Assembly (NCBI GenBank): GCA_964628065.1
Contig: CAZVLM010000001.1
Coordinates: 9,357-73,356, forward strand
DNA length: 64,000 nt
Source: an uncultured Candidatus Saccharibacteria bacterium
GTDB lineage: Bacteria; Patescibacteriota; Minisyncoccia; Phycocordibacterales; UBA1006
Direction: 5' to 3'
How positions within the stretch are numbered: the stretch's first letter is position 1; every line of letters begins with the position of its first letter. The notes beneath the pieces were generated by a model. It had not been told where the DNA came from. It saw only the letters and a program-made list of their open reading frames with translations, and made no database searches. The position numbers and the translations under genes are program-made. Shown here piece after piece: positions 1-64,000 of this stretch.

Positions 1-75
1 CATCTCGATAACAGACTGACGAATTTCATTTGCCTTTAACTCAAGGTCTTTTATTTGAGAATCAGAAAGTGACAT
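1..75 (-). CDS. Partial CDS running off the window start. The N-terminus MSLSDSQIKDLELKANEIRQSVIEM resembles a transketolase N-terminus.
   Basis: ATG at 75..73 on the minus strand. A 25-aa N-terminal fragment resembles the transketolase start (..LxxKANxIRxxxIxM). Adjacent rpe and rpiB supply pentose-phosphate context. Confidence 0.3.
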   Translation of the reverse strand, partial: MSLSDSQIKDLELKANEIRQSVIEM

Positions 76-109
76 ATGGAAATTATATCATAAACTCTCA
101 ATAAGATTA

Positions 110-195
110 CCCCGCCTTGCTGCGTCCTTCCGTAGCCTCTGGCGAAGGAGGAAATAAGGCGGGGTCGACTGGCCGTAGGCCAGCGGGGGCGGTGG
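110..195. repeat. GC-rich palindromic mini-element (copy A). CCCCGCCTT...AAGGCGGGG hairpin plus a GCGGGGGCGGTGG module.
   Basis: A ~85-nt GC-rich island in AT-rich DNA. It is an inverted copy of the element at 631..684 and shares a module with the elements at 51.2 kb. Confidence 0.6.
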
Positions 196-334
196 TTACT
201 AAAGGATCAGATAGTGAAGCATAAAAGATGCGGCGACCAAAAAATAACTTATATTCATTCAAGATTCTCCTTAATGATTTCAATTACTTTCTCTATATTA
301 TTCCTAATTGATTCATTTTTAAATCGTAATACTT

Positions 335-517
335 TTATGCCAAATCGAGAATGTATCCACTTACACTGTGCTGACGTCGAAACTTAAACCCTGTTGACGA
401 CCCTCTTAGCTCCTGCCAAAGCAGTCCCTCTTCCGGTGTTGGATTATTACGAAGATACCTTCTTCTTTGAAGAAGTCTTTTACTATTATGAACTCGTTCT
501 GGTGGTTTTTTATCCAT
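335..517 (-). pseudogene. Truncated DUF559 (Vsr-like endonuclease-domain) protein remnant
   Basis: The 60-aa ORF ..RRRYLRNNPTPEEGLLWQELRGSSTGFKFRRQHSVSGYILDLA matches the N-terminal half of DUF559 proteins and stops after ~60 aa, where full length is ~110-130 aa. It is flanked by inverted GC-rich elements. Confidence 0.45.
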
Positions 518-630
518 GTCTCCATATTAAAAAACCTTAGATAAAGAAACATCTAAGGAAAGTTAAAGTAAGTATCAAGTTTTTTGAAATACCACAATTT
601 ACTAATTTTACAAAGCTTAGCTTCACAACA

Positions 631-684
631 GCCACCGCCCCCGCCGGCTTCGCCGAGCGACCCCGCCTTATTCAAGGCGGGGTG
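631..684. repeat. GC-rich palindromic mini-element (copy B, inverted relative to A)
   Basis: CCACCGCCCCCGCCGGCTTCGCCGAGCGACCCCGCCTTATTCAAGGCGGGG. It contains a perfect CCCCGCCTT/AAGGCGGGG hairpin. The 20-mer GCTCGGCGAAGCCGGCGGGG (reverse complement) is shared with 51255..51275. Confidence 0.6.
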
Positions 685-686
685 TC

Positions 687-1367
687 TTACTCTACCAACA
701 CTGCCAATTTTTCAATATTCTCTGCGACACTTCCATCTTCAAAAATTGCTGATCCGCATACAAATCGTGTTGCTCCTGCTTTCGCCAATTTGTTAATAGT
801 ATCTTCATTGACTGAGCCATCAATTGAAATTACTTTGTCCGGATACTTCCTATGGAAGTAGGAAATCTTTTCAAGGACATGATCGTCAAATGCCTGACCC
901 TGGGATCCTATAGTTGAAATACCCATGAGCTGTATGAAATCACAGTCATCAATGTATTTTTCGAGAGTTTCATTCGGCGTATCGTTTGAAATACTTAGTC
1001 CGATTTCAATAATACCTCGTGCAAGTTCCATGGCTAAAAAAAGTTTCTGCGGATCTTCTACTGATTCCACGTGCACAACAATACGTGCGGGTTGCATACC
1101 AATCCACTTCTCAATAGAATCCTCAGGTTTATCGATCATAAGATCAAGTTCGTAGTCTAATTCATCAAGCATCGGCAGGTTTGAAAATGAAGTTTTACTT
1201 TTAACAAAAACTCCGTCGCATACATCTACTTGTACATGCGTAACAAGCCCAGCTACTTGCTTGGCTTTATTCGATAATTCAGCTTGGTTTTTTGGCAAAA
1301 TTGCCGGAATAATTTGATTCATATTTTTGAAGGCTTGTAATACATTTTTAAGAAAACAACAAGCCAC
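687..1367 (-). CDS. rpe: Ribulose-phosphate 3-epimerase (likely true start 1322)
   Basis: IIPAILPKN...VQVDVCDGVFV matches the Rpe family (xPSILSAD..HxDVMDGxFV). The ATG at 1322 overlaps the upstream gene's stop by 4 nt (ATGA). Confidence 0.75.
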   Translation of the reverse strand: MACCFLKNVLQAFKNMNQIIPAILPKNQAELSNKAKQVAGLVTHVQVDVCDGVFVKSKTSFSNLPMLDELDYELDLMIDKPEDSIEKWIGMQPARIVVHVESVEDPQKLFLAMELARGIIEIGLSISNDTPNETLEKYIDDCDFIQLMGISTIGSQGQAFDDHVLEKISYFHRKYPDKVISIDGSVNEDTINKLAKAGATRFVCGSAIFEDGSVAENIEKLAVLVE

Positions 1368-1594
1368 GAACCGAGTACGCCCGGGGCGTAACTAGTGATA
1401 ACTGGAACATTCATTTTCGATACTCCGTATATCAGCCATATCGTCGTTCCGATGGCGAATATCCCATAGGTTACCAGTGAGACGTTGTCTCCTGACTTAT
1501 TCTTATACATTGTATACGCCTGTGGGAAATGCCCCAGCGACATGATAACTCCGAATATTATTGTGAGTATTTCAATAAAGTTCATATTAATCAT
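1319..1594 (-). CDS. SemiSWEET / PQ-loop family small membrane transporter
   Basis: 91 aa, three TM helices, PQ motif (LGHFPQAYTMYKNKS). Confidence 0.5.
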   Translation of the reverse strand: MINMNFIEILTIIFGVIMSLGHFPQAYTMYKNKSGDNVSLVTYGIFAIGTTIWLIYGVSKMNVPVITSYAPGVLGSWLVVFLKMYYKPSKI

Positions 1595-2093
1595 TCAATA
1601 CTATCTTTAATGTCCATTCATGTTTTGGTGCCCGATATTCATTTAATTCTTCATTAAAGGAGAGACTACTATTTTCAATTATGGTTAAGCCATTTTCTTT
1701 TGCAAATTTTTGGAAGCTTTTAAACGCGGCCCTACTCGCAACACAATCAAGGACTAGATTTTTATTAAGGCGCTTTGCTTTTTCAAGAGCTTTCTCATAA
1801 AGAGAATACACTGCTCCACTTCCTTGGAATTCATCTTTAATTTTTATCATCTTTATTTTTACGTCATCCGTAAGTATTGGATCTTCTTCCCAGAGGGACA
1901 TTACACCGATATTTTGGCTCTGTTCATCATTTAGAAGATACTCCGTACCATGAACTCCCCAAATTAACGCGCCTTCATTCTCTATAATCTCTGATTTCGT
2001 AACATTAAAAGGTTTCTTTTCTACATCAGAAATCTTTTCTTTAATCCCTTTATAAACAATATTAATTTTTGGAGTCTCGCTATTTTCATTCAT
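1587..2093 (-). CDS. GNAT-family N-acetyltransferase-like protein
   Basis: 168 aa with a FQGSGAVYSLYEKALEKAK motif resembling the acetyl-CoA-binding Q/RxxGxG/A motif. Confidence 0.35.
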   Translation of the reverse strand: MNENSETPKINIVYKGIKEKISDVEKKPFNVTKSEIIENEGALIWGVHGTEYLLNDEQSQNIGVMSLWEEDPILTDDVKIKMIKIKDEFQGSGAVYSLYEKALEKAKRLNKNLVLDCVASRAAFKSFQKFAKENGLTIIENSSLSFNEELNEYRAPKHEWTLKIVLND

Positions 2094-2096
2094 ATA

Positions 2097-2537
2097 TTAA
2101 TCCTCCATCTTCTCTATTCTTCTTACGTAATGCTCCTTGCCTGAAAACGCTGTTCCTAGGAAAAGAGTTACTGCTTCCTCTGCTTCTGCGTCGGAAATAA
2201 ATCGCGCACCAAGCGAAAGAATATTAGCGTCATTGTGCTCACGCCCTAGCAATACAATCTCAGAGTTTCCTCCGTAATATTCAATCGCGCGCACATGCGG
2301 AAAGCGGTTTGCATCCATGGCTTCACCTTGACCGGATCCTCCTAAAATAATTCCTCGTTCTTCAGGATTCTCTGAAATGATTCGTGCTACCGGCTCGATG
2401 AAGTCTGGATAATCATCCATCGGATTTAGGTCGTACGCGCCATGATCAACAACCTCGTATCCGGCTTCGGCAAGGAATCCTTTCAAGCGTTCTTTTAAAT
2501 TATAACCTGCGTGATCTGCTCCAATATGTATTTTCAT
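2097..2537 (-). CDS. rpiB: Ribose-5-phosphate isomerase B
   Basis: MKIHIGADHAGYNLKERL...GILIGGSGQGEAM..RFPHVRA matches the RpiB/LacAB family. Confidence 0.85.
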   Translation of the reverse strand: MKIHIGADHAGYNLKERLKGFLAEAGYEVVDHGAYDLNPMDDYPDFIEPVARIISENPEERGIILGGSGQGEAMDANRFPHVRAIEYYGGNSEIVLLGREHNDANILSLGARFISDAEAEEAVTLFLGTAFSGKEHYVRRIEKMED

Positions 2538-2538
2538 A

Positions 2539-2733
2539 TTATTTAGTGTCGCTTAGTCTGGTAAAAACACTCATGAATATCGCAAGGCCGATAACACCAT
2601 CAGCAACTCTCACCCATTCAGCATTAACTAGCTGGGCTGTCACTAATCCTTCACCTGTTATCGAAGCATAGATAAACGCCAATCCTCCCGCAATCGCAAG
2701 CAATTTTATAATAAAAAAGATGAGTTTTTTCAT
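2539..2733 (-). CDS. Small membrane protein (hypothetical)
   Basis: 64 aa, two predicted TM segments, tight spacing with neighbours. Confidence 0.3.
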   Translation of the reverse strand: MKKLIFFIIKLLAIAGGLAFIYASITGEGLVTAQLVNAEWVRVADGVIGLAIFMSVFTRLSDTK

Positions 2734-2777
2734 ATGATTATTATATCAAATTTGTAGCTAAAAAAGAAAACGGCCGA

Positions 2778-3008
2778 TTAAGGTCGTTTTCTTGTTATGA
2801 GCCATATAAATGCATACCATATTAACAATAATACAATAAATGCCACGAGCTTGTGGTCTTGTACCCACGACGTATACATATGCATCGTTAATGAAAAACC
2901 TTTGAAAAAACCTATTATGTTTGCATGCAAGTTAATCAGTATCAAAGATACTGCTGCGAGAAATAGTGAAGCCGTTAATTTAATTCCGTATTTTTTATAA
3001 AAATCCAT
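2778..3008 (-). CDS. Small membrane protein (hypothetical)
   Basis: 76 aa hydrophobic ORF. Confidence 0.3.
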   Translation of the reverse strand: MDFYKKYGIKLTASLFLAAVSLILINLHANIIGFFKGFSLTMHMYTSWVQDHKLVAFIVLLLIWYAFIWLITRKRP

Positions 3009-3010
3009 AT

Positions 3011-3547
3011 TTATATAGTTAAATATCTCAAAAGAACGAGCGCGCTCCGTTCTTCACTCATTTCCTTTAGGCACATCTCTCGGGCTCTTTCTACAGACAC
3101 TACTTCGGTGACAATATCCTCTCCTTCTTCTAGTTCTTGAGTTTCTTTCTCGAATTCGTTCACGACAAAATAGAACAAGTCCCATGTTACCGTGGCGCCA
3201 CATACTGATTTATGGAAGAAAGACAGGTCTTTTACAATAATTCCCATTTCTTCTTTTGCTTCTTTGATTGCAGCAGCTTTGGCAGCCTCAATAATATCCG
3301 CTCCTGACTTAAGAAATTCATTATACTCGCCGAGCGTATCGAATACCTTTCCTCCGGGAAGATGGTAATCAAATCCATTTAATTCATGGCGAAATTCTTT
3401 CGAAAGGATGATGCCGCCTTCCGTTGGGACAATAAGTCGCACGCCTGGCGACCTGCGAGCCAACTCAAACGTCTTTTCTTTGCCGTTAACTTCAACTTTC
3501 TTTTCAACGACTTCTATTATTTTCCCTTGGTAAGTGATAGTTTCCAT
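3011..3547 (-). CDS. NUDIX hydrolase
   Basis: Nudix box GGKVFDTLGEYNEFLKSGADIIEAAKAAAIKEAKEEMG (GX5EX7REUXEEXGU-like). Confidence 0.7.
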   Translation of the reverse strand: METITYQGKIIEVVEKKVEVNGKEKTFELARRSPGVRLIVPTEGGIILSKEFRHELNGFDYHLPGGKVFDTLGEYNEFLKSGADIIEAAKAAAIKEAKEEMGIIVKDLSFFHKSVCGATVTWDLFYFVVNEFEKETQELEEGEDIVTEVVSVERAREMCLKEMSEERSALVLLRYLTI

Positions 3548-3584
3548 AATATATTTATTATAATAAAACCTGTTTCAGAGCAGA

Positions 3585-3911
3585 TTACCGAGACACCTTT
3601 TGATTAAGATTATTTCTAATAGAGGCTTCCTTTTTAAGACCAATCCATTCCCAAAGAGTTACATAGCCTACTTTTTGAACTCCTCGTTGTTTTTCAACAC
3701 ATTGATTTATGTTATCTGAATCAGAATTCATGCAATTTTCAGCAAGAATCCAATCTCCATCATTAGTTATAGGATGCTTATAAGGAATAACTGCTACATT
3801 ACTTATAAAAACAATAATTCCAATTATTAGGACAAAAATACCTATCACCCAGTATGTTAGTTTATTCATTACAAGGTAAGTATACCAAAAAACCCGCCTA
3901 ATCGCAGGCAT
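3585..3911 (-). CDS. Hypothetical membrane-anchored protein
   Basis: 108 aa with an N-terminal TM helix. Confidence 0.35.
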   Translation of the reverse strand: MPAIRRVFWYTYLVMNKLTYWVIGIFVLIIGIIVFISNVAVIPYKHPITNDGDWILAENCMNSDSDNINQCVEKQRGVQKVGYVTLWEWIGLKKEASIRNNLNQKVSR

Positions 3912-3930
3912 GTTGAATTCTCGGTGAATT

Positions 3931-4473
3931 TTACTTTAGCGTCTCAAACTGTATATTTGGAATCGTGAATAATGAAGCGTCCGCCATCCAGGTTTTGCAA
4001 TCATAATCTTTAACCATGTCGGGAGTCCAACCGGACTGTCCTGACGAAGGAGCAGTTTCTAAAGCTGGTGTCTTATATCCTGGCGTAGTTCCAGCTATCC
4101 ATGTATAAACAAAACCGTCACGCTTAATAAATGAAATTTTCATTGACTCACCTCCAGAGTTGGTCGTGAAATCCCCTCGAACTAATCCGCTCGAAAGATA
4201 AATCGTTCCATTGGTAGTAGTGGTATAACTTGGATCAATATATTGACTTACGGCACATTGATAAGAACCTCCTTGTTTTACAAAATTCCCAAATGACATC
4301 TTTTTACCAGTGGTCGCAGGTGCCAATGTTTCAACTTCTCTACTAGTAATTGGCGTACTTTCAGAAATTTCTACCACCTCTTTTTGAGTAGAAGACTGCT
4401 TAGAATAAGTTACCGCAAGGGCGATACCGACAATAATGATGATTCCTATGATTACGAAGATTATTTTTTTCAT
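3931..4473 (-). CDS. Hypothetical secreted/membrane-anchored protein
   Basis: 180 aa with an N-terminal signal anchor and a Thr/Ser-rich region. Confidence 0.4.
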   Translation of the reverse strand: MKKIIFVIIGIIIIVGIALAVTYSKQSSTQKEVVEISESTPITSREVETLAPATTGKKMSFGNFVKQGGSYQCAVSQYIDPSYTTTTNGTIYLSSGLVRGDFTTNSGGESMKISFIKRDGFVYTWIAGTTPGYKTPALETAPSSGQSGWTPDMVKDYDCKTWMADASLFTIPNIQFETLK

Positions 4474-4517
4474 AAGTTTATTATATCAAAAAACCCGCCG
4501 ATTGGCAGGTTCTAAGG

Positions 4518-5834
4518 CTATACGAACGTCAACGCAATTCCCTTCTGGTTGGCACGTCCTGTTCGGCCGATTCGGTGAACATAAGTGTCATATGACTGTG
4601 GAATTTCGTAGTTGATTACGTGCGTTACTCCAGAAATATCAAGCCCTCGAGCCGCAACGTCAGTCGCGATAAGAATCTGATTTTTTCCTGTTGAGAATGA
4701 TGCAAGCGCTCGCTGTCGTTCCCGATGACGCTTATCTCCGTGAATCGCTTCAGCCTTGAATCCATGTGACTGTAGATCTTTTTCAAGTCGGTCTACTGAT
4801 CGTTTTGTTTCAGCAAACACAAGTACTTTTGAAAATTCTGGAGAAGTAAGGAGTCCGCATAGGATTTCCAATTTCTTGGTTTTATCCTGTACTCGAACCA
4901 CGTCCTGGTCCACATTTTTCGAAGTGTCTCGAGACTTCACTGAAATCTTTACTGGACTGTTCAAGAATTCATGAACAAGCTTTTCGATAACAGGCGCCAT
5001 AGTTGCCGAGAACAACAACATCTGTCGCTTGTCAGGAATCTGTCGAAGGAAGTATCGAACATCGTCGATGAATCCCATGTCGAGCATTCGGTCAGCCTCA
5101 TCAAGAATTACTGTTGAAACATCAGAGAGGTCAAGTTTTCCCTGTTCAAAAAGATCTTTCAATCGTCCTGGAGTTCCGATAATAATGTTGTGCTTCTGAG
5201 CAAGAGCCATGATCTGAGGTCGGATTGGTGCTCCACCTACGCAGGTAACGTTGAACATTGCCAACCCCTTTGTAAGTTCGATGCACTCTCGCTGAATCTG
5301 GATCGCAAGTTCTCGTGTTGGTGTAATAATAATTGCCTTGTGCTTCTTGTCATTAAGAATTTTGTTGATTGTTGGGATCAAAAACGCAGCTGTTTTACCA
5401 GTTCCTGTATTTGCAAGACCGATAATATCTCGTCCATCCAATGCGTTTGGAATAGCCTGGTCCTGAATAGGGCTTGGAAGGATGAATCCTTTTCGTGCAA
5501 TATTCTGCTTGAGTCGGTCATCAACTTTAAAATCACTGAACGTGTGAACTGGCGTAAACACTTCCTCTACGGTTGTTGTTGCTCGGTTAATGAATTTTGA
5601 GATGTCGATATTCTCGCCAGCAAACTTTCGTCCGCCTCCTCGAGATCCACCTCCTCGATTTCCGAAGCGAGATCCTCCACCACCTCCAAATCGCGAAGGC
5701 CGTGATCCGCCAAATGATGGACGCCCTGAAGAAGACCGTGATGGTCCTGCGCTGTTAAAAGACCGCTTTCCTCCTCGTGAAGGCTTTCGGCTTGAGTAAG
5801 GGTCACCAATAGGTGCCTGTTTCATTGTATACAT
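4518..5834 (-). CDS. DEAD-box ATP-dependent RNA helicase with N-terminal RGG/Gly-Arg-rich tail
   Basis: Motifs Q, GTGKTAAF, PTRELA, DEAD (ILDEADRMLDMGF), SAT, ARGLD and HRIGRTGR. The N-terminus carries GGSRPSRFGGGGGSRFGNRGGGSRGGG. Confidence 0.9.
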   Translation of the reverse strand: MYTMKQAPIGDPYSSRKPSRGGKRSFNSAGPSRSSSGRPSFGGSRPSRFGGGGGSRFGNRGGGSRGGGRKFAGENIDISKFINRATTTVEEVFTPVHTFSDFKVDDRLKQNIARKGFILPSPIQDQAIPNALDGRDIIGLANTGTGKTAAFLIPTINKILNDKKHKAIIITPTRELAIQIQRECIELTKGLAMFNVTCVGGAPIRPQIMALAQKHNIIIGTPGRLKDLFEQGKLDLSDVSTVILDEADRMLDMGFIDDVRYFLRQIPDKRQMLLFSATMAPVIEKLVHEFLNSPVKISVKSRDTSKNVDQDVVRVQDKTKKLEILCGLLTSPEFSKVLVFAETKRSVDRLEKDLQSHGFKAEAIHGDKRHRERQRALASFSTGKNQILIATDVAARGLDISGVTHVINYEIPQSYDTYVHRIGRTGRANQKGIALTFV

Positions 5835-6296
5835 ACTAAAAATAAGTGGGCCGTAAATGACCCGAAACCACGGTAATAATAAAAGTGTGGTTCATATTCG
5901 TCATTCCGCCCTTGCTTGCCCTACCGAAGCATTAGCATAGGAGGGTCTAAAAAGAACTCTTTAAGGAGTTCATACTTAAAAATAAGAGAAAAATAACGCA
6001 CATGCAATATAGCATATGCGTTATCTTTTGTCTAGTTTTTCAAACTTTTATAAGCTAAGCAGCCTTCTTTAAGTCTTCTCGATCTTCGTAACTATCTTCT
6101 AGCTCTTTCCCAAAGTCTTCGGGCTTTACATCATTAAGTCCTTTTGGAAATGGGAACTTTTCTTCAATATTGCTGTAGTCTGTTAAATCTACGAAATTTG
6201 GTTGTTCCATGCTTAAAGCTTACCAGAGAAATTTTTATAAGACAACAAAAAGACCACCATTTTAAGGTGGCCTTATAATTGGATAAGTACTGCTCT

Positions 6297-6749
6297 TTAA
6301 AGAACAATAGTTAGCCAAAACTTGTCTGAGTTGTAAAAATAACGACTGAACATATTATTTGGTTCGTCGTCACAATAGTTCGCAATACCGCTTTTGGAAA
6401 GTAACTTCGAAACCTTCAGAAGAACTTTTTCGATATTGACGTAGAATTTACCATCGGTATTTTCACCCATTTCTTTGAAATTTGGAACTTCATTGGATGA
6501 AAGTGTGTGCCAGGCACCAACACCATTAGGTATTTCTAATACCTCTCTCCAGGTACTCTTGCCGTCGTACTTATTTTCAAGTGCTACCAGACTAAAGTCC
6601 AGCTCGCCGGGATGTACGTGGTCAATTACAAATGTTTTAACGCCCATCTTCCTCTTATATTCTATAATTTGAAGATAGTAGGCATAAATGCGATTTGCAA
6701 CTAAATCAATTCTTTCTTGCTCTGTTAGCTTAGTTTCTGTGTTTTGCAT
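6297..6749 (-). CDS. Hypothetical protein
   Basis: 150-aa ORF with a nested palindrome in its 5' region (6766..6808). Confidence 0.4.
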   Translation of the reverse strand: MQNTETKLTEQERIDLVANRIYAYYLQIIEYKRKMGVKTFVIDHVHPGELDFSLVALENKYDGKSTWREVLEIPNGVGAWHTLSSNEVPNFKEMGENTDGKFYVNIEKVLLKVSKLLSKSGIANYCDDEPNNMFSRYFYNSDKFWLTIVL

Positions 6750-6911
6750 GAGTATTCAATTTATGTGATTTAAATGGTGATAACAAATCCTTTCAAGGAT
6801 CTCTGATCACCATTCAAACATTTTGAAGAACTTATATAATATATATTATCACATTATAGTAATAAAGTCAATAGTAGCAAAAAAGCCCTTACTATAAGGC
6901 TTTTAGTGCTT

Positions 6912-7967
6912 TTATTTAATACTCTTCCCTGTCTTGATAACATGCTCAACCAAACTACTCGTATACCCCCACTCATTGTCATACCACGCCATAACTTTTA
7001 CTAAGTTTCCGCCGACAACGCGCGTCATTTCAAGGTCTGCGATTGAAGCGTGCGTGTTTCCGAGAATGTCTGATGATACAAGTGGTTCGTCTGTCACATC
7101 AAATACTGGCATCCATCGCGGATCTTTCGCTGCTTTCTTGAGAAGTTCGTTTACTTCTTCGGCTGTTGTATTTCTCTTTGCAATAAATGTTACATCCACT
7201 ATTGATCCTGCAACCACAGGAACTCGGATTGAGATTCCATCGAACAATCCTTCAAGGCTTGGATACGCTTTCGCAACGGCAATTGCTGCACCTGTTGAAG
7301 ATGGCACAATGTTCATAGCCGCTGCTCGTCCTTCACGAAGGTCTTTCTTGCTTGGTCCGTCTACTAATGCCTGTGACGCGGTATATCCATGCACCGTATT
7401 CAAAATAGCTTTTTCGATTCCGATCGCCTCGTCAAGAATACCAATAAGGGGTGACGCAGCGTTTGTAGTACATGAAGCATTTGATGTAATATCACATGTT
7501 CCAAACTGATTTTCGTTTACACCCATGAGAATGGTTGCACCTGGTACCGCTTCCGCGCCTACTAGCTCACCATCTTTTGCTGGTGCTGTAATCACCACTT
7601 TCTTTGCACCTTGATCTATATGAAACTTTGCTTTTTCATACGAAGTAAACAAACCGGTTGATTCAACAACAACATCAATATCAAGTTCCTTCCAAGGAAG
7701 TTTGGTGCTATCTTTTTCAGAAACGAATACAATCGTCTTTCCATCTACCGTCATATTTTTTCCATCATGCGAAATATCATGATTCCATGTTCGGTACACA
7801 GTGTCATGCTTAAGAAGGTAGGACAAGCTTTCTAGTGTTCCAAGGTCGTTAAACGCAACGACTTCAATATCGTTTCGCTCCCATGCAATTTTTAAAAATG
7901 CTCGCCCGATACGACCGAATCCGTTAATAGCAACTCGAATCTTTTTGTCTTTTTTGCTGAAAATCAT
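6912..7967 (-). CDS. gap: Glyceraldehyde-3-phosphate dehydrogenase (type I)
   Basis: VAINGFGRIGR NAD-binding motif and the catalytic ASCTTN motif. Confidence 0.9.
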   Translation of the reverse strand: MIFSKKDKKIRVAINGFGRIGRAFLKIAWERNDIEVVAFNDLGTLESLSYLLKHDTVYRTWNHDISHDGKNMTVDGKTIVFVSEKDSTKLPWKELDIDVVVESTGLFTSYEKAKFHIDQGAKKVVITAPAKDGELVGAEAVPGATILMGVNENQFGTCDITSNASCTTNAASPLIGILDEAIGIEKAILNTVHGYTASQALVDGPSKKDLREGRAAAMNIVPSSTGAAIAVAKAYPSLEGLFDGISIRVPVVAGSIVDVTFIAKRNTTAEEVNELLKKAAKDPRWMPVFDVTDEPLVSSDILGNTHASIADLEMTRVVGGNLVKVMAWYDNEWGYTSSLVEHVIKTGKSIK

Positions 7968-8133
7968 ATGGATCTATTGTAGCAGTTTACTCAATAAAAA
8001 ACAGCTGGCCCAGGACGGTTACCAGCTGTCGCACACTTTAAGAGAGTGAAGATTCTTTCTGATGCACATTACAGGAACATCATTTACTACGAATGTATCA
8101 CATCTACTAAAAAACGGCAATTACGCCGCTTTT

Positions 8134-8361
8134 TTAATTATAATCTTGCTTTGAATCCATCATGCCATGAACCTTCGCAAGTGCCTCATCTGGGGTAATA
8201 GTCCCAGCATTTAGCTCCATCATAATCTTCTGAAACTCCCCGCCTTCATAGTCGTTTCTCCCCATCACCATAGAATCGTTCCACAGTGCCATAATTTCTG
8301 CCTTAGGGTCTTTTCCATGGCTTCCGAATTGTTCGTAATTATTCATACTGAAAGTATACAC
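8134..8361 (-). CDS. Hypothetical small protein
   Basis: 75-aa ORF directly downstream of the helicase-nuclease gene, which may be its operon partner. Confidence 0.3.
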   Translation of the reverse strand: MYTFSMNNYEQFGSHGKDPKAEIMALWNDSMVMGRNDYEGGEFQKIMMELNAGTITPDEALAKVHGMMDSKQDYN

Positions 8362-8376
8362 CTACTTAATAATTTG

Positions 8377-11300
8377 TTAATTTCCCAAAATCACCTTCGC
8401 CCTCTTACAAAACTCACATTCGCTATTTGCCCCATAAGACTTCGCCACACAAGGTCGGTCCATCCACTCCCCGCTTGAAACAAGTGACTGATAGTCTGCA
8501 ATGTCTTTGATAAGGAGCTCTACTTCTGCATTGCTAATATGCGCAGAATACAATGCGTTTTTATCTCCTTTTTCAGATTCAAGGAAAAGCAATCGTGATT
8601 GGTCTACATGAGCATCCTTTCCTGTCCCTTCAAGAAGGTAAGAATACATGGCGAGTTGTCTCAAGTAACTCGACATGCGACCTTCATCATCACGCTTTTC
8701 AATCATGCCAGTCGTCTTACTGCTTCCTGTTTTAAAGTCGGTTACCGTCATCGTTCCATCAGGAAACCGTTCAGTAAGGTCGATCTTTCCGTACATTGTT
8801 AAATTTGAAAACTGCGGATCGCGATATGAAACGCTTCGTTCTGATTGGCGATCTTTCGCTAGATTAGGATAATAATTTTCAATCCAACCCGAGACGGCAG
8901 TCCATGCGTCTTTACCAAGTCGTGCAATATCTCGCATATCAAGCACCCCTTCACGCTGAAGCGATGTCATGATAATCTTCTTAATTTCAACCTCTGCTGG
9001 AAGCGTATTCTCTTTCAATAAATGCTCAATCGTAACATGTACCGCCGATCCAAGCGCAAGCGAAACACCTTTTACCTCGGGAAGTTTCAAAAAATTTCTA
9101 AAGTACCACTTCCAAGGACACTCAAAAAAGTTATTAAGGAGTGTTACGGATACTCGATTTTCCGCAAATGACTCTTTTACGAATTCCTTTACGGCTGTTT
9201 TTATATCTTCTTCTGGAGAAACAGCAGGTTTCAATGCGTACAATCGAGGATCATTTTCGATGATACGCTTCTCGTTTTCTTCTGCGTCAATTTTCTCAAA
9301 ATGATCTACTGGCAATTCTTCAACGATTCGCGATAGTGTAATGTCGCTTCCACTATCACTGTTTAATGCATATGAAATAGTTGCGTATCGTTTTGCACGA
9401 GTAAGTGCCACATATAACTCCCTTTTTGCGGTCATCACATCACGCGCCGCAATGCGCTCTTCTATTTTTTCAGGAAGCGTAAAGGCGCTCCTTTTTTCTG
9501 ACATCACTACTTCCTCGTTCATGTGACCGATCCATACATACTCGTACTCAAGTCCTTTTGATTTGTGCAAAGTCATGACTCGAATGCCTGATTCCGCTGC
9601 GAAAGCTGCTACGCTGATTTGGGTTCCGTACGTTGCAAGGCGCCCTAGGTACGCAATAAATTCCTTAAGGGTTCCATTAGGATGTTTTGCATACCACGCT
9701 TCCGAACTTAAAATAAGGCTTCGAACTACCTCGATAGATCTGAGTAATGCTTTATGCCCGTGTGATCGATCAATTAATAACTCATTCCCCAACGTTGAAA
9801 TAACACATGGAATCGTTTCGTGGGTTAGTTTGTTTATCCAATGACTAAGGTCTGTTCCCCATTTTACGATAGGGTCTTGATCATGGAACATGCCTGCGTC
9901 TTTTTGGTAATCAATTAAGTCTTGTACAGTTACTTTGTCTGACTTTTTTGTTACTCTTAAAAACTTGTAAGCCCTCATTGGATCGATACCGCTTGTAGCA
10001 TCAAGGAGTGACTCAGTAATTAATACTGAATCATCTGGATTGGCCAAAATTCCAAGGACTCGGATAAAGCTTTTAGCTTCGGGAAGTGTATACAGCGAAA
10101 CACTGGTTTCTGACTGTGCAGGAAGCCCCATGTCACGGAGCGTAGAAACAGCTGAGCGTACTTGGTAATTCTTAGGAAGAAGTAGTGCACATTCGTCTGG
10201 TGAAACGCCTTGGTCTATCTGCTTTTTAAAATAAAGCCCCGCACCTATTATTTCATCACGGGAAAATCGGAATTGTGAAAGATTGATCTTTTCATCACCT
10301 TTTCGATTACTTTTTAAGGCATCAGTTGTAATAGAGCTTTTTAAAAGCGTATCCGCGAGGCTTAATACGGGCGCTGTTGATCGATAGTTTTCCTGAAGCG
10401 TTATTAACTGAGCCTTTCCAAACGCGTGCCTAAACTCGGAAAAATAATCAAGTGATGCTCCGGAAAATCCATAAATAAGCTGGCGATCGTCCCCCACCAC
10501 GAAAATATTTGGAAGTTCTATTTCCTGCCATACCGCCTTCAAGAAATTATTTTGCACCAACGAAGAATCCTGATGCTCATCTACCAGCACGTATTGATAA
10601 TTTTCGTAAATATCAGCACGCACATCCTCATACTCTTCTACGAGTTGTACGACATATTCTAAGGCGTCATCATAGTCCATGAGATTCGCGTCTTTTTTGG
10701 CAGATTCATATTGTCTATAAAATGAGACGACTTCTTTGGTTCGCGACAATGATTCAATCTTTTTTTCTATTTCTTTCTTAAGTTGTCCTTTGCTTGGCCC
10801 TCGTGATGAAATACTGTCTGGATCATTCTTCAAAAATTCTATGTCGCGATCTACTTCTAATGAAAAAGATTCAGGTGAAAGTCGCTCACGCTTCATCAGG
10901 GAAATTAATTGTTTTAAGTCGCCGAAATATTTTGCAGGATCGGTTCGCGGACGAATGTATTCCCATTCTCCTTCTTGTAAAAGACTGTCCACCATTGCAA
11001 CACTTTGATTATCATCAAGGAGTTCGGGAATGTGATCGAAGCCAAGGAGGTTAAAATGCTTTTGTACGAGATCAATCGCAAATCCGTGGAAGGTTGAAAT
11101 TTTAATATCTCGAGCTGTTGTTCCGATATAGCTTTCGAGACGAGCTCGCATAGCAGCGACTCCGGATCGGGTAAACGTAAGGCAAAGAATACTTGAAGGC
11201 AATGTGTCTGTCTTCTTAAGAATATTAGCAATGCGAAGAGCCAACACCTGCGTCTTGCCGGTTCCTGGACCTGCCACAACCATTACGGGACCTTCTATGG

Positions 11301-11400
11301 CATCTACGGCCTTCTTCTGAGCGGTATTCAATTTTTCGTAGGCCTCATCAAAGTACGTTTTCATGAGTCTAGTATACCTTATCCACAGATGACTTGACAA
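8377..11400 (-). CDS. UvrD/PcrA-like superfamily-1 helicase fused to a C-terminal Cas4/AddB-type PD-(D/E)XK nuclease with a 4-Cys cluster
   Basis: Helicase motifs: GPGTGKT, VLVDEHQD, VVGDDRQLIYGFSGA, NYRS, TLHKSKGLEYEYV, VALTRAK. Nuclease motifs: C-PWKWYF..., IDLTERF...VTDFKTG, RQLAMYSYLL, C..C..C at the C-terminus. Confidence 0.8.
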   Translation of the reverse strand: MSSHLWIRYTRLMKTYFDEAYEKLNTAQKKAVDAIEGPVMVVAGPGTGKTQVLALRIANILKKTDTLPSSILCLTFTRSGVAAMRARLESYIGTTARDIKISTFHGFAIDLVQKHFNLLGFDHIPELLDDNQSVAMVDSLLQEGEWEYIRPRTDPAKYFGDLKQLISLMKRERLSPESFSLEVDRDIEFLKNDPDSISSRGPSKGQLKKEIEKKIESLSRTKEVVSFYRQYESAKKDANLMDYDDALEYVVQLVEEYEDVRADIYENYQYVLVDEHQDSSLVQNNFLKAVWQEIELPNIFVVGDDRQLIYGFSGASLDYFSEFRHAFGKAQLITLQENYRSTAPVLSLADTLLKSSITTDALKSNRKGDEKINLSQFRFSRDEIIGAGLYFKKQIDQGVSPDECALLLPKNYQVRSAVSTLRDMGLPAQSETSVSLYTLPEAKSFIRVLGILANPDDSVLITESLLDATSGIDPMRAYKFLRVTKKSDKVTVQDLIDYQKDAGMFHDQDPIVKWGTDLSHWINKLTHETIPCVISTLGNELLIDRSHGHKALLRSIEVVRSLILSSEAWYAKHPNGTLKEFIAYLGRLATYGTQISVAAFAAESGIRVMTLHKSKGLEYEYVWIGHMNEEVVMSEKRSAFTLPEKIEERIAARDVMTAKRELYVALTRAKRYATISYALNSDSGSDITLSRIVEELPVDHFEKIDAEENEKRIIENDPRLYALKPAVSPEEDIKTAVKEFVKESFAENRVSVTLLNNFFECPWKWYFRNFLKLPEVKGVSLALGSAVHVTIEHLLKENTLPAEVEIKKIIMTSLQREGVLDMRDIARLGKDAWTAVSGWIENYYPNLAKDRQSERSVSYRDPQFSNLTMYGKIDLTERFPDGTMTVTDFKTGSSKTTGMIEKRDDEGRMSSYLRQLAMYSYLLEGTGKDAHVDQSRLLFLESEKGDKNALYSAHISNAEVELLIKDIADYQSLVSSGEWMDRPCVAKSYGANSECEFCKRAKVILGN

Positions 11401-11456
11401 AATATCTTAATATGCTATATTTGTCCGGAACTATTATATAATCAGAAAAAGTAACT

Positions 11457-11780
11457 ATGTTTGTACACGGACTAGCTGTAAAAGAAGGAGATTTCGACCC
11501 TGCCGATAAAACATTAGGTAAAGTAATTAGCGATTGGAGGTTTGCATCTCCACTGGATAAGCAATCAAAAGCAACACGCATTAAGACCTATATCAATATA
11601 GCTTATCCCAAAAAAAACCTATACGGGCTTCTGATGGCTTACCAAAACGGACTTACCATTGCAGAGATAGCGGAGTATAAGAAAGATTTGAAAAAAGCGT
11701 CAAAGGGGGCCATAATAATCTCCATCAATCGCGCAACACGTGGTGGAAGCTTGCATCACACACAACCATTCCATAGCTAA
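11457..11780 (+). CDS. Hypothetical protein
   Basis: 107-aa ORF, a lone plus-strand gene between minus-strand genes. Confidence 0.3.
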   Translation: MFVHGLAVKEGDFDPADKTLGKVISDWRFASPLDKQSKATRIKTYINIAYPKKNLYGLLMAYQNGLTIAEIAEYKKDLKKASKGAIIISINRATRGGSLHHTQPFHS

Positions 11781-11848
11781 ACAAATAAAAAACTAACAGA
11801 AAAGGCGTAATGATAATTTATATCGTTACGCCTTAACTCGTGGAACAA

Positions 11849-12952
11849 TTATTTCAAAACAACCTTCCCATTTTTAAGTATCAAAAACCCCTCCCTCTCC
11901 AACCCGCTCACAATAGTTTCAATTCTATCCTTATCATCAGAAAGACTTTCCAATTTCTCTTCGAGCTTCTCAATCAAGAGCTTTTTCTTTTCTAAAAGAA
12001 TTTCCAAAATCTTTCCGCGAATCTCGCGATTACTTCCTTCAAATTTTGATTGCTTGGTATAGTGCCTACTTTTCTTATTAGGATTAGGAATCGATTTTCC
12101 TAAATACGACCCGTAGTCCATGAGCGCCCAATACCATTCACGAGGGTTTTCTTTGTCGACAGTTTTTTCTATGAGTTTTAGAAGTTCCCTATCATGCACC
12201 CCAAACACACCCCGCACTTCGTGTCGACCCTCTCTAAAAGAGAGGGTTTGCTCCGATTGGAGTTCGGTCTCGACGGAGACTGCCCTCTCTTTTAGAGAGG
12301 GTGCCACGCGAAGCGGGCGGGTGTGTTTTGACTGGGACTCCGAGAAAAAATGATGCAAGTACACTCGTCGAATATTTGTCTCAATCATCGAGACAGGCTG
12401 ATTGTATGCAAACGCAGAAATCGCTCCCGCTGTATACGGACCGATTCCTGGTAGTGAAAGAATATCTTCATACGTCTGGGGAAATTTTCCTTTAAATCTT
12501 TGCATAATAATTTCCGCTGACCTTTTCATGCGAATTGCCCTCGAATTGTATCCAAGCCCTTTCCATAGCCGAAGTACGTCCGACTGCTTAGCCTCTGCAA
12601 GTGCCTTCACTGTTGGAAATTCCTTCATCCACTTATTGAAAAAATCTACTACTCTGTCTACTTGTGTCTGCTGAAGCATAATCTCCGAAACGTACACATT
12701 GTACGGCTTCGTATTCTTTCTCCACGGCAACTCGTGGCGTCTATTTGCATGATAATAATCCCAGACAGTTTTTTGGAATTTTTTGAGGTCGGAAGGCTTC
12801 ATGTTGGCAATTATACCAGAAACGAAAATCGCCAGACTTCCTTTAGGAAGTCTGGCGATTATTTTACAGTTGTACAAAGAATTACTCAGCCAACTCCTGG
12901 CCGATAAGCGCGCCGCGTCCGCCGCTGTGCACGTAGTCGTCAGAAAACTCAA
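11849..12952 (-). CDS. HhH-GPD DNA glycosylase (MutY/Nth-like). Likely true start is the ATG at 12802. It carries a ~40-aa in-frame insertion encoded by a GC-rich palindromic element.
   Basis: LPWRKNTKPYNVYVSEIMLQQTQV...LPGIGPYTAGAISAFAYNQPVSMIETNIRRV gives the HhH-GPD signature. Residues ~209-251 (KHTRPLRVAPSLKERAVSVETELQSEQTLSFREGRHEVRGVFG) are encoded by element D. No Fe-S Cys cluster is present. Confidence 0.6.
   Translation of the reverse strand: MSFLTTTCTAADAARLSARSWLSNSLYNCKIIARLPKGSLAIFVSGIIANMKPSDLKKFQKTVWDYYHANRRHELPWRKNTKPYNVYVSEIMLQQTQVDRVVDFFNKWMKEFPTVKALAEAKQSDVLRLWKGLGYNSRAIRMKRSAEIIMQRFKGKFPQTYEDILSLPGIGPYTAGAISAFAYNQPVSMIETNIRRVYLHHFFSESQSKHTRPLRVAPSLKERAVSVETELQSEQTLSFREGRHEVRGVFGVHDRELLKLIEKTVDKENPREWYWALMDYGSYLGKSIPNPNKKSRHYTKQSKFEGSNREIRGKILEILLEKKKLLIEKLEEKLESLSDDKDRIETIVSGLEREGFLILKNGKVVLK
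12203..12329. repeat. GC-rich palindromic mini-element (copy D), in frame inside the glycosylase gene
   Basis: Terminal inverted repeats AAACACACCCCGCACTTCGTG / CACGCGAAGCGGGCGGGTGTGTTT. Two internal hairpins: CCCTCTCTAAAAGAGAGGG and CCCTCTCTTTTAGAGAGGG. Confidence 0.7.
12827..12860 (-). terminator. Perfect 15-bp stem hairpin (AATCGCCAGACTTCC-TTTA-GGAAGTCTGGCGATT) followed by a U-tract on the minus strand
   Basis: Inverted repeat read directly from the sequence. It lies downstream of the ORF ending at 12882 and ~25 nt upstream of the glycosylase ATG at 12802. Confidence 0.5.
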
Positions 12953-13414
12953 TTCGTCTTAGTCCGAGAACTCCGCTGTCGTTATGCCATACGCGCAGAC
13001 CAGGATGCACACCGTCTTTGCTGCCGCTTAGGTAAATTACAATAACAAAGTTGCTTTTTTCCAGCGCGCCAGCCTTGATAAGCTCTATCACCCTTTCAAG
13101 GGCATCGATCATTCCGAATACGAGATATTCTCCTGCAGGCTCCAAGTCGCGCAGAAGATTTTCATGCGAAACTTTTTTTGAAAAACTATCAGGCGGCTTT
13201 TTCGAAAATCTGGCTTACTGACGCGTTCGGCTACCGGACTGCTTGTGACACTAGAATCGATATTGAAGTTTAAAATCCCGCGCTTGTTTGCTTCCGCTTC
13301 AATCCTTTTCAGCTGACTCGCAATGGTTGCACCTTTTGGCGCAGCTTTACCAGGAAGCATTATCTTTGTCCTAATAAATAACTTCTGTCTTGTCTTCGAT
13401 TTAGGATGGCTCAT
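12882..13414 (-). pseudogene. Hypothetical protein split into two overlapping ORFs (frames differ by 1 nt at an A7/T7 homopolymer, 13174..13180). Possible Smr-like domain in the C-terminal part.
   Basis: ORFs 13109..13414 and 12882..13145 overlap. The second begins with TTG and is open upstream back to the homopolymer. Fused, they would give a ~178-aa product containing ..VIVIYLSGSKDGVHPGLRVWHND.., which resembles the Smr IIHGKG..LR..V..WL motif. Confidence 0.3.
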
Positions 13415-13498
13415 GAATTCGTTGTTTTTGGGTTTTAAATCAATGTAAATTTCGAAATCATATTACCATATTTTTATGATTAATCAAGTTGCCCCAAG

Positions 13499-13524
13499 CA
13501 AAAAATCCCGTAAGGGATTTTTTG
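13499..13524. terminator. Bidirectional rho-independent terminator (AAAAAATCCCGTAAGGGATTTTTT)
   Basis: Hairpin with flanking A/T tracts, directly downstream of the RRM gene. Confidence 0.6.
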
Positions 13525-13533
13525 TGATTCCGA

Positions 13534-13881
13534 TTATCGGCTCCAAGAACCTCCTCGGTCTCCGCCACGATCACCTCCTCGGTTGAAACCACCTCGGTTT
13601 CCACCTCCTGAGAATTCTCGTCGAGCTGGGCGCTCTCCTTCTGGAAGAGCTTCGTTAACTCGAATGTTTCGACCATCAAGGTCTTTTTCATTCAAGTCAG
13701 CGATTGCCTTTGCTCCTTCTTCTGCGTTAGGCATTTCAACGAAACCGAAGCCTCGTGATCGTCCTGTCATTTTGTCCATGACAACTCGAGCTGATTCAAC
13801 CTGTCCAACTTGTTCAAAGAAGGCACGTAGTGAATCATCTGTTGTTGACCATGAAAGGTTTCCTACAAACAATTTTGTCAT
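13534..13881 (-). CDS. RRM-type RNA-binding protein with C-terminal RGG tail
   Basis: RNP-1/RNP-2 motifs LFVGNLSW and RGFGFVEM. The C-terminus is GGGNRGGFNRGGDRGGDRGG. Confidence 0.8.
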   Translation of the reverse strand: MTKLFVGNLSWSTTDDSLRAFFEQVGQVESARVVMDKMTGRSRGFGFVEMPNAEEGAKAIADLNEKDLDGRNIRVNEALPEGERPARREFSGGGNRGGFNRGGDRGGDRGGSWSR

Positions 13882-14050
13882 GTGTTTTAAAAAATACTAC
13901 TCTACTAACTCCGACCCGTACCAGTCCTTGCAGTATGTCAAAACACATTACAGAGGATAATACGGAATCCAGTGTACCATACCTTTTACAAATTGCCTAA
14001 TCCCATTAAGTCCTTATTTAAAGGCATATTTATGCTACAATTATGAGCCT

Positions 14051-14614
14051 ATGGCAATGGACTCTCAGTTAAAACATAACCTGATTCAGGATGGCGCGTT
14101 AGTATTTTTAAGTATACTTATTGCCATTATTCTTGTTAGAACCGGAATCATTGGCCAAGCCATTGCATCTCTCCACCAATTCGCCCTTCTAGGAAGTTTT
14201 ATTGTTGGAATGTTTTTTACATCAGTGTTTACAACCGCGCCAGCTATCGCTGCGCTTGGCGAGATGGCAATACTGCACTCTCCTGTCATTGTGGCTCTTC
14301 TTGGTGCACTTGGTGCCGTAGTTGGCGACCTTGTTATTTTTAAGTTTGTACGTGACCGCTTCTCAAACGATCTGATGCATGCCATTAAATTGCGCGAGCC
14401 AAGCAAGCGACTTGAAAAACTGACTCACATGAAATTTTTCCGATGGTTTGTATTTTTTATTGGAGGTCTTATTATCGCTTCCCCGCTTCCGGATGAGCTT
14501 GGCATCAGCATGCTCGGATTTTCAAACATGAAACTCTCTCAATTTATTCCTATTTCGTTTACGTTTAACTTCATTGGTATTCTTATTATTGGATACGCCG
14601 CAAGAGCGCTTTAG
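14051..14614 (+). CDS. Multi-pass membrane protein (possibly DedA/VTT-like)
   Basis: 187 aa with ~5 TM helices. Family assignment is tentative. Confidence 0.35.
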   Translation: MAMDSQLKHNLIQDGALVFLSILIAIILVRTGIIGQAIASLHQFALLGSFIVGMFFTSVFTTAPAIAALGEMAILHSPVIVALLGALGAVVGDLVIFKFVRDRFSNDLMHAIKLREPSKRLEKLTHMKFFRWFVFFIGGLIIASPLPDELGISMLGFSNMKLSQFIPISFTFNFIGILIIGYAARAL

Positions 14615-15096
14615 TTTTCTGAAAATTCTATCTCGGAATCAGGATACTGCTTCTCTTTAAGTAGTTCACGTTGCTTTTCAAGTGCTCCAATAAGGAGCTC
14701 AAAATCCTGATAGGAACTCACTGCATTGTTACTTTTTGTCATTGTCATCGTAAGTCCGAACAGTTCTGTAATTGTTTTTATATACTCTTCAATCTCGCCT
14801 TTATAAGTTGGCGTATCGAAATGCTGCAAAGAGTCTTCCAAATATTCTTTCCTTGCTGATAATTGTTCAAATGTTTCATTAATGACTCCTTTCCCAATCT
14901 CAAAAGCCTCGCTTGGATACCCTTTCTTTATTCCATCTAAAACACTATCAAGTAGTTCGATTTTCTTTGAAAGTGCTGCAAGTGATTCATTTTTAACACG
15001 CTCAAAACCCTCTTGTGAAAGTTGTTCCGAAAAACTGCCGGCTCTCGGCTCAGGGTTTTTATGCTGGTCAAAGTATTTTTCTGGGTAGGGATTCAT
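14611..15096 (-). CDS. Hypothetical protein (coiled-coil/helical)
   Basis: 161-aa ORF directly upstream of htpX in the same orientation. Confidence 0.35.
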   Translation of the reverse strand: MNPYPEKYFDQHKNPEPRAGSFSEQLSQEGFERVKNESLAALSKKIELLDSVLDGIKKGYPSEAFEIGKGVINETFEQLSARKEYLEDSLQHFDTPTYKGEIEEYIKTITELFGLTMTMTKSNNAVSSYQDFELLIGALEKQRELLKEKQYPDSEIEFSEN

Positions 15097-15099
15097 ATA

Positions 15100-15990
15100 T
15101 TACTTATTAAGCAGCGCCTTCACACGTTCCTCCACCGACGGGTGCGTTGCAAATAATTTTGTGACAAAACTTGATTTTGAACCGAATGGATTTGAAATAT
15201 ACAAATGAGCCGTTGCGCTTGAGGCGTGTTTCATAGGCTGATTATATGCATGGATTTTGTGAAGCGCGGAAGCCAGCCCTTCTGGATAACGCGTAAGGAG
15301 CGCTCCTGACGCATCCGCAAGAAATTCACGTTTGCGCGAAATCGCGAGCTGAATCAGTGTTGCCACAATCGGCGCAAGAATGATGGCGACAATTCCGAGA
15401 ATCATAATCAAGCCACTTCCCCCTTCACGATCATTGTCGCGATTTCCGCCTCCGAAAATAATGCTTCTCATAAAGAAATCCGAGACCATTGCAAGAAGAC
15501 CCACTAGGACCACAACCACAGTGGCGATCAATACGTCGCGGTTTCCGATATGTGAAAGCTCATGAGCAATGACTCCTTCAAGTTCGCTTCTATCCATAAT
15601 ATCCAAAAGTCCCGTGGTAACAGCGACTGCAGAATGTTCCGGATCGCGACCAGTCGCAAATGCGTTCGGCGCGGGGTCGTGAATGACGTATACGCGAGGC
15701 TTAGGAAGACCTGCAGTAATCGAAAGATTTTCAACTATTCTATGAAGCTCTAAGTACTCAGGACCATCCGCCGGATGCGCATGCGCTTGTGACAAGGCAA
15801 TCGTGTCAGACTGCCAATACGCGATGATGTTCATCGCGATCGAAATGACTGCGAACAATACCAAAATCATCGGATTGTTATACACGTATGCAAGTGCAAA
15901 CCCAATGGCTACAAGCACCACAAAAAATACGGACATCAGAAGCCATGTTTTTCGAATATTAGAATCTTGGTGAGTATAGAGTGTTGCCAT
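15100..15990 (-). CDS. htpX: Zinc metalloprotease HtpX (M48)
   Basis: HELSHIGNRD HExxH motif, N-terminal TM helices, typical HtpX length. Confidence 0.85.
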   Translation of the reverse strand: MATLYTHQDSNIRKTWLLMSVFFVVLVAIGFALAYVYNNPMILVLFAVISIAMNIIAYWQSDTIALSQAHAHPADGPEYLELHRIVENLSITAGLPKPRVYVIHDPAPNAFATGRDPEHSAVAVTTGLLDIMDRSELEGVIAHELSHIGNRDVLIATVVVVLVGLLAMVSDFFMRSIIFGGGNRDNDREGGSGLIMILGIVAIILAPIVATLIQLAISRKREFLADASGALLTRYPEGLASALHKIHAYNQPMKHASSATAHLYISNPFGSKSSFVTKLFATHPSVEERVKALLNK

Positions 15991-16000
15991 AAATAACCTT

Positions 16001-16591
16001 TTATCTGTTTGCTAACACAAAATCTCCAAAAATGCTTATTTCACGCTGTGTGAGAGCATATCTCACGTCTTCTACACCTGCTTGTGCTCGCATTCCCTTT
16101 ACACAGGCAGTCGTTGATATTCCATATCTGAAAGAACCAAATTCATCTGGAGAACATGCGCCTTGGTGACTCCCCCAAGAAATTACCATATTGGAAATAG
16201 TAATAGTTGCTTGGGATGCGCCTTGATTCTCAGGAACACCGTTAGCTGTCTGGCCGGGCGTTAAATAATAAGACTCCGAAATCTGAGCGCCTGCCGGGTA
16301 TTTTAAACCAAACTTTGGTGACACCTTCATTGACGACTGGGTTTGAGTGGTTGTTTGAGTTGTCTGCTGTACCGTCGTAGAAGTTCCTGATGTAGATGAG
16401 GTGGGGACTGTTGTGGTTGTATTAGACGCACTTCGATCTTCATCTGCCCCTGTTTCAATCTGTCGCTGATTAATATCAACAGGAATAATAGTTGCTGTAT
16501 CTCTTCGCGCAACAAACCAAATACCTATGATAAGTAGGATGATTACAATTACGAGTAATACTGTATTAAGACTTGAGTTGTTATTTTGCAT
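16001..16591 (-). CDS. Membrane-anchored secreted protein with Thr-rich linker (paralog 1)
   Basis: Starts MQNNNSSLNTVLLVIVIILL, like its tandem neighbour. Has a TTTTVPTSSTSGTSTT linker. Confidence 0.4.
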   Translation of the reverse strand: MQNNNSSLNTVLLVIVIILLIIGIWFVARRDTATIIPVDINQRQIETGADEDRSASNTTTTVPTSSTSGTSTTVQQTTQTTTQTQSSMKVSPKFGLKYPAGAQISESYYLTPGQTANGVPENQGASQATITISNMVISWGSHQGACSPDEFGSFRYGISTTACVKGMRAQAGVEDVRYALTQREISIFGDFVLANR

Positions 16592-16625
16592 ATTTTTATA
16601 TTACTACTTCAATTAGATGATTCGA

Positions 16626-17195
16626 CTAAATATGAGCATTAATTATAATTTGATCTGGATTAAACTTTGCACGCTCAATTTCACAAGCGTTTTTTTGTGC
16701 CCCATCATAATTAGTACATTGAGAGAAACGAAGAGTAAATGTAATCTGGGTTGTGTCCGTACTGTAGGTGAAATCAGTAAAAATACTTCCACTGGCCCTT
16801 TGGGCTTTCATGTCAACACAATACATTTTTCCGTTTATTGTCCGTGGCCCAGGAATTCCGGGACAGTTATAGGGTTCGGAAAGCATCGAAACCTTTGGCG
16901 GCCAATTTTGAGCTGTAATATATGTTGTGGTAAGGGGTGCGAAAGTATATGAACCCGCTTGATTTGAGCTCGTAGAATTTTGTATAGGAGCTGGCGGAAT
17001 ATATGCTTCTTCCGTAAGAAACGGACCTGTCGGAACTTCATGAGTTCCAACTACCTCCTCGTTTGAGGTAAGCGGTATGAAGGCATCATCTTTCGGCCGA
17101 TCAGTTTTTACAGCAATCAGTATGATTCCGAAAACCACAAGAATAATCAGGACGAGTAGGAGAACCGTATTTATTTTTGAGTTGTTATTTTGCAT
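16626..17195 (-). CDS. Membrane-anchored secreted protein (paralog 2)
   Basis: Starts MQNNNSKINTVLLLVLIILV, a tandem paralog of 16001..16591. Confidence 0.4.
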   Translation of the reverse strand: MQNNNSKINTVLLLVLIILVVFGIILIAVKTDRPKDDAFIPLTSNEEVVGTHEVPTGPFLTEEAYIPPAPIQNSTSSNQAGSYTFAPLTTTYITAQNWPPKVSMLSEPYNCPGIPGPRTINGKMYCVDMKAQRASGSIFTDFTYSTDTTQITFTLRFSQCTNYDGAQKNACEIERAKFNPDQIIINAHI

Positions 17196-17200
17196 ATAAA

Positions 17201-17770
17201 TTAAAATTTAACTTCTACAACATTCCGCGCTGCATCATCTTCCCCAAGCTGGAACAATTCCTTTGCGCCAAAATGAAATATATTTGCGATAATGCTTCCC
17301 GGAAAGACTTCACGCATCGTGTTGTAATCTTTCACGTTACCATTGTAGAATCGTCGTGATGATTGAATTTTATTTTCTGTATCAGATAGTTCTCGCTGAA
17401 GTTCGAGGAAGTTGGTGTTTGCCTTTAGGTCAGGATAATTTTCAGAAAGCGCAAAAATAGATTTAAGAGACGTTGAAAGTTGGTTTTCTGCTGCTACCTT
17501 TTCCGTAAGTGACCCAGAGCCCGACATGGTTGCCATAGCACTGTTTCGAGCCACAATCACCTTTTCCAAGGTTCCAGACTCATGAGCCGCATATCCCTTA
17601 ACGGTATTTACCAAGTTAGGAATAAGGTCATATCGACGCTTTAACTGCACGTCAATGTCCGCCCACGCCTCAGAAACGCGGTTTTTAAGCGTTATAAATC
17701 TGTTATAAGACGCAATAGCCCAAAGAATGAGCGCTGCCACAATCGCGATAAGAATCCATAGAATAATCAT
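17201..17770 (-). CDS. LemA family protein
   Basis: N-terminal TM helix and the LemA signature ...DIDVQLKRRYDLIPNLVNTVKGYAAHE...RRFYNGNVKDYNT. Confidence 0.8.
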   Translation of the reverse strand: MIILWILIAIVAALILWAIASYNRFITLKNRVSEAWADIDVQLKRRYDLIPNLVNTVKGYAAHESGTLEKVIVARNSAMATMSGSGSLTEKVAAENQLSTSLKSIFALSENYPDLKANTNFLELQRELSDTENKIQSSRRFYNGNVKDYNTMREVFPGSIIANIFHFGAKELFQLGEDDAARNVVEVKF

Positions 17771-17886
17771 AATAGTAAGGTTAAGTTAGGTGTAACTTAA
17801 CCATTATACCACTTTTAAAAGACTATGGAGAAATATTGACAAAAAATAAAATATCTGTATGATGCATACGAATCAAATCTAAAACC

Positions 17887-18294
17887 ATGCAATTAGCACA
17901 ACTGAACATTCCCAATTATGACTCTATTCTTGAGGAAAAAACTCAAGATGCGAAAAACATCGTAAAGACCCAATCGAGAAACTTCTACGGAAAACTTGAA
18001 AAGGCACTTCAGCCGCTAGGCTACGCCTGTGGCTCACTCAGCTTTAAAGGAGGCCCCGTCGCTGCAAGAGAACTTATGGACTCTATTCCCTCTTTTGATA
18101 TCTTAAAGATTTTTAAAAAAGATAACGAGGAAAAACAGGACGAAAAAATAGCAACCCTCGAGATTATTAAAGGGCGATTGTTTATTTCACCTGAGCACTT
18201 AGAGCCTGATGACTTCGACGACTGGGCAACAGACCATGAGAATTTGAGCCCCGCCACTATTGTAGACTTTATAAAAAAATACTTTGGTGAGTAA
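17887..18294 (+). CDS. Hypothetical protein
   Basis: 135-aa acidic ORF followed by a strong terminator at 18304..18332. Confidence 0.35.
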   Translation: MQLAQLNIPNYDSILEEKTQDAKNIVKTQSRNFYGKLEKALQPLGYACGSLSFKGGPVAARELMDSIPSFDILKIFKKDNEEKQDEKIATLEIIKGRLFISPEHLEPDDFDDWATDHENLSPATIVDFIKKYFGE

Positions 18295-18303
18295 CAAATG
18301 AAT

Positions 18304-18332
18304 AAAAGCCGGACACTGTGTGTCCGGCTTTT
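18304..18332. terminator. Bidirectional terminator (AAAAGCCGGACAC-TGT-GTGTCCGGCTTTT)
   Basis: 13-bp stem with A/T flanks between convergent genes. Confidence 0.65.
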
Positions 18333-18358
18333 ATCGTACTTACATAGTACTTGGCTTA

Positions 18359-19246
18359 TTATGCTTTCTTGTTTTTCCAATTATTCCACACTACCAAGAG
18401 TGGGCTTGCAAGGAAAATACTTGAATATGTTCCGAAGAACATTCCGAGGAACATGGCAATCGAAAGGTTTCGAGTTGCTTCTGGTCCAAACACCCAAAGC
18501 GCTGCAAGTGCGATAAGAACAGTAAGCGATGTCATAATCGATCGCACAAACGTCTGATTAATAGACTTTCCTACTGTGTAAGAGAAATCTTCCTTAATCT
18601 TCTTTGTTTCATTCGTATGAAGGTTTTCTCGGATTCGGTCAAACACCACAATCGTATCGTTGATTGAAACACCGAGAATGGTAAGTAATCCTACAACGAA
18701 GAGCGTATCAACTTGCAATCCCAAGATTGCAAAGAATCCTGCAGGGATAACCACGTCGTGAACAAGTACCACAATTGCGATAAGTCCGTATGCCCATGAT
18801 GAAATCGGCTTAGATACTTTTCGGAATGCGAATGCGATAAAGAGGATGATCACCAGTGACATGATAATCACAGAAAGAATCGCCTTTGATCGTAACTCCT
18901 TTCCTACTGAAGGACCAATCGTGTTAAATCGCTTCTCTGTTGCATGAGAATCGTCAAATGAGAGTGCTGAGAGAATAACATCCTTACCAGCCTGATCAAC
19001 AGGCTCTGTTCGAACCATAAGGTCATTTGTTCCCACTTCCTGAATTTGAGCATCAGGACGAATTGGAAGAATGTGACCCTTAATGACTTCGGTACTTGGT
19101 CGCTTGTCATACGACACTTCTAGGACTGAGCCTCCGGTAAAATCAACACCGAGTTTGAATCCGTTAATTGCCATGGCAACAATAGATCCAGCCACAAGTA
19201 TGAATGCGAGCGCGAAGAATATTTTTTTGTACTTAATGATAAACAT
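18359..19246 (-). CDS. secF: Protein translocase subunit SecF
   Basis: GVDFTGGSVLEVSY motif and multi-TM topology, immediately downstream of secD. Confidence 0.85.
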   Translation of the reverse strand: MFIIKYKKIFFALAFILVAGSIVAMAINGFKLGVDFTGGSVLEVSYDKRPSTEVIKGHILPIRPDAQIQEVGTNDLMVRTEPVDQAGKDVILSALSFDDSHATEKRFNTIGPSVGKELRSKAILSVIIMSLVIILFIAFAFRKVSKPISSWAYGLIAIVVLVHDVVIPAGFFAILGLQVDTLFVVGLLTILGVSINDTIVVFDRIRENLHTNETKKIKEDFSYTVGKSINQTFVRSIMTSLTVLIALAALWVFGPEATRNLSIAMFLGMFFGTYSSIFLASPLLVVWNNWKNKKA

Positions 19247-19288
19247 ATAATTTTGAAATAGATACTCTTAGTAAATTACCTAAGTGGA

Positions 19289-20659
19289 TTATTTAGAAAT
19301 GCCACTAGAGTACAAGAATCGCTTCACTCGACCATTTCCAAGACCTGCAACAGCGTACAAAAATGTTCTTGTTACCACAATTGCTGAGATCATAGAAATA
19401 ATAACTCCAAGTCCAAAGGTGAGGGCAAATCCCTGAATAAGAGTAGAGCCAAACCAGAAAAGGATAATCGCTGTAAGAATACTTGAAGTATTTCCATCTC
19501 GAATTGAGTTCCATGCTCGGTCAAAACCAATCTTAATAGCTTCCATGATTGATTTTCCATCATGCATTTCTTCCTTCATTCGTTCAAAGATCAGAATATT
19601 TGCATCCACTGCCATACCAAGACTAATAATAAATCCTGCCATTCCTGCTGATGTAAGCGTGATAGGAATAAGTTTAAAGAGAGCAAGTGAAATAATAGCG
19701 TAAATTACCAATGAGATTGCTCCAAGGAGTCCTGGAAGTCGGTACCAGAAAATAAGAAGGAATGCGATCGCAAGGAATCCAATAAGTCCTGCAAGAATTC
19801 CCGCATGGATAGCACCCGTACCAAGTGTAGGTCCGATCGTGTCTGTTGAAATGAGTGCAACAGGCACTGGAAGCGCCCCTGAATTAAGTCGTCCTACCAA
19901 CTGCTTTGCTTCTGTTGCAGTAAAATTTCCTGTAATCACAGCCTGTCCTCCTGCAATTTTCTGATTCACGGTTGGCGTAGAAATAGCTGCTCCGTCTAAG
20001 TAAATAGCAACTGACTTTCCTACGTTTTTTGCAGTAATATCTTCGAAGATTTTTGCACCTTCTGAATTAAACTGGAGTGAAACAATGGGAGCTTGCGTTG
20101 TTGGATCAAACTGAACTGAGGCTCGAGAAAGGTACTGCCCTGTCAAAGGTGTTGGAGCTGAAACGAATCGTTCTGAGGCCCCTACTGCGGCCGAAATATC
20201 AATTTTACCATCCTTAATTGAAGCTGCATCAAGGGTAATCTCCTGAACACCATCCTTGGGTGCTTTATAGTTAGGGTTTTCCACTTTGAATTCTAGGAGT
20301 GGTGTCTGACCAATCATAGCAATCGCCTGCTTTACATCAGTCACACCAGGAAGTTCCACAACCAAATGGTATTCCTTATTTCCTGAAAGGCTTGAGGTTT
20401 CCGTTGAAACGCGAGGCTCAGAAACTCCAAACAAGTTTACTCGTCGTTCAATAATATCTCTAAGTGAGTTCATTGAATTACCAACATCCCCTGCTGGAAC
20501 CTTAGAAACATCTGCGTTGTACACCAAATAACTTCCACCTGAAAGGTCGAGTCCTAGCTTAAAAGGCTTTTTATTTGTTACCTGAGACCAATAAACAAAG
20601 TATCCAATAGCTGCTGCAATGATTAATAAAAGTAATGCTAAAATTCGTTTTTTCCACAT
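19289..20659 (-). CDS. secD: Protein translocase subunit SecD
   Basis: LGLDLSGGSYLVY motif, large periplasmic loop, C-terminal TM bundle. Confidence 0.85.
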   Translation of the reverse strand: MWKKRILALLLLIIAAAIGYFVYWSQVTNKKPFKLGLDLSGGSYLVYNADVSKVPAGDVGNSMNSLRDIIERRVNLFGVSEPRVSTETSSLSGNKEYHLVVELPGVTDVKQAIAMIGQTPLLEFKVENPNYKAPKDGVQEITLDAASIKDGKIDISAAVGASERFVSAPTPLTGQYLSRASVQFDPTTQAPIVSLQFNSEGAKIFEDITAKNVGKSVAIYLDGAAISTPTVNQKIAGGQAVITGNFTATEAKQLVGRLNSGALPVPVALISTDTIGPTLGTGAIHAGILAGLIGFLAIAFLLIFWYRLPGLLGAISLVIYAIISLALFKLIPITLTSAGMAGFIISLGMAVDANILIFERMKEEMHDGKSIMEAIKIGFDRAWNSIRDGNTSSILTAIILFWFGSTLIQGFALTFGLGVIISMISAIVVTRTFLYAVAGLGNGRVKRFLYSSGISK

Positions 20660-20666
20660 AGTAGGC

Positions 20667-21170
20667 CTATTTTACAGGTTTTTTCCTCAAAAGATAGCCT
20701 TGACAAAGGAGTGAAATGTATCTATGCGCAAGGTATCCGATGCCAATTCCAATCAAAGCACCTACTGAAATATCCAGCGAGTAATGAACACCAGCAACTA
20801 CTCTTGCAATAACGATCAGCGCTGCGCAGATATATAAGAAAATCCCCATCGATTTTTCATACAATAACACCACCGTAGCCAGCGCAAAAAACACTGCAGC
20901 GTGACCTGATGGGAATGATGCAAAACTATTTACGAAAAAGCTTCCTTGTATTCCCTGCTCGACAAACGGTCGCGGCATATGAGTAAGTATTTTTATCAAA
21001 CCAGAAAGCCCCCAAGCAACCGATATGGAAACGGTTACTACCAAAAGCTCCATACCCAACTTCTTTTTATGATGCTTGTACTGACTATAAAAAAAGATAA
21101 GGGTGACTAAAATAACAACCCATGGAAACCATCGCGCAAAAAATATAATTATTGGGTAAGGTAGATTCAT
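20667..21170 (-). CDS. PAP2-family phosphatase
   Basis: SFPSGHAAVFFALA (PAP2 motif C3) in a multi-TM protein. Confidence 0.55.
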   Translation of the reverse strand: MNLPYPIIIFFARWFPWVVILVTLIFFYSQYKHHKKKLGMELLVVTVSISVAWGLSGLIKILTHMPRPFVEQGIQGSFFVNSFASFPSGHAAVFFALATVVLLYEKSMGIFLYICAALIVIARVVAGVHYSLDISVGALIGIGIGYLAHRYISLLCQGYLLRKKPVK

Positions 21171-21171
21171 A

Positions 21172-22002
21172 CTATTTTATGATGAAAAAAATTATTAAAA
21201 AGACAACACCTGCAATAATTCGATACCAGCCAAATACTTTAAAATTTGATCGAGATACGAACCTAATAAGCCACTTGGTAGAGATGTACGCTACAACACA
21301 TGACACGAATGCGCCCACCAGAATCAGGAGCCACTCTGTACCTGAAAATGAAAATCCTGTTTTTAGTAAATCATATCCCGTTGCAGCAGCCATCGTAGGA
21401 ATAGCAAGCAGGAATGCTGTTTCTACAATAACACTTCGAGGAATCCCCATACTCATACCTCCGATAATAATCGCTCCCGATCGTGAAACTCCTGGAATAG
21501 TTGCAACAGCCTGAATAACACCAAGTTTTAACATCTCAACAATGGAAAGGTCTTCGATTGATTTAACAGAATAGGACTCTTCTGCTTTCCTCGAAAACTT
21601 TTTCTCTACGATTAAGATTATAATTCCCCCGAGGATGAGCATGATTGCCGCAATCCAAACATTACCAAGAAGAAACTGTTTGATAAGTTTATAGAGAATA
21701 AACCCTATAATTCCTGTTGGTATAAAACCAACAATGATATTTCGCCATGCTTTTGCTGACTGAAAAAATCGCTTAAAGTATACGATGACCACCGCTAAAA
21801 TGGCACCCAACTGAATGGCAATGGTAAAGCTTTTTACGAACTCACTTTGAGCAATACCAAGTAAATGACTTGCAAATTCAAGGTGCGCCGTTGAGGAAAT
21901 TGGCAAAAACTCTGTAATTCCTTCGACAATTCCGAGGATTATGACGTGTAAAAAATTCATGAGATGAGTATAGCATATCGCCAAGTAGGCAATTGTTGGC
22001 AA
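21172..22002 (-). CDS. uppP: Undecaprenyl-diphosphatase (BacA/UppP)
   Basis: ILGIVEGITEFLPISSTAHL N-terminal signature in an 8-TM protein. Confidence 0.85.
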   Translation of the reverse strand: MPTIAYLAICYTHLMNFLHVIILGIVEGITEFLPISSTAHLEFASHLLGIAQSEFVKSFTIAIQLGAILAVVIVYFKRFFQSAKAWRNIIVGFIPTGIIGFILYKLIKQFLLGNVWIAAIMLILGGIIILIVEKKFSRKAEESYSVKSIEDLSIVEMLKLGVIQAVATIPGVSRSGAIIIGGMSMGIPRSVIVETAFLLAIPTMAAATGYDLLKTGFSFSGTEWLLILVGAFVSCVVAYISTKWLIRFVSRSNFKVFGWYRIIAGVVFLIIFFIIK

Positions 22003-22114
22003 TCGAGTTTTAAAGCCTTAAGAAATCCCTTTGTATTGACAAAGGGATAATCTTGCATATAATTAACTTATGTGTTATAATATTAACGATTTATTTCACC
22101 TTAAAACAAAATGA

Positions 22115-22444
22115 ATGTTGAACCCTCCTATCAAACAAGTAATCTCTGATGATGATGCTAAGATGTTAAAATTTGCAGATTCGCTAATGCGTACATTGAA
22201 TAATCCGATGCGCCAAAGAATTCTTCAATTATTGTTAGAGTCTCCTGGTATAACCGTGACTGAGATTTACTCGAAACTAAGAATGACCCAGTCTATGGGC
22301 TCAGAACAGCTTCGAATTTTAAGAAAGCTGAATGTGGTAACCGTGGAGATGGATGGAAGAAAAAGAAAATATTCCATTAACAATCACGTACTGGATACTG
22401 CACTCGAAAAAATTAAAGATCTGACTTCTTTATTTCCTCAATAA
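22115..22444 (+). CDS. ArsR/SmtB-family winged-HTH transcriptional regulator
   Basis: LNNPMRQRILQLLLESPGITVTEIYSKLRMTQSMGSEQLRILRKLNVV matches the ArsR-type wHTH pattern. Confidence 0.55.
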   Translation: MLNPPIKQVISDDDAKMLKFADSLMRTLNNPMRQRILQLLLESPGITVTEIYSKLRMTQSMGSEQLRILRKLNVVTVEMDGRKRKYSINNHVLDTALEKIKDLTSLFPQ

Positions 22445-22448
22445 GAAC

Positions 22449-22476
22449 TAAAGCCTCTTCAAACGAAGAGGCTTTA
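22449..22476. terminator. Bidirectional terminator (AAAGCCTCTTC-AAACG-AAGAGGCTTT)
   Basis: 10-bp stem between convergent genes. Confidence 0.55.
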
Positions 22477-22479
22477 TTG

Positions 22480-23601
22480 TTACATTCCAAGAAATTCATT
22501 CTTTGTTTCATCTCTGTGAATCGATCGGTTATATCCTCGCATACTCATAAGGATTCCGAGCGCTGCGAACTCGGTAAGAAGATGCGAACCACCGTACGAC
22601 ATAAACGGAAGTGCGATACCAGTAACCGGCATAATCCCAATGTTCATACCAATGTTTACAATAATATGACTCATGAAGAATATGGAAATACCGAGCGAAT
22701 ATAAAATCTCAAAATTTGATGACCCAAGCATTCCGATTTTAAACATTCTCCATATAACAACACTAAAGCAAAGCAGGAGGACAAGGCATCCTATAAGTCC
22801 CCACTCTTCCGCAAATGCTGCAAAAATAAAGTCAGTTTTATATTCTGGCAAGAAGTTGAGTCGCGACTGAGTTCCGTATCCCACCCCTTTTCCAAGCACC
22901 TGCCCTGACCCTACAGCAATTACAGATTGGTACACGTTATAACCTGTCTTTCGAATATCGGCCATCGGATTTACAAAGTTTATGATTCGAGCTTTTTGAT
23001 AAGGCTTAAAGATGAAAAGCCACAAACTTCCAAATGCAATAAGACCGATCGCAAACAAAATTGAAAGGTGTTTTTTAGAGATACCTGATACCAGCATCAT
23101 TCCCAACCAAATAACTCCCAAGATCATAGCTGATCCGAAGTCTGGCTGAAGAAGTACCAAAACGAGCGGTAGTGCGCAATACGCAAACGTAATGAAGATA
23201 TGCTTAAAGTTTGCAATTTCAATATGGCGACGAGACAAGTATTTTGCCAATACTAGAATGAGCACCATCTTCATCGGATCAGCAGGCTGCAGAGAGAATC
23301 CGCCGAACTGGAGCCATGAGGTGGCGCCTTTTGCAGTGTGACCCAATAGGAACGTAATAATTAGAAGAATGATTCCAAAAAGGAAAATCCAGACAAGCGT
23401 CTTGGTCTTCTTAAAAATTTGAGCGTCAATACCTGAAAGAAAAAACATCACTATAAATGCTACCACTATCCAAATAGACTGCTTAAGCAAATAGGACGTT
23501 TGTACACCAAAAGAAGACATCGTAACAAGTCCCGCAAGCAAAATAGGCACCAAAAAGGCGCACATGACCCAATCTACGTTTTTAAAGATTCGCGCGAACA
23601 T
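22480..23601 (-). CDS. SEDS-family peptidoglycan glycosyltransferase (FtsW/RodA)
   Basis: DFIFAAFAEEWGLIG and GIALPFMSYGGS signatures in a 10-TM protein. Confidence 0.85.
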   Translation of the reverse strand: MFARIFKNVDWVMCAFLVPILLAGLVTMSSFGVQTSYLLKQSIWIVVAFIVMFFLSGIDAQIFKKTKTLVWIFLFGIILLIITFLLGHTAKGATSWLQFGGFSLQPADPMKMVLILVLAKYLSRRHIEIANFKHIFITFAYCALPLVLVLLQPDFGSAMILGVIWLGMMLVSGISKKHLSILFAIGLIAFGSLWLFIFKPYQKARIINFVNPMADIRKTGYNVYQSVIAVGSGQVLGKGVGYGTQSRLNFLPEYKTDFIFAAFAEEWGLIGCLVLLLCFSVVIWRMFKIGMLGSSNFEILYSLGISIFFMSHIIVNIGMNIGIMPVTGIALPFMSYGGSHLLTEFAALGILMSMRGYNRSIHRDETKNEFLGM

Positions 23602-23651
23602 GGGGAGATTCTAGCATAATTTACCTATTTATTCCTCCTTAAATTACAGCC

Positions 23652-24431
23652 TTATTCTTGCTCAAATGGATTAATCCGAGGAATAATTTCTATTCGCCCA
23701 ACCGGCCGGTTAAATTTTTGTGGCCATGTAAAATAGACCGTTTCTGAAGACTGTTGCTCAATTGATTCTAGGTAAGTTTGACTTGCATTTAAAGCATTTC
23801 CGTCGGTATCATACACAATAGCAACCACAGAAATATTTTTGTAATTAAATAGCGTGTCATTAACAACCTCTGCGGAAAGCTTTGGCGCTGTGTCCTCATG
23901 TGCTAAAAGTGTGTTTGATGCTTTCAATTGTGGAACCTGGTATCTGACATCGGTTGTGATCCAGTCCGGTACGGTTGTAAATTTGAAAAACACCGTCTTT
24001 GGGATTCGATTCCCTGTTTGAACAGGCGACTCAAAGATTGCAGTTTTATCATTTGGACCAATGAATGTACTTCCTGTAATTGGCTCGCTTGTAAGAATGT
24101 TTTCGTCATCGTACACACGAAACTCGTAATTAATTTTCTTTACTCCGGCTGTCACATTCTGGTTTTCAACATATGCAACAACCCCGTAAACACCCTTTGT
24201 AACCTGAAATACCTGTGACCATAGAGGGACAATGGTCTTTGCCTGGAACGCACATACACGACTGCATACACCGCTACAATCGATTCCCTGCTCGTTTTGG
24301 TTTTGTATACCATCAAAGCACGTCTGTGGCTTTGAAAGAATTGTTTTGTAGACTACGTAGCCCACTATTACTATAAATACTACTACAAGAATAGTAATGC
24401 ATCCTAATTTTTTGCGAGTAGACCAATCCAT
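23652..24431 (-). CDS. Hypothetical membrane-anchored extracytoplasmic protein
   Basis: 259 aa with an N-terminal TM helix and a Cys-rich segment. Confidence 0.4.
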   Translation of the reverse strand: MDWSTRKKLGCITILVVVFIVIVGYVVYKTILSKPQTCFDGIQNQNEQGIDCSGVCSRVCAFQAKTIVPLWSQVFQVTKGVYGVVAYVENQNVTAGVKKINYEFRVYDDENILTSEPITGSTFIGPNDKTAIFESPVQTGNRIPKTVFFKFTTVPDWITTDVRYQVPQLKASNTLLAHEDTAPKLSAEVVNDTLFNYKNISVVAIVYDTDGNALNASQTYLESIEQQSSETVYFTWPQKFNRPVGRIEIIPRINPFEQE

Positions 24432-24481
24432 GTTGTGTTAAGTATACCACAGCATTCCTAAATGAATAAAATATTTGCAAA

Positions 24482-24507
24482 CAAAAAATCCCCGCGAACG
24501 GGTTTTT
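24482..24507 (-). terminator. Terminator downstream of 5S rRNA (AAAATCCCCGCGAACGGGTTTTT)
   Basis: Short GC stem with A/T flanks downstream of the rRNA operon. Confidence 0.4.
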
Positions 24508-24511
24508 CCTG

Positions 24512-24534
24512 ATTCTGCCTTGCGGCAGATCATT
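24512..24534 (-). promoter_or_regulatory. 3' half of the pre-rRNA processing stem. GCAGATCATTGTCAAC here is complementary to 28500..28515.
   Basis: A 16-nt perfect complement brackets the 23S-5S unit, as expected of an RNase III processing stem. Confidence 0.5.
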
Positions 24535-24574
24535 GTCAACAGAAATGCTTTTGATTGAGAAAAGGTTAACATTA

Positions 24575-24690
24575 AGTTCTCAGTTCTGGCGACACCTACT
24601 CTCCCTCTTACGAAGTACCATTGGTGTAGCGGCGCTTAACGACTCTGTTCGAAATGGGAAGAGGTGTGACCACCGTACTAAATCACCAGA
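24575..24690 (-). rRNA. rrf: 5S ribosomal RNA
   Basis: The reverse complement reads ..GGTGGTCACACCTCTTCCCATTTCGAACAGAGTCGTTAAGCGCCGCTACACCAATGGTACTTCGTAAGAGGGAGAGTAGGTGTCGCCAGAAC, with helix I closing as GTTCTGGTG / CGCCAGAAC. Confidence 0.75.
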
Positions 24691-24799
24691 ACAGAGAACT
24701 TAATGAGAATTGTGTATAATACAGACTTATATTTTCATACTGACACATTGTGAAAATGTGTTTACTAGAATTTCTTTAACTCTTTACCCTTTGATAAAA

Positions 24800-28205
<3,406 letters not shown>

Positions 28206-28496
28206 CAAGTAAACACATTTTCAAGTTTGTGTCGCCTTTCTATAACCATATAGAAAGGACTTTTTTAATTTGTTCAAAATTCTATTTTGAACTGTCTTAT
28301 TTGCTTGCCCTCCGTAGCTTTATGCGTAGGAGGGCTTTATGTGAAAATACAATTCATAAGTACTTGCGTACTTAATCCTGTATTATACGAACCCGAATTT
28401 CCCGTAGGAAATCCGAGCCCCTTTTCTCAATCGTTCTCGCACGGATAACAGTTCTCCATCACCGAAGTGACCGAGAAAATTTTGTGCGGAACGCAT

Positions 28497-28518
28497 TCCT
28501 GTTGACAATGATCTGCTG
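28497..28518 (-). promoter_or_regulatory. 5' half of the pre-rRNA processing stem (GTTGACAATGATCTGC)
   Basis: Complementary to 24519..24534. Confidence 0.5.
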
Positions 28519-28589
28519 GCCACCCACTCACTCTTTAGCTGAGCTTCTTGCGAAATTCAGACTACGGAGAAATTTGTGTGACGGGGCAT

Positions 28590-28618
28590 AGTATATACGA
28601 TTGAAAATCAAAGTCAAG
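28590..28618 (-). promoter_or_regulatory. Candidate sigma70-like rRNA promoter (TTGACT...TATATA on the minus strand)
   Basis: -35/-10-like hexamers ~90 nt upstream of the processing stem. Judged by eye only. Confidence 0.3.
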
Positions 28619-28669
28619 CATTTATCCTAGCTTAATTATTGGGGATAACTTCTCCCTCGAGAACCCACG

Positions 28670-28698
28670 AAAAAACCACCTTTTTAGGGGTGGTTTTT
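28670..28698. terminator. Terminator hairpin (AAAAACCACC-TTTTTA-GGGGTGGTTTTT)
   Basis: Downstream of the 28703..29551 gene. Confidence 0.5.
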
Positions 28699-28702
28699 AG
28701 AG

Positions 28703-29551
28703 CTAATTTTGGGCAGTAATTTCATGGGCTGGGGCACCTGGAATATTAAGAAGCTTTTCGAGTTCCTTATTTGTTCCATCCAGCTGATACTGCGCTTTTA
28801 CAATCTGAAGCGAGGTCTCGACGATAGACTTTGGAAGATTTCCAAGCGCTCCATGCTGATCAAGGTCTTCATTAAACCCTCCCACTGTTACGCCATACTT
28901 CAAATGCGTCGCTTTCTGCTCCATAAGTCGCTTTATATCTGGAGGATTTGTAGCATCAAGTTTATCTCCTGTTTGTACATTGGCTTCCCGCTGATGAGTC
29001 GTCGCACCCATTGGTCCACTTAGTAAGCCATTAAGTGTTGCAACTTCTTTTCCGAGAAAGCCATCTTCTGCAAGTAGCATTCCAGCAAGACCACTCACAT
29101 TGTCTTTTGAGGTAATGTCAGCCCTGCCAGCGACGTGCTCCCTTCCTGCATTCATAGCCGAGTCTGCAAGCATGGCGGGAAAATTGATAAGTGATGCATT
29201 GCCCTTTCTTCCTTTTCCTTTTGGAATTTCTTTTCCGAGGAACGCCATTACTTCTTCATAACGCTGCGAGAAATCGGCTTTTTGCCCCTCGAGCTTGCCT
29301 GTCAAGTTCTGCAACTCTAATTCAAGTCTCGCCTTCCTCTGTTCAAGTTTTTGAATCAAGATCTGCTCATGTTGATCTGCAGCAAAATTAACCACTTCTG
29401 CATTATTTGCATAATCAGTCTTGATTTCAGGTGTACTGATAGGTGTGGGATTCATCTGCTCTGCTTTAGGAATTGGATTTTTCTCACCAGCATGTACCCC
29501 CAGAGAGCCAACCAGTCCTAAACCAAGCATTGCTTTTTTAAATGGATTCAT
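28703..29551 (-). CDS. Secreted coiled-coil protein (hypothetical)
   Basis: Signal peptide MNPFKKAMLGLGLVGSLGVHA followed by a coiled-coil region. Confidence 0.4.
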   Translation of the reverse strand: MNPFKKAMLGLGLVGSLGVHAGEKNPIPKAEQMNPTPISTPEIKTDYANNAEVVNFAADQHEQILIQKLEQRKARLELELQNLTGKLEGQKADFSQRYEEVMAFLGKEIPKGKGRKGNASLINFPAMLADSAMNAGREHVAGRADITSKDNVSGLAGMLLAEDGFLGKEVATLNGLLSGPMGATTHQREANVQTGDKLDATNPPDIKRLMEQKATHLKYGVTVGGFNEDLDQHGALGNLPKSIVETSLQIVKAQYQLDGTNKELEKLLNIPGAPAHEITAQN

Positions 29552-29585
29552 ATACTTATATTATACCAAACTCCCCTTCCAAAAG

Positions 29586-29610
29586 AAAACCCCGACTTTT
29601 GTGGGGTTTT
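29586..29610. terminator. Terminator hairpin (AAAACCCC...GGGGTTTT)
   Basis: Downstream of the 29641..30327 gene. Confidence 0.45.
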
Positions 29611-29640
29611 CTTAAGAGTTATGATTCTACTTCCATATAA

Positions 29641-30327
29641 TTAATCGTGAGAAATCTTATTAAGTACTTTGTCCATGATTCGTGCTGCATGATCTCGGCA
29701 CCCAAGTCCGAATGCAAGTGCAAACGCAAGTCCGAATGACGCAAGAATTGCGATCCAAAGTGGCTTAATAAATCCATCAGCGATTCCAAGCTGACCAAGC
29801 GCAAACAAGATAGTGGTAACCCAGATTGCCCAGTGAGCGACTGTTCCTGCAAGGTTTGCAGACATAATGTTTGCTACGCGAGCAGATCCCGTTACCAGCT
29901 TTCCTGCAAGGTTTGCAAGCACTGACCCAATAATAAGGATGATTACCGCTGCAAGTACTCGAGAGAAGAAGAACGTAATGATTAATCCTAGGAATGAACT
30001 TGCTCCATCAAGATTAAGCAATCCGAGTAGCGCAAATAGGAATCCAACAATCAATGACCATTTGATAAGCCATCCAATGAGTCCGCCAACATCCAAATGA
30101 TATCCTGACTTGTTCACTGCGTTTTTGAAGGCGCTTCCTTCAAGGGCTCGATTGATCTTTGTTAGGTTAATAACATGAGCCACCGCCTTGCCAATATAAT
30201 GTGCAAGAGCAACGCCAATAATAAAGAGAATAATCGCCAAGAGAATCGCTGGCAAAAACTGCCAAATGTTCACCCAAAACGATGCGAGTGATCCTACGAA
30301 TACTTGACCCTGCTGAACTGCTAACAT
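29641..30327 (-). CDS. Integral membrane protein with duplicated conserved-TM-helix motif
   Basis: 228 aa with an internal repeat of ..IILxIGxxLAxxxGK.. helices. Confidence 0.4.
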   Translation of the reverse strand: MLAVQQGQVFVGSLASFWVNIWQFLPAILLAIILFIIGVALAHYIGKAVAHVINLTKINRALEGSAFKNAVNKSGYHLDVGGLIGWLIKWSLIVGFLFALLGLLNLDGASSFLGLIITFFFSRVLAAVIILIIGSVLANLAGKLVTGSARVANIMSANLAGTVAHWAIWVTTILFALGQLGIADGFIKPLWIAILASFGLAFALAFGLGCRDHAARIMDKVLNKISHD

Positions 30328-30486
30328 ACGTTGTATTGAAATAACTTAAAAATAGTAAATGACAGCTGGCCCCGGACAGGTCGGCATATCAGGGTTTATT
30401 ATATCATTTTTAAAAATCTTGGACTACGCCATTTGTAAAAGGATCGACTTTGTGGCATAGTCAAAAAGAACTTAAATTTAAAAACT

Positions 30487-30990
30487 ATGAGCAAATTAGA
30501 CTATAAGTATCTTCTCATGAAGATGAAGCGCCACAACATTGAAGAAGCGCTCGGAAAGACCCTCATCCTCCAGGATAATCCCATCCTCAAAGCCAATCGG
30601 GAGGCAGGAGGCATTCTGATTGAACTTATTATTATAATAGCCTTTATAAGTCAGAATGACGATGAGCCGGATTTTTTCGAAATGTTAAAAGAACTTTCTT
30701 CGTCAGAAAAAGTTTCCAACTTGCTTGAATGCTGGAAATACAATTTCCCAGATCTTCAAATTCGGTTTTCCGCCTCACCGGTCCTTTCAGGGCCTGATAA
30801 GGATGATGCACTCGCTCTTTTAGAGATTGTGAGGACTCAATCTGAACACACTGAAATTAAGAACTTGTTAGAACTTATTCAACAAGAAACCCTTCTTGCA
30901 CCTTACGCAATATCCGTTGTTCTGGATGAACCGATTAAGGCTGACGCCGGAATCTTTCCTACGGAAAAAACCTATTCGTTTCTTGAATAA
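30487..30990 (+). CDS. Hypothetical protein
   Basis: 167-aa ORF followed by the terminator at 31004..31031. Confidence 0.35.
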   Translation: MSKLDYKYLLMKMKRHNIEEALGKTLILQDNPILKANREAGGILIELIIIIAFISQNDDEPDFFEMLKELSSSEKVSNLLECWKYNFPDLQIRFSASPVLSGPDKDDALALLEIVRTQSEHTEIKNLLELIQQETLLAPYAISVVLDEPIKADAGIFPTEKTYSFLE

Positions 30991-31003
30991 AAAATTTAAA
31001 ACA

Positions 31004-31031
31004 GAATTCCCTGCTGTGCGGCAGGGAATTT
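31004..31031. terminator. Bidirectional terminator (GAATTCCCTGC-TGTGCG-GCAGGGAATT)
   Basis: 10-bp stem between convergent genes. Confidence 0.6.
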
Positions 31032-31038
31032 TAATTAA

Positions 31039-32574
31039 TTAAGGCAAAACTGTTATCTGCTTAACAAGTGAATTGTTCGCTTCATTCGATTCATTTACTA
31101 AATTGTATCCCCCAGTTGTGCCCATTGCATAGTCATCCACTCGAACTGTAAGTCCAAAAGTTCCACTTACTCCTAATATGTTTGGCGTCGTAGACTGATA
31201 CACGTCCACATCATACGTCTGCCCCACCGCCAGCGTAACAGGATTCATTAATTGCTGTGCGCCATAACTTACGCCATTTTTAAGGAAACTAATCTGAGTT
31301 CCGCGCGGAAGGGTTGCCGTCGCACTGCCAATATTTTTAATCGTTGCATGCACCTTAAAGTTGGTATTAGGTGTTGGTTCTTTCGTCGGGTCGATGATAA
31401 CTCGTACATGCGGAGATGAGGGGGTCCATGTGAAGTCTTCTACGATTAGGTCGGGTTTTGTGATCGAAACAGGGAAATTTGTACATGGTGCAAACTTTTG
31501 AATGCGAGTATTTCCTCCGTCCCCCACATAAACATTTCCATAACTATCTATGGCAACACTAAACGCTCCCCTGAACTGCCCGTCTGCTGAACCATACGTT
31601 CCAAATTGAGTAAGGTAAATACCATTTCCTGTAAATTTTTGGATACGTGAATTATTCCTATCCACAACATACACATTGCCGACTTGGTCTGTCGCAATAC
31701 CGAATGGTTGATTAAATTGACCATTGCCACTACCGTATGTTCCCCATTTACTTATGTATGCTCCGGAAGATGTAAATTTTTGGATACGGTTATTTCCCGT
31801 ACCAACACTATCTGCAACAAAAATATTTCCGAAGATGTCTGCGGCAATACCGAGATTTCCTTGAAACTGACCGTTTCCAGTACCGTACGTTCCCCACTTA
31901 CTTAAATAAACTCCATTTGAATTAAATTTCTGAATTCTGTAATTACCTGTATCTGATACATAAATATTTCCCATGGAATCAATTGCAATTCCCCAGGGAT
32001 TTTTAAACTGTCCATCTGCAGAACCATAAGTTCCCCACTGGGTTATATAGGTACCAGTAGAAGAAAACTTCTGAATACGATGATTAGCACTATCTACAAC
32101 GAAGATATTTCCAAAAGAGTCTACTGCAATACCTTCCGGCATGGCAAATTGACCATTTCCGGAACCACTTCCTCCAAACTGACTAAGATATGTACCTCCT
32201 GAGGAAAACTTTTGAATAAACCCCGTGGTACTGTTATCTGATACATAAACATTATTTGTTTGGTCAACAAAAACCGCACCAACGGAACCAGGGAACAATC
32301 CATTTCCAGAAAACCCAACTCCTCCCCACTTTGTAACAAACTTATACCCACTCGCCGGACATGATAACGGAGCAGTAACCACCGGCCCAGTTGGAATACC
32401 TGCCGGTGTCGGCGTGTTTTGAATAGAGGCAATCTGATTATCCGACAATTTTGTAACTGCGACAGCCCGGTATAACGAAGCGGCATTACTCCCCTGGTAA
32501 TTTTTAACTACTAAAAACGCTCCAGCCGTGATGACTGCGAGCGCAAAAACTGCGAGTGTTAGTTTCTTTTTCAT
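31039..32574 (-). CDS. Secreted NHL-repeat beta-propeller protein with C-terminal CARDB-like domain (paralog 1)
   Basis: Signal peptide, repeated ..GNIYV.D..N.RIQKF.. NHL motifs, and a C-terminal PDLIVEDFTWTPS...NTNFKVHATIKNIGSATA (CARDB-like). Confidence 0.65.
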   Translation of the reverse strand: MKKKLTLAVFALAVITAGAFLVVKNYQGSNAASLYRAVAVTKLSDNQIASIQNTPTPAGIPTGPVVTAPLSCPASGYKFVTKWGGVGFSGNGLFPGSVGAVFVDQTNNVYVSDNSTTGFIQKFSSGGTYLSQFGGSGSGNGQFAMPEGIAVDSFGNIFVVDSANHRIQKFSSTGTYITQWGTYGSADGQFKNPWGIAIDSMGNIYVSDTGNYRIQKFNSNGVYLSKWGTYGTGNGQFQGNLGIAADIFGNIFVADSVGTGNNRIQKFTSSGAYISKWGTYGSGNGQFNQPFGIATDQVGNVYVVDRNNSRIQKFTGNGIYLTQFGTYGSADGQFRGAFSVAIDSYGNVYVGDGGNTRIQKFAPCTNFPVSITKPDLIVEDFTWTPSSPHVRVIIDPTKEPTPNTNFKVHATIKNIGSATATLPRGTQISFLKNGVSYGAQQLMNPVTLAVGQTYDVDVYQSTTPNILGVSGTFGLTVRVDDYAMGTTGGYNLVNESNEANNSLVKQITVLP

Positions 32575-32609
32575 ACCTCTATCATATCCCTAAGCTTTTA
32601 TAGAGTCAA

Positions 32610-34181
32610 TTAAGGCAAAACTGTTATCTGCTTAACAAGTGAATTGTTCGCTTCATTCGATTCATTTACTAAATTGTATCCCCCAGTTGTACCCATTGCA
32701 TAGTCATCAACTCGAACTGTAAGTCCAAACGTGCCAGCTGTTCCGAGAATGTTCGGAGTCGTAGACTGGTACACATCTACATCAAACGTTTGACCCACCG
32801 GAAGCGTAACAGGATTCATCAATTGCTGCGCACCGTGACTTACTCCATTTTTAAGGAAACTTATCTGAGTTCCACGCGGAAGCGTTGCAGTCGCACTACC
32901 GATATTTTTAATCGTTGCATGCACCTTAAAGTTAGTGTTCGGGGTCGGTTCTTTTGTTGGATCAGTAATAATTCGTACGTGAGGAGATGAGGGAGTCCAT
33001 GTAAAGTCTTCTACAATTAGGTCAGGTTTAGTAATACTTAATGGAACTGAAGGGATTCGAACGGGAGTACACGGAGAAAATTTTTCAATTCGGTTATTAG
33101 CTGAATCTGAAACATATATATCTCCTTGGGGACTAACAGCAATACCTACAGGAGCTCTAAACTGACCATTACCATAACCACTACTTCCCAACTGAGCTAT
33201 ATAAGCTCCATTCTGATCAAATTTCTGGACGCGCTCTTGATAATTATCCACCACATAAATATTTCCATAAGAATCAACATCGATACCTACTGGATCCATA
33301 AATTTTCCATTTCCAACATATCCCCTGCTACCGATCTGTGAAAGATATTGCCCTGTTGAGTTAAACTTTTTAACCCCATAACCAGTAAGGCTCGTGATAT
33401 AAATGTTTCCCGCTGTATCAAGAAATACATCGTTGTCTACACCTGTTGGATTTGAAAATTGCCCGCTTGCAGAACTTCCCGTCCCAAACTGGCTTAAATA
33501 TCCTCCATTCGACTTAAACTTTTGAACACGATTATTATACCTATCAACAACATAAATATTTCCCGCTGTATCGATCGCAATACCTCCGGGGCCATTAAAT
33601 TGTCCATTATTAGCGCCAAGCGTTCCCCATTGGGTAATATAATTTCCCTGAGAATCAAATTTTTCAACTCTATTGTTACCAGTATCAACTACATAAACAT
33701 TTCCTGTCATATCAATTGCAATGCCTCCTAAAGAGTCACCTAATGCGAAATTTGGAACCTGAAATTGTCCATTCGCTGATCCTTGCGTTCCCCACTGTAA
33801 TATATATTGACCACTTGAATTAAACTTCTGAATACGATTGTTACGAGCATCATGAACATAAACATCCCCCGATGAATTAACGGCTATATATCCGGGGATA
33901 GCGAACTGGCTATTGCCTGAACCATAGACGCCCCACTGAGAAACATAATTATACCCGCTCGCCGGACATGATAACGGAGCAGTAACCACCGGCCCAGTTG
34001 GAATACCTGCCGGTGTCGGCGTGTTTTGAATAGAGGCAATCTGATTATCCGACAATTTTGTAACTGCGACAGCCCGGTATAACGAAGCGGCATTACTCCC
34101 CTGGTAATTTTTAACTACTAAAAACGCTCCAGCCGTGACGACTGCGATCGCAAAAACTGCGAGTGTTAGTTTCTTTTTCAT
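32610..34181 (-). CDS. Secreted NHL-repeat beta-propeller protein with C-terminal CARDB-like domain (paralog 2)
   Basis: Same architecture as paralog 1. The first ~78 aa and last ~140 aa are near-identical to it at the nucleotide level, while the central repeats are divergent. Confidence 0.65.
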   Translation of the reverse strand: MKKKLTLAVFAIAVVTAGAFLVVKNYQGSNAASLYRAVAVTKLSDNQIASIQNTPTPAGIPTGPVVTAPLSCPASGYNYVSQWGVYGSGNSQFAIPGYIAVNSSGDVYVHDARNNRIQKFNSSGQYILQWGTQGSANGQFQVPNFALGDSLGGIAIDMTGNVYVVDTGNNRVEKFDSQGNYITQWGTLGANNGQFNGPGGIAIDTAGNIYVVDRYNNRVQKFKSNGGYLSQFGTGSSASGQFSNPTGVDNDVFLDTAGNIYITSLTGYGVKKFNSTGQYLSQIGSRGYVGNGKFMDPVGIDVDSYGNIYVVDNYQERVQKFDQNGAYIAQLGSSGYGNGQFRAPVGIAVSPQGDIYVSDSANNRIEKFSPCTPVRIPSVPLSITKPDLIVEDFTWTPSSPHVRIITDPTKEPTPNTNFKVHATIKNIGSATATLPRGTQISFLKNGVSHGAQQLMNPVTLPVGQTFDVDVYQSTTPNILGTAGTFGLTVRVDDYAMGTTGGYNLVNESNEANNSLVKQITVLP

Positions 34182-34190
34182 ACACTTATC

Positions 34191-34820
34191 TTACTTCCTT
34201 AATTCAGGATGGTCAATCTTATTGATCAACTTCTCATGAGGATAATCAAGCATATCCCGAAGCAATTTGTCATACATGTTAAGTCGGTAAATGAATTCTT
34301 CTGTTTCGAAAACGGCGTATCGCAACTCCTTTCCGATTTCTGATTCAAGTTCCTTAATCTTTCGATCAATCGCTTTTCGTTCCAGTCGATCTCCGACAAT
34401 CATAAGATCCATTGTTCGGTCGTTGTCATGCAAGAAAATTCCAGAAACTACGAAGAGTCCAATCTTGCCAATCTTATTAAATCGAGGAAGCAAATCAGGA
34501 ATATGAGTTCCTGCAGCATCAACCAGAAGACTTCGAAGGGGTTCGCTGAGCGTAAACTCTTTTACAGCGACATATCCTGGATACTTCTTTCTCTTTGTGC
34601 TTTTTCCTTTAACTATTACTTTTGTGACAACCTTTGGCTTGATCATACCCACTTTTGCAAGCTCCAAAAGATCGCTTTTAATAAGTTTAGGCTGGACTCG
34701 TAATCGCTCCGCCAAGTCCTCAATAGATATTGCAATATCTTGATTCAATAAGAAAAACTTCATCAGTTTCACCCGAGTCATCGATCCAAACAATCTTCCT
34801 AAAATATCAAGCTGTTTCAT
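34191..34820 (-). CDS. wHTH protein with C-terminal minimal nucleotidyltransferase-like region (hypothetical regulator)
   Basis: N-terminal ..ISIEDLAERLRVQPKLIKSDLLELAKVGMI.. wHTH. C-terminal ..GLFVVSGIFLHDNDRTMDLMIVGD.. resembles the GS..D.D of minimal NTases. Confidence 0.35.
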   Translation of the reverse strand: MKQLDILGRLFGSMTRVKLMKFFLLNQDIAISIEDLAERLRVQPKLIKSDLLELAKVGMIKPKVVTKVIVKGKSTKRKKYPGYVAVKEFTLSEPLRSLLVDAAGTHIPDLLPRFNKIGKIGLFVVSGIFLHDNDRTMDLMIVGDRLERKAIDRKIKELESEIGKELRYAVFETEEFIYRLNMYDKLLRDMLDYPHEKLINKIDHPELRK

Positions 34821-34852
34821 ATGCGGGCATTATACAGGAATTTATAGAAAGC

Positions 34853-34878
34853 AAAAAAGCTCCCAAGGGAGCTTTTTT
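34853..34878. terminator. Bidirectional terminator (AAAAAAGCTCCC-AAG-GGAGCTTTTTT)
   Basis: Perfect hairpin with A/T flanks. Confidence 0.6.
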
Positions 34879-34904
34879 GTGGTGAAATGTGAATTATTTC
34901 AATT

Positions 34905-35555
34905 CTACCTTTCCTTATAAGGATTAGTAATGATTCCAATATTATCTATTAATTCATCGGAAAACTGACTTAATTTTATAACACCTTTTCTCAATTCCCT
35001 CTTTGAGGTTGCAACCTTGCCCAATTCGTAAGATTTCCCCTTAACTGGAGTAACCACAATAACTTCTTTCTGCAATTTTACAGTAACAATTCGAACCGCT
35101 TCAACCAGATCAGAGTCGGCAGATAACACGATAGCAACATCATAACAATCTTCATGCGCATCATGCACAATATGAACCGCAAGGCTTACATCTGTTCCCT
35201 TCTCTTCGGTTTTAATAACGGGAACCTGCTCATGGGTTTGTGCATGAGTCATTTGAATGATGTGCGACGAGAAATATCCTTCAATGATCTCAAGATTTTC
35301 AATAGTTTTAAGCGCTCGCCAATATATCTGCTGATTAATAGGTCGATCTTCCTTTCCAGTGTCGTGGATTCGAATTTTTATCTGAGCCGTAAAAAACTTA
35401 ATCATGACAATTTCATATTCCGGAAACATCAAAGCCGTCAGCTTGCTGTAATCAAGCCATTTGTAAGGAGTTCCCTTGAGTCTTCCGTAGAAAATATTAA
35501 AGCTGTCGATGTATATGAACGCTCTTTTCATGCAAAAAAACGATAACACATCCAA
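34905..35555 (-). CDS. NYN-domain (LabA-like) ribonuclease. Likely start is the ATG at 35531.
   Basis: AFIYIDSFNIFYG...KGTDVSLAVHIVHDAHEDCYDVAIVLSADSDLVEAV matches the NYN/LabA pattern. Confidence 0.55.
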   Translation of the reverse strand: MDVLSFFCMKRAFIYIDSFNIFYGRLKGTPYKWLDYSKLTALMFPEYEIVMIKFFTAQIKIRIHDTGKEDRPINQQIYWRALKTIENLEIIEGYFSSHIIQMTHAQTHEQVPVIKTEEKGTDVSLAVHIVHDAHEDCYDVAIVLSADSDLVEAVRIVTVKLQKEVIVVTPVKGKSYELGKVATSKRELRKGVIKLSQFSDELIDNIGIITNPYKER

Positions 35556-35681
35556 ATAAAGTTTTTATCAATTTAAAAGTTTTATTCAGCAGAAAAGCCC
35601 CCGAGAGAGCTTTTCGCGTCCCACCACCGAAGCAATGGGAGGGTTAAGATAAGTATAATTTATCTTGTTTTGGATGTCAAA

Positions 35682-36074
35682 TTATTTCAATTCTACCTTT
35701 CCTCCTGCGTCTTCGATCTGCTTCTTAAGAGCTTCAGCATCTTCCTTCTTCATTCCCTCTTTCAAGGTTGCTGGAAGGTTGTCTACCAAGTCCTTAGCTT
35801 CTTTCAATCCAAGCCCGAGAGCCTCCTTCGCAACTTTCATCATTGCAATTTTAGCACCTCCGTCAGAGACCAATACTACGGTGTAGTCAGTCTTTTCTTC
35901 AGCTGCCGCTGCTGCAGGACCTGCAACCGCTACTGCTGCTGCAGAAACGCCGAACTTCACTTCAAATAATTTTACCAACTCGTTCAAGTCAAGAACTGAC
36001 ATTTCTTCGATTGCCTTAACAATTGAAGCGAACTTTGCTGGAACTTCAACATTAACTTTGTTTTCTTCAGACAT
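35682..36074 (-). CDS. rplL: 50S ribosomal protein L7/L12
   Basis: [49 protein letters not shown]...KEAKDLV..GGKVELK. The ORF track start at 36116 is an upstream extension. Confidence 0.9.
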
Positions 36075-36088
36075 AAATATGATTTCCC

Positions 36089-36114
36089 GTGTTCGCCGCG
36101 GACGCGGCGAACAC
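36089..36114 (-). promoter_or_regulatory. Perfect 12-bp GC-rich hairpin (GTGTTCGCCGCG-GA-CGCGGCGAACAC) in the rplJ-rplL spacer
   Basis: Palindrome read directly from the sequence. Unusually GC-rich for this genome. Confidence 0.4.
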
Positions 36115-36139
36115 AAAGAATAGATTACTTTTTAATAAA

Positions 36140-36631
36140 TTATGCAGACTTCTTTTCTGCGATCGCATTAAGCGCCAATACCAATCCCTGGATAGGGCTG
36201 TTGATGACGTTAACGAACATTCCTCGAAGAACTGGAGTAGCAGGAATCATAGCGATTGCCATGATTTCAGACTTGTCCATGAATCGTCCTTCGAATACTC
36301 CACCTACCATCGATAGCTTGTCAGCGAATTTCTTTGTAAATGCGTACACTTCTCGTGCAGGAGCTGTAAGATCAGATGAATACGCAACTGCGATTTCACC
36401 ATCAAGTACTGGCATGTCACCGGTAATACCAGCTGATACCAATGCTCGCTTAAGGAGTGTCTTCTTTACAACTTTTAGGCTTGCACCTGCTTCTGCCAAC
36501 GCGTTTCGCAACATCGTTGTATCAGCAACTGACAATCCTTTCGCATGGACAAACACAATCGATCCTGAATCTTTGGTAATTTTTTCAAATCCACCGAGAA
36601 GTTCAGCTTTCTTTTGTTTCGTAAGAGCCAT
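36140..36631 (-). CDS. rplJ: 50S ribosomal protein L10
   Basis: MALTKQKKAELLGGFEKITKDSGSIVFVHAKGLSVADTTMLRNALAEAG.. matches the L10 family. Gene order is rplJ-rplL. Confidence 0.9.
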   Translation of the reverse strand: MALTKQKKAELLGGFEKITKDSGSIVFVHAKGLSVADTTMLRNALAEAGASLKVVKKTLLKRALVSAGITGDMPVLDGEIAVAYSSDLTAPAREVYAFTKKFADKLSMVGGVFEGRFMDKSEIMAIAMIPATPVLRGMFVNVINSPIQGLVLALNAIAEKKSA

Positions 36632-36785
36632 AACAAAAATTGACTAGTCTTATAAAATTTTGCACACAAATGAGATTTACCTCGGTAGCTAATTAAGTTC
36701 GCCCTTCGACAAGCTCAGGGTAAACAGCTACTGTCTTTGATGTACAACGGGTTCTATATTACTCATATTTATGAATAAGTCAAGA

Positions 36786-36813
36786 AAACACCCCCGACTA
36801 ATCGGGGGTGTTG
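36786..36813. terminator. Terminator hairpin (AACACCCCCG-ACTAAT-CGGGGGTGTT)
   Basis: Downstream of 36814..37410 and upstream of the rplJ leader. Confidence 0.55.
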
Positions 36814-37410
36814 TTACTGAATTTTAAGGGCTGAAATACGGGCACGCCTGATGTAGGAAGTCGTGCCGGTGGGCCATGAGCCCCACATCAGCGAATACGT
36901 TGTCGTAGTGGTCGGACTAATTTGTTGCATATCACTCCATGATCCATAGGTGCCAGTATTTGAATACGCGATACTGTAGGCTATTTCTATTGCTCCCTCA
37001 TTAAGTTGGACCCTCGCACCTGCATCAATAGAACTATTGAATACATCGCAGTTTGAAAAAAGCAGATAGGTACCTGGTGGAAGCGTAAGCGACACACGAG
37101 TCTGCATGACGCTTGTAGACGTACTCATTTGAGCATTACTTGAAATGTAATAAGTAATCGGATTAGAACTTATTCCTTGAAATACTCTTTTAAGCGTGTC
37201 TACATCTACCGCACAAAGCATTCCTGCGGAATCTACCACTGCAACCCTCTTAACGCTTGCCAATTTTTTTACAGAATCCACTTTAAAGGTTCCTGCAACA
37301 TGAAGTGTAGCCTGAGGATTGTTCGTTCCGATCCCCACCCCGCCTCTTTGTGAAAATCCGTTCATACTTATTAATAGTAATAAGCAACATGAGATTACGT
37401 TCTGTTTCAT
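36814..37410 (-). CDS. Secreted protein sharing a C-terminal domain with the collagen-like protein
   Basis: Signal peptide. The C-terminal ...[13 protein letters not shown]...DAGARVQ...EIAYSIAYSNTGTYGSW...[27 protein letters not shown] is alignable with the C-terminus of 37434..38402. Confidence 0.45.
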   Translation of the reverse strand: MKQNVISCCLLLLISMNGFSQRGGVGIGTNNPQATLHVAGTFKVDSVKKLASVKRVAVVDSAGMLCAVDVDTLKRVFQGISSNPITYYISSNAQMSTSTSVMQTRVSLTLPPGTYLLFSNCDVFNSSIDAGARVQLNEGAIEIAYSIAYSNTGTYGSWSDMQQISPTTTTTYSLMWGSWPTGTTSYIRRARISALKIQ

Positions 37411-37433
37411 TCTTACATTATTTAAGTAAAAAA

Positions 37434-38402
37434 TTATTGAGTCTTAACAGCCACAAGTCGCGCTCTCCGAATATATGAAGTTCCATTTGGCCACGAACCC
37501 CAAAGTAAGTCATAAGTACTTACGGTAGTAACTTGAACTTTTTTTAATGCATACCACGAACCAAACGTGCTGGTATTTGAATACACTATTCCATAAGCAA
37601 TCTCAGAAGTATCCCTCATGATTTGTGCGCGCACTCCTGCGTCAACCGTTGGATTGTATGCTTCCAAATAACCTTGGAGTAAGTAATTGCCTGGTGGAAG
37701 AGTTAACGATACGCGCACTTGAAGAGTTTGCGTAGTAATACTAGAGATTGGCTCCATTTCCGCGTAATAAACTTGAGGAATAGCATCAGCCCCTGTCGGA
37801 CCAGTAACGCCAATTGCGCCACTCAATCCAGTATTGCCTGGCAATCCTTGAGGGCCGGTTGGGCCTTGGATTCCTGCAATACCGGTCGGTCCTGTCGGAC
37901 CGACCGAGCCAGCTAATCCGTCCGTTCCGGACGGACCCGTTGCGCCAGTAATACCAGTTGCACCAGTTGGGCCTTGGGCACCCATTGGACCGATTGCACC
38001 CGTAGGTCCCACCATGCCATTACCTGAAAAAAGTGCATACGGAACACTCAGAAGTTCTGTGGTTCCCATATCCATAAAATTCCCTCCCCCATTTTGATCA
38101 AGAAATACCTGTAAATATTTAAATCCTGATCCCCAATCAACCGTTGCAAGATTGCCACTACTACCAATTTGGGTCGTCACCAATCCGAACTGGTTAGTGA
38201 TACTAGAAACAATTTCACTGTAGACAATCGTTCCTGTTGATGATGCTTCATGAATAACAAATTTCAGTGTGATCACGCGATTTGCAATAATAACACCTTG
38301 TGCATCCCGCACTACTGCTTGATAATTCATTTTTTGAGGAATCTGAGATTTTAGAAGAATATGCAACATTCCCAATAAGGCGACAAATGTAATTTTTTTC
38401 AT
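37434..38402 (-). CDS. Collagen-like triple-helix-repeat protein with globular N-terminal and C-terminal domains
   Basis: A ~75-aa run of uninterrupted G-X-Y triplets ([74 protein letters not shown]) and a signal peptide. Confidence 0.6.
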
Positions 38403-38535
38403 ATTTTAGTTTTTTTAAATGAACAATTTCTCGACCAGTAAACCAAACACCCTCTCAAGAAATTACTAAGAAAAAGTAAAGCCTAGATAAAACCAATCCG
38501 CTGGAAAAAGTGTCAAAAATCCGTATACTGGAACT

Positions 38536-39831
38536 ATGAAAAACTACCGAAAACAAGCCCTCTTTTTGGGAGACGTTCTCTCATTTATTGCAGGATTCTT
38601 CCTGTTTGCCCTCATTGTTTACGGAACTGCTCGTTTTACAGAAGGCGTTTCTCTCCATGCCCTTCCATTGGCAATCCTTGCCATTATATGGATTGCGGTT
38701 TTCTTCATCTTTAACTTTTACGATATTCAGAAATCGAAACCAAACTTAATTTTCTTGAGAAATTTTTTCATTGCCGCACTCATCATGCTTGGTATTGGAT
38801 TTATTTTCTTTTATATCAACCCTGTCACAAAGATCAGTCCTAAAACAAACCTTCTGATTTTCGAAGGTGTCTCACTCGCTCTTATTCTAGGATGGCGCCG
38901 ATTATTCTATTCTGCAACATCAAATATTTTTAGAAGCCGTTTTGCGATTGTGTGCTCCGATGAACGACATCAGACATTGGTCGATGAAGTTTCAAAAAAC
39001 CCTCACTTGGGATTCATATGCGTCGGTACCTACTTAACCCTAGCTGATTTTCATGCGAGTAATGTTGCTGTCGACCTGCTTATTATTCATAAGACAGCTA
39101 TGGAGGAAACAGAACTTTTGGAAAAAACACTGGCGAGCAACATTGATGTAATCGACCTTGCGGAAGCTTATGAAAACATTCTATATAAAATTCCCGTGAA
39201 CTTTATTAACAGTAATTGGGTTATTCACTCTATTAAAAAACAAGGAGATTTTTTCTACTATGCCATTTCACGAGTCATTTCAATCGTGTTTGCGATTGCT
39301 GTATTAATAGTCACTTCTCCTATTTGTCTCGCTATCGTGATTGCTATGAAAATCGAAGACGGTGGACCTATTATTTTCAAAAATGACCGCGTGGGACTTA
39401 ACGGAAAAGTATTTTATCTGTATAAGTTCAGATCCATGATTGTGAACGCTGAAAAAAATGGCGCTGAATGGGCAAAGGTAAACGATTCTCGAATTACAAA
39501 AGTTGGAGCGATTACCCGAAAACTCCATGTTGATGAAATCCCTCAAATGATTAATTTACTTAAAGGAGATTTAACACTGGTAGGACCACGACCTGAACGT
39601 CCAGACTTTGTGGCCGATCTCGAAAAGCAGATCCCCTATTACTTCATGCGACATACGATCAAACCTGGCTTTACCGGATGGGCACAAATTAAATTCCGAT
39701 ATGCTCGAACCATCATGGACTCTCAGGAAAAATTTGAGTACGATTTGTATTACATTAAAAATAGAAACTTTTTCTTGGATGTTGGTATTATTTTGAAGAC
39801 CGCCCAGATCGTGTTCACCCACCTTGAATAA
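38536..39831 (+). CDS. Polyprenyl-phosphate sugar phosphotransferase (bacterial sugar transferase / WbaP-like)
   Basis: N-terminal TM helices. The C-terminal catalytic domain reads ..PIIFKNDRVGLNGKVFYLYKFRSM....DEIPQMINLLKGDLTLVGPRPE. Confidence 0.8.
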   Translation: MKNYRKQALFLGDVLSFIAGFFLFALIVYGTARFTEGVSLHALPLAILAIIWIAVFFIFNFYDIQKSKPNLIFLRNFFIAALIMLGIGFIFFYINPVTKISPKTNLLIFEGVSLALILGWRRLFYSATSNIFRSRFAIVCSDERHQTLVDEVSKNPHLGFICVGTYLTLADFHASNVAVDLLIIHKTAMEETELLEKTLASNIDVIDLAEAYENILYKIPVNFINSNWVIHSIKKQGDFFYYAISRVISIVFAIAVLIVTSPICLAIVIAMKIEDGGPIIFKNDRVGLNGKVFYLYKFRSMIVNAEKNGAEWAKVNDSRITKVGAITRKLHVDEIPQMINLLKGDLTLVGPRPERPDFVADLEKQIPYYFMRHTIKPGFTGWAQIKFRYARTIMDSQEKFEYDLYYIKNRNFFLDVGIILKTAQIVFTHLE

Positions 39832-41092
39832 TATGATTGCGTACCTGAAGAAAAGATTTCTAGAACGAAGCGCAACTGAACATACGGTAATAAAAAATAC
39901 CGGCTGGCTTTTTGTTGGTGAAGTTGGAAGTCGTATTGCACGAGGCGCGCTTGCAATCATTGCGGCACGAATGCTGGGTGTGTCAGGACTAGGAGCATGG
40001 TCATACGCTGTTGCTCTTTCTGGGTTCTTTACCTTCTTTGAAGATGCTGGCATCGGCATGTTCGTAACACGTGAGTTTGCAAAAGGAAGCGATTCGAAAG
40101 AGTCTATTTTCAGTACTGCGATTGTTCTAAAATTAGGACTACTTGCCCTTGCAATTGCTCTATTCCTCGGTATTGGACCACTCATCAGTGATATTCCTGA
40201 GGCCACAGCAATTCTTCCTATTGTTGCATTGGTATTTGTTTTCGATTCGCTACGAGGATTCTTTTTCTCTATTAGTAGAGCCGAGCAGAAAATGGACACT
40301 GAGTCGAAAGTTCAAATTGTAACGAGCTTGCTGGTAGTGGGACTCGGCGTACTGTTCATGCTCATTTCTCCCACCCCGCTGTCTCTCGCGCTTGGGTATG
40401 CGGCAGGTGGTGGCATTGGCTGTCTGCTTATTTTCCTATCAGTCAAAAAATACATTCCTAACTTGGTTACTTTTTTTTCAAAACAATTGTTTGTACATAT
40501 TTTTAAATCGGCATGGCCTTTTACCATTCTTGCGATTTCAAACATTGTTATCTTTAGTACGGACACCATCCTCCTTGGACATTTTGCGAGCGTGCATGAA
40601 GTGGGTCTGTATGGTGCCGCGAGTCGACTGGTTCAAATTTTTTATATCCTTCCTGCACTCTTTGCAACAGTTACGTTTCCAGTATTCGTTAAAAAATCTG
40701 TCGGTGAAACCGGGATTTGGTTTGCACTTAGAAAGTCGCTCCTCCTTATGACGGCGGTCATGATTCCATTGGTTCTGGTAATGATGTTTGGATCGCATCT
40801 TATTATTAAAATTTTGTTCGGCGCTGAATATGCTCCTGCGGGAATATTATTAGCGGTCCTCTCCCTTTCCTATATTCCTGTATTCATCGGAACCTTATTG
40901 AACAATGTGGTATTTGCGGAGAATAAGCAAAAACAATTTGTGGTCGCGAATATTATTGGAATGGTTATTAACTTAATTCTTAACTTGATCCTTATTCCTA
41001 AGTATCACGCTCTTGGGGCATGTGTATCAACAGTTACCGCCCTTTCGGTAATTACGGCTATTACGGCAATTAAGATGAGATTTTCTAAGTAA
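39824..41092 (+). CDS. Wzx-like oligosaccharide flippase (MOP superfamily)
   Basis: 422 aa with ~12-14 TM helices. Overlaps the preceding gene by 8 nt. Confidence 0.65.
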   Translation: MNNMIAYLKKRFLERSATEHTVIKNTGWLFVGEVGSRIARGALAIIAARMLGVSGLGAWSYAVALSGFFTFFEDAGIGMFVTREFAKGSDSKESIFSTAIVLKLGLLALAIALFLGIGPLISDIPEATAILPIVALVFVFDSLRGFFFSISRAEQKMDTESKVQIVTSLLVVGLGVLFMLISPTPLSLALGYAAGGGIGCLLIFLSVKKYIPNLVTFFSKQLFVHIFKSAWPFTILAISNIVIFSTDTILLGHFASVHEVGLYGAASRLVQIFYILPALFATVTFPVFVKKSVGETGIWFALRKSLLLMTAVMIPLVLVMMFGSHLIIKILFGAEYAPAGILLAVLSLSYIPVFIGTLLNNVVFAENKQKQFVVANIIGMVINLILNLILIPKYHALGACVSTVTALSVITAITAIKMRFSK

Positions 41093-41104
41093 GTATAAAT
41101 TGAC

Positions 41105-41134
41105 AAATACACTTAAATGGTGTATTTTGTTTTT
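41105..41134 (+). terminator. Terminator hairpin (AAATACAC-TTAAATG-GTGTATTT, then TGTTTTT)
   Basis: Immediately downstream of the flippase gene. Confidence 0.5.
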
Positions 41135-41152
41135 GAAACTAAAAACTGAATA

Positions 41153-41761
41153 ATGAGATACAAAACATTACTAACACTCATCTACGGCGAGACGCGAGAC
41201 CGTAAAAGGTCGGCATCGTGGGTTGTATTTTCAACCAACAAGCCGAATTATATCGTGCTCTACCTTGCAGCAGGGAAACTTCCCTTCTCAAGAATACTCC
41301 CACTTAAGGAATTGATGCTTAACGATATTCGAAAGATGCTCGCAGCGAAAGGTTATGTTGAATCTGTGAAGCGGGATCAGGTTTACACCTTCAATAAAGG
41401 CACTCACGAAATACACATCATCCTGCTCGGCGGAAACGCGTGGGGAACGATCGAAGAAACGTACTTGCTTATCAAGCATCTTTTGCTGGATTACCGAGAA
41501 ACCATCCATGTTTTCTCCTCACGCAGCCACTTGCCGAGAATAAAGAGAATATGGGCGCTGTTCGCACCAGAATGGAATGTGGAATGCATTTCAGCAGACG
41601 AAGATATGAGCGACAACCTGAAGTCATTTGAATCGAAAAAAGATACTCAGACGACCGTGTTCTATTGGGTGTATCGTCATTTCGGCGAAACAGGCTTCCA
41701 TATCATTTCGTACTTGAAAAACTTAATCGTAAACCGGATATTGAACCTTCAGGGCGAATGA
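41153..41761 (+). CDS. Hypothetical protein (possibly DUF218/YdcF-like)
   Basis: 202-aa ORF in the glycan locus. The family call is tentative. Confidence 0.3.
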   Translation: MRYKTLLTLIYGETRDRKRSASWVVFSTNKPNYIVLYLAAGKLPFSRILPLKELMLNDIRKMLAAKGYVESVKRDQVYTFNKGTHEIHIILLGGNAWGTIEETYLLIKHLLLDYRETIHVFSSRSHLPRIKRIWALFAPEWNVECISADEDMSDNLKSFESKKDTQTTVFYWVYRHFGETGFHIISYLKNLIVNRILNLQGE

Positions 41762-41781
41762 CCAACTTACAACAAAACATT

Positions 41782-41808
41782 AAGCCGCCTTAGAAAAAGG
41801 CGGCTTTC
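41782..41808. terminator. Bidirectional terminator (AAGCCGCCTT-AGAAA-AAGGCGGCTT)
   Basis: 10-bp stem between convergent genes. Confidence 0.6.
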
Positions 41809-41832
41809 TTATGAAAAAATTATTTAACAAGA

Positions 41833-43041
41833 TTATTTAACAAGTCTGTGGAAAATATTCCTAAACTCTTGCTGTGACTGTTCCGATGAATAATTTTTCT
41901 CTGCAAAGACTCGAGCATTGTTCCCTATCGTCTTCCGGAAAGACTCATCATCAAACACCTTGTTTATGTCGGCCACCCATTTTTTTGTATCCTGCTCCGG
42001 CGCAATCAAAATATTCTTTTCATGCTCCAAGCCTGGAATGCCTGCGGTAGCTGCAGGTGTTGTAATAACTGGAATTCCCATCGCCATTGCTTCCAAAATT
42101 TTTGATGGAGTTCCTCCGGCAAAGCGGATTGGCGCAATCATCAAATTACACCTCTTTGCAACATCCCACACTTCCGGAACAAATCCAGTAAAAACAATTT
42201 GCGAATCTTCAGGATAATTTTGAAGCGATCCTTTTTTTCCAAGCACGTAGAGCATTACCCCGGGAATATTCTTTTTAAGATCTGCCCAAATATCATTCAG
42301 GAAGAACAGGAGCGCGTCTCGATTCGGCTCATATCCCAATCGCCCCATAAAGAAAATATTTTTCTCAGTCGAATCAAGGAGTGACTGATTCCCTATCTTT
42401 GGGCCATGATGAATACATGCAAATTCTATTTCATGTTTATGAGTGTAAAACTTAGAATCGAGGAGGTAGTGGCGGTCGTGTTCTGATACCACATTGAACT
42501 GGTAAAAAGACTCCAGAACTTTAGCTTCATACTTTGTAACACGGTACCCCTCGAAAAGATAAAAGAGTTTTTTAGGAAGCATCAACTGCTTGAGTGATGT
42601 CTTATAATTAAGAGAAATCGCATCGTTAAAATCTATAAGCATTTTCTTTTTAAGATCTGGATCGTACTTGATAAAGTATTCAGTCATGCGAATTTCATGC
42701 ACATAAAAAGCGTCATAGTTTCCAACATTCGTGTCTAACCATTTTTGCGCGTTTCTGAAATGAAACGATTCTGCTTGGAATGGAAGTCCTGACCAAAGCG
42801 CAGGAATAGCACTCATGCCAAACTCTATGAGAGAATACTTAAACAAATGCACCTTTCCAAAATTCTTCTCTAAGTATTCAACCTGATCTGCTGTAACCGC
42901 ATCAATCGTTACAATAAAAAACTCAAGTGAAAAATCCTTCGCAAGTCCTTCGATGACATTGTCCAATATTTTATATCGCGTACCATCAATCGCGGGATAC
43001 GGCATTCGAAATAATGAAATAAGAAGCTTAGGCTTTTGCAT
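41833..43041 (-). CDS. Glycosyltransferase family 1 (GT4-like)
   Basis: The C-terminal ..EAMAMGIPVITTPAATAGIPGLEHEKNILIAPE.. matches the GT-B E-x7-E region. Confidence 0.7.
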   Translation of the reverse strand: MQKPKLLISLFRMPYPAIDGTRYKILDNVIEGLAKDFSLEFFIVTIDAVTADQVEYLEKNFGKVHLFKYSLIEFGMSAIPALWSGLPFQAESFHFRNAQKWLDTNVGNYDAFYVHEIRMTEYFIKYDPDLKKKMLIDFNDAISLNYKTSLKQLMLPKKLFYLFEGYRVTKYEAKVLESFYQFNVVSEHDRHYLLDSKFYTHKHEIEFACIHHGPKIGNQSLLDSTEKNIFFMGRLGYEPNRDALLFFLNDIWADLKKNIPGVMLYVLGKKGSLQNYPEDSQIVFTGFVPEVWDVAKRCNLMIAPIRFAGGTPSKILEAMAMGIPVITTPAATAGIPGLEHEKNILIAPEQDTKKWVADINKVFDDESFRKTIGNNARVFAEKNYSSEQSQQEFRNIFHRLVK

Positions 43042-43924
43042 ACAATTTACGATGATTATTTTGGCCTATGCGTCGCTCAATAAAATAGGTATAGCGACCA
43101 ATAATGCAACGAATGAGAAACCAATAAATATTTTTTACACCGAATTTCCTTCTGAAAATATCTTTATTTTTAATAAGAAGTCGTGCAGTATTTTTCCATA
43201 CCTGCCATTCATACACGTGTCGCTTTTTACGAGAACCTCCCGATTGATTCACGGCTGTATTTTTCAAATGAAATGATAACGTATCTGGAATAAGCCATAG
43301 CTTAAATCCCGCATCCCATGCGCGTAAAAAGAAATCTGTTTCCTCACGGAATGCATTACCACCAAACAACGGGTCGTATTGAACCGACTTAAAGACCTCT
43401 CGCTTCATAAGCATATTCGAATGAAGGCGACTTACCTCTTCTGGTTTTTCTACAACACGTTCAAAATACCCTTCGAAAGGAATATGAGTAAAAATAGGGT
43501 CACGATCGAAATCAGCAAGCTTTTTTGCTGCTTCCATGGTCTGATCTGCATACATATTTACTCTTCGTCCAGCGATAATATCAGCACCATGCTCTTTCAT
43601 TTTTTCAAGCAATATCTTGAAATGATTTTCAGGAAGCAGTACATCATCTTCTCCCATAAAAATATACTCTGCGGATGACAGACTGATACCAACATTTCGA
43701 ATATTAGGAAGCGTCGACTTTTCAGTCATACGGTGGTAAATAATTTGTCCTGGGTGAAGTCGAGATAGCTCATTCACATACTCTGTGGTGTTATCCGTAC
43801 TACAATCGTCAACAAAAATGATCTTCCCTACACCCTCTTGGGAGAAATAAGAATCCATTACCTTGGTTAAGGCTTTGGCTCGGTTATACGTGGGCATTAC
43901 CACATCAATAAGGCCTTGTTTCAT
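43028..43924 (-). CDS. Glycosyltransferase family 2
   Basis: VVMPTYNRAKAL...IIFVDDCSTDNT..FMGEDDVLLP gives the GT-A DxD signature. Confidence 0.7.
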   Translation of the reverse strand: MKQGLIDVVMPTYNRAKALTKVMDSYFSQEGVGKIIFVDDCSTDNTTEYVNELSRLHPGQIIYHRMTEKSTLPNIRNVGISLSSAEYIFMGEDDVLLPENHFKILLEKMKEHGADIIAGRRVNMYADQTMEAAKKLADFDRDPIFTHIPFEGYFERVVEKPEEVSRLHSNMLMKREVFKSVQYDPLFGGNAFREETDFFLRAWDAGFKLWLIPDTLSFHLKNTAVNQSGGSRKKRHVYEWQVWKNTARLLIKNKDIFRRKFGVKNIYWFLIRCIIGRYTYFIERRIGQNNHRKLYAKA

Positions 43925-43964
43925 AGGCTTATTATATCAGAAAATATGATAAGCTGTACTTACT

Positions 43965-44897
43965 ATGAAATCAGCCATCTGCCCCATTTGCCAATCAAAA
44001 ACAACGCCCCTCCTTACAAAAAGCAGCCATCCGTTGACGCAGTGTCCCTCATGCGACCTTATTATGATGGATCCGCAGCCAACTCCAGAGGAACTTAATC
44101 GCTTTTATTCCCCGGAGGCGGGCTACCACGCCGAATATTCGGATGCGTTTATCGCAAAACAGCGCGCGCAGTTCAAGCTTCGCATTAATGCAACCGAAAA
44201 ACTTATTCCTGGGTCATTACGACCTGTAAGAGTTCTTGATATTGGTGCTGCGAACGGACTATTCCTTAATGTGGCAAAAGAGCATAATTGGAACACTGAA
44301 GGTATCGAAATGAATCGATCAAACGCCGACCATTGCCGAAAAAATGGCCATATTATGACAACAGGAAGCTTTGATGATTATACCGCTACACCTGATTCTT
44401 TTTCAGTTGTTCACATGGGAGATGTTATTGAGCACATGCTTGATCCACGTGCTGCTGTAAAAAAATCTCATACTATTCTTGCGCAAAAGGGTCTCCTTGT
44501 TATGGCAACACCAGATGCCGATTCACTTTTTGCAAAACTAAGTTTGCCGATCGCTCGACTTCTTCACATCAGCTGGCCACATGCCCTCCCTCCTGCGCAC
44601 ACATTTCAATTCTCAGAAGATAATCTTACGCTCATGCTGAAACAGGAAGGTTTCGAACCTGTTCATCGCCACTCGCTTCCAATTGGGTTCATGGAAGAAA
44701 TGCGAGAAACAGAATATTTTGAAACGATTTATACTTATATTAAAAAACGCCGAGGCACTCTCGGAGAATTTATTAAAGCCTCTATCATGTTCTGTGTTTC
44801 TGCTGTTATTTATTTCATCCCTTGGGCCATCGGAGAAATCACCTTCCCTCTTACTAGAAAAGGTGCCCATGTTACCGTCTGGTATCAGAAGAAGTAA
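43965..44897 (+). CDS. Class I SAM-dependent methyltransferase with N-terminal Cys4 zinc-ribbon
   Basis: CPICQSK...CPSCDL, then motif I VLDIGAANGLF. Confidence 0.65.
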   Translation: MKSAICPICQSKTTPLLTKSSHPLTQCPSCDLIMMDPQPTPEELNRFYSPEAGYHAEYSDAFIAKQRAQFKLRINATEKLIPGSLRPVRVLDIGAANGLFLNVAKEHNWNTEGIEMNRSNADHCRKNGHIMTTGSFDDYTATPDSFSVVHMGDVIEHMLDPRAAVKKSHTILAQKGLLVMATPDADSLFAKLSLPIARLLHISWPHALPPAHTFQFSEDNLTLMLKQEGFEPVHRHSLPIGFMEEMRETEYFETIYTYIKKRRGTLGEFIKASIMFCVSAVIYFIPWAIGEITFPLTRKGAHVTVWYQKK

Positions 44898-45888
44898 TCT
44901 CATTAAGTAGTGCACTGTACTTTTGATTGAACTGGTCGATGCTGTGATATTCAATAATGTAATTGCGTAGCTCTTGCGAGAGCTGCGCTTTTTCTTGTTC
45001 ACTTTTATGCACCAGCTTTTTAAACGCTTCAAAGTATGCGTCCCCTGTTTGGATATGTACAATACAATCAGCAAATAATCCCTTTTCCTTGAGCTCCGGC
45101 ACGAGCCCTACAGGACTCGCCAGGAACGGCAATCCGCACGCCATAGCATCCATGAGCGCGTACGAACATCCTTCATGAAGACTCGGCAATAAAAACACTT
45201 GAGATTCTTTATAAAGCACCGAAAGTTCTTCCTGTGATTTTCCCTGTGGAACCACCAAATCCCATCCTATACTTCTCAAATAAATGTCCATCTGCTCGAG
45301 TATTTCTTTTCCTTTTGCAATTTCAAAACGACCCACAAAGAGTGCTTGGTTTTTCTTTGTTTTGTCTGAGGGGGCGAAAAGATTTGTATCTACGGCATTA
45401 AGGATGACTCCTACATCTTTTCTTCCGTAAAACATACTCACACTTTTTGCGGTCTCTTTTGATACAGCAATACATTTTATCGCGCGTCGTGCGGCCAATC
45501 CTTCAAAAGATCCCCAAATATAGCGCTTCATAACATACTTAAAAATATTCCTGCTTCTATCAATACGCACCGCAGCGCGCGCAAAGGTGCCATGCTGTAC
45601 GTTTATGGTTGGCTTTCCCGCAATATTCCAACCAAGCATTCCATTAGTAACACAAACATCGAAGCCTTGTTGGAGCGCTTTCCTTCCAAGGAAATACCCT
45701 AACGCCGGCTGCTCAAAGCCTGCATATTTTTTAAGTCTTACTATTAAAGCTTGTAACGGACTCAGATCTTCTTTTGAAAGAATGGATACCTTGTGTCCAT
45801 TCTTAATAAAACAATCTTGCAAGTAAAAACTGAAGCGCTCTACGCCCCCAGACTGAGACTTTGAAGATGAGAGAATGATAATATTCAT
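44872..45888 (-). CDS. Glycosyltransferase family 1
   Basis: ..FVGRFEIAKGKEIL...EGCSYALMDAMACGLPFLASPVG.. matches GT-B. Confidence 0.7.
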   Translation of the reverse strand: MNIIILSSSKSQSGGVERFSFYLQDCFIKNGHKVSILSKEDLSPLQALIVRLKKYAGFEQPALGYFLGRKALQQGFDVCVTNGMLGWNIAGKPTINVQHGTFARAAVRIDRSRNIFKYVMKRYIWGSFEGLAARRAIKCIAVSKETAKSVSMFYGRKDVGVILNAVDTNLFAPSDKTKKNQALFVGRFEIAKGKEILEQMDIYLRSIGWDLVVPQGKSQEELSVLYKESQVFLLPSLHEGCSYALMDAMACGLPFLASPVGLVPELKEKGLFADCIVHIQTGDAYFEAFKKLVHKSEQEKAQLSQELRNYIIEYHSIDQFNQKYSALLNEITSSDTRR

Positions 45889-46853
45889 TACTTGTACTCA
45901 GGAATTTTCCCGAGTGTTCCCGTTAAAATACGAAATACGTTTTTAGCATGCGCCATTGCAATAGCTCTGTAAGGATATTTTTTGAAGAGTGACATAGGAA
46001 ATGCGATAAGCACTTTAATTGACGAAGTAACTACATAAATAATCTTTGCGGCAAGCACCGTTGGCCAGCCGTAATAATTCTTGAAGTAGAACAATGTTCC
46101 GATGTATGAAGCCCGAAGCACTGCATCGCGATCGCGCACTGACGACTTTCCACCCGCATGCACCACTGATGTTGGCGCGTAAAGAATGATCTTTTTCCCA
46201 TTGTTTTTCATTTTCTTCGCAAGGTCAATCATGTCTGCATACGACATGAAATACTGCGGATGAATGCCTCCCACCTTAAGGAATTCTGCCTTTCGTGCCA
46301 TAAAGCACGCACCTCCAATCCAACCCACTTCTGTTGGCTCTGTAATCTTTAGTCGTGCCTGCTTTCGTTTTTTAATCCACGGAAAGATTTCTAGATACTT
46401 TGACTCAAGCGTCTTTCCTAATAGCTCATTCCAAGGCGTAAGATCTTGTCCATACGTTTCTTGCGCTACGCCATATTCATCGGTAATTTTTGGGCCAATA
46501 ATTCCAATCTCTTGATGCTGTTCAAAATATTCAAGCATGCTCAGCATTCCGGGCACCGAAAGTGTCGTGTCGGGATTGATCGAAAGTGCAATATCTGCCT
46601 TTGCAAGGTCAAAGCCCTGAGTAATGCCCACAGCAGAGCCCACATTTTTATCATTAAAATAAAGTCGATATCGGGGATCGTTTTCACAGTGCTCTTTTAA
46701 GTAAGCAATCGTTCCATCTTTTGAAGCATTATCAATGATAATTACCTCTACTTGATCCTTATCAAATTTTTCAACCGCCGCAAGGCATTCCCCTATTTCC
46801 TTCTCAGAAAAGTACGTAACAATGATAATAGACAACCGTTTCGATTCGTTCAT
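45888..46853 (-). CDS. Glycosyltransferase family 2
   Basis: LSIIIVTYFSEKEIGECL...IIDNASKDGT matches GT-A. Confidence 0.7.
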   Translation of the reverse strand: MNESKRLSIIIVTYFSEKEIGECLAAVEKFDKDQVEVIIIDNASKDGTIAYLKEHCENDPRYRLYFNDKNVGSAVGITQGFDLAKADIALSINPDTTLSVPGMLSMLEYFEQHQEIGIIGPKITDEYGVAQETYGQDLTPWNELLGKTLESKYLEIFPWIKKRKQARLKITEPTEVGWIGGACFMARKAEFLKVGGIHPQYFMSYADMIDLAKKMKNNGKKIILYAPTSVVHAGGKSSVRDRDAVLRASYIGTLFYFKNYYGWPTVLAAKIIYVVTSSIKVLIAFPMSLFKKYPYRAIAMAHAKNVFRILTGTLGKIPEYK

Positions 46854-46869
46854 ATATAAGCCGATTTTA

Positions 46870-47676
46870 TCACAGCCCTACTACCTTAGCAACGCGCTTG
46901 ACGCTATATCGAATGCGGTATATAAGCCAGCCCACAATATAGACAAGGTTCATTGGAAACGCTGAATGTTTTGCTCGATCCCATATAATCCTGAGGACTC
47001 GCTCATAATTCTTAAAAATACTCTCATACGAAACATCTCGGCGGAACCGATAAAACGCCAACGGCATAGTTATGGCATAAAAATTACCTAATGCTGACAG
47101 CTTCAGCCACATATCGTAATCCGCAACCATCATAAGATCATAGACTTCAGTAAAGCCTCCTATGCGATCAAACGCCCATTTTGGAACTACCGCTGTCGAT
47201 AAAGTAATCATGTTTCGAAACGGAAGAACCCACAGTAAATTTCCCGAGTATGGCTTACCCAATTCTTTTTGCATCGTCTCCCAAATAAGGTTTGAATATT
47301 GGTCCACCAAATAAGGATCGGTATAACACATGACACATGTTGGATTTGATTCTAATGCGTCAACTTGTCGCGCAAGTTTCTCATCATGCCAATAATCATC
47401 AGCGTCTAGAAACGCCAAATACTTCCCTTTCGAAAGTTTTGCACCATTATTTCGAGCAACTCCACATCCTGCATTTTTTTGAAAAAGGTAAATAATACTG
47501 CCGTCTTTTATATAAGAATCTAGAACCTGTCGTGTATTATCAGTTGATTCATCGTCTACTACAATAACTTCTCGGTGTTTATAGGTCTGGTTGAAAACAC
47601 TTTCAATTGCCTGTATAATCGTAGCACTACTGTTGTATGTTGGAATAATGACACTTACCCACGGTTCCTGTTTCAT
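46870..47676 (-). CDS. Glycosyltransferase family 2
   Basis: VSVIIPTYNSSATI...VVDDESTDNT...FLDADDYW matches GT-A. Confidence 0.75.
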   Translation of the reverse strand: MKQEPWVSVIIPTYNSSATIIQAIESVFNQTYKHREVIVVDDESTDNTRQVLDSYIKDGSIIYLFQKNAGCGVARNNGAKLSKGKYLAFLDADDYWHDEKLARQVDALESNPTCVMCYTDPYLVDQYSNLIWETMQKELGKPYSGNLLWVLPFRNMITLSTAVVPKWAFDRIGGFTEVYDLMMVADYDMWLKLSALGNFYAITMPLAFYRFRRDVSYESIFKNYERVLRIIWDRAKHSAFPMNLVYIVGWLIYRIRYSVKRVAKVVGL

Positions 47677-48951
47677 ATGAATTATTTACCTATTATGCCT
47701 TCTTGGCTCAAAATTGCAACCTGGTTTTTGCTCCTCTCTATTGCAACCATTTTTATTAAGAAGCCCGCTCTCGTCTTTCCAGTGAATATCAATGATGTTT
47801 TTTTAGCGGTAAGTTTCTTGAGTTTTTGTATTGCTGCTTATAAAAAAGAATTGCATATTACTATTTCAAAGAAGAGTTGGATACTTACTGCCCTGATCGC
47901 CTTTTTTCTTATTATAGGATCTATTATTACTTATATCGTTTTCCATAAGCTTACTACAGGAGCGCTGATTGCCTATGCAAGAATTATATCTGTAGGAATC
48001 ATATTTTTTGAGTTGTATATCATCGCGCGAAACGATACCTCTTTTACTTACAAGGCTTTTCTAGCACTTTGTTTTTCGAGCTTCTTTCTTCCTTTAATGT
48101 TTTACATGCCAATGCCAATACGTTCATTTTTTCTTGATCCAAGCGGCCACCGACTTGTAGGACTTCTCGTCGATCCAAACTATTTCGCAAGTTTTCAATT
48201 GGTAGTTACCGCTCTATTGTTTTGGTTTACGATTAGGCCAACAGCTGCAACCATGGGGTTTGTTGGTAAAATTTTATCGTTCGTTCTTTTGTGTTTTTCT
48301 ATCGGATCAATCCTTTGGTCTGGTTCACGAGGAGGATTTTTGGGCTTAGTAGTCATGCTTGTTATGCTTATTGGGTTTGCGGTCTGGAGACTTCCTGTTA
48401 AAAAAAGCTTGTTATCTGTTTTTCTCATTTTCATAGCGTGTATTGGAGGATACTTCGTACTTCCCTCTTATGCGAAAAATAGCGTTGCGCTTCGGATATA
48501 TAATATTCAAAATCCTTATTATGCGCCGACAAAAGAGGTTCCTTTCTTGGAAAAAGTTTCTGGGCAGCAAGACCGTTTCGCATTATGGCAAAGTTCACTG
48601 GTAACAATAATTCACAATCCTTTTGGTTACGGTCCTTCGTATCATGAGGCTGTTAATATTTATGGCGAGCCCAATGATCCCCACCGTGTAGCCCATAACA
48701 CTCTACTAGAAATACTCCTTACGGGAGGTATTGGACTCTTATTAGTTATCGGCATTGCATTATGGCTTATCTTTGCAAATGTTTCTATTAGAAACTCGTT
48801 TGGATCACTGCATGTATTAATTGCTCTACTAGTGGGACTGGGAGCCTCTTCTCTCCTTCTAGATTCCTTATGGACACGGTGGATTTGGATTGTACTGGCA
48901 CTAATTGCAGCAGTCATCTATAATTCCAAGAAGTATTCCGAGAAAAATTAA
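47677..48951 (+). CDS. O-antigen ligase / Wzy-like polymerase family membrane protein. The ORF track start at 47575 would overlap the divergent gene.
   Basis: Multi-TM protein with a Wzy_C-like WSGSRGGFLGLVVMLVML motif. The ATG at 47677 abuts the divergent start at 47676 (CATATG). Confidence 0.55.
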   Translation: MNYLPIMPSWLKIATWFLLLSIATIFIKKPALVFPVNINDVFLAVSFLSFCIAAYKKELHITISKKSWILTALIAFFLIIGSIITYIVFHKLTTGALIAYARIISVGIIFFELYIIARNDTSFTYKAFLALCFSSFFLPLMFYMPMPIRSFFLDPSGHRLVGLLVDPNYFASFQLVVTALLFWFTIRPTAATMGFVGKILSFVLLCFSIGSILWSGSRGGFLGLVVMLVMLIGFAVWRLPVKKSLLSVFLIFIACIGGYFVLPSYAKNSVALRIYNIQNPYYAPTKEVPFLEKVSGQQDRFALWQSSLVTIIHNPFGYGPSYHEAVNIYGEPNDPHRVAHNTLLEILLTGGIGLLLVIGIALWLIFANVSIRNSFGSLHVLIALLVGLGASSLLLDSLWTRWIWIVLALIAAVIYNSKKYSEKN

Positions 48952-48988
48952 AATAAAAAACATCCTTTTAAAAGGATGTTTTTTATTT

Positions 48989-51061
48989 TTACTGCTGATT
49001 TGGAACAAGGTCTTCTTTGCTTACATTTGTCTGAAGTCCTTTTACGGCTTCTTCGAATGACTTTTGGTCTCCCGCAAGTTTAGCTAGTTCCATAAGAGCG
49101 GTATATGATTCCGGGATTTTCGGATTGATGGCAAGAGCCTGCTTAAAGACTGCTTTTGCCTCATCAAATTTTCCTTCATACGCATATGCCTGTCCCAGGA
49201 TCCAATATCCTTGAGGATTTGTTGGAGAAAGTTTAATAGCAAGATTTCCTCCATCAATCATCATTTTTAGACTTTTTTCATCAAGGGCATTTAAAAGCGC
49301 AATTTTAACACTTCCCAATCGCCCGTATGCAATAGCGCCCTGTGCACTTACTGGATACTTATCAAAACTGATTTCGAGCGCGCGGGCAAGCGAATCAACA
49401 TCTTTCATAACAAGCACCTGAGAATCCTTACTGCTCGCAAGTACTTCGTTCAGGTGACCAAGATAGTTCTGGGTATACACATCAGCTCGTTGTGCAAGAG
49501 TAACTCCCGATCCGTAAGGCGATGCCTTTTCTGATATCTCATAGCTTCCAGCACGAATATTCAATGGCGCGTACATCTCTACTAGGATTCGCTTCAGTTT
49601 CACTATCTCTGGGATTGTTGTTGCGAAAGCAATGACCATAATTGCAACTCCTACGGCAATCATTCCATATCGTCTCACTGGCTTGTCAGTCTCATTATTC
49701 GATACTATCAACTGCTTTACCTCCTCTAATCCTAAGAGTGCAAGTAGTACAAAGAATAATAAGAAACTAATATTTACATCAAACAGAATAAAGTTATTTA
49801 CTAAGTACGCAAGGAGCATTCCTGAAAACGCTGCAACAACATACTTATTTTCTTCGTTTTTTGCCTTCTTTACCAATACCCAAATTGTAGCTCCAATTAA
49901 GAATACGTACGCCGCTAGTCCGAGAATTCCCTGTGTGGCAAGCATTTCGAGATAAGCATTGTGCGGTTTATCTGCCCACAATTCACGCTTGTAGGTATTT
50001 CGCATGAAGTCAGAGTTGAAATACCGTTCATTGGCATATCGGAATGTTTCAGGTCCAGTTCCCAAAATTGGATGCGCTTTTATCGAAGTAAGTGCCACAT
50101 TCCAATACAAGAATCGCGTGCCCGATGCCTTCTCTACAAAGGTGTTATGAATAGCATTGTTTGGAATACACACCAATAATACAACGACTGCAGTAATAGT
50201 AATGATTCCTGTTGCAAGCGTTTTTCCAATCCATTTAATACTGTCTTTTTTATTAAATGACAAGTAAATACCTGCAGATAGAACGAGACCGATGATGAGC
50301 GAGAATACTGCTCCTCGTGCGTCACCAATAATACTAATGAATCCGTTCCAATTCCCCTTCAGCATTCCGTATCCGAAAATAACTGGGTTGAAAATAGATA
50401 AAAATCCCATGATTGCAATTAATATCTTTTTCCATCGAATGTTTGTTGTGAAGAACAAGTAAGCGATTACAAAGAAGCTCATCATCAAATAGGTTCCTGC
50501 AAACGAAGAATTTCCCGTAAGTCCTCCTCCGTATGAAATATTTGAAAGAAAAGGTGCTTTAATAATATTAAATCCTGTGAATCCTAACATTGTAGAAATC
50601 GCGATGATTGAACTTCCTGCAGCAATGGGATAGAGAATCGCTTTTCGTATTGTCTTAGTGTGATACGCAAGAAGCACTGACATGATCGCGCCTAATGCCG
50701 TAATGGTTACGAAAAATGTTCCGGTTCCGCGCTCCAGGTGTCCAAACCAAGAAATAGTTCCATCTACTCCGAAAATGGTAGCAAGGATCATCACCACAAT
50801 CGTTGCCCCTATTCCCCAGGCAATTTTCGATTTGGCATACGACTTGAATGACTGCCACGGAATAGCAATGAGGCCCAGAAGTATTACCAACGAAAACCCT
50901 AACTGAATAATTATAGATTTTGAGTTAGCATAGTTATAAGAAAGTTTCGGAAACACCATCACTGATCCGAAGAAGATCGTTATCGCAATAAGCCACGGTG
51001 CCATCTTCAAAGCAATGGCCTGTAATTTTTCTATGGTTTTCATATGGGGGTATTCTAGCAT
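48989..51061 (-). CDS. Large polytopic membrane protein (O-antigen-ligase-like core) with C-terminal TPR repeats
   Basis: 690 aa with ~12 TM helices, a ..GDARGAVFSLIIGLVL.. motif and a C-terminal TPR (..GYWILGQAYAYEGKFDEAKAVFKQALAINPK..). Confidence 0.5.
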   Translation of the reverse strand: MLEYPHMKTIEKLQAIALKMAPWLIAITIFFGSVMVFPKLSYNYANSKSIIIQLGFSLVILLGLIAIPWQSFKSYAKSKIAWGIGATIVVMILATIFGVDGTISWFGHLERGTGTFFVTITALGAIMSVLLAYHTKTIRKAILYPIAAGSSIIAISTMLGFTGFNIIKAPFLSNISYGGGLTGNSSFAGTYLMMSFFVIAYLFFTTNIRWKKILIAIMGFLSIFNPVIFGYGMLKGNWNGFISIIGDARGAVFSLIIGLVLSAGIYLSFNKKDSIKWIGKTLATGIITITAVVVLLVCIPNNAIHNTFVEKASGTRFLYWNVALTSIKAHPILGTGPETFRYANERYFNSDFMRNTYKRELWADKPHNAYLEMLATQGILGLAAYVFLIGATIWVLVKKAKNEENKYVVAAFSGMLLAYLVNNFILFDVNISFLLFFVLLALLGLEEVKQLIVSNNETDKPVRRYGMIAVGVAIMVIAFATTIPEIVKLKRILVEMYAPLNIRAGSYEISEKASPYGSGVTLAQRADVYTQNYLGHLNEVLASSKDSQVLVMKDVDSLARALEISFDKYPVSAQGAIAYGRLGSVKIALLNALDEKSLKMMIDGGNLAIKLSPTNPQGYWILGQAYAYEGKFDEAKAVFKQALAINPKIPESYTALMELAKLAGDQKSFEEAVKGLQTNVSKEDLVPNQQ

Positions 51062-51069
51062 ATTTTAAA

Positions 51070-51300
51070 CCTCACCCCCAGCCCCTCTCCAACACACCCG
51101 TCACTCGCTCCGCTCGTGTACACCCTCTCTAAAAGAGAGGGTTGGCTCCGTCGAGATTATGTACCAATAGAAACTACCGCTTATCTCATAGAGTTAAGCG
51201 GTAGTTTCATTTCAAAATTGAGTCTCGATGTCTACCCTCTCTTTTAGAGAGGGACGCTCGGCGAAGCCGGCGGGGTGTGTTTGTCCGTCGGGTGAGGACA
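51070..51300. repeat. GC-rich composite palindromic element (copy E) with nested inverted repeats
   Basis: Outer IR CCTCACCC / GGGTGAGG. Inner TIR ACACACCCG.. / ..CGGGGTGTGT. Hairpins CCCTCTCTAAAAGAGAGGG, CCCTCTCTTTTAGAGAGGG and AAACTACCGCTTA..TAAGCGGTAGTTT. Confidence 0.7.
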
Positions 51301-51303
51301 AAC

Positions 51304-51330
51304 AAAAAACCGCCCGAAGGCGGTTTTTTG
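51304..51330 (-). terminator. Terminator of the S-layer-like gene (AAAAAACCGCC-CGAA-GGCGGTTTTTT)
   Basis: Perfect hairpin with U-tract immediately downstream of the gene end. Confidence 0.65.
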
Positions 51331-51360
51331 GCACATATAAGTGAGTTATTAATCCGAAGA

Positions 51361-53292
51361 TTAGTAAGCTCCCTGTGGCTGTGTTTTGAACGCGTTAGAG
51401 TTCAATCCAGCTGTGTATGTGTTCCATGATCCTGTGTATGCTGTTGCATCAGATGCAGACCAGTTAACGTTGATCAATGTAGCTCGAGTAGTGATAGCAC
51501 TTGCTGGCTGGTATGTAACTACCAACTGGAAGTTCTTTGTCTGTCCTACTGGAACCTGGAAGTTTCCATTAGCTGTTGTAATTGTGTCGTTTCCTGTGTA
51601 GTAAACAGTTCCTGATCCTGCTGCTGCACATGCTGTTGTAGCATCGATGCAGAACTGGATAGCCTGAGCTGCTGAAGCTGTTGTAGCAGCTGCTGCAACT
51701 GTAGGAACGTATGCTGTAGATCCGAACGCAGTTACTGAGAATGGAATTGTGTATGTAACGAATGTATGTGTGTTAGCTCCTCCTGGATTACCTACGTTTG
51801 TTGTAGCCATTCCTGTAGAAGAAACACTAATACCATTTACGTATACATATACCTTGCTTCCTGTTGTAGAACCAGTCAAGTATGTAGATCCTGAAAGCAC
51901 GTTGCTTCCTGAATCGTAAGCCTGGATGTTAGAAACATCTCCTGAGGCAACACTTACCTGAGCGTATTCACCTGCTGGGAAGTTTGCAGATCCTACAGTG
52001 TTGAAGTCACCCTTGATTGTAAGAGTTGTTGTTGTTCCTGTAGCAACATTCAAGTTCAAGTTCTGGAACGTAATTGTCTGAGAACCGTATCCTGAAGCTA
52101 CTGCCTGAGAATCAAGCTGTACTCCTGATGCGTCGTACAATCGAAGTGTGTTTACAACAGCACTTGGAACTGTAGCTGAAGCACCAACTGTCAATGTTAC
52201 AGGAAGTCGTCGAACGTTAATTGTAGATCCCTGTGCATTTAGGTCAATCTTAGCCAACTGTACTCCGTTTGTATTAGCTGATGCGCTACCAGAAACTACT
52301 GAGTCGTTAGAATCAGAAAGGTTCTTTGTAACTGTCAACTTGATGCTCTGAGCTGAAGCTGCAGAAGCAAAACTGAAGTATGTGTTAGAAGATGAGTAAG
52401 TTGTTCCAGACAATGGAACGTTTCCGAAGATGTTAGAAGGTGTGTATGTAAACACTCCTGTTGCATCTGAGTATCGGATAGATGTTACATCAAGTCCCCA
52501 AACATCTCCAGACATGTTGTTAGAATCGATTACAGGAAGTGCTGTAACTGAGATAACAATGTTGTTTGTAGAGTTAGCAGTAAGCTGAGCTCCTGAAACT
52601 GGAACGTATGCAGAGTAAACTGAGTTGTACTGTGCGAACTGTCCAGCGTCAAGTGATCCAACCTTTACTCCGTTTAGCCAAACTCCAACGTTTGAAGCGT
52701 ACTTTGTGAACTGGTAATCAGTTCCTGATCCAAAGTTGTAGAATGAAAGGTTCAACCCTGTAAGCTGAGCTGCTCCACCTGCACCTGTAACCATTCGAAT
52801 GTTAGCAATTGGTTTGTCAACCTGACCAACACCTACTGATGTGTTCAAGTTTCCAGAAACTGCTGAAACATTGTTAATGCTCAAAGGAGCTGATGAATTG
52901 TTTGTTGGAACTCCAGATGGAGACAATGTGCAGTTAGATGCAAGTGTCATTCCATTTGGACATAGACCTGCTGAAGGTGTTGTTGGAACTGCAGGTGTAC
53001 CACAGTTGTTCAATGCTACCTTAGTCATGTTTCCTACTAGTCCATCAGCTGGCAATCCCTTTAGGGTCTGGAAAGCCTTAGCTGCTGCAACTGACATAGA
53101 ACCGAAGTTCCCGTCAACTACTAGATTTGCACCGTTGCAAGCGTTCAAAGCTGCCTGAACATTTCGTGCGTATGGTCCCATTGATCCCTTCTTGATCGTT
53201 GTCGATCCGAAATCAAATGTTGCTGCTGAAGCTGAAACTGTAACCGCCATAGCGATTGCAAATGCAGCGACTGCGATAAATTTCTTAATCAT
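51361..53292 (-). CDS. Abundant secreted surface protein (S-layer-like). N-terminal peptidoglycan-binding (PG_binding_1-like) domain followed by a long Ser/Thr/Ala/Gly/Val/Asn-rich beta-rich region.
   Basis: Signal peptide. ..ARNVQAALNACNGANLVVDGNFGSMSVAAAKAFQTLKGLPADGLVGNMT.. matches the PG-binding pattern. Codon usage is strongly biased (GCT/GTT/TCT/ACT/GGA/AAC/TAC), unlike neighbouring genes. The 5' UTR is 667 nt. Confidence 0.55.
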   Translation of the reverse strand: MIKKFIAVAAFAIAMAVTVSASAATFDFGSTTIKKGSMGPYARNVQAALNACNGANLVVDGNFGSMSVAAAKAFQTLKGLPADGLVGNMTKVALNNCGTPAVPTTPSAGLCPNGMTLASNCTLSPSGVPTNNSSAPLSINNVSAVSGNLNTSVGVGQVDKPIANIRMVTGAGGAAQLTGLNLSFYNFGSGTDYQFTKYASNVGVWLNGVKVGSLDAGQFAQYNSVYSAYVPVSGAQLTANSTNNIVISVTALPVIDSNNMSGDVWGLDVTSIRYSDATGVFTYTPSNIFGNVPLSGTTYSSSNTYFSFASAASAQSIKLTVTKNLSDSNDSVVSGSASANTNGVQLAKIDLNAQGSTINVRRLPVTLTVGASATVPSAVVNTLRLYDASGVQLDSQAVASGYGSQTITFQNLNLNVATGTTTTLTIKGDFNTVGSANFPAGEYAQVSVASGDVSNIQAYDSGSNVLSGSTYLTGSTTGSKVYVYVNGISVSSTGMATTNVGNPGGANTHTFVTYTIPFSVTAFGSTAYVPTVAAAATTASAAQAIQFCIDATTACAAAGSGTVYYTGNDTITTANGNFQVPVGQTKNFQLVVTYQPASAITTRATLINVNWSASDATAYTGSWNTYTAGLNSNAFKTQPQGAY

Positions 53293-53483
53293 AATTAAAA
53301 TTAATTTTAATCATCCTTCCTTATTAAGGGGAAAGAAGTCGTACACGATTCAACGTCGACTTATTAGTGTTGAATCATATGTGTACTATTTTATATTTCT
53401 ATGTTTTGAGACCCACCACTATTATTTGCATAATACTGATCGATAACACAGAAACATTGTGAAGTGTATCTAACCCGTCGGTT

Positions 53484-53600
53484 AGAACACATCACAAGAA
53501 CACACCCGCCCGCTTCGCGAGGCACCCTCTCTAAAAGAGAGGGTAGACCATCGAGATTTTTTTCAGGAAGGAACATTCTTGTGATGTGTTCTTTTCTGAC
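53484..53600. repeat. GC-rich palindromic half-element (copy F) bracketed by a 16-bp inverted repeat
   Basis: ACACACCCGCCCGCTTCGCGAGGCACCCTCTCTAAAAGAGAGGG, flanked by GAACACATCACAAGAA ... TTCTTGTGATGTGTTC. Confidence 0.6.
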
Positions 53601-53959
53601 GCGAAAAGAAACACCGTTAATAACAAAATAAACAAAAGCTAAAAAACTTCTAAGTTTCATTTATTTCTATCTATTTTGTTATCAAGGAATTGGTTTCCAA
53701 CAGATTGAAATCTATCGGAAATCCACAAGCACCGGACCATCATACCATAATCGACCATTCCTTTGCAATACCTAGCCATAAAAGGATTTACGCGAGATAT
53801 TGTCGCAGGAATTGACGCTATGAAATGTGTGGAGTTCGGATAGTATATCGTGCCTATAAAAACACGCAACTTACTTGTCTATACCAGATGACGCACAAAT
53901 GCCCCGCACATTACGGGACATTTGCTAATAACATTCTTTACATTTATGTCAAGTATCTC

Positions 53960-54817
53960 CTAGTTTTTTGAAATCTGATAGGTTGTCCATCTCTTGTTCC
54001 CCTCTTTCCTGACCACATTCATTTCAACTAATGTATTCACTTCTCGTTGGAGGGTCTTATCACTGCAATCGGTCACCATCGACTTGATATCTGCCAACGT
54101 ACAAACTCCTTTCGATTTAATGACATTTAGAATTTCCTGCTTTCTATCGAGCTTATCACTTATTTTTAAAGGTGATTTTATGGTGTCTTTTTGAAATGTC
54201 GTTTTAATTTTAGATATATCTTTTGATATGTCGTTTTGATGTAATAATGTCGTTTTGATGTCGTTTTGATGTCGTTTTGATTGATACCGAGCAACCACTT
54301 CATCAAAGGCGGTGTCGCGCATGATATCTCCGGAAATTAATGGTTGAGACATGGGCACCGATGAAACGATAAATGCTTGTTCTTGCGTGGCTAATTTTGA
54401 TGCTTCGTCAGAAAATATATCTACCAACTTTGTCAATTCGTTTACAATGATATCGGCGTTCATTTGTGATATGTGGTGTGAAATTGATCCGATATGAACC
54501 AGTGATATCACTTGATCAAGTCGTATTGAAACACGTGTTAACGAACCTCGAGAAACACCCTCTTTTGATGTTAATAACCCATACGCGGTTGTGAGTAACT
54601 CCAGCGAATCTTTCCGCAATGACTCTGTAAGGGCTAATGATTTATCCATCACGTCTGTAACCAGATAAATGGCCGCCACAATTTTCTCGATCTTTTTAAC
54701 GGATACAAAGAGCGTCTTTTCTAACGGATTAACGAATAAACCATATAAAATATGAGATTTATTAGAAATGTCGTTTTGATTATTCGCATGTCCTTTTGTA
54801 ATGTCGTTTTGATTCAT
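53960..54817 (-). CDS. Hypothetical DNA-binding protein with C-terminal winged HTH and QNDI peptide repeats. Its gene carries iterated 11-13-bp DNA motifs.
   Basis: C-terminal ..VCTLADIKSMVTDCSDKTLQREVNTLVEMNVVRKEGNKRWTTY.. is wHTH-like. HQNDI repeats are encoded by ATGTCGTTTTG repeats. Confidence 0.45.
   Translation of the reverse strand: MNQNDITKGHANNQNDISNKSHILYGLFVNPLEKTLFVSVKKIEKIVAAIYLVTDVMDKSLALTESLRKDSLELLTTAYGLLTSKEGVSRGSLTRVSIRLDQVISLVHIGSISHHISQMNADIIVNELTKLVDIFSDEASKLATQEQAFIVSSVPMSQPLISGDIMRDTAFDEVVARYQSKRHQNDIKTTLLHQNDISKDISKIKTTFQKDTIKSPLKISDKLDRKQEILNVIKSKGVCTLADIKSMVTDCSDKTLQREVNTLVEMNVVRKEGNKRWTTYQISKN
54196..54281. repeat. Iteron-like direct repeats of ATGTCGTTTTG(AT): 5 copies, including 3 perfect tandem 11-mers at 54247..54279
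   Basis: Copies at 54196, 54228, 54247, 54258 and 54269, read directly from the sequence. Confidence 0.6.
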
Positions 54818-54844
54818 ATGGAGCGTAAAAAATGTCCTTTTGTT
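54768..54844. repeat. Second cluster of the ATGTCSTTTTG motif (4 copies) spanning the start codon of the wHTH gene and its upstream region
   Basis: Copies at 54768 and 54801 (ATGTCGTTTTGAT), and at 54788 and 54832 (ATGTCCTTTTGT). The last copy lies upstream of the start codon at 54817. Confidence 0.55.
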
Positions 54845-54886
54845 CTATAAACGACACTATAAACTTAAAATGTCTTTTATGCAATG

Positions 54887-55013
54887 CCCTCATCCGCCCT
54901 TCGGGCACCTTCTCCCTTTGGGAGAAGGCTACACTTTCGACTTCAGTTGGCACCAATAAAAATGTCTGCCCCTCTCCCTTTGGGAGAGGGTGCCCGAAGG
55001 GCGGGAGAGGGTT
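54887..55013. repeat. GC-rich palindromic mini-element (copy G) immediately upstream of ftsK
   Basis: TIRs CCGCCCTTCGGGCACC / GGTGCCCGAAGGGCGG. Internal hairpins CTTCTCCCTTTGGGAGAAGG and CCCTCTCCCTTTGGGAGAGGG. Confidence 0.65.
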
Positions 55014-55051
55014 GGAATATAAGGGTTTTTACTGATATACTTATAGGACAA

Positions 55052-57313
55052 ATGGCAAAAAAAGATCTGAAACAAAAGAAAAATTCTGTTGAAAAAGCTC
55101 CAGAGGAATCTAGCAATCCTCGTATTAAGCGATCTATTATCGCGATCATTTTACTTGCGATTACGGTAGTTATTATCCTCGGAGCCTTTGATGCGGCAGG
55201 TATTGCCGGTCATTTTATCTATCATTCGGTGCTTAAATTTTTGGTAGGATTTGGTGTTATCTTAGTGCCTATCTTCCTTGTCGTTTATGCGGTAAACCTT
55301 CTTAAGAACCAGCCTCACGAGTGGTCATGGGTTGAGTATGTTAGCTCTTCCCTTTTGATGATTTCCATCCTTGGTTTCATCCAAATTATTTCTCCAGGAA
55401 TTAAAGGCGGTGGCGTTATTGGGTACGGCATAGGAACCGTTATGACGAAGATTTTTGATGTCTATGCCGGCGCAACAATATTAGGTGCCGTTGCACTTAT
55501 TTCGACATTGGTACTTATTGATGAGGAATTAAGAATGCCTGCGTTCCTTAAAAATATGTTTTCTAAGTCTTCAAAAGAAGAGTCATTTGTTGATGAAGAT
55601 TTTGTACTCACAAAAGCAGATTTGAATGAATTACCACCAGCTCCAATAGCGGACCCTCTCCTTGCAGGAGAGGGTGGACGGCGCCAGCCGCCGGGTGAGG
55701 TTGTGAAAGCTGAAGTACCCGAAGAACCTCGGATTGCTAAAAAAGAAAAAGTTGAGGACGAGTTCATTACTGCAAATGCCGTATTTTCAGAAACATATGA
55801 ATACCCTCCAACCAGCCTCCTTGGTCAGTCATCAGGCAAGCCATCCGTTGGAGACATCAAAGCGAACGCGAACTTGATCAAGCGAACCCTTTTGAACTTT
55901 GGAATTGATGTGGAAATGGATGAAGTTTCAATCGGGCCAACCGTGACTCGCTACGCTTTGAAACCAGCGGAAGGTATTAAGCTGACCCGAATTCTCGCAC
56001 TCAAATCTGACCTTGCACTCGCCCTTGCCGCCCACCCTATTCGAATCGAAGCCCCTATCCCTGGCAAGTCATTAGTAGGTATCGAAATTCCGAACAGAAC
56101 TCTTGAGAATGTAGGTCTTGGAACCCTGCTTGATGAAGACTCATTCCAGAATTCTCCTAACCGTCTTCAGGTTGCCCTTGGAAAGGGGGTGGCTGGAAAG
56201 TCTTACTTTGCAAACTTAGCAAAAATGCCGCACCTTTTGATTGCCGGAACTACAGGATCAGGAAAGTCGGTTACTATGCACAACTTAATCCTGTCGCTCT
56301 TATATAAGAACGGACCTGAAGACCTCCGGGTTATTATGATCGACCCAAAACGAGTAGAACTTACTCTTTATAATGATATCCCCCACCTTCTAACACCTGT
56401 TATTAAAGAATCAAAGAAGGCTATCCTTGCCCTTAAATGGGCCGCGAAGGAAATGGAACGACGGTATGACATTCTTGAAAATTGCTCATGCCGAGACATT
56501 CAGTCCTATCATGCAAATATCCAAGACCCCTACTATGCTAAGACCAAGAAAAAAAGTCGCGATGACGATGATACAGATACCAAGGCGCCGGAGCGAATGC
56601 CTTACATCGTAGTATTTATTGAAGAGTTGGCCGACATCATGCAGGCATATCCTCGCGAATTGGAAGCCGGTATTGTCCGACTTGCCCAAATGTCCCGAGC
56701 CGTGGGTATTCACCTCATCCTTTCAACCCAGCGACCATCCGTGAACGTTATTACCGGACTTATTAAAGCCAATATTCCATCACGATTAGCACTTCAAGTA
56801 GCCTCTCAGATTGACTCTCGAACAATTTTGGATGCGCCAGGCGCCGAATCGCTTCTTGGTAAGGGAGATATGCTCTATCAAGGTGCTGACATGTCTAAGC
56901 CTGAACGTATGCAGTGTGCAAACGTAGATGAAAACCAAGTTAAGAAAGTCGTTGCCTTTATTAAGAAGCACAACGTTTCCCTTCCTGACGAAATCGCCTT
57001 GGGCGAAGTATTGGATGATGACCGATCAATTGTTTCAGCTAATCTTGAAAGCGACGAGGACGACGAACTTTATGAAGATGCTCGAGCCTGCGTTATTGAG
57101 GCCGGCAAAGCTTCAACCAGCTATATTCAGCGAAAATTGAAGGTTGGCTACTCTCGAGCAGCGCGCCTCATCGACCTTTTGGAGGAACGCGGAGTGGTTG
57201 GTCCTGCGGACGGCGCGAAACCTAGAGAAGTACTTAGTGGTGGATCTTCTCCTGAAATTGGGTTATCCACAACCGATGTTATTGATAGATTAAACGAGGA
57301 GAGCGAGGTATAA
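55052..57313 (+). CDS. ftsK: DNA translocase FtsK (start reassigned to the ATG at 55052)
   Basis: N-terminal TM helices, Walker A GTTGSGKS, Walker B/RecA-like motor, C-terminal gamma wHTH (..YIQRKLKVGYSRAARLIDLLEERGVVGP..). The track ORF start at 54884 reads through repeat element G. Confidence 0.9.
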   Translation: MAKKDLKQKKNSVEKAPEESSNPRIKRSIIAIILLAITVVIILGAFDAAGIAGHFIYHSVLKFLVGFGVILVPIFLVVYAVNLLKNQPHEWSWVEYVSSSLLMISILGFIQIISPGIKGGGVIGYGIGTVMTKIFDVYAGATILGAVALISTLVLIDEELRMPAFLKNMFSKSSKEESFVDEDFVLTKADLNELPPAPIADPLLAGEGGRRQPPGEVVKAEVPEEPRIAKKEKVEDEFITANAVFSETYEYPPTSLLGQSSGKPSVGDIKANANLIKRTLLNFGIDVEMDEVSIGPTVTRYALKPAEGIKLTRILALKSDLALALAAHPIRIEAPIPGKSLVGIEIPNRTLENVGLGTLLDEDSFQNSPNRLQVALGKGVAGKSYFANLAKMPHLLIAGTTGSGKSVTMHNLILSLLYKNGPEDLRVIMIDPKRVELTLYNDIPHLLTPVIKESKKAILALKWAAKEMERRYDILENCSCRDIQSYHANIQDPYYAKTKKKSRDDDDTDTKAPERMPYIVVFIEELADIMQAYPRELEAGIVRLAQMSRAVGIHLILSTQRPSVNVITGLIKANIPSRLALQVASQIDSRTILDAPGAESLLGKGDMLYQGADMSKPERMQCANVDENQVKKVVAFIKKHNVSLPDEIALGEVLDDDRSIVSANLESDEDDELYEDARACVIEAGKASTSYIQRKLKVGYSRAARLIDLLEERGVVGPADGAKPREVLSGGSSPEIGLSTTDVIDRLNEESEV
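55652..55700. repeat. GC-rich palindromic mini-element (copy H), in frame within the ftsK linker region
   Basis: GGACCCTCTCCTTGCAGGAGAGGGTGGACGGCGCCAGCCGCCGGGTGAGG encodes ..DPLLAGEGGRRQPPGEV.. Confidence 0.6.
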
Positions 57314-57318
57314 TATAT

Positions 57319-57732
57319 ATGTCGATGCATTTCACCAAACAAGAAAAAAACTATCGTCTAGCGAAAAAAGTCTGCTTGGGCATATTCACTGTCGCCCTTG
57401 TAGGGTTTGTCGGCATAAAAATGTACCCTCTCTTCCATGGACCCGATATTCACATCGACACTCTTTCTGATGGGGCTACCCTTAATGAGCCAATGATTCG
57501 TATTTCAGGAAAAGCTCGCTTTACCAAAGACCTTCTTGTAAATGGAACCGTGCTCCCTACTTCACCTGATGGGTCTTTTGATGAGAAACTGATTCTTACT
57601 CCTGGGTACAATATTATTGCGGTTTCTGGTACCGATCGATTCGGAACAAAAAAAGCTACCACTTACTCAGTTGTTCTTCATGAAGAAAAGAACCAAACTT
57701 TTACCATGGCTTCGTATTTAAAGACCAACTAA
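57319..57732 (+). CDS. Hypothetical membrane-anchored protein
   Basis: 137 aa with an N-terminal TM helix, 5 nt downstream of ftsK. Confidence 0.4.
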   Translation: MSMHFTKQEKNYRLAKKVCLGIFTVALVGFVGIKMYPLFHGPDIHIDTLSDGATLNEPMIRISGKARFTKDLLVNGTVLPTSPDGSFDEKLILTPGYNIIAVSGTDRFGTKKATTYSVVLHEEKNQTFTMASYLKTN

Positions 57733-57823
57733 CCTTTATTGTTTCATTATTATTCCTTAGCGGTTTCTTTATCTTCGTTCGCGTATGATGAGATCGTTAT
57801 CAACTTAAATTACCTACAACCTT

Positions 57824-58909
57824 ATGGCAAAGAAAAAACCAGAATCTAAAGATACGAACGACCTAAAAGATACGATTAAGATGATCCAGACCAAGTTCGG
57901 CGAAGGCGCGATTATGAAACTTGGAGAAACTGCTAAAGTAAACGTCGGCAGTATTTCAACAGGATCTATTGGGCTTGATTTCGCACTCGGTGTCGGAGGA
58001 CTTCCTCAGGGACGTATCGTCGAAATCTTTGGTCCTGAATCATCAGGAAAGACAACCCTTACCCTTCATGTTATTGCAGAAGCGCAGAAGAAAGGCGGTA
58101 TTTGCGCATTCATCGATGCTGAACATGCAATGGACCCTGAATACGCGAAGAAGCTTGGCGTAAAAATTGATGAACTCCTTATCTCTCAGCCAGATACTGG
58201 AGAGCAAGCTCTTGAAATTACAGAAACATTGGTTCGGTCTGGAAAGATTGACGTTATTGTCGTTGACTCCGTGGCTGCTCTTACTCCGAAAGATGAAATT
58301 GAAGGAGACATGGGTGCCTACCATGTTGGTAAGCAGGCTCGATTAATGTCACAGGCGCTTCGAAAACTTACCGCAATCGTTGCAAAGTCTAAAACTATTG
58401 TTATCTTCATCAACCAGATCCGAATGCAGATCGGTGTTATGTTTGGAAATCCTGAAACAACTCCAGGAGGAAAAGCCCTTAAGTTCTACACGTCTGTTCG
58501 ATTGGATATTCGAAGTATTGCCAAAATCAAGAAAGGTGAAGACGTAGTAGGTTCTCGAACTCGAGTAAAGGTGGTGAAAAACAAGGTTGCCTCCCCTTTC
58601 AAGCAAACTGAATTTGATATTATGTATAACGAAGGTATTTCTGCTGAAGGAGAACTTCTTGCGCTTGGAGAAAAATTTGAATTAATTGAAAAATCAGGTG
58701 CATCTTACAGCTACACAACGACTGACAAAGCCGGAAAGAAGGAAAAAATCTCTCTTGGTCGAGGTTATGATGCTGCACGAACTTTCTTGAAAGATTCCGC
58801 AAACAAAGAGGTTCGAGCTAAACTACTTAAGGAGATTCTTGAAGTCATGAAATCTGGCGGACTTGCCTTTGCGGGAAAAGAAGAGCCTGACGAAGCTCCT
58901 GAAGAATAA
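57824..58909 (+). CDS. recA: Recombinase RecA
   Basis: ..[30 protein letters not shown]... matches the canonical RecA motifs. Confidence 0.95.
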
Positions 58910-58911
58910 TT

Positions 58912-59133
58912 ATGGACAAATTTTTTAACAATAAAAACGAAACTAAGGGTCAGCCGGCTCCTGCACAGGGTACCCGAGAAGCACCTCCTATTCCAGGCGG
59001 TATTTCAGCCATGCTCGACAGGCTTCCTATTACAAAGCCATCCAAGCTCCAGGAGACCCTCGATAAAGCAGTTGCAGACGGACTGTTGAGTGTGACCGAG
59101 GAACCTGATCAACCTTATATTGACGAGCAATAG
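58912..59133 (+). CDS. Small hypothetical protein downstream of recA
   Basis: 73 aa, located 2 nt after the recA stop. Confidence 0.3.
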   Translation: MDKFFNNKNETKGQPAPAQGTREAPPIPGGISAMLDRLPITKPSKLQETLDKAVADGLLSVTEEPDQPYIDEQ

Positions 59134-59220
59134 GCTGCTTTTAAACCTCTTTGGCTTGATTTTTAGCCTAAAAATGCTACTCTCTACCCACTAATAGATA
59201 ACATTATCCCCTATTTTCCT

Positions 59221-59811
59221 ATGGCAATTATTTCATACAACGAAGCTACTGTCCGAAAGATCATCATGCACGATGGAGAACCTTACGAAGTGCTCGCATC
59301 CCATGTATTCCGAAAGCAGCAACGAAAACCGGTAAATGCAACCAAGCTTAAAAACCTCCTTTCAGGACGTGTTGTTGAGCATTCATTCCAGGTTTCAGAT
59401 AAAATCGACGAGGCCGACATTGGCAAGAAGTTGGTAAAATTTATCTATGAAGCTAAGGGTGAATTCTGGTTTCACCCAGATGGAACTCCTGCCGAGCGAT
59501 TTACTATTGCTGGAGAACTTATCGGAGATAAGAAGCAGTGGATGAAGCCAAACGATGTTTATAATGCCATTGTTTGGACCAACGAAGATGATGAAGAGCA
59601 GATTATCGGCGTGGATCTTCCTGTTAAAATGGACCTTAAGGTTAAGGAAGCGGCTCCCGCAGTTAAAGGAAACACCTCTTCAGGTGCCTCTAAGATCGTT
59701 AAATTGGAGACTGGCGCAGAAGTCACGGTTCCCCTCTTCATCAACGAAGGCGACATCGTACGCATTAACACCGAGACAGGTGAATATGTAGGGCGAGCTG
59801 AGAAGAACTAA
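59221..59811 (+). CDS. efp: Elongation factor P
   Basis: MAIISYNEATVRKIIMHDGEPYEVLASHVFRKQQRKP..TKLKNLLSGRVVEHSF matches the EF-P KOW/OB pattern. Confidence 0.85.
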   Translation: MAIISYNEATVRKIIMHDGEPYEVLASHVFRKQQRKPVNATKLKNLLSGRVVEHSFQVSDKIDEADIGKKLVKFIYEAKGEFWFHPDGTPAERFTIAGELIGDKKQWMKPNDVYNAIVWTNEDDEEQIIGVDLPVKMDLKVKEAAPAVKGNTSSGASKIVKLETGAEVTVPLFINEGDIVRINTETGEYVGRAEKN

Positions 59812-59817
59812 TGAGTT

Positions 59818-59850
59818 AAAAGACCGCATCGAAAGAGGCGGTCTTTTATT
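59818..59850 (+). terminator. Terminator after efp (AAAAGACCGC-ATCGAAAGAG-GCGGTCTTTT)
   Basis: 10-bp stem followed by a T-tract. Confidence 0.6.
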
Positions 59851-59877
59851 TTATCTTTATTTTCTCCTGATCAGTTC

Positions 59878-60342
59878 TTGATGAGCGATTGCTATCCTTT
59901 CTACATGAGATATGAACCACTATCGAGATTCATAGAAAGATACCAAGCAGTCCTTAACAATAAGGATTTCGCGCGCTGGAGCTTACTTAAGGAAAAAATT
60001 CAGACTTCGGAACGCAACATCATTTGCAAACCTGGAATGGTTTGGTGGTGTCTCCTTGGCCTTAATATTGGACATGAACAAGATGGCAAGCAAGCTAGCT
60101 TCGAGCGCCCTGTTTTAATTATTAAAGTTTTTAGCAACGATACATGTCTCTGTATTCCCTTGAGTACATCGAAACAGTCTCATCCATTCTTCTTAAGATT
60201 TAAGTTAAATCAGAAAACCGTATATGCCATTACTTCGCAAATTCGCACACTCAGCATAAAAAGACTCGTGCGAGAAATGAGTACCGCTTCTGAAGAAGAT
60301 CTCAGGCTGATTAAGGACAAAGTCCGCTGGACACTTGATTAA
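59878..60342 (+). CDS. MazF/PemK-family endoribonuclease toxin-like protein with a ~48-aa N-terminal extension. No cognate antitoxin ORF is evident.
   Basis: ..CKPGMVWWCLLGLNIGHEQDGKQASFERPVLIIKVFS...CIPLSTSKQ..YAITSQIRTLSIKRLVREMSTASEEDLRLIKDKV matches the PemK/MazF signature. Confidence 0.5.
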   Translation: MMSDCYPFYMRYEPLSRFIERYQAVLNNKDFARWSLLKEKIQTSERNIICKPGMVWWCLLGLNIGHEQDGKQASFERPVLIIKVFSNDTCLCIPLSTSKQSHPFFLRFKLNQKTVYAITSQIRTLSIKRLVREMSTASEEDLRLIKDKVRWTLD

Positions 60343-60548
60343 ATCCCGCCAGACGAAAACCCAAGAGTTATTACTTGGGCTTTCTCGGCTGGCATGCCTT
60401 TTGCAAGGCTACCTATGGTGAATTAATTGTATCAAAATGAAGATCTCTGTCAAATGACTTAATTTATCATTACTTTATTCTCTAAACAGGAGTATACTTA
60501 TAATGGACACACTGTTCAGTTTACTAACCAATTACTCTAAACTATTTT

Positions 60549-61055
60549 ATGGAAACAAACAACAAGTATCTTGTCCCTGGGATTATTATCGCAGCTCTCG
60601 TTATTGTTATAATTATCATTTTATCCGTACGCGCAAGTAAAAAACCAGAAGTTATTGTAACTCCTGCATCTACCACAACTACACAGACAACGACCACAAC
60701 TCCTTCAACGAATACGGTTCCCGACTCTAAAGTTAACCCTAAAGTAATGGATGCGACGGTTACCAACCAGTCTATTGTCGTAGCATTTCCTACAAAAAGC
60801 TCTATCCTTACCCGAGGTAAAGCATACGACATCAAGTGGAGCGGTGCCGCAGAATGTTATGACGTAAGTTATGCATTAAGCGCAACCAACGCTACATCAA
60901 GCTCTATCGGCAAGTCATGCCAGGACGCTTCAGCAGGTCTCGAGCTTCACTGGACTGTTCCCCTTAACATCAAGCCAGGTAATTACATTATCAGGTTTGC
61001 TGGACAAGGAGCAGGAGCCTCAAGTGGAACAAGTGCTACATTCATCATTAACTAA
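60549..61055 (+). CDS. Secreted Thr-rich protein (hypothetical)
   Basis: N-terminal TM/signal anchor and a TTTTQTTTTTPSTNT linker. Confidence 0.4.
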   Translation: METNNKYLVPGIIIAALVIVIIIILSVRASKKPEVIVTPASTTTTQTTTTTPSTNTVPDSKVNPKVMDATVTNQSIVVAFPTKSSILTRGKAYDIKWSGAAECYDVSYALSATNATSSSIGKSCQDASAGLELHWTVPLNIKPGNYIIRFAGQGAGASSGTSATFIIN

Positions 61056-61061
61056 TGAATT

Positions 61062-61088
61062 AAAAAATCCCCTCTTGGGGATTTTTTA
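61062..61088. terminator. Bidirectional terminator (AAAAAATCCCC-TCTT-GGGGATTTTTT)
   Basis: Perfect hairpin between convergent genes. Confidence 0.6.
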
Positions 61089-61095
61089 ATGGTGA

Positions 61096-61302
61096 CTATG
61101 CTTCGATAAATGGAAGTAATCCCATGAATCGAGCATACTTGATCGCTGTAGAAAGCTTTCGCTGGTTCTTTTTGCAAACACCTGTTCGTTTTGAAGCCAT
61201 GATCTTGCCATTTGGCGTAAGGAACTTTCGAAGAATTTCGATATCCTTGTAGTCAATGTGCTTGATATTGTTTGACTTGAAGTAACACTGCTGTGTAGAC
61301 AT
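61096..61302 (-). CDS. rpsR: 30S ribosomal protein S18
   Basis: ..RKFLTPNGKIMASKRTGVCKKNQRKLSTAIKYARFMGLLPF matches the S18 family. Confidence 0.85.
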   Translation of the reverse strand: MSTQQCYFKSNNIKHIDYKDIEILRKFLTPNGKIMASKRTGVCKKNQRKLSTAIKYARFMGLLPFIEA

Positions 61303-61310
61303 AATTTTAA

Positions 61311-61745
61311 TTAAAACGGAATGTCATTTGGGTTTAGCTCTTCTGTAGGATACTCAATCGTGTCTACTTCAGGAGCCTGTGAAGACTGCTCTGAAGCACC
61401 AGACTGGGCACTAGACCCGCCCTTAGGACCGAACTGGAAATTCTCACCGACAATTTCTGTGCGGTAATTTTTCTTTCCATCTGGACCGTCCCATGATCGG
61501 GTTGAAATACGCCCTTCTACCATCAAACCATTTCCTTTGTGCATCCACTGGGCAATGGTTTCTGCCTGTTTTCCGAAGAAAACGACATTGTGGTAGTCGG
61601 TAGACTCTTGCTTCTTCCCTGACTGGTCTTTCCAGCTTCGGTTGGTAGCGATCGCGAAGTTACAGACTTTGCTTCCTGACGGAAGGGCCTTCAATTCGGG
61701 ATCGCGAGTCAGATTTCCATAGATGATTGCTTTGTTGATATACAT
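61311..61745 (-). CDS. ssb: Single-stranded DNA-binding protein (start at the internal ATG, 61745)
   Basis: MYINKAIIYGNLTRDPELK...HNVVFFGKQAE...DIPF acidic tail. The track start at 61808 adds 21 unsupported residues. Confidence 0.85.
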   Translation of the reverse strand: MYINKAIIYGNLTRDPELKALPSGSKVCNFAIATNRSWKDQSGKKQESTDYHNVVFFGKQAETIAQWMHKGNGLMVEGRISTRSWDGPDGKKNYRTEIVGENFQFGPKGGSSAQSGASEQSSQAPEVDTIEYPTEELNPNDIPF

Positions 61746-61880
61746 ATACTGCTTTAAGTTTAGGCTGTTAACCTCGACGGTTATAAGCCGAGTATAGCAT
61801 ACGTTCAATCCCCGTAAACTATTCCGCTTTGTTTTTATTGATTGTTTATTGATAAGGGCTTTAGGGAATCTTTAGGATCC

Positions 61881-62414
61881 TTAAGCTTCCTTTACCAATT
61901 CCTTGATTTCTTCATCAAGAACTTCATCGAGTTTTTCGACCGGAATTTCTGGTTCAGCTTCTGGAGCTACAGAAACTTCTCCCATTGCTTCCTTGTCATA
62001 CTCCTGGCGTTCTCCCTTAAGGATTTTTCCAAGTGACTTTTTGCCAATAATGGTGTTTTCCCGAACAGCGCTGATCAAAAGGTATCGGATGATAAGTACA
62101 TTACTATCAAGGAATTCCTTAAGAGCGGTCATCTGAGCAGGATTAATTTCGAACTTAACCCATCCGAAGTATCCCTGGTTGAATCGTGTTCGCTTGTTTT
62201 CGATCACTCGTGACATTTCGTACGCGAGGTCGATGAATTCAGGTGCTCCTTCAGAAATGAAAGTTGCGCCTAGTTTTGTAAGAGATTCCTTCATCTCGTC
62301 TACACGAGATGCAAGGTCTTCATCCCGCACGCTTGGTGACATTAGGTAGCCCACTTCATAAATGCGGGGCTCCAGCGTTTCGGTAGAAGCTATTGTTGTT
62401 GCCTTTTTTGCCAT
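61881..62414 (-). CDS. rpsF: 30S ribosomal protein S6 with acidic C-terminal tail
   Basis: ..PRIYEVGYLMSP... matches the S6 fold signature. Conserved rpsF-ssb-rpsR order. Confidence 0.85.
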   Translation of the reverse strand: MAKKATTIASTETLEPRIYEVGYLMSPSVRDEDLASRVDEMKESLTKLGATFISEGAPEFIDLAYEMSRVIENKRTRFNQGYFGWVKFEINPAQMTALKEFLDSNVLIIRYLLISAVRENTIIGKKSLGKILKGERQEYDKEAMGEVSVAPEAEPEIPVEKLDEVLDEEIKELVKEA

Positions 62415-62549
62415 GTTTATAGTTAAAAACTTGGATTAATTTGATAATAAAACAAGGCTTTTAAGCCTTGCTTAACGGGGCAACTATAGCACGACAGGCC
62501 TTAAAAGTCCAGACTCTTCATTACTCGTACTTCTTTCGATTCTATTACA

Positions 62550-62578
62550 AAAATATCCGCTCTTTTGGAGCGGATATT
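62550..62578 (-). terminator. Terminator (AATATCCGCTC-TTTT-GGAGCGGATATT)
   Basis: 11-bp stem with a U-tract on the minus strand, downstream of 62580..63056. Confidence 0.55.
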
Positions 62579-62579
62579 A

Positions 62580-63056
62580 TCACGGACGCCATTTGTCGTT
62601 TTCAAAATGTGTAATAAGGCACGTTTTAGTTCTTTCGATCATTATCTTAGTCATTCTAAACTCATCTGGGCTACAATCTATATTATCTAAATATTGAGTG
62701 AAAGCGTTCATTACAAGCTTAAAATCTTCGTCTTTTTCAGACTCTTTAATCGCAAGGAGAAGTGCATCGCGTATTAATTTGAAGCAGTTCTTTGACTCTT
62801 CTGAAAGATCGATAAATTCTTCGGAATCCATGTCACACAACTGGTCAAGTTTCTTTTGCAAGAAGAGAAGACAACCGTCTTCAAGTGCCAGGATTGTCAT
62901 ATTGTTTATTTTGCCACTATTTGGAAATTTACATAAAAGAATATTTTCTATTACTTCATCCAAAAGAACGTTCGCCCAATAATAGCTATCTTCTATGGAT
63001 TTCTCCATTTCTAATGCAAGTCTTTCCAAGTACTTACCAATCTTTTTTCTATCCAT
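62580..63056 (-). CDS. Hypothetical protein
   Basis: 158-aa helical ORF. Confidence 0.35.
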   Translation of the reverse strand: MDRKKIGKYLERLALEMEKSIEDSYYWANVLLDEVIENILLCKFPNSGKINNMTILALEDGCLLFLQKKLDQLCDMDSEEFIDLSEESKNCFKLIRDALLLAIKESEKDEDFKLVMNAFTQYLDNIDCSPDEFRMTKIMIERTKTCLITHFENDKWRP

Positions 63057-63121
63057 GTTTTTTTATTTTTTATTTCATAAGTTAATATAAAATAAGAAAC
63101 TCTATAAGTCAAATTATCAAC

Positions 63122-63931
63122 TTAAACACTTAGATTAAAGAATTTTTGTGTATTTTTAAGGAGTTGCTGGCGCACATCTTCCTCATCCATATTTTTAAGT
63201 TCCGCAACCTTCTTCGCAACTTCTATCACCATCCATGGCTCGCACGGTTTTCCTCGATACGGTGCAGGCGCTGCAAATGGCGCATCTGTTTCTATCATGA
63301 GTGATTCAAGTGGTACTGCCTTTATCATTTCGTCATAATCTCGTGAAAAAGTAATCGGTCCATCAACGGAAACAGTAAAACCTGCGGAAACAATTGCTTC
63401 CATACATTCTTTTGATCCTGAGAAGAAATGGAAATTGGCACGCAGTGGTGCGGAATCCTCCTCTTGCCAAGAGGAGGTGCCGAGGCTCTGCGAGGCGGAG
63501 GAGTTTTCAAGAATTTTTAATGCATCATAATACGCATTATCACTCCCCTTCGATGCGCGCACATGAAGCATCAGTGGCTTGTTTACTTTCTTTGCGAGGG
63601 TAATATGCTTCTTAAAAATATCTTCTTGAATCTTTCGAGATTCGGGAGTGTCTTCATGAAAATAGTCGAGTCCGGTTTCGCCAATGGCGACTACTTTAGG
63701 ATTGAGGGCAAGTTTTTCTAGTTCACTCCAGCCACCATCCTCACCCGGTTCGCTGCGCGAACCACCCTCTCCACTATCGTGGAGAGGGTTACTGCAATAG
63801 CATGGATGGATTCCCACTGTTGCCCAGCAGGTGTCAGGATACGCCTCAGCGATCTCAACCGCTGTTTTGGAGGTCTCAAGCCCTGTTCCAACCGTGATCG
63901 TCGCCACACCCAAATCTTTCATTTTAGCCAC
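63122..63931 (-). CDS. TatD-family metal-dependent hydrolase carrying two in-frame GC-rich palindromic insertions
   Basis: ..TVGIHPCY...VVAIGETGLDY...LMLHVRAS...FHFFSGS...IETDAPF.. are TatD motifs. Extra segments SNPLHDSGEGGSRSEPGEDGGW and NSSASQSLGTSSWQEEDSAPLRA are encoded by the elements at 63737..63790 and 63448..63505. Confidence 0.8.
   Translation of the reverse strand: MAKMKDLGVATITVGTGLETSKTAVEIAEAYPDTCWATVGIHPCYCSNPLHDSGEGGSRSEPGEDGGWSELEKLALNPKVVAIGETGLDYFHEDTPESRKIQEDIFKKHITLAKKVNKPLMLHVRASKGSDNAYYDALKILENSSASQSLGTSSWQEEDSAPLRANFHFFSGSKECMEAIVSAGFTVSVDGPITFSRDYDEMIKAVPLESLMIETDAPFAAPAPYRGKPCEPWMVIEVAKKVAELKNMDEEDVRQQLLKNTQKFFNLSV
63448..63505. repeat. GC-rich palindromic mini-element (copy I1), in frame inside TatD
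   Basis: CCTCCTCTTG-CCAAGAGGAGG hairpin plus GCCGAGGCTCTGCGAGGCGGAGG. Confidence 0.6.
63737..63790. repeat. GC-rich palindromic mini-element (copy I2), in frame inside TatD
   Basis: CCTCACCC GGTTCGC-TGC-GCGAACC A CCCTCTCC-ACTATCGT-GGAGAGGG. Confidence 0.6.
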
Positions 63932-64000
63932 AATAGCCTCCTTATTTTCAGAAAGTGGTGAGAGGTTTAGGTGGGAGTGAATATCGAAATACTTGATAGT

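What the first reader, a model, noticed from the sequence alone, without database searches (positions are those of the whole stretch)
63448..63790. TatD hydrolase carries two separate in-frame palindromic insertions
Two GC-rich hairpin blocks (63448..63505 with CCTCCTCTTG/CCAAGAGGAGG, and 63737..63790 with GGTTCGC/GCGAACC and CCCTCTCC/GGAGAGGG) interrupt TatD. They add ~22 aa (SNPLHDSGEGGSRSEPGEDGGW) and ~23 aa (NSSASQSLGTSSWQEEDSAPLRA) of Gly/Ser/Glu-rich sequence between conserved TatD motifs. The reading frame is kept through both. This points to a family that preferentially survives as 3n-length insertions encoding flexible hydrophilic loops.
Basis: partly seen in the sequence, partly recalled or inferred. 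Interest (0 to 1): 0.7.

Follow-up and report, generated by a model that had tools for sequence, protein, structure and literature searches.

The report
Triplex-type repeats inserted in TatD
An intact TatD hydrolase gene of a candidate-phyla-radiation bacterium carries two in-frame copies of a dispersed GC-rich repeat that is built to fold as hairpin plus third strand (a DNA triplex motif of the E. coli BoxC kind), and relatives carry a small DUF559 nuclease gene bracketed by the same repeats at the same spot, which points to an unspliced, intein-like selfish element.

Summary
TatD (− strand, 63122 to past 64000) is intact and holds two GC-rich blocks, at 63739-63788 and 63457-63505. Most homologues lack them. 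Both fall in the only two low-confidence loops of a TatD model.

The blocks are not plain palindromes. Each is a three-part module: a pyrimidine-arm/purine-arm hairpin, a spacer mini-hairpin, and a G-rich tail that mirrors the purine arm (G opposite G, A or T opposite A). This is the known purine-motif intrastrand triplex repeat (E. coli BoxC/PIT/TMECO).

The window holds 10 strict copies against 0 in shuffles. Five lie in frame inside genes (TatD twice, FtsK, a MutY-like gene twice). Module lengths show no 3n preference.

New lead: in relatives, TatD site 1 holds an in-frame DUF559 (Vsr-like) nuclease domain flanked by inverted modules. Of 80 DUF559 loci from metagenomes, 57 have a module within 150 bp and 60 are embedded in frame in host proteins, mostly LeuRS.

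Most likely the TatD blocks are translated, non-autonomous derivatives of an unspliced homing-type cassette. Mobility and triplex formation are inferred, not shown.

The parts
63122..64000 (-). TatD-family hydrolase gene. It is intact. The start codon lies just beyond the window end; the product is P0001, 293 aa.
   Evidence: Translation. Pfam PF01026 E 2.8e-69 over the whole profile. PDB TatD hits at E 1e-35. AF2 model pLDDT 84.7, matching TatD structures.
63739..63788 (-). Triplex-motif module at TatD site 1, sense to the gene. Parts: hp1 at 63764-63789 (ACCCTCTCCAC GATA GTGGAGAGGGT), hp2 at 63747-63763 (GGTTCGC GCA GCGAACC), tail at 63739-63746 (GGGTGAGG, the mirror of GGAGAGGG). It encodes ..NPLHDSGEGGSRSEPGED..
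   Evidence: DNA fold -20.6 kcal/mol, z -7.6. Lies in the beta3-alpha3 loop, pLDDT<50 at residues 71-88.
63457..63505 (+). Triplex-motif module at TatD site 2, antisense to the gene. Parts: hp1 at 63457-63477 (CCTCCTCTT GCC AAGAGGAGG), degenerate hp2 at 63479-63496, tail at 63497-63505 (GGAGGAGTT, the mirror of AAGAGGAGG). Read on the gene strand it encodes ..NSSASQSLGTSSWQEE..
   Evidence: Fold z only -2.1. Lies in the alpha5-beta6 loop, pLDDT<50 at residues 175-181.
12205..12326 (.). Composite of two inverted modules, 12205-12246 (-) and 12283-12326 (+), with hairpins inside and tails outside. It lies in frame inside a MutY-like HhH-GPD glycosylase ORF (11849-12952, - strand).
   Evidence: 45 aa are inserted between residues 151 and 154 of adenine glycosylase 8uuc_A.
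55654..55701 (+). Solo module in frame in the linker of FtsK (ORF 54884-57313).
   Evidence: The same module is at the same place in FtsK of the relative L001 (19525-19547).
51092..51280 (.). Intergenic composite: modules 51092-51141 (-) and 51235-51280 (+) around a 92-nt spacer.
53500..53543 (-). Intergenic solo module.
54887..55011 (.). Composite upstream of FtsK: modules 54887-54928 (-) and 54970-55011 (+). The arm/tail pairs are GGGAGAAGG/GGATGAGGG and GGGAGAGGG/GGGAGAGGG. The G-to-A change in the arm is matched at the mirrored tail position.
632..683 (-). Module with a C-containing arm (ACCCCGCCTT GAAT AAGGCGGGGT, hp2 CGCTCGGC GAA GCCGGCG, tail GGGGCGGTGG), upstream of the DUF559 pseudogene.
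250..517 (-). DUF559 nuclease pseudogene. The N-terminal 60 aa ORF is at 335-517. A C-terminal remnant (..VLRFKNESIRNNIEKVIEIIKENLE*) follows after an internal deletion of the catalytic core.
   Evidence: tblastn with the TatD-embedded DUF559, E 9e-6. Pfam PF04480 E 1.8e-8. Sequence read.
109..195 (+). Module downstream of the DUF559 pseudogene. It has the same arm/tail type as 632-683, plus a 37-nt nested insert in the hp1 loop.

Best explanation
TatD is a working gene that carries two solo copies of a dispersed GC-rich repeat.

The unit. Each copy has three parts:
1. a pyrimidine arm, a short loop and a purine arm, forming hairpin hp1;
2. a spacer that in this lineage is itself a C-GNA-G type DNA mini-hairpin (hp2);
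3. a G-rich tail that is the mirror image of the purine arm, with G opposite G and A or T opposite A.
These are the pairing rules of an antiparallel purine-motif intrastrand DNA triplex. The unit therefore belongs to the class described in E. coli as BoxC / PIT / TMECO.

Effect on the protein. The arms are pyrimidine-only or purine-only, so they contain no stop codons in any frame. They read as Pro/Leu/Ser and Gly/Glu/Arg. Copies that land in permissive loops are simply translated. Here they give two disordered loops, one after the GIHPC motif and one before the ANFHFF motif, and the TIM barrel is left intact.

Origin (inferred). The copies are non-autonomous derivatives of a selfish cassette. 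That cassette is a roughly 110-aa DUF559 (Vsr-like PD-(D/E)XK) nuclease ORF bracketed by two inverted modules with tails pointing outward. It sits in frame in host genes next to conserved motifs and is never spliced out. The nuclease would nick or cut either the folded ends or the empty allele, and repair would copy the cassette. Deletion between the two end hairpins would leave solo or paired modules.

Shown: the anatomy; arm-tail covariation; absence from many homologues; recurrent occupation of the two TatD sites; the DUF559 cassette at TatD site 1 in relatives; and a strong physical association of DUF559 with modules across phyla, including E. coli ycjD.

Inferred: triplex folding in vivo; the nuclease-module functional link; the copying mechanism; and that the TatD loops are translated and harmless.
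For: Anatomy and statistics:
- 10 strict modules in the window against 0 in 30 shuffles.
- Among 375 purine-arm hairpin sides, 160 (42.7%) have a perfect mirror tail. The figure is 5.8% on average (maximum 10.2%) when downstream regions are swapped between hairpins with different arms.
- For asymmetric arms, 148 are mirror-perfect against 16 direct-perfect. There are 51 different arm sequences. Opposite arm-A the tail carries A 171 times and T 145 times.
- hp2 folds with mean z -2.65. By my reading of the listing, 14 of 25 are C-GNA-G mini-hairpins, a DNA-specific extra-stable motif (PMC13037366, PMC3201870).
- The same consensus, CCCTCNCCC N3-6 GGGNGAGGG N3 GGGNGAGGG, was shown to fold as a triplex in vitro (PMC4666352).

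Insertion status:
- A syntenic relative, L003, has an empty TatD and no module in 20.8 kb.
- Three TatD genes about 90% identical in DNA show empty, variant a (+36 nt) and variant b (+24 nt) at site 2.
- Site 1 is expanded in 34/120 homologues and site 2 in 52/120.
- The two inserts are the only pLDDT<50 segments of the model.

Cassette:
- Seven homologues have PF04480/PF18741 in frame at site 1.
- In L001 and L086 the cassette is flanked by inverted modules.
- A truncated intermediate (P0105) and tail-only remnants exist.
- A DUF559 pseudogene flanked by modules lies in the window.
- Of 80 metagenomic DUF559 loci, 57 have a module within 150 bp. Density is 3.75 per kb near the gene against 0.126 per kb elsewhere.
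- Orientation: upstream 36 on the - strand against 9 on the +; downstream 41 on the + against 4 on the -.
- 60/80 are embedded in frame. LeuRS accounts for 42 by the TTRPDT signature plus 7 more that I read as LeuRS from their TTRADT/TTRPHT context. Acetyl-CoA synthetase, IleRS and HsdM recur at the same motif-adjacent sites (host names other than LeuRS are read from flanking motifs, not Pfam-tested).
- E. coli ycjD ends in CCCTCTCCCTGA. The only module in the surrounding 10 kb lies 168 bp downstream on the same strand.
- DUF559 is placed in one clade with Vsr and the group I intron homing endonuclease entry 3r3p (PMC3424549).
Against: - The TatD gene of this window has no nuclease. The only DUF559 in 64 kb is a pseudogene, and its flanking modules point tails inward, which is the minority arrangement.
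- No target-site duplication or sharp element ends could be defined. Native loop codons are replaced.
- One subfamily occurs in four different genes within 20 kb of L085 without any DUF559. Solo modules may therefore spread on their own or by another enzyme.
- In E. coli, BoxC-like matches are in 5419/5426 genomes, but ycjD is in only 3378/5426. Copies persist without the nuclease.
- Triplex folding, nuclease activity, translation of the inserts and TatD activity were not and cannot be tested here.
- The metagenomic DUF559 sample was chosen as relatives of the TatD-embedded domain, so the 'embedded' fraction is not a property of DUF559 at large.
- The site 2 module has a degenerate spacer (z -2.1).
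Confidence: 0.6

Rival explanations
1. The modules are an enzyme-independent, RPE- or REP-like palindromic repeat. They spread by host recombination or replication slippage. DUF559 genes are separate homing genes that merely prefer to land beside such structured DNA, or beside the breaks it provokes, much as IS elements target REPs.
For: - Solo modules of one subfamily sit in four genes of L085 with no DUF559 nearby.
- E. coli keeps a median of 16 BoxC-like places per genome, while 38% of genomes lack ycjD.
- The two ends of one DUF559 cassette often have different arm sequences.
- Triplex motifs are linked with local genome instability (PMC4666352).
Against: - The orientation bias is strong and symmetric: tails point outward on both sides of DUF559 (36:9 and 41:4). 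This looks like terminal inverted repeats of one unit, not random landing.
- The ORF often ends inside the pyrimidine arm (E. coli ycjD; P0200).
- Cassettes at unrelated host sites all carry modules.
Confidence: 0.25
2. The structures act at the RNA level, for example as mRNA stabilisers, attenuators or terminators. Alternatively they are removed from the TatD transcript, so the protein lacks them.
For: - The hairpins are very stable.
- Intergenic copies often sit at gene ends.
Against: - The two TatD copies are in opposite orientations relative to transcription.
- Purine-motif triplexes are reported not to form in RNA (PMC4666352 introduction).
- GNA triloops closed by C-G are DNA-type mini-hairpins (PMC3201870).
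- Frames are kept open through every intragenic copy, in several different frames. That would be unnecessary if the segments were spliced out.
- No Rfam family other than rRNA and a group I intron was found in the window.
Confidence: 0.05
3. The segments are lineage-specific loop expansions selected for a TatD function, or the gene is a decaying pseudogene or an assembly artefact. On this view they are not mobile DNA.
For: - The inserts are hydrophilic and lie in loops.
- Site 1 is on the catalytic face of the barrel, by inference from the beta3-alpha3 position.
Against: - The same modules occur in intergenic DNA and in FtsK and MutY-like genes of the same window, in both orientations.
- Covariation follows nucleic-acid pairing rules, not codons.
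- Independent assemblies carry them.
- TatD covers the whole Pfam profile with no stop or frameshift.
Confidence: 0.04

Closest known systems
BoxC / PIT / TMECO intrastrand triplex motif repeats of E. coli, other Proteobacteria and Cyanobacteria (Hoyne & Maher 2000, from my own knowledge; Holder et al. 2015, PMC4666352)
   Same: - Same three-block design and nearly the same core sequence (CCCTCTCC.. / GGAGAGGG / GGGTGAGG).
- Same purine-motif rules, with G opposite G and A or T opposite A.
- Dispersed and multi-copy, with copy number varying between relatives.
- Associated with variable loci.
   Different: - In the window lineage the second loop is a 12-23 nt GC mini-hairpin instead of 3 nt.
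- Arms are 7-11 nt.
- Five of the twelve copies found in the window (ten by the strict scan) lie in frame inside genes, whereas BoxC/TMECO are described as intergenic.
- No enzyme has been linked to BoxC. Here there is a DUF559 association.
Rickettsia palindromic elements (RPE; Ogata et al. 2000 from my own knowledge; mentioned in PMC1458961 and PMC10969869)
   Same: [quoted passage not shown] They are tolerated because they fall in surface segments and are translated with the host protein. No transposase is present in the element.
   Different: - RPEs are 100-150 bp, AT-richer and confined to Rickettsia.
- To my knowledge they have no triplex-type mirror tail and no linked nuclease gene.
- No sequence comparison was run here.
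Vsr-like / EDxHD homing endonucleases (I-Bth0305I, PDB 3r3p; 'fractured genes' family, PMC2677866; grouped with DUF559 in PMC3424549)
   Same: - The nuclease fold and clade of the DUF559 domain found at TatD site 1 in relatives.
- Targets lie in conserved genes next to conserved motifs.
   Different: - The known members sit in group I introns or inteins, or are free-standing beside split inteins.
- The cassettes here have no intron or intein. They are read through in frame and are bracketed by triplex motifs.
- The nearest solved relative is the uncharacterised DUF559 protein 3hrl (E 9e-20).
ShiLan-type unspliced homing insertion in a phage methylase (PMC11855218)
   Same: An insertion that keeps the host frame open, has no intein or intron features, is predicted to loop out of the host protein, and is associated with a homing nuclease.
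   Different: In ShiLan the HNH nuclease is encoded out of frame within the insert. Here the DUF559 domain is in frame with the host, and the ends are structured repeats. It is a different nuclease family.
REPIN / RAYT system (PMC3116915)
   Same: Short GC-rich structured repeats occur as singlets and inverted doublets, and a single-copy nuclease-type gene is flanked by them. This is the same logic of a non-autonomous repeat plus a domesticated or selfish enzyme.
   Different: - RAYTs are HUH/IS200-type transposases, not PD-(D/E)XK.
- REPs have no mirror tail.
- REPs are extragenic.

Membership tests
Intrastrand triplex motif repeats (BoxC/PIT/TMECO) | A pyrimidine-rich arm, a 3-6 nt loop and a complementary purine-rich arm forming a hairpin | tested here: met
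   Perfect 8-11 bp Y/R hairpins with 3-8 nt loops in both TatD blocks and in 8 other copies.
Intrastrand triplex motif repeats (BoxC/PIT/TMECO) | A third block that can bind the purine arm antiparallel (G.G-C, A.A-T, T.A-T), i.e. a mirror repeat of the purine arm | tested here: met
   8/8 and 9/9 matches for the two TatD copies. Covariation holds over 51 arm types; the swap control gives 5.8% against 42.7% observed.
Intrastrand triplex motif repeats (BoxC/PIT/TMECO) | A short second loop (3 nt in TMECO; 1-6 nt in the ITxF search) | tested here: not met
   Window copies have 12-23 nt spacers that form their own mini-hairpin. Across all loci scanned, mostly the DUF559 loci of other lineages, 111/160 modules have 3 nt.
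Intrastrand triplex motif repeats (BoxC/PIT/TMECO) | Actual triplex folding (CD, NMR, DMS footprint) | not testable with these tools
   Nearest-neighbour folding sees only the two hairpins. Triplex formation was shown only for the E. coli consensus (PMC4666352).
Intrastrand triplex motif repeats (BoxC/PIT/TMECO) | Intergenic location | tested here: not met
   Five window copies are inside ORFs, in frame.
Rickettsia palindromic elements | A palindromic repeat inserted in frame in coding genes and translated | tested here: inconclusive
   The in-frame location is shown. Translation is not testable.
Rickettsia palindromic elements | Sequence similarity to RPE consensus families; Rickettsia host | not tested
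   No RPE consensus was available in the tools. The host here is a Patescibacteria-type genome.
MITE (non-autonomous DNA transposon) | Terminal inverted repeats | tested here: met
   Three composites in the window are inverted module pairs. The DUF559 cassette in L001 has ends that I count as about 30 nt and 27/30 identical.
MITE (non-autonomous DNA transposon) | Target-site duplication | tested here: not met
   The empty/filled comparison shows replacement of native nucleotides and no duplication.
MITE (non-autonomous DNA transposon) | A parent element encoding a recognised transposase | tested here: not met
   The linked ORF is DUF559 (PF04480), a Vsr-like nuclease and not a known transposase family.
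Intein | A Hint splicing domain with N-terminal Cys/Ser and a C-terminal His-Asn plus nucleophile | tested here: not met
   The inserts are 12-17 aa. The cassettes are about 140 aa, of which about 110 are DUF559. Only PF01026, PF04480 and PF18741 are recorded.
Homing endonuclease gene (Vsr-like/EDxHD clade) | A nuclease ORF present at the site, with presence/absence polymorphism at a conserved target | tested here: inconclusive
   Not present in this window's TatD. Present at the same site in 7 homologues. Cassettes recur at the same motif-adjacent sites of LeuRS, ACS, IleRS and HsdM. Cleavage specificity is not testable.
REP/REPIN-RAYT | An associated HUH (IS200-like) RAYT gene | not tested
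   No RAYT-specific search of the window was run. The linked gene found is DUF559, not HUH.

The most novel reading that the evidence does not exclude
DUF559 nucleases together with triplex-motif ends form a widespread class of selfish element that I did not find described in the searchable library. The element lives inside proteins without any splicing.

- The nuclease domain is expressed as an in-frame insert of essential enzymes such as LeuRS, IleRS, acetyl-CoA synthetase and TatD.
- The ends encode flexible Pro/Gly linkers. As DNA, the same ends fold into intrastrand triplexes that are the structure-specific substrate or recombination trigger.
- The orphan BoxC/PIT/TMECO repeats of E. coli, and the many in-frame GC blocks in candidate-phyla-radiation proteins, would be its non-autonomous offspring.
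Probability: 0.45. Interest if true: 0.88.

Novelty: new variant of a known kind. Interest (0 to 1): 0.72.

Why it matters
1. It gives a concrete explanation for some of the unexplained GC-rich extra loops that inflate proteins of small-genome Patescibacteria. It also warns annotators and structure predictors that such loops are repeat DNA, not lineage-specific function.

2. BoxC/PIT/TMECO repeats have had no known origin or enzyme for about 30 years. A reproducible physical link to DUF559 genes, from candidate phyla to E. coli ycjD, makes that question directly testable with one purified protein and a few oligonucleotides.

3. If the cassette is a homing element that needs no intron or intein, it adds a third way for a nuclease gene to live inside an essential gene. 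It would also provide naturally validated permissive insertion sites and linkers for protein engineering.

4. Covariation that preserves a purine-motif triplex and DNA-type mini-hairpins would be rare comparative evidence that a non-B DNA structure is under selection in bacteria.

Tried and rejected
Only L005-L008 were of use.
- Exact look-ups of the window's own TatD and S6 proteins found no contig. I therefore could not read the rest of the 78-kb contig or name the organism. Cluster look-up gave no names.
- The first DUF559 alignment was too diverse for a pattern scan.
- The E. coli 'empty site' test failed. Strains without ycjD carry a 7.5-kb efflux operon between sapF and fabI instead, so no clean cassette boundary could be read.
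- The plain-palindrome reading was rejected. The mirror tail is present only on one side of each hairpin and covaries with the arm.
- The direct-repeat reading of the tail was rejected: 16 direct-perfect against 148 mirror-perfect for asymmetric arms.
- An intein, intron or other known RNA family was rejected.
- G-quadruplex potential of the four G-runs was considered but not tested. It does not explain the A/T positions matching in mirror order.
- Ten literature searches found no paper linking DUF559 or YcjD with BoxC/triplex repeats or with in-frame cassettes. The library is incomplete, so this is absence of evidence only.
Full report
**1. The observation**

The right end of the window encodes a TatD-family hydrolase on the − strand, from 63122 to beyond 64000. 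The frame is open throughout. The product matches Pfam TatD_DNase over the whole profile (E 2.8e-69) and solved TatD structures (E 1e-35).

- 11-nt arms at 63764-63774 / 63779-63789;
- 7-nt arms at 63747-63753 / 63757-63763;
- 10-nt arms at 63457-63466 / 63468-63477.

The window is 41% G+C. The two blocks are among its sharpest GC islands. GC-rich perfect hairpins are far more frequent than in shuffles: 42 records against 0-5.

**2. The unit is a three-part module, not a palindrome**

Lining up all copies shows a directional unit with three parts:
- hp1: a pyrimidine arm, a loop and a purine arm, for example CCCTCTCC…GGAGAGGG;
- hp2: a short GC hairpin;
- a G-rich tail.

The tail is the mirror image of the purine arm, with G opposite G and A or T opposite A. 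Examples:

| Purine arm | Tail |
|---|---|
| AGAGAGGG | GGGTGTGT |
| GGGAGAAGG | GGATGAGGG |
| AAGAGGAGG | GGAGGAGTT |
| GGAGAGGG | GGGTGAGG |

A strict scan finds 10 modules in the window and none in 30 shuffles. The two TatD blocks are 63739-63788 (−, sense to the gene) and 63457-63505 (+, antisense to the gene).

I then scanned the window, related Patescibacteria loci and 80 DUF559 loci together:
- 160 of 375 purine-arm hairpin sides have a perfect mirror tail.
- When downstream regions are swapped between hairpins with different arms, the figure falls to 5.8% on average (maximum 10.2%).
- For asymmetric arms, the mirror reading beats the direct-repeat reading 148 to 16.
- There are 51 different arm sequences, so the relation is maintained by covariation.

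The spacer hp2 folds better than shuffles (mean z −2.65). By my reading of the listing, 14 of 25 are C-GNA-G mini-hairpins. That motif is known for extraordinary stability in DNA (PMC13037366, PMC3201870).

The site 1 module folds at −20.6 kcal/mol (z −7.6). The site 2 module has a degenerate spacer (z −2.1).

**3. This is a known kind of repeat**

The pattern is that of the purine-motif intrastrand triplex motif described as BoxC, PIT or TMECO. Its consensus is CCCTCNCCC N3-6 GGGNGAGGG N3 GGGNGAGGG. It is abundant in E. coli and other bacteria and folds as a triplex in vitro. It is linked to local genome instability and has no known function or enzyme (PMC4666352). That paper also notes that purine-motif triplexes do not form in RNA. 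Together with the DNA-type mini-hairpins and the two orientations in TatD, this places any structural role at the DNA level.

The window lineage differs in two ways. Its second loop is a 12-23 nt hairpin rather than 3 nt. Its copies also sit inside genes.

**4. The blocks are insertions in permissive loops**

Among the 120 best TatD homologues the basal length is 259-265 aa. Sixty-one are unexpanded at both sites. The syntenic relative L003 (TatD, S6, SSB … EF-P, RecA, FtsK) has an empty TatD and no module in 20.8 kb.

The AlphaFold model has mean pLDDT 84.7. It falls below 50 only at residues 71-88 and 175-181. These are the β3→α3 loop after the GIHPC motif and the α5→β6 loop before ANFHFF. 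The model superposes on TatD structures with a target-normalised TM-score of 0.86.

By TIM-barrel convention, site 1 is on the catalytic face and site 2 on the back face. This is an inference from topology, not a measured distance.

The net gain is about 12 aa at site 1 and 15-17 aa at site 2. Part of the native loop is replaced.

**5. Both sites are hot spots**

Site 1 is expanded in 34/120 homologues and site 2 in 52/120. The expansions carry different module variants, orientations and reading frames. For example, PLHDSGEGGSAEQNRVR occurs at site 2 in some homologues, while the same kind of module sits at site 1 in the window.

Three TatD genes about 90% identical in DNA show three states at site 2: empty, a 53-nt module (net +36 nt) and a different 30-nt module (net +24 nt). 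There is no target duplication.

Some homologues do have such segments, but as recurrent insertions rather than as an ancestral TatD feature.

**6. The 3n idea**

Module lengths in the window are 42, 44, 50, 46, 44, 42, 42, 48, 49 and 50 nt. The TatD copies are 50 and 49 nt. There is no 3n bias in the element. The frame is restored at the junctions.

What makes the element coding-friendly is its composition. Pyrimidine-only and purine-only arms cannot contain stop codons. As a result 82% of all six frames are open, against 64% for random segments of the same length. The open frames encode mainly P, G, L, R, S and E.

**7. Other copies in the window**

- A composite pair lies in frame inside a MutY-like glycosylase. 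It adds 45 aa between residues 151 and 154 of 8uuc_A.
- A solo copy lies in the FtsK linker and is shared with L001.
- Composites or solos are intergenic at 51092-51280, 53500-53543 and 54887-55011.
- Two C-containing variants flank a DUF559 pseudogene at 250-517.

In L085, one subfamily sits in RecO, a class I aminoacyl-tRNA synthetase and both TatD sites within 20 kb.

**8. The DUF559 link**

Seven TatD homologues carry a PF04480/PF18741 domain in frame at site 1. In L001 the insert is bounded by these two ends:
- ATCCCATCCCC AG CCCTTCCC AAA GGGAAGGG on the left;
- CCCTTCCC TTT GGGAAGGG TC GGGGATGGGAC on the right.

These are inverted modules with tails pointing outward. P0105 keeps a truncated DUF559. 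Other homologues keep one end or only the tail. This is a plausible decay series down to solo modules.

A metagenome scan with the domain returned 80 loci. The results:
- 57 have a strict module within 150 bp. Density is 3.75 per kb near the gene against 0.126 per kb elsewhere.
- Orientation is strongly biased: upstream 36:9 on the − strand, downstream 41:4 on the + strand.
- 60 are embedded in frame, with more than 100 aa of open frame on both sides.

Hosts are read from flanking motifs and were not Pfam-tested:
- LeuRS, always just before TTRPDT. Forty-two carry that signature, and I read 7 more as LeuRS from a TTRADT/TTRPHT context.
- Acetyl-CoA synthetase, before YWCTADVGW (4 loci).
- HsdM-like (3 loci) and IleRS (2 loci).
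- Single cases in other enzymes.

Recurrence next to conserved motifs of conserved enzymes is the targeting logic of inteins and homing endonucleases. There is no Hint domain and no intron here.

DUF559 is placed in one clade with Vsr and the intron homing endonuclease entry 3r3p (PMC3424549). The nearest solved protein is the uncharacterised 3hrl.

In E. coli K-12 the DUF559 gene ycjD ends …CCCTCTCCCTGA. It is followed by a duplicated remnant of its own 3′ end. The only module in the surrounding 10 kb is a canonical BoxC 168 bp downstream on the same strand. ycjD is present in 3378 of 5426 complete E. coli genomes. BoxC-like matches are in 5419, with a median of 16 places.

**9. Mechanism and its limits**

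The best-supported reading has two parts. First, the TatD blocks are translated passenger copies of a triplex-motif repeat. Second, they descend from, or are mobilised in trans by, DUF559 cassettes.

The structure, not the sequence, of the ends is conserved. This suggests structure-specific recognition or structure-provoked breakage and repair.

The points against this reading:
- There is no intact nuclease in the window.
- The pseudogene's flanking modules point the other way.
- There are no sharp ends or duplications.
- Solo subfamilies disperse without DUF559.
- BoxC persists in E. coli strains that lack ycjD.

The main rival is therefore that the repeats spread independently and DUF559 genes only associate with them. 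None of the following could be tested here: triplex folding, nuclease specificity, read-through of the inserts, and TatD activity.

**10. Novelty**

Triplex-motif repeats and in-frame palindromic repeats (RPEs) are both known. Three things appear to be new, within the limits of ten full-text searches:
- their occurrence in frame in Patescibacteria proteins;
- the hairpin-spacer variant;
- the association with an unspliced in-frame DUF559 cassette.

The nearest concept in the literature is the ShiLan insertion of a phage methylase (PMC11855218).

Noticed in passing
window 24826-28189 (- strand), intron at 25122-25338; 5S at 24584-24690: The 23S rRNA gene is about 440 nt longer than the bacterial model and contains a group I intron (Rfam 57.4 bits). 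This is a feature often reported for candidate-phyla-radiation genomes. No tRNA gene is found in the 64 kb.
   Followed up: no
window 104-692: A DUF559 pseudogene (N-terminal ORF 335-517 plus a C-terminal remnant down to about 250) is flanked by two modules whose tails point inward. This is opposite to the majority arrangement around DUF559 genes elsewhere.
   Followed up: partly
window 119-155: The module at 109-195 has a 37-nt insert inside the loop of its main hairpin. The insert contains a small TCCTTC…GAAGGA hairpin of its own, possibly one element nested in another.
   Followed up: no
window 12247-12282, 51215-51234, 53545-53560: Copies of the AGAGAGGG/GGGTGTGT subfamily share a conserved extension, TCTCGAYGG(N)3-5, just upstream of the main hairpin. 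True element ends may therefore lie outside the triplex module.
   Followed up: no
window 31039-32574 and 32610-34181 (- strand): Two adjacent ORFs of 511 and 523 aa share a nearly identical 75-nt GC-rich stretch (32347-32421 and 33953-34028). This suggests a tandem gene duplication or gene conversion.
   Followed up: no
window 37434-38402 (- strand): An ORF with an N-terminal signal-like segment and about 70 residues of collagen-like Gly-X-Y repeats ([19 protein letters not shown]…). This accounts for the GC-rich island at 37835-38018.
   Followed up: no
L093 (metagenome LeuRS, DUF559 at 3001-3303): One Patescibacteria-type LeuRS carries the DUF559 cassette plus at least six further modules within the same locus. 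They translate as LPFGEDIGG, LPLGEDLGE, SPPLGEVGGG and similar. A single essential gene can hold many copies.
   Followed up: partly
L087 5195-5440 (E. coli K-12 ycjD 3' flank) and L171: Downstream of ycjD lies a duplicated remnant of the ycjD 3' end with a degenerate module, followed by an intact BoxC. In the 38% of E. coli genomes without ycjD, the sapF-fabI interval instead holds a 7.5-kb RND efflux operon. The homology break lies about 40 nt beyond the BoxC.
   Followed up: partly
P0146, P0190, P0122: Short contigs encode DUF559 fused through module-encoded linkers to IspF, to a LeuRS fragment and to another protein. The set of host genes is therefore wider than the 80 loci analysed.
   Followed up: no
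L006 10853-10876 (Saccharibacteria): A single hairpin carries a mirror tail on both strands (GGGGTGAGGT on each side). This is the form expected if the interior of a cassette is deleted between its two end hairpins.
   Followed up: no
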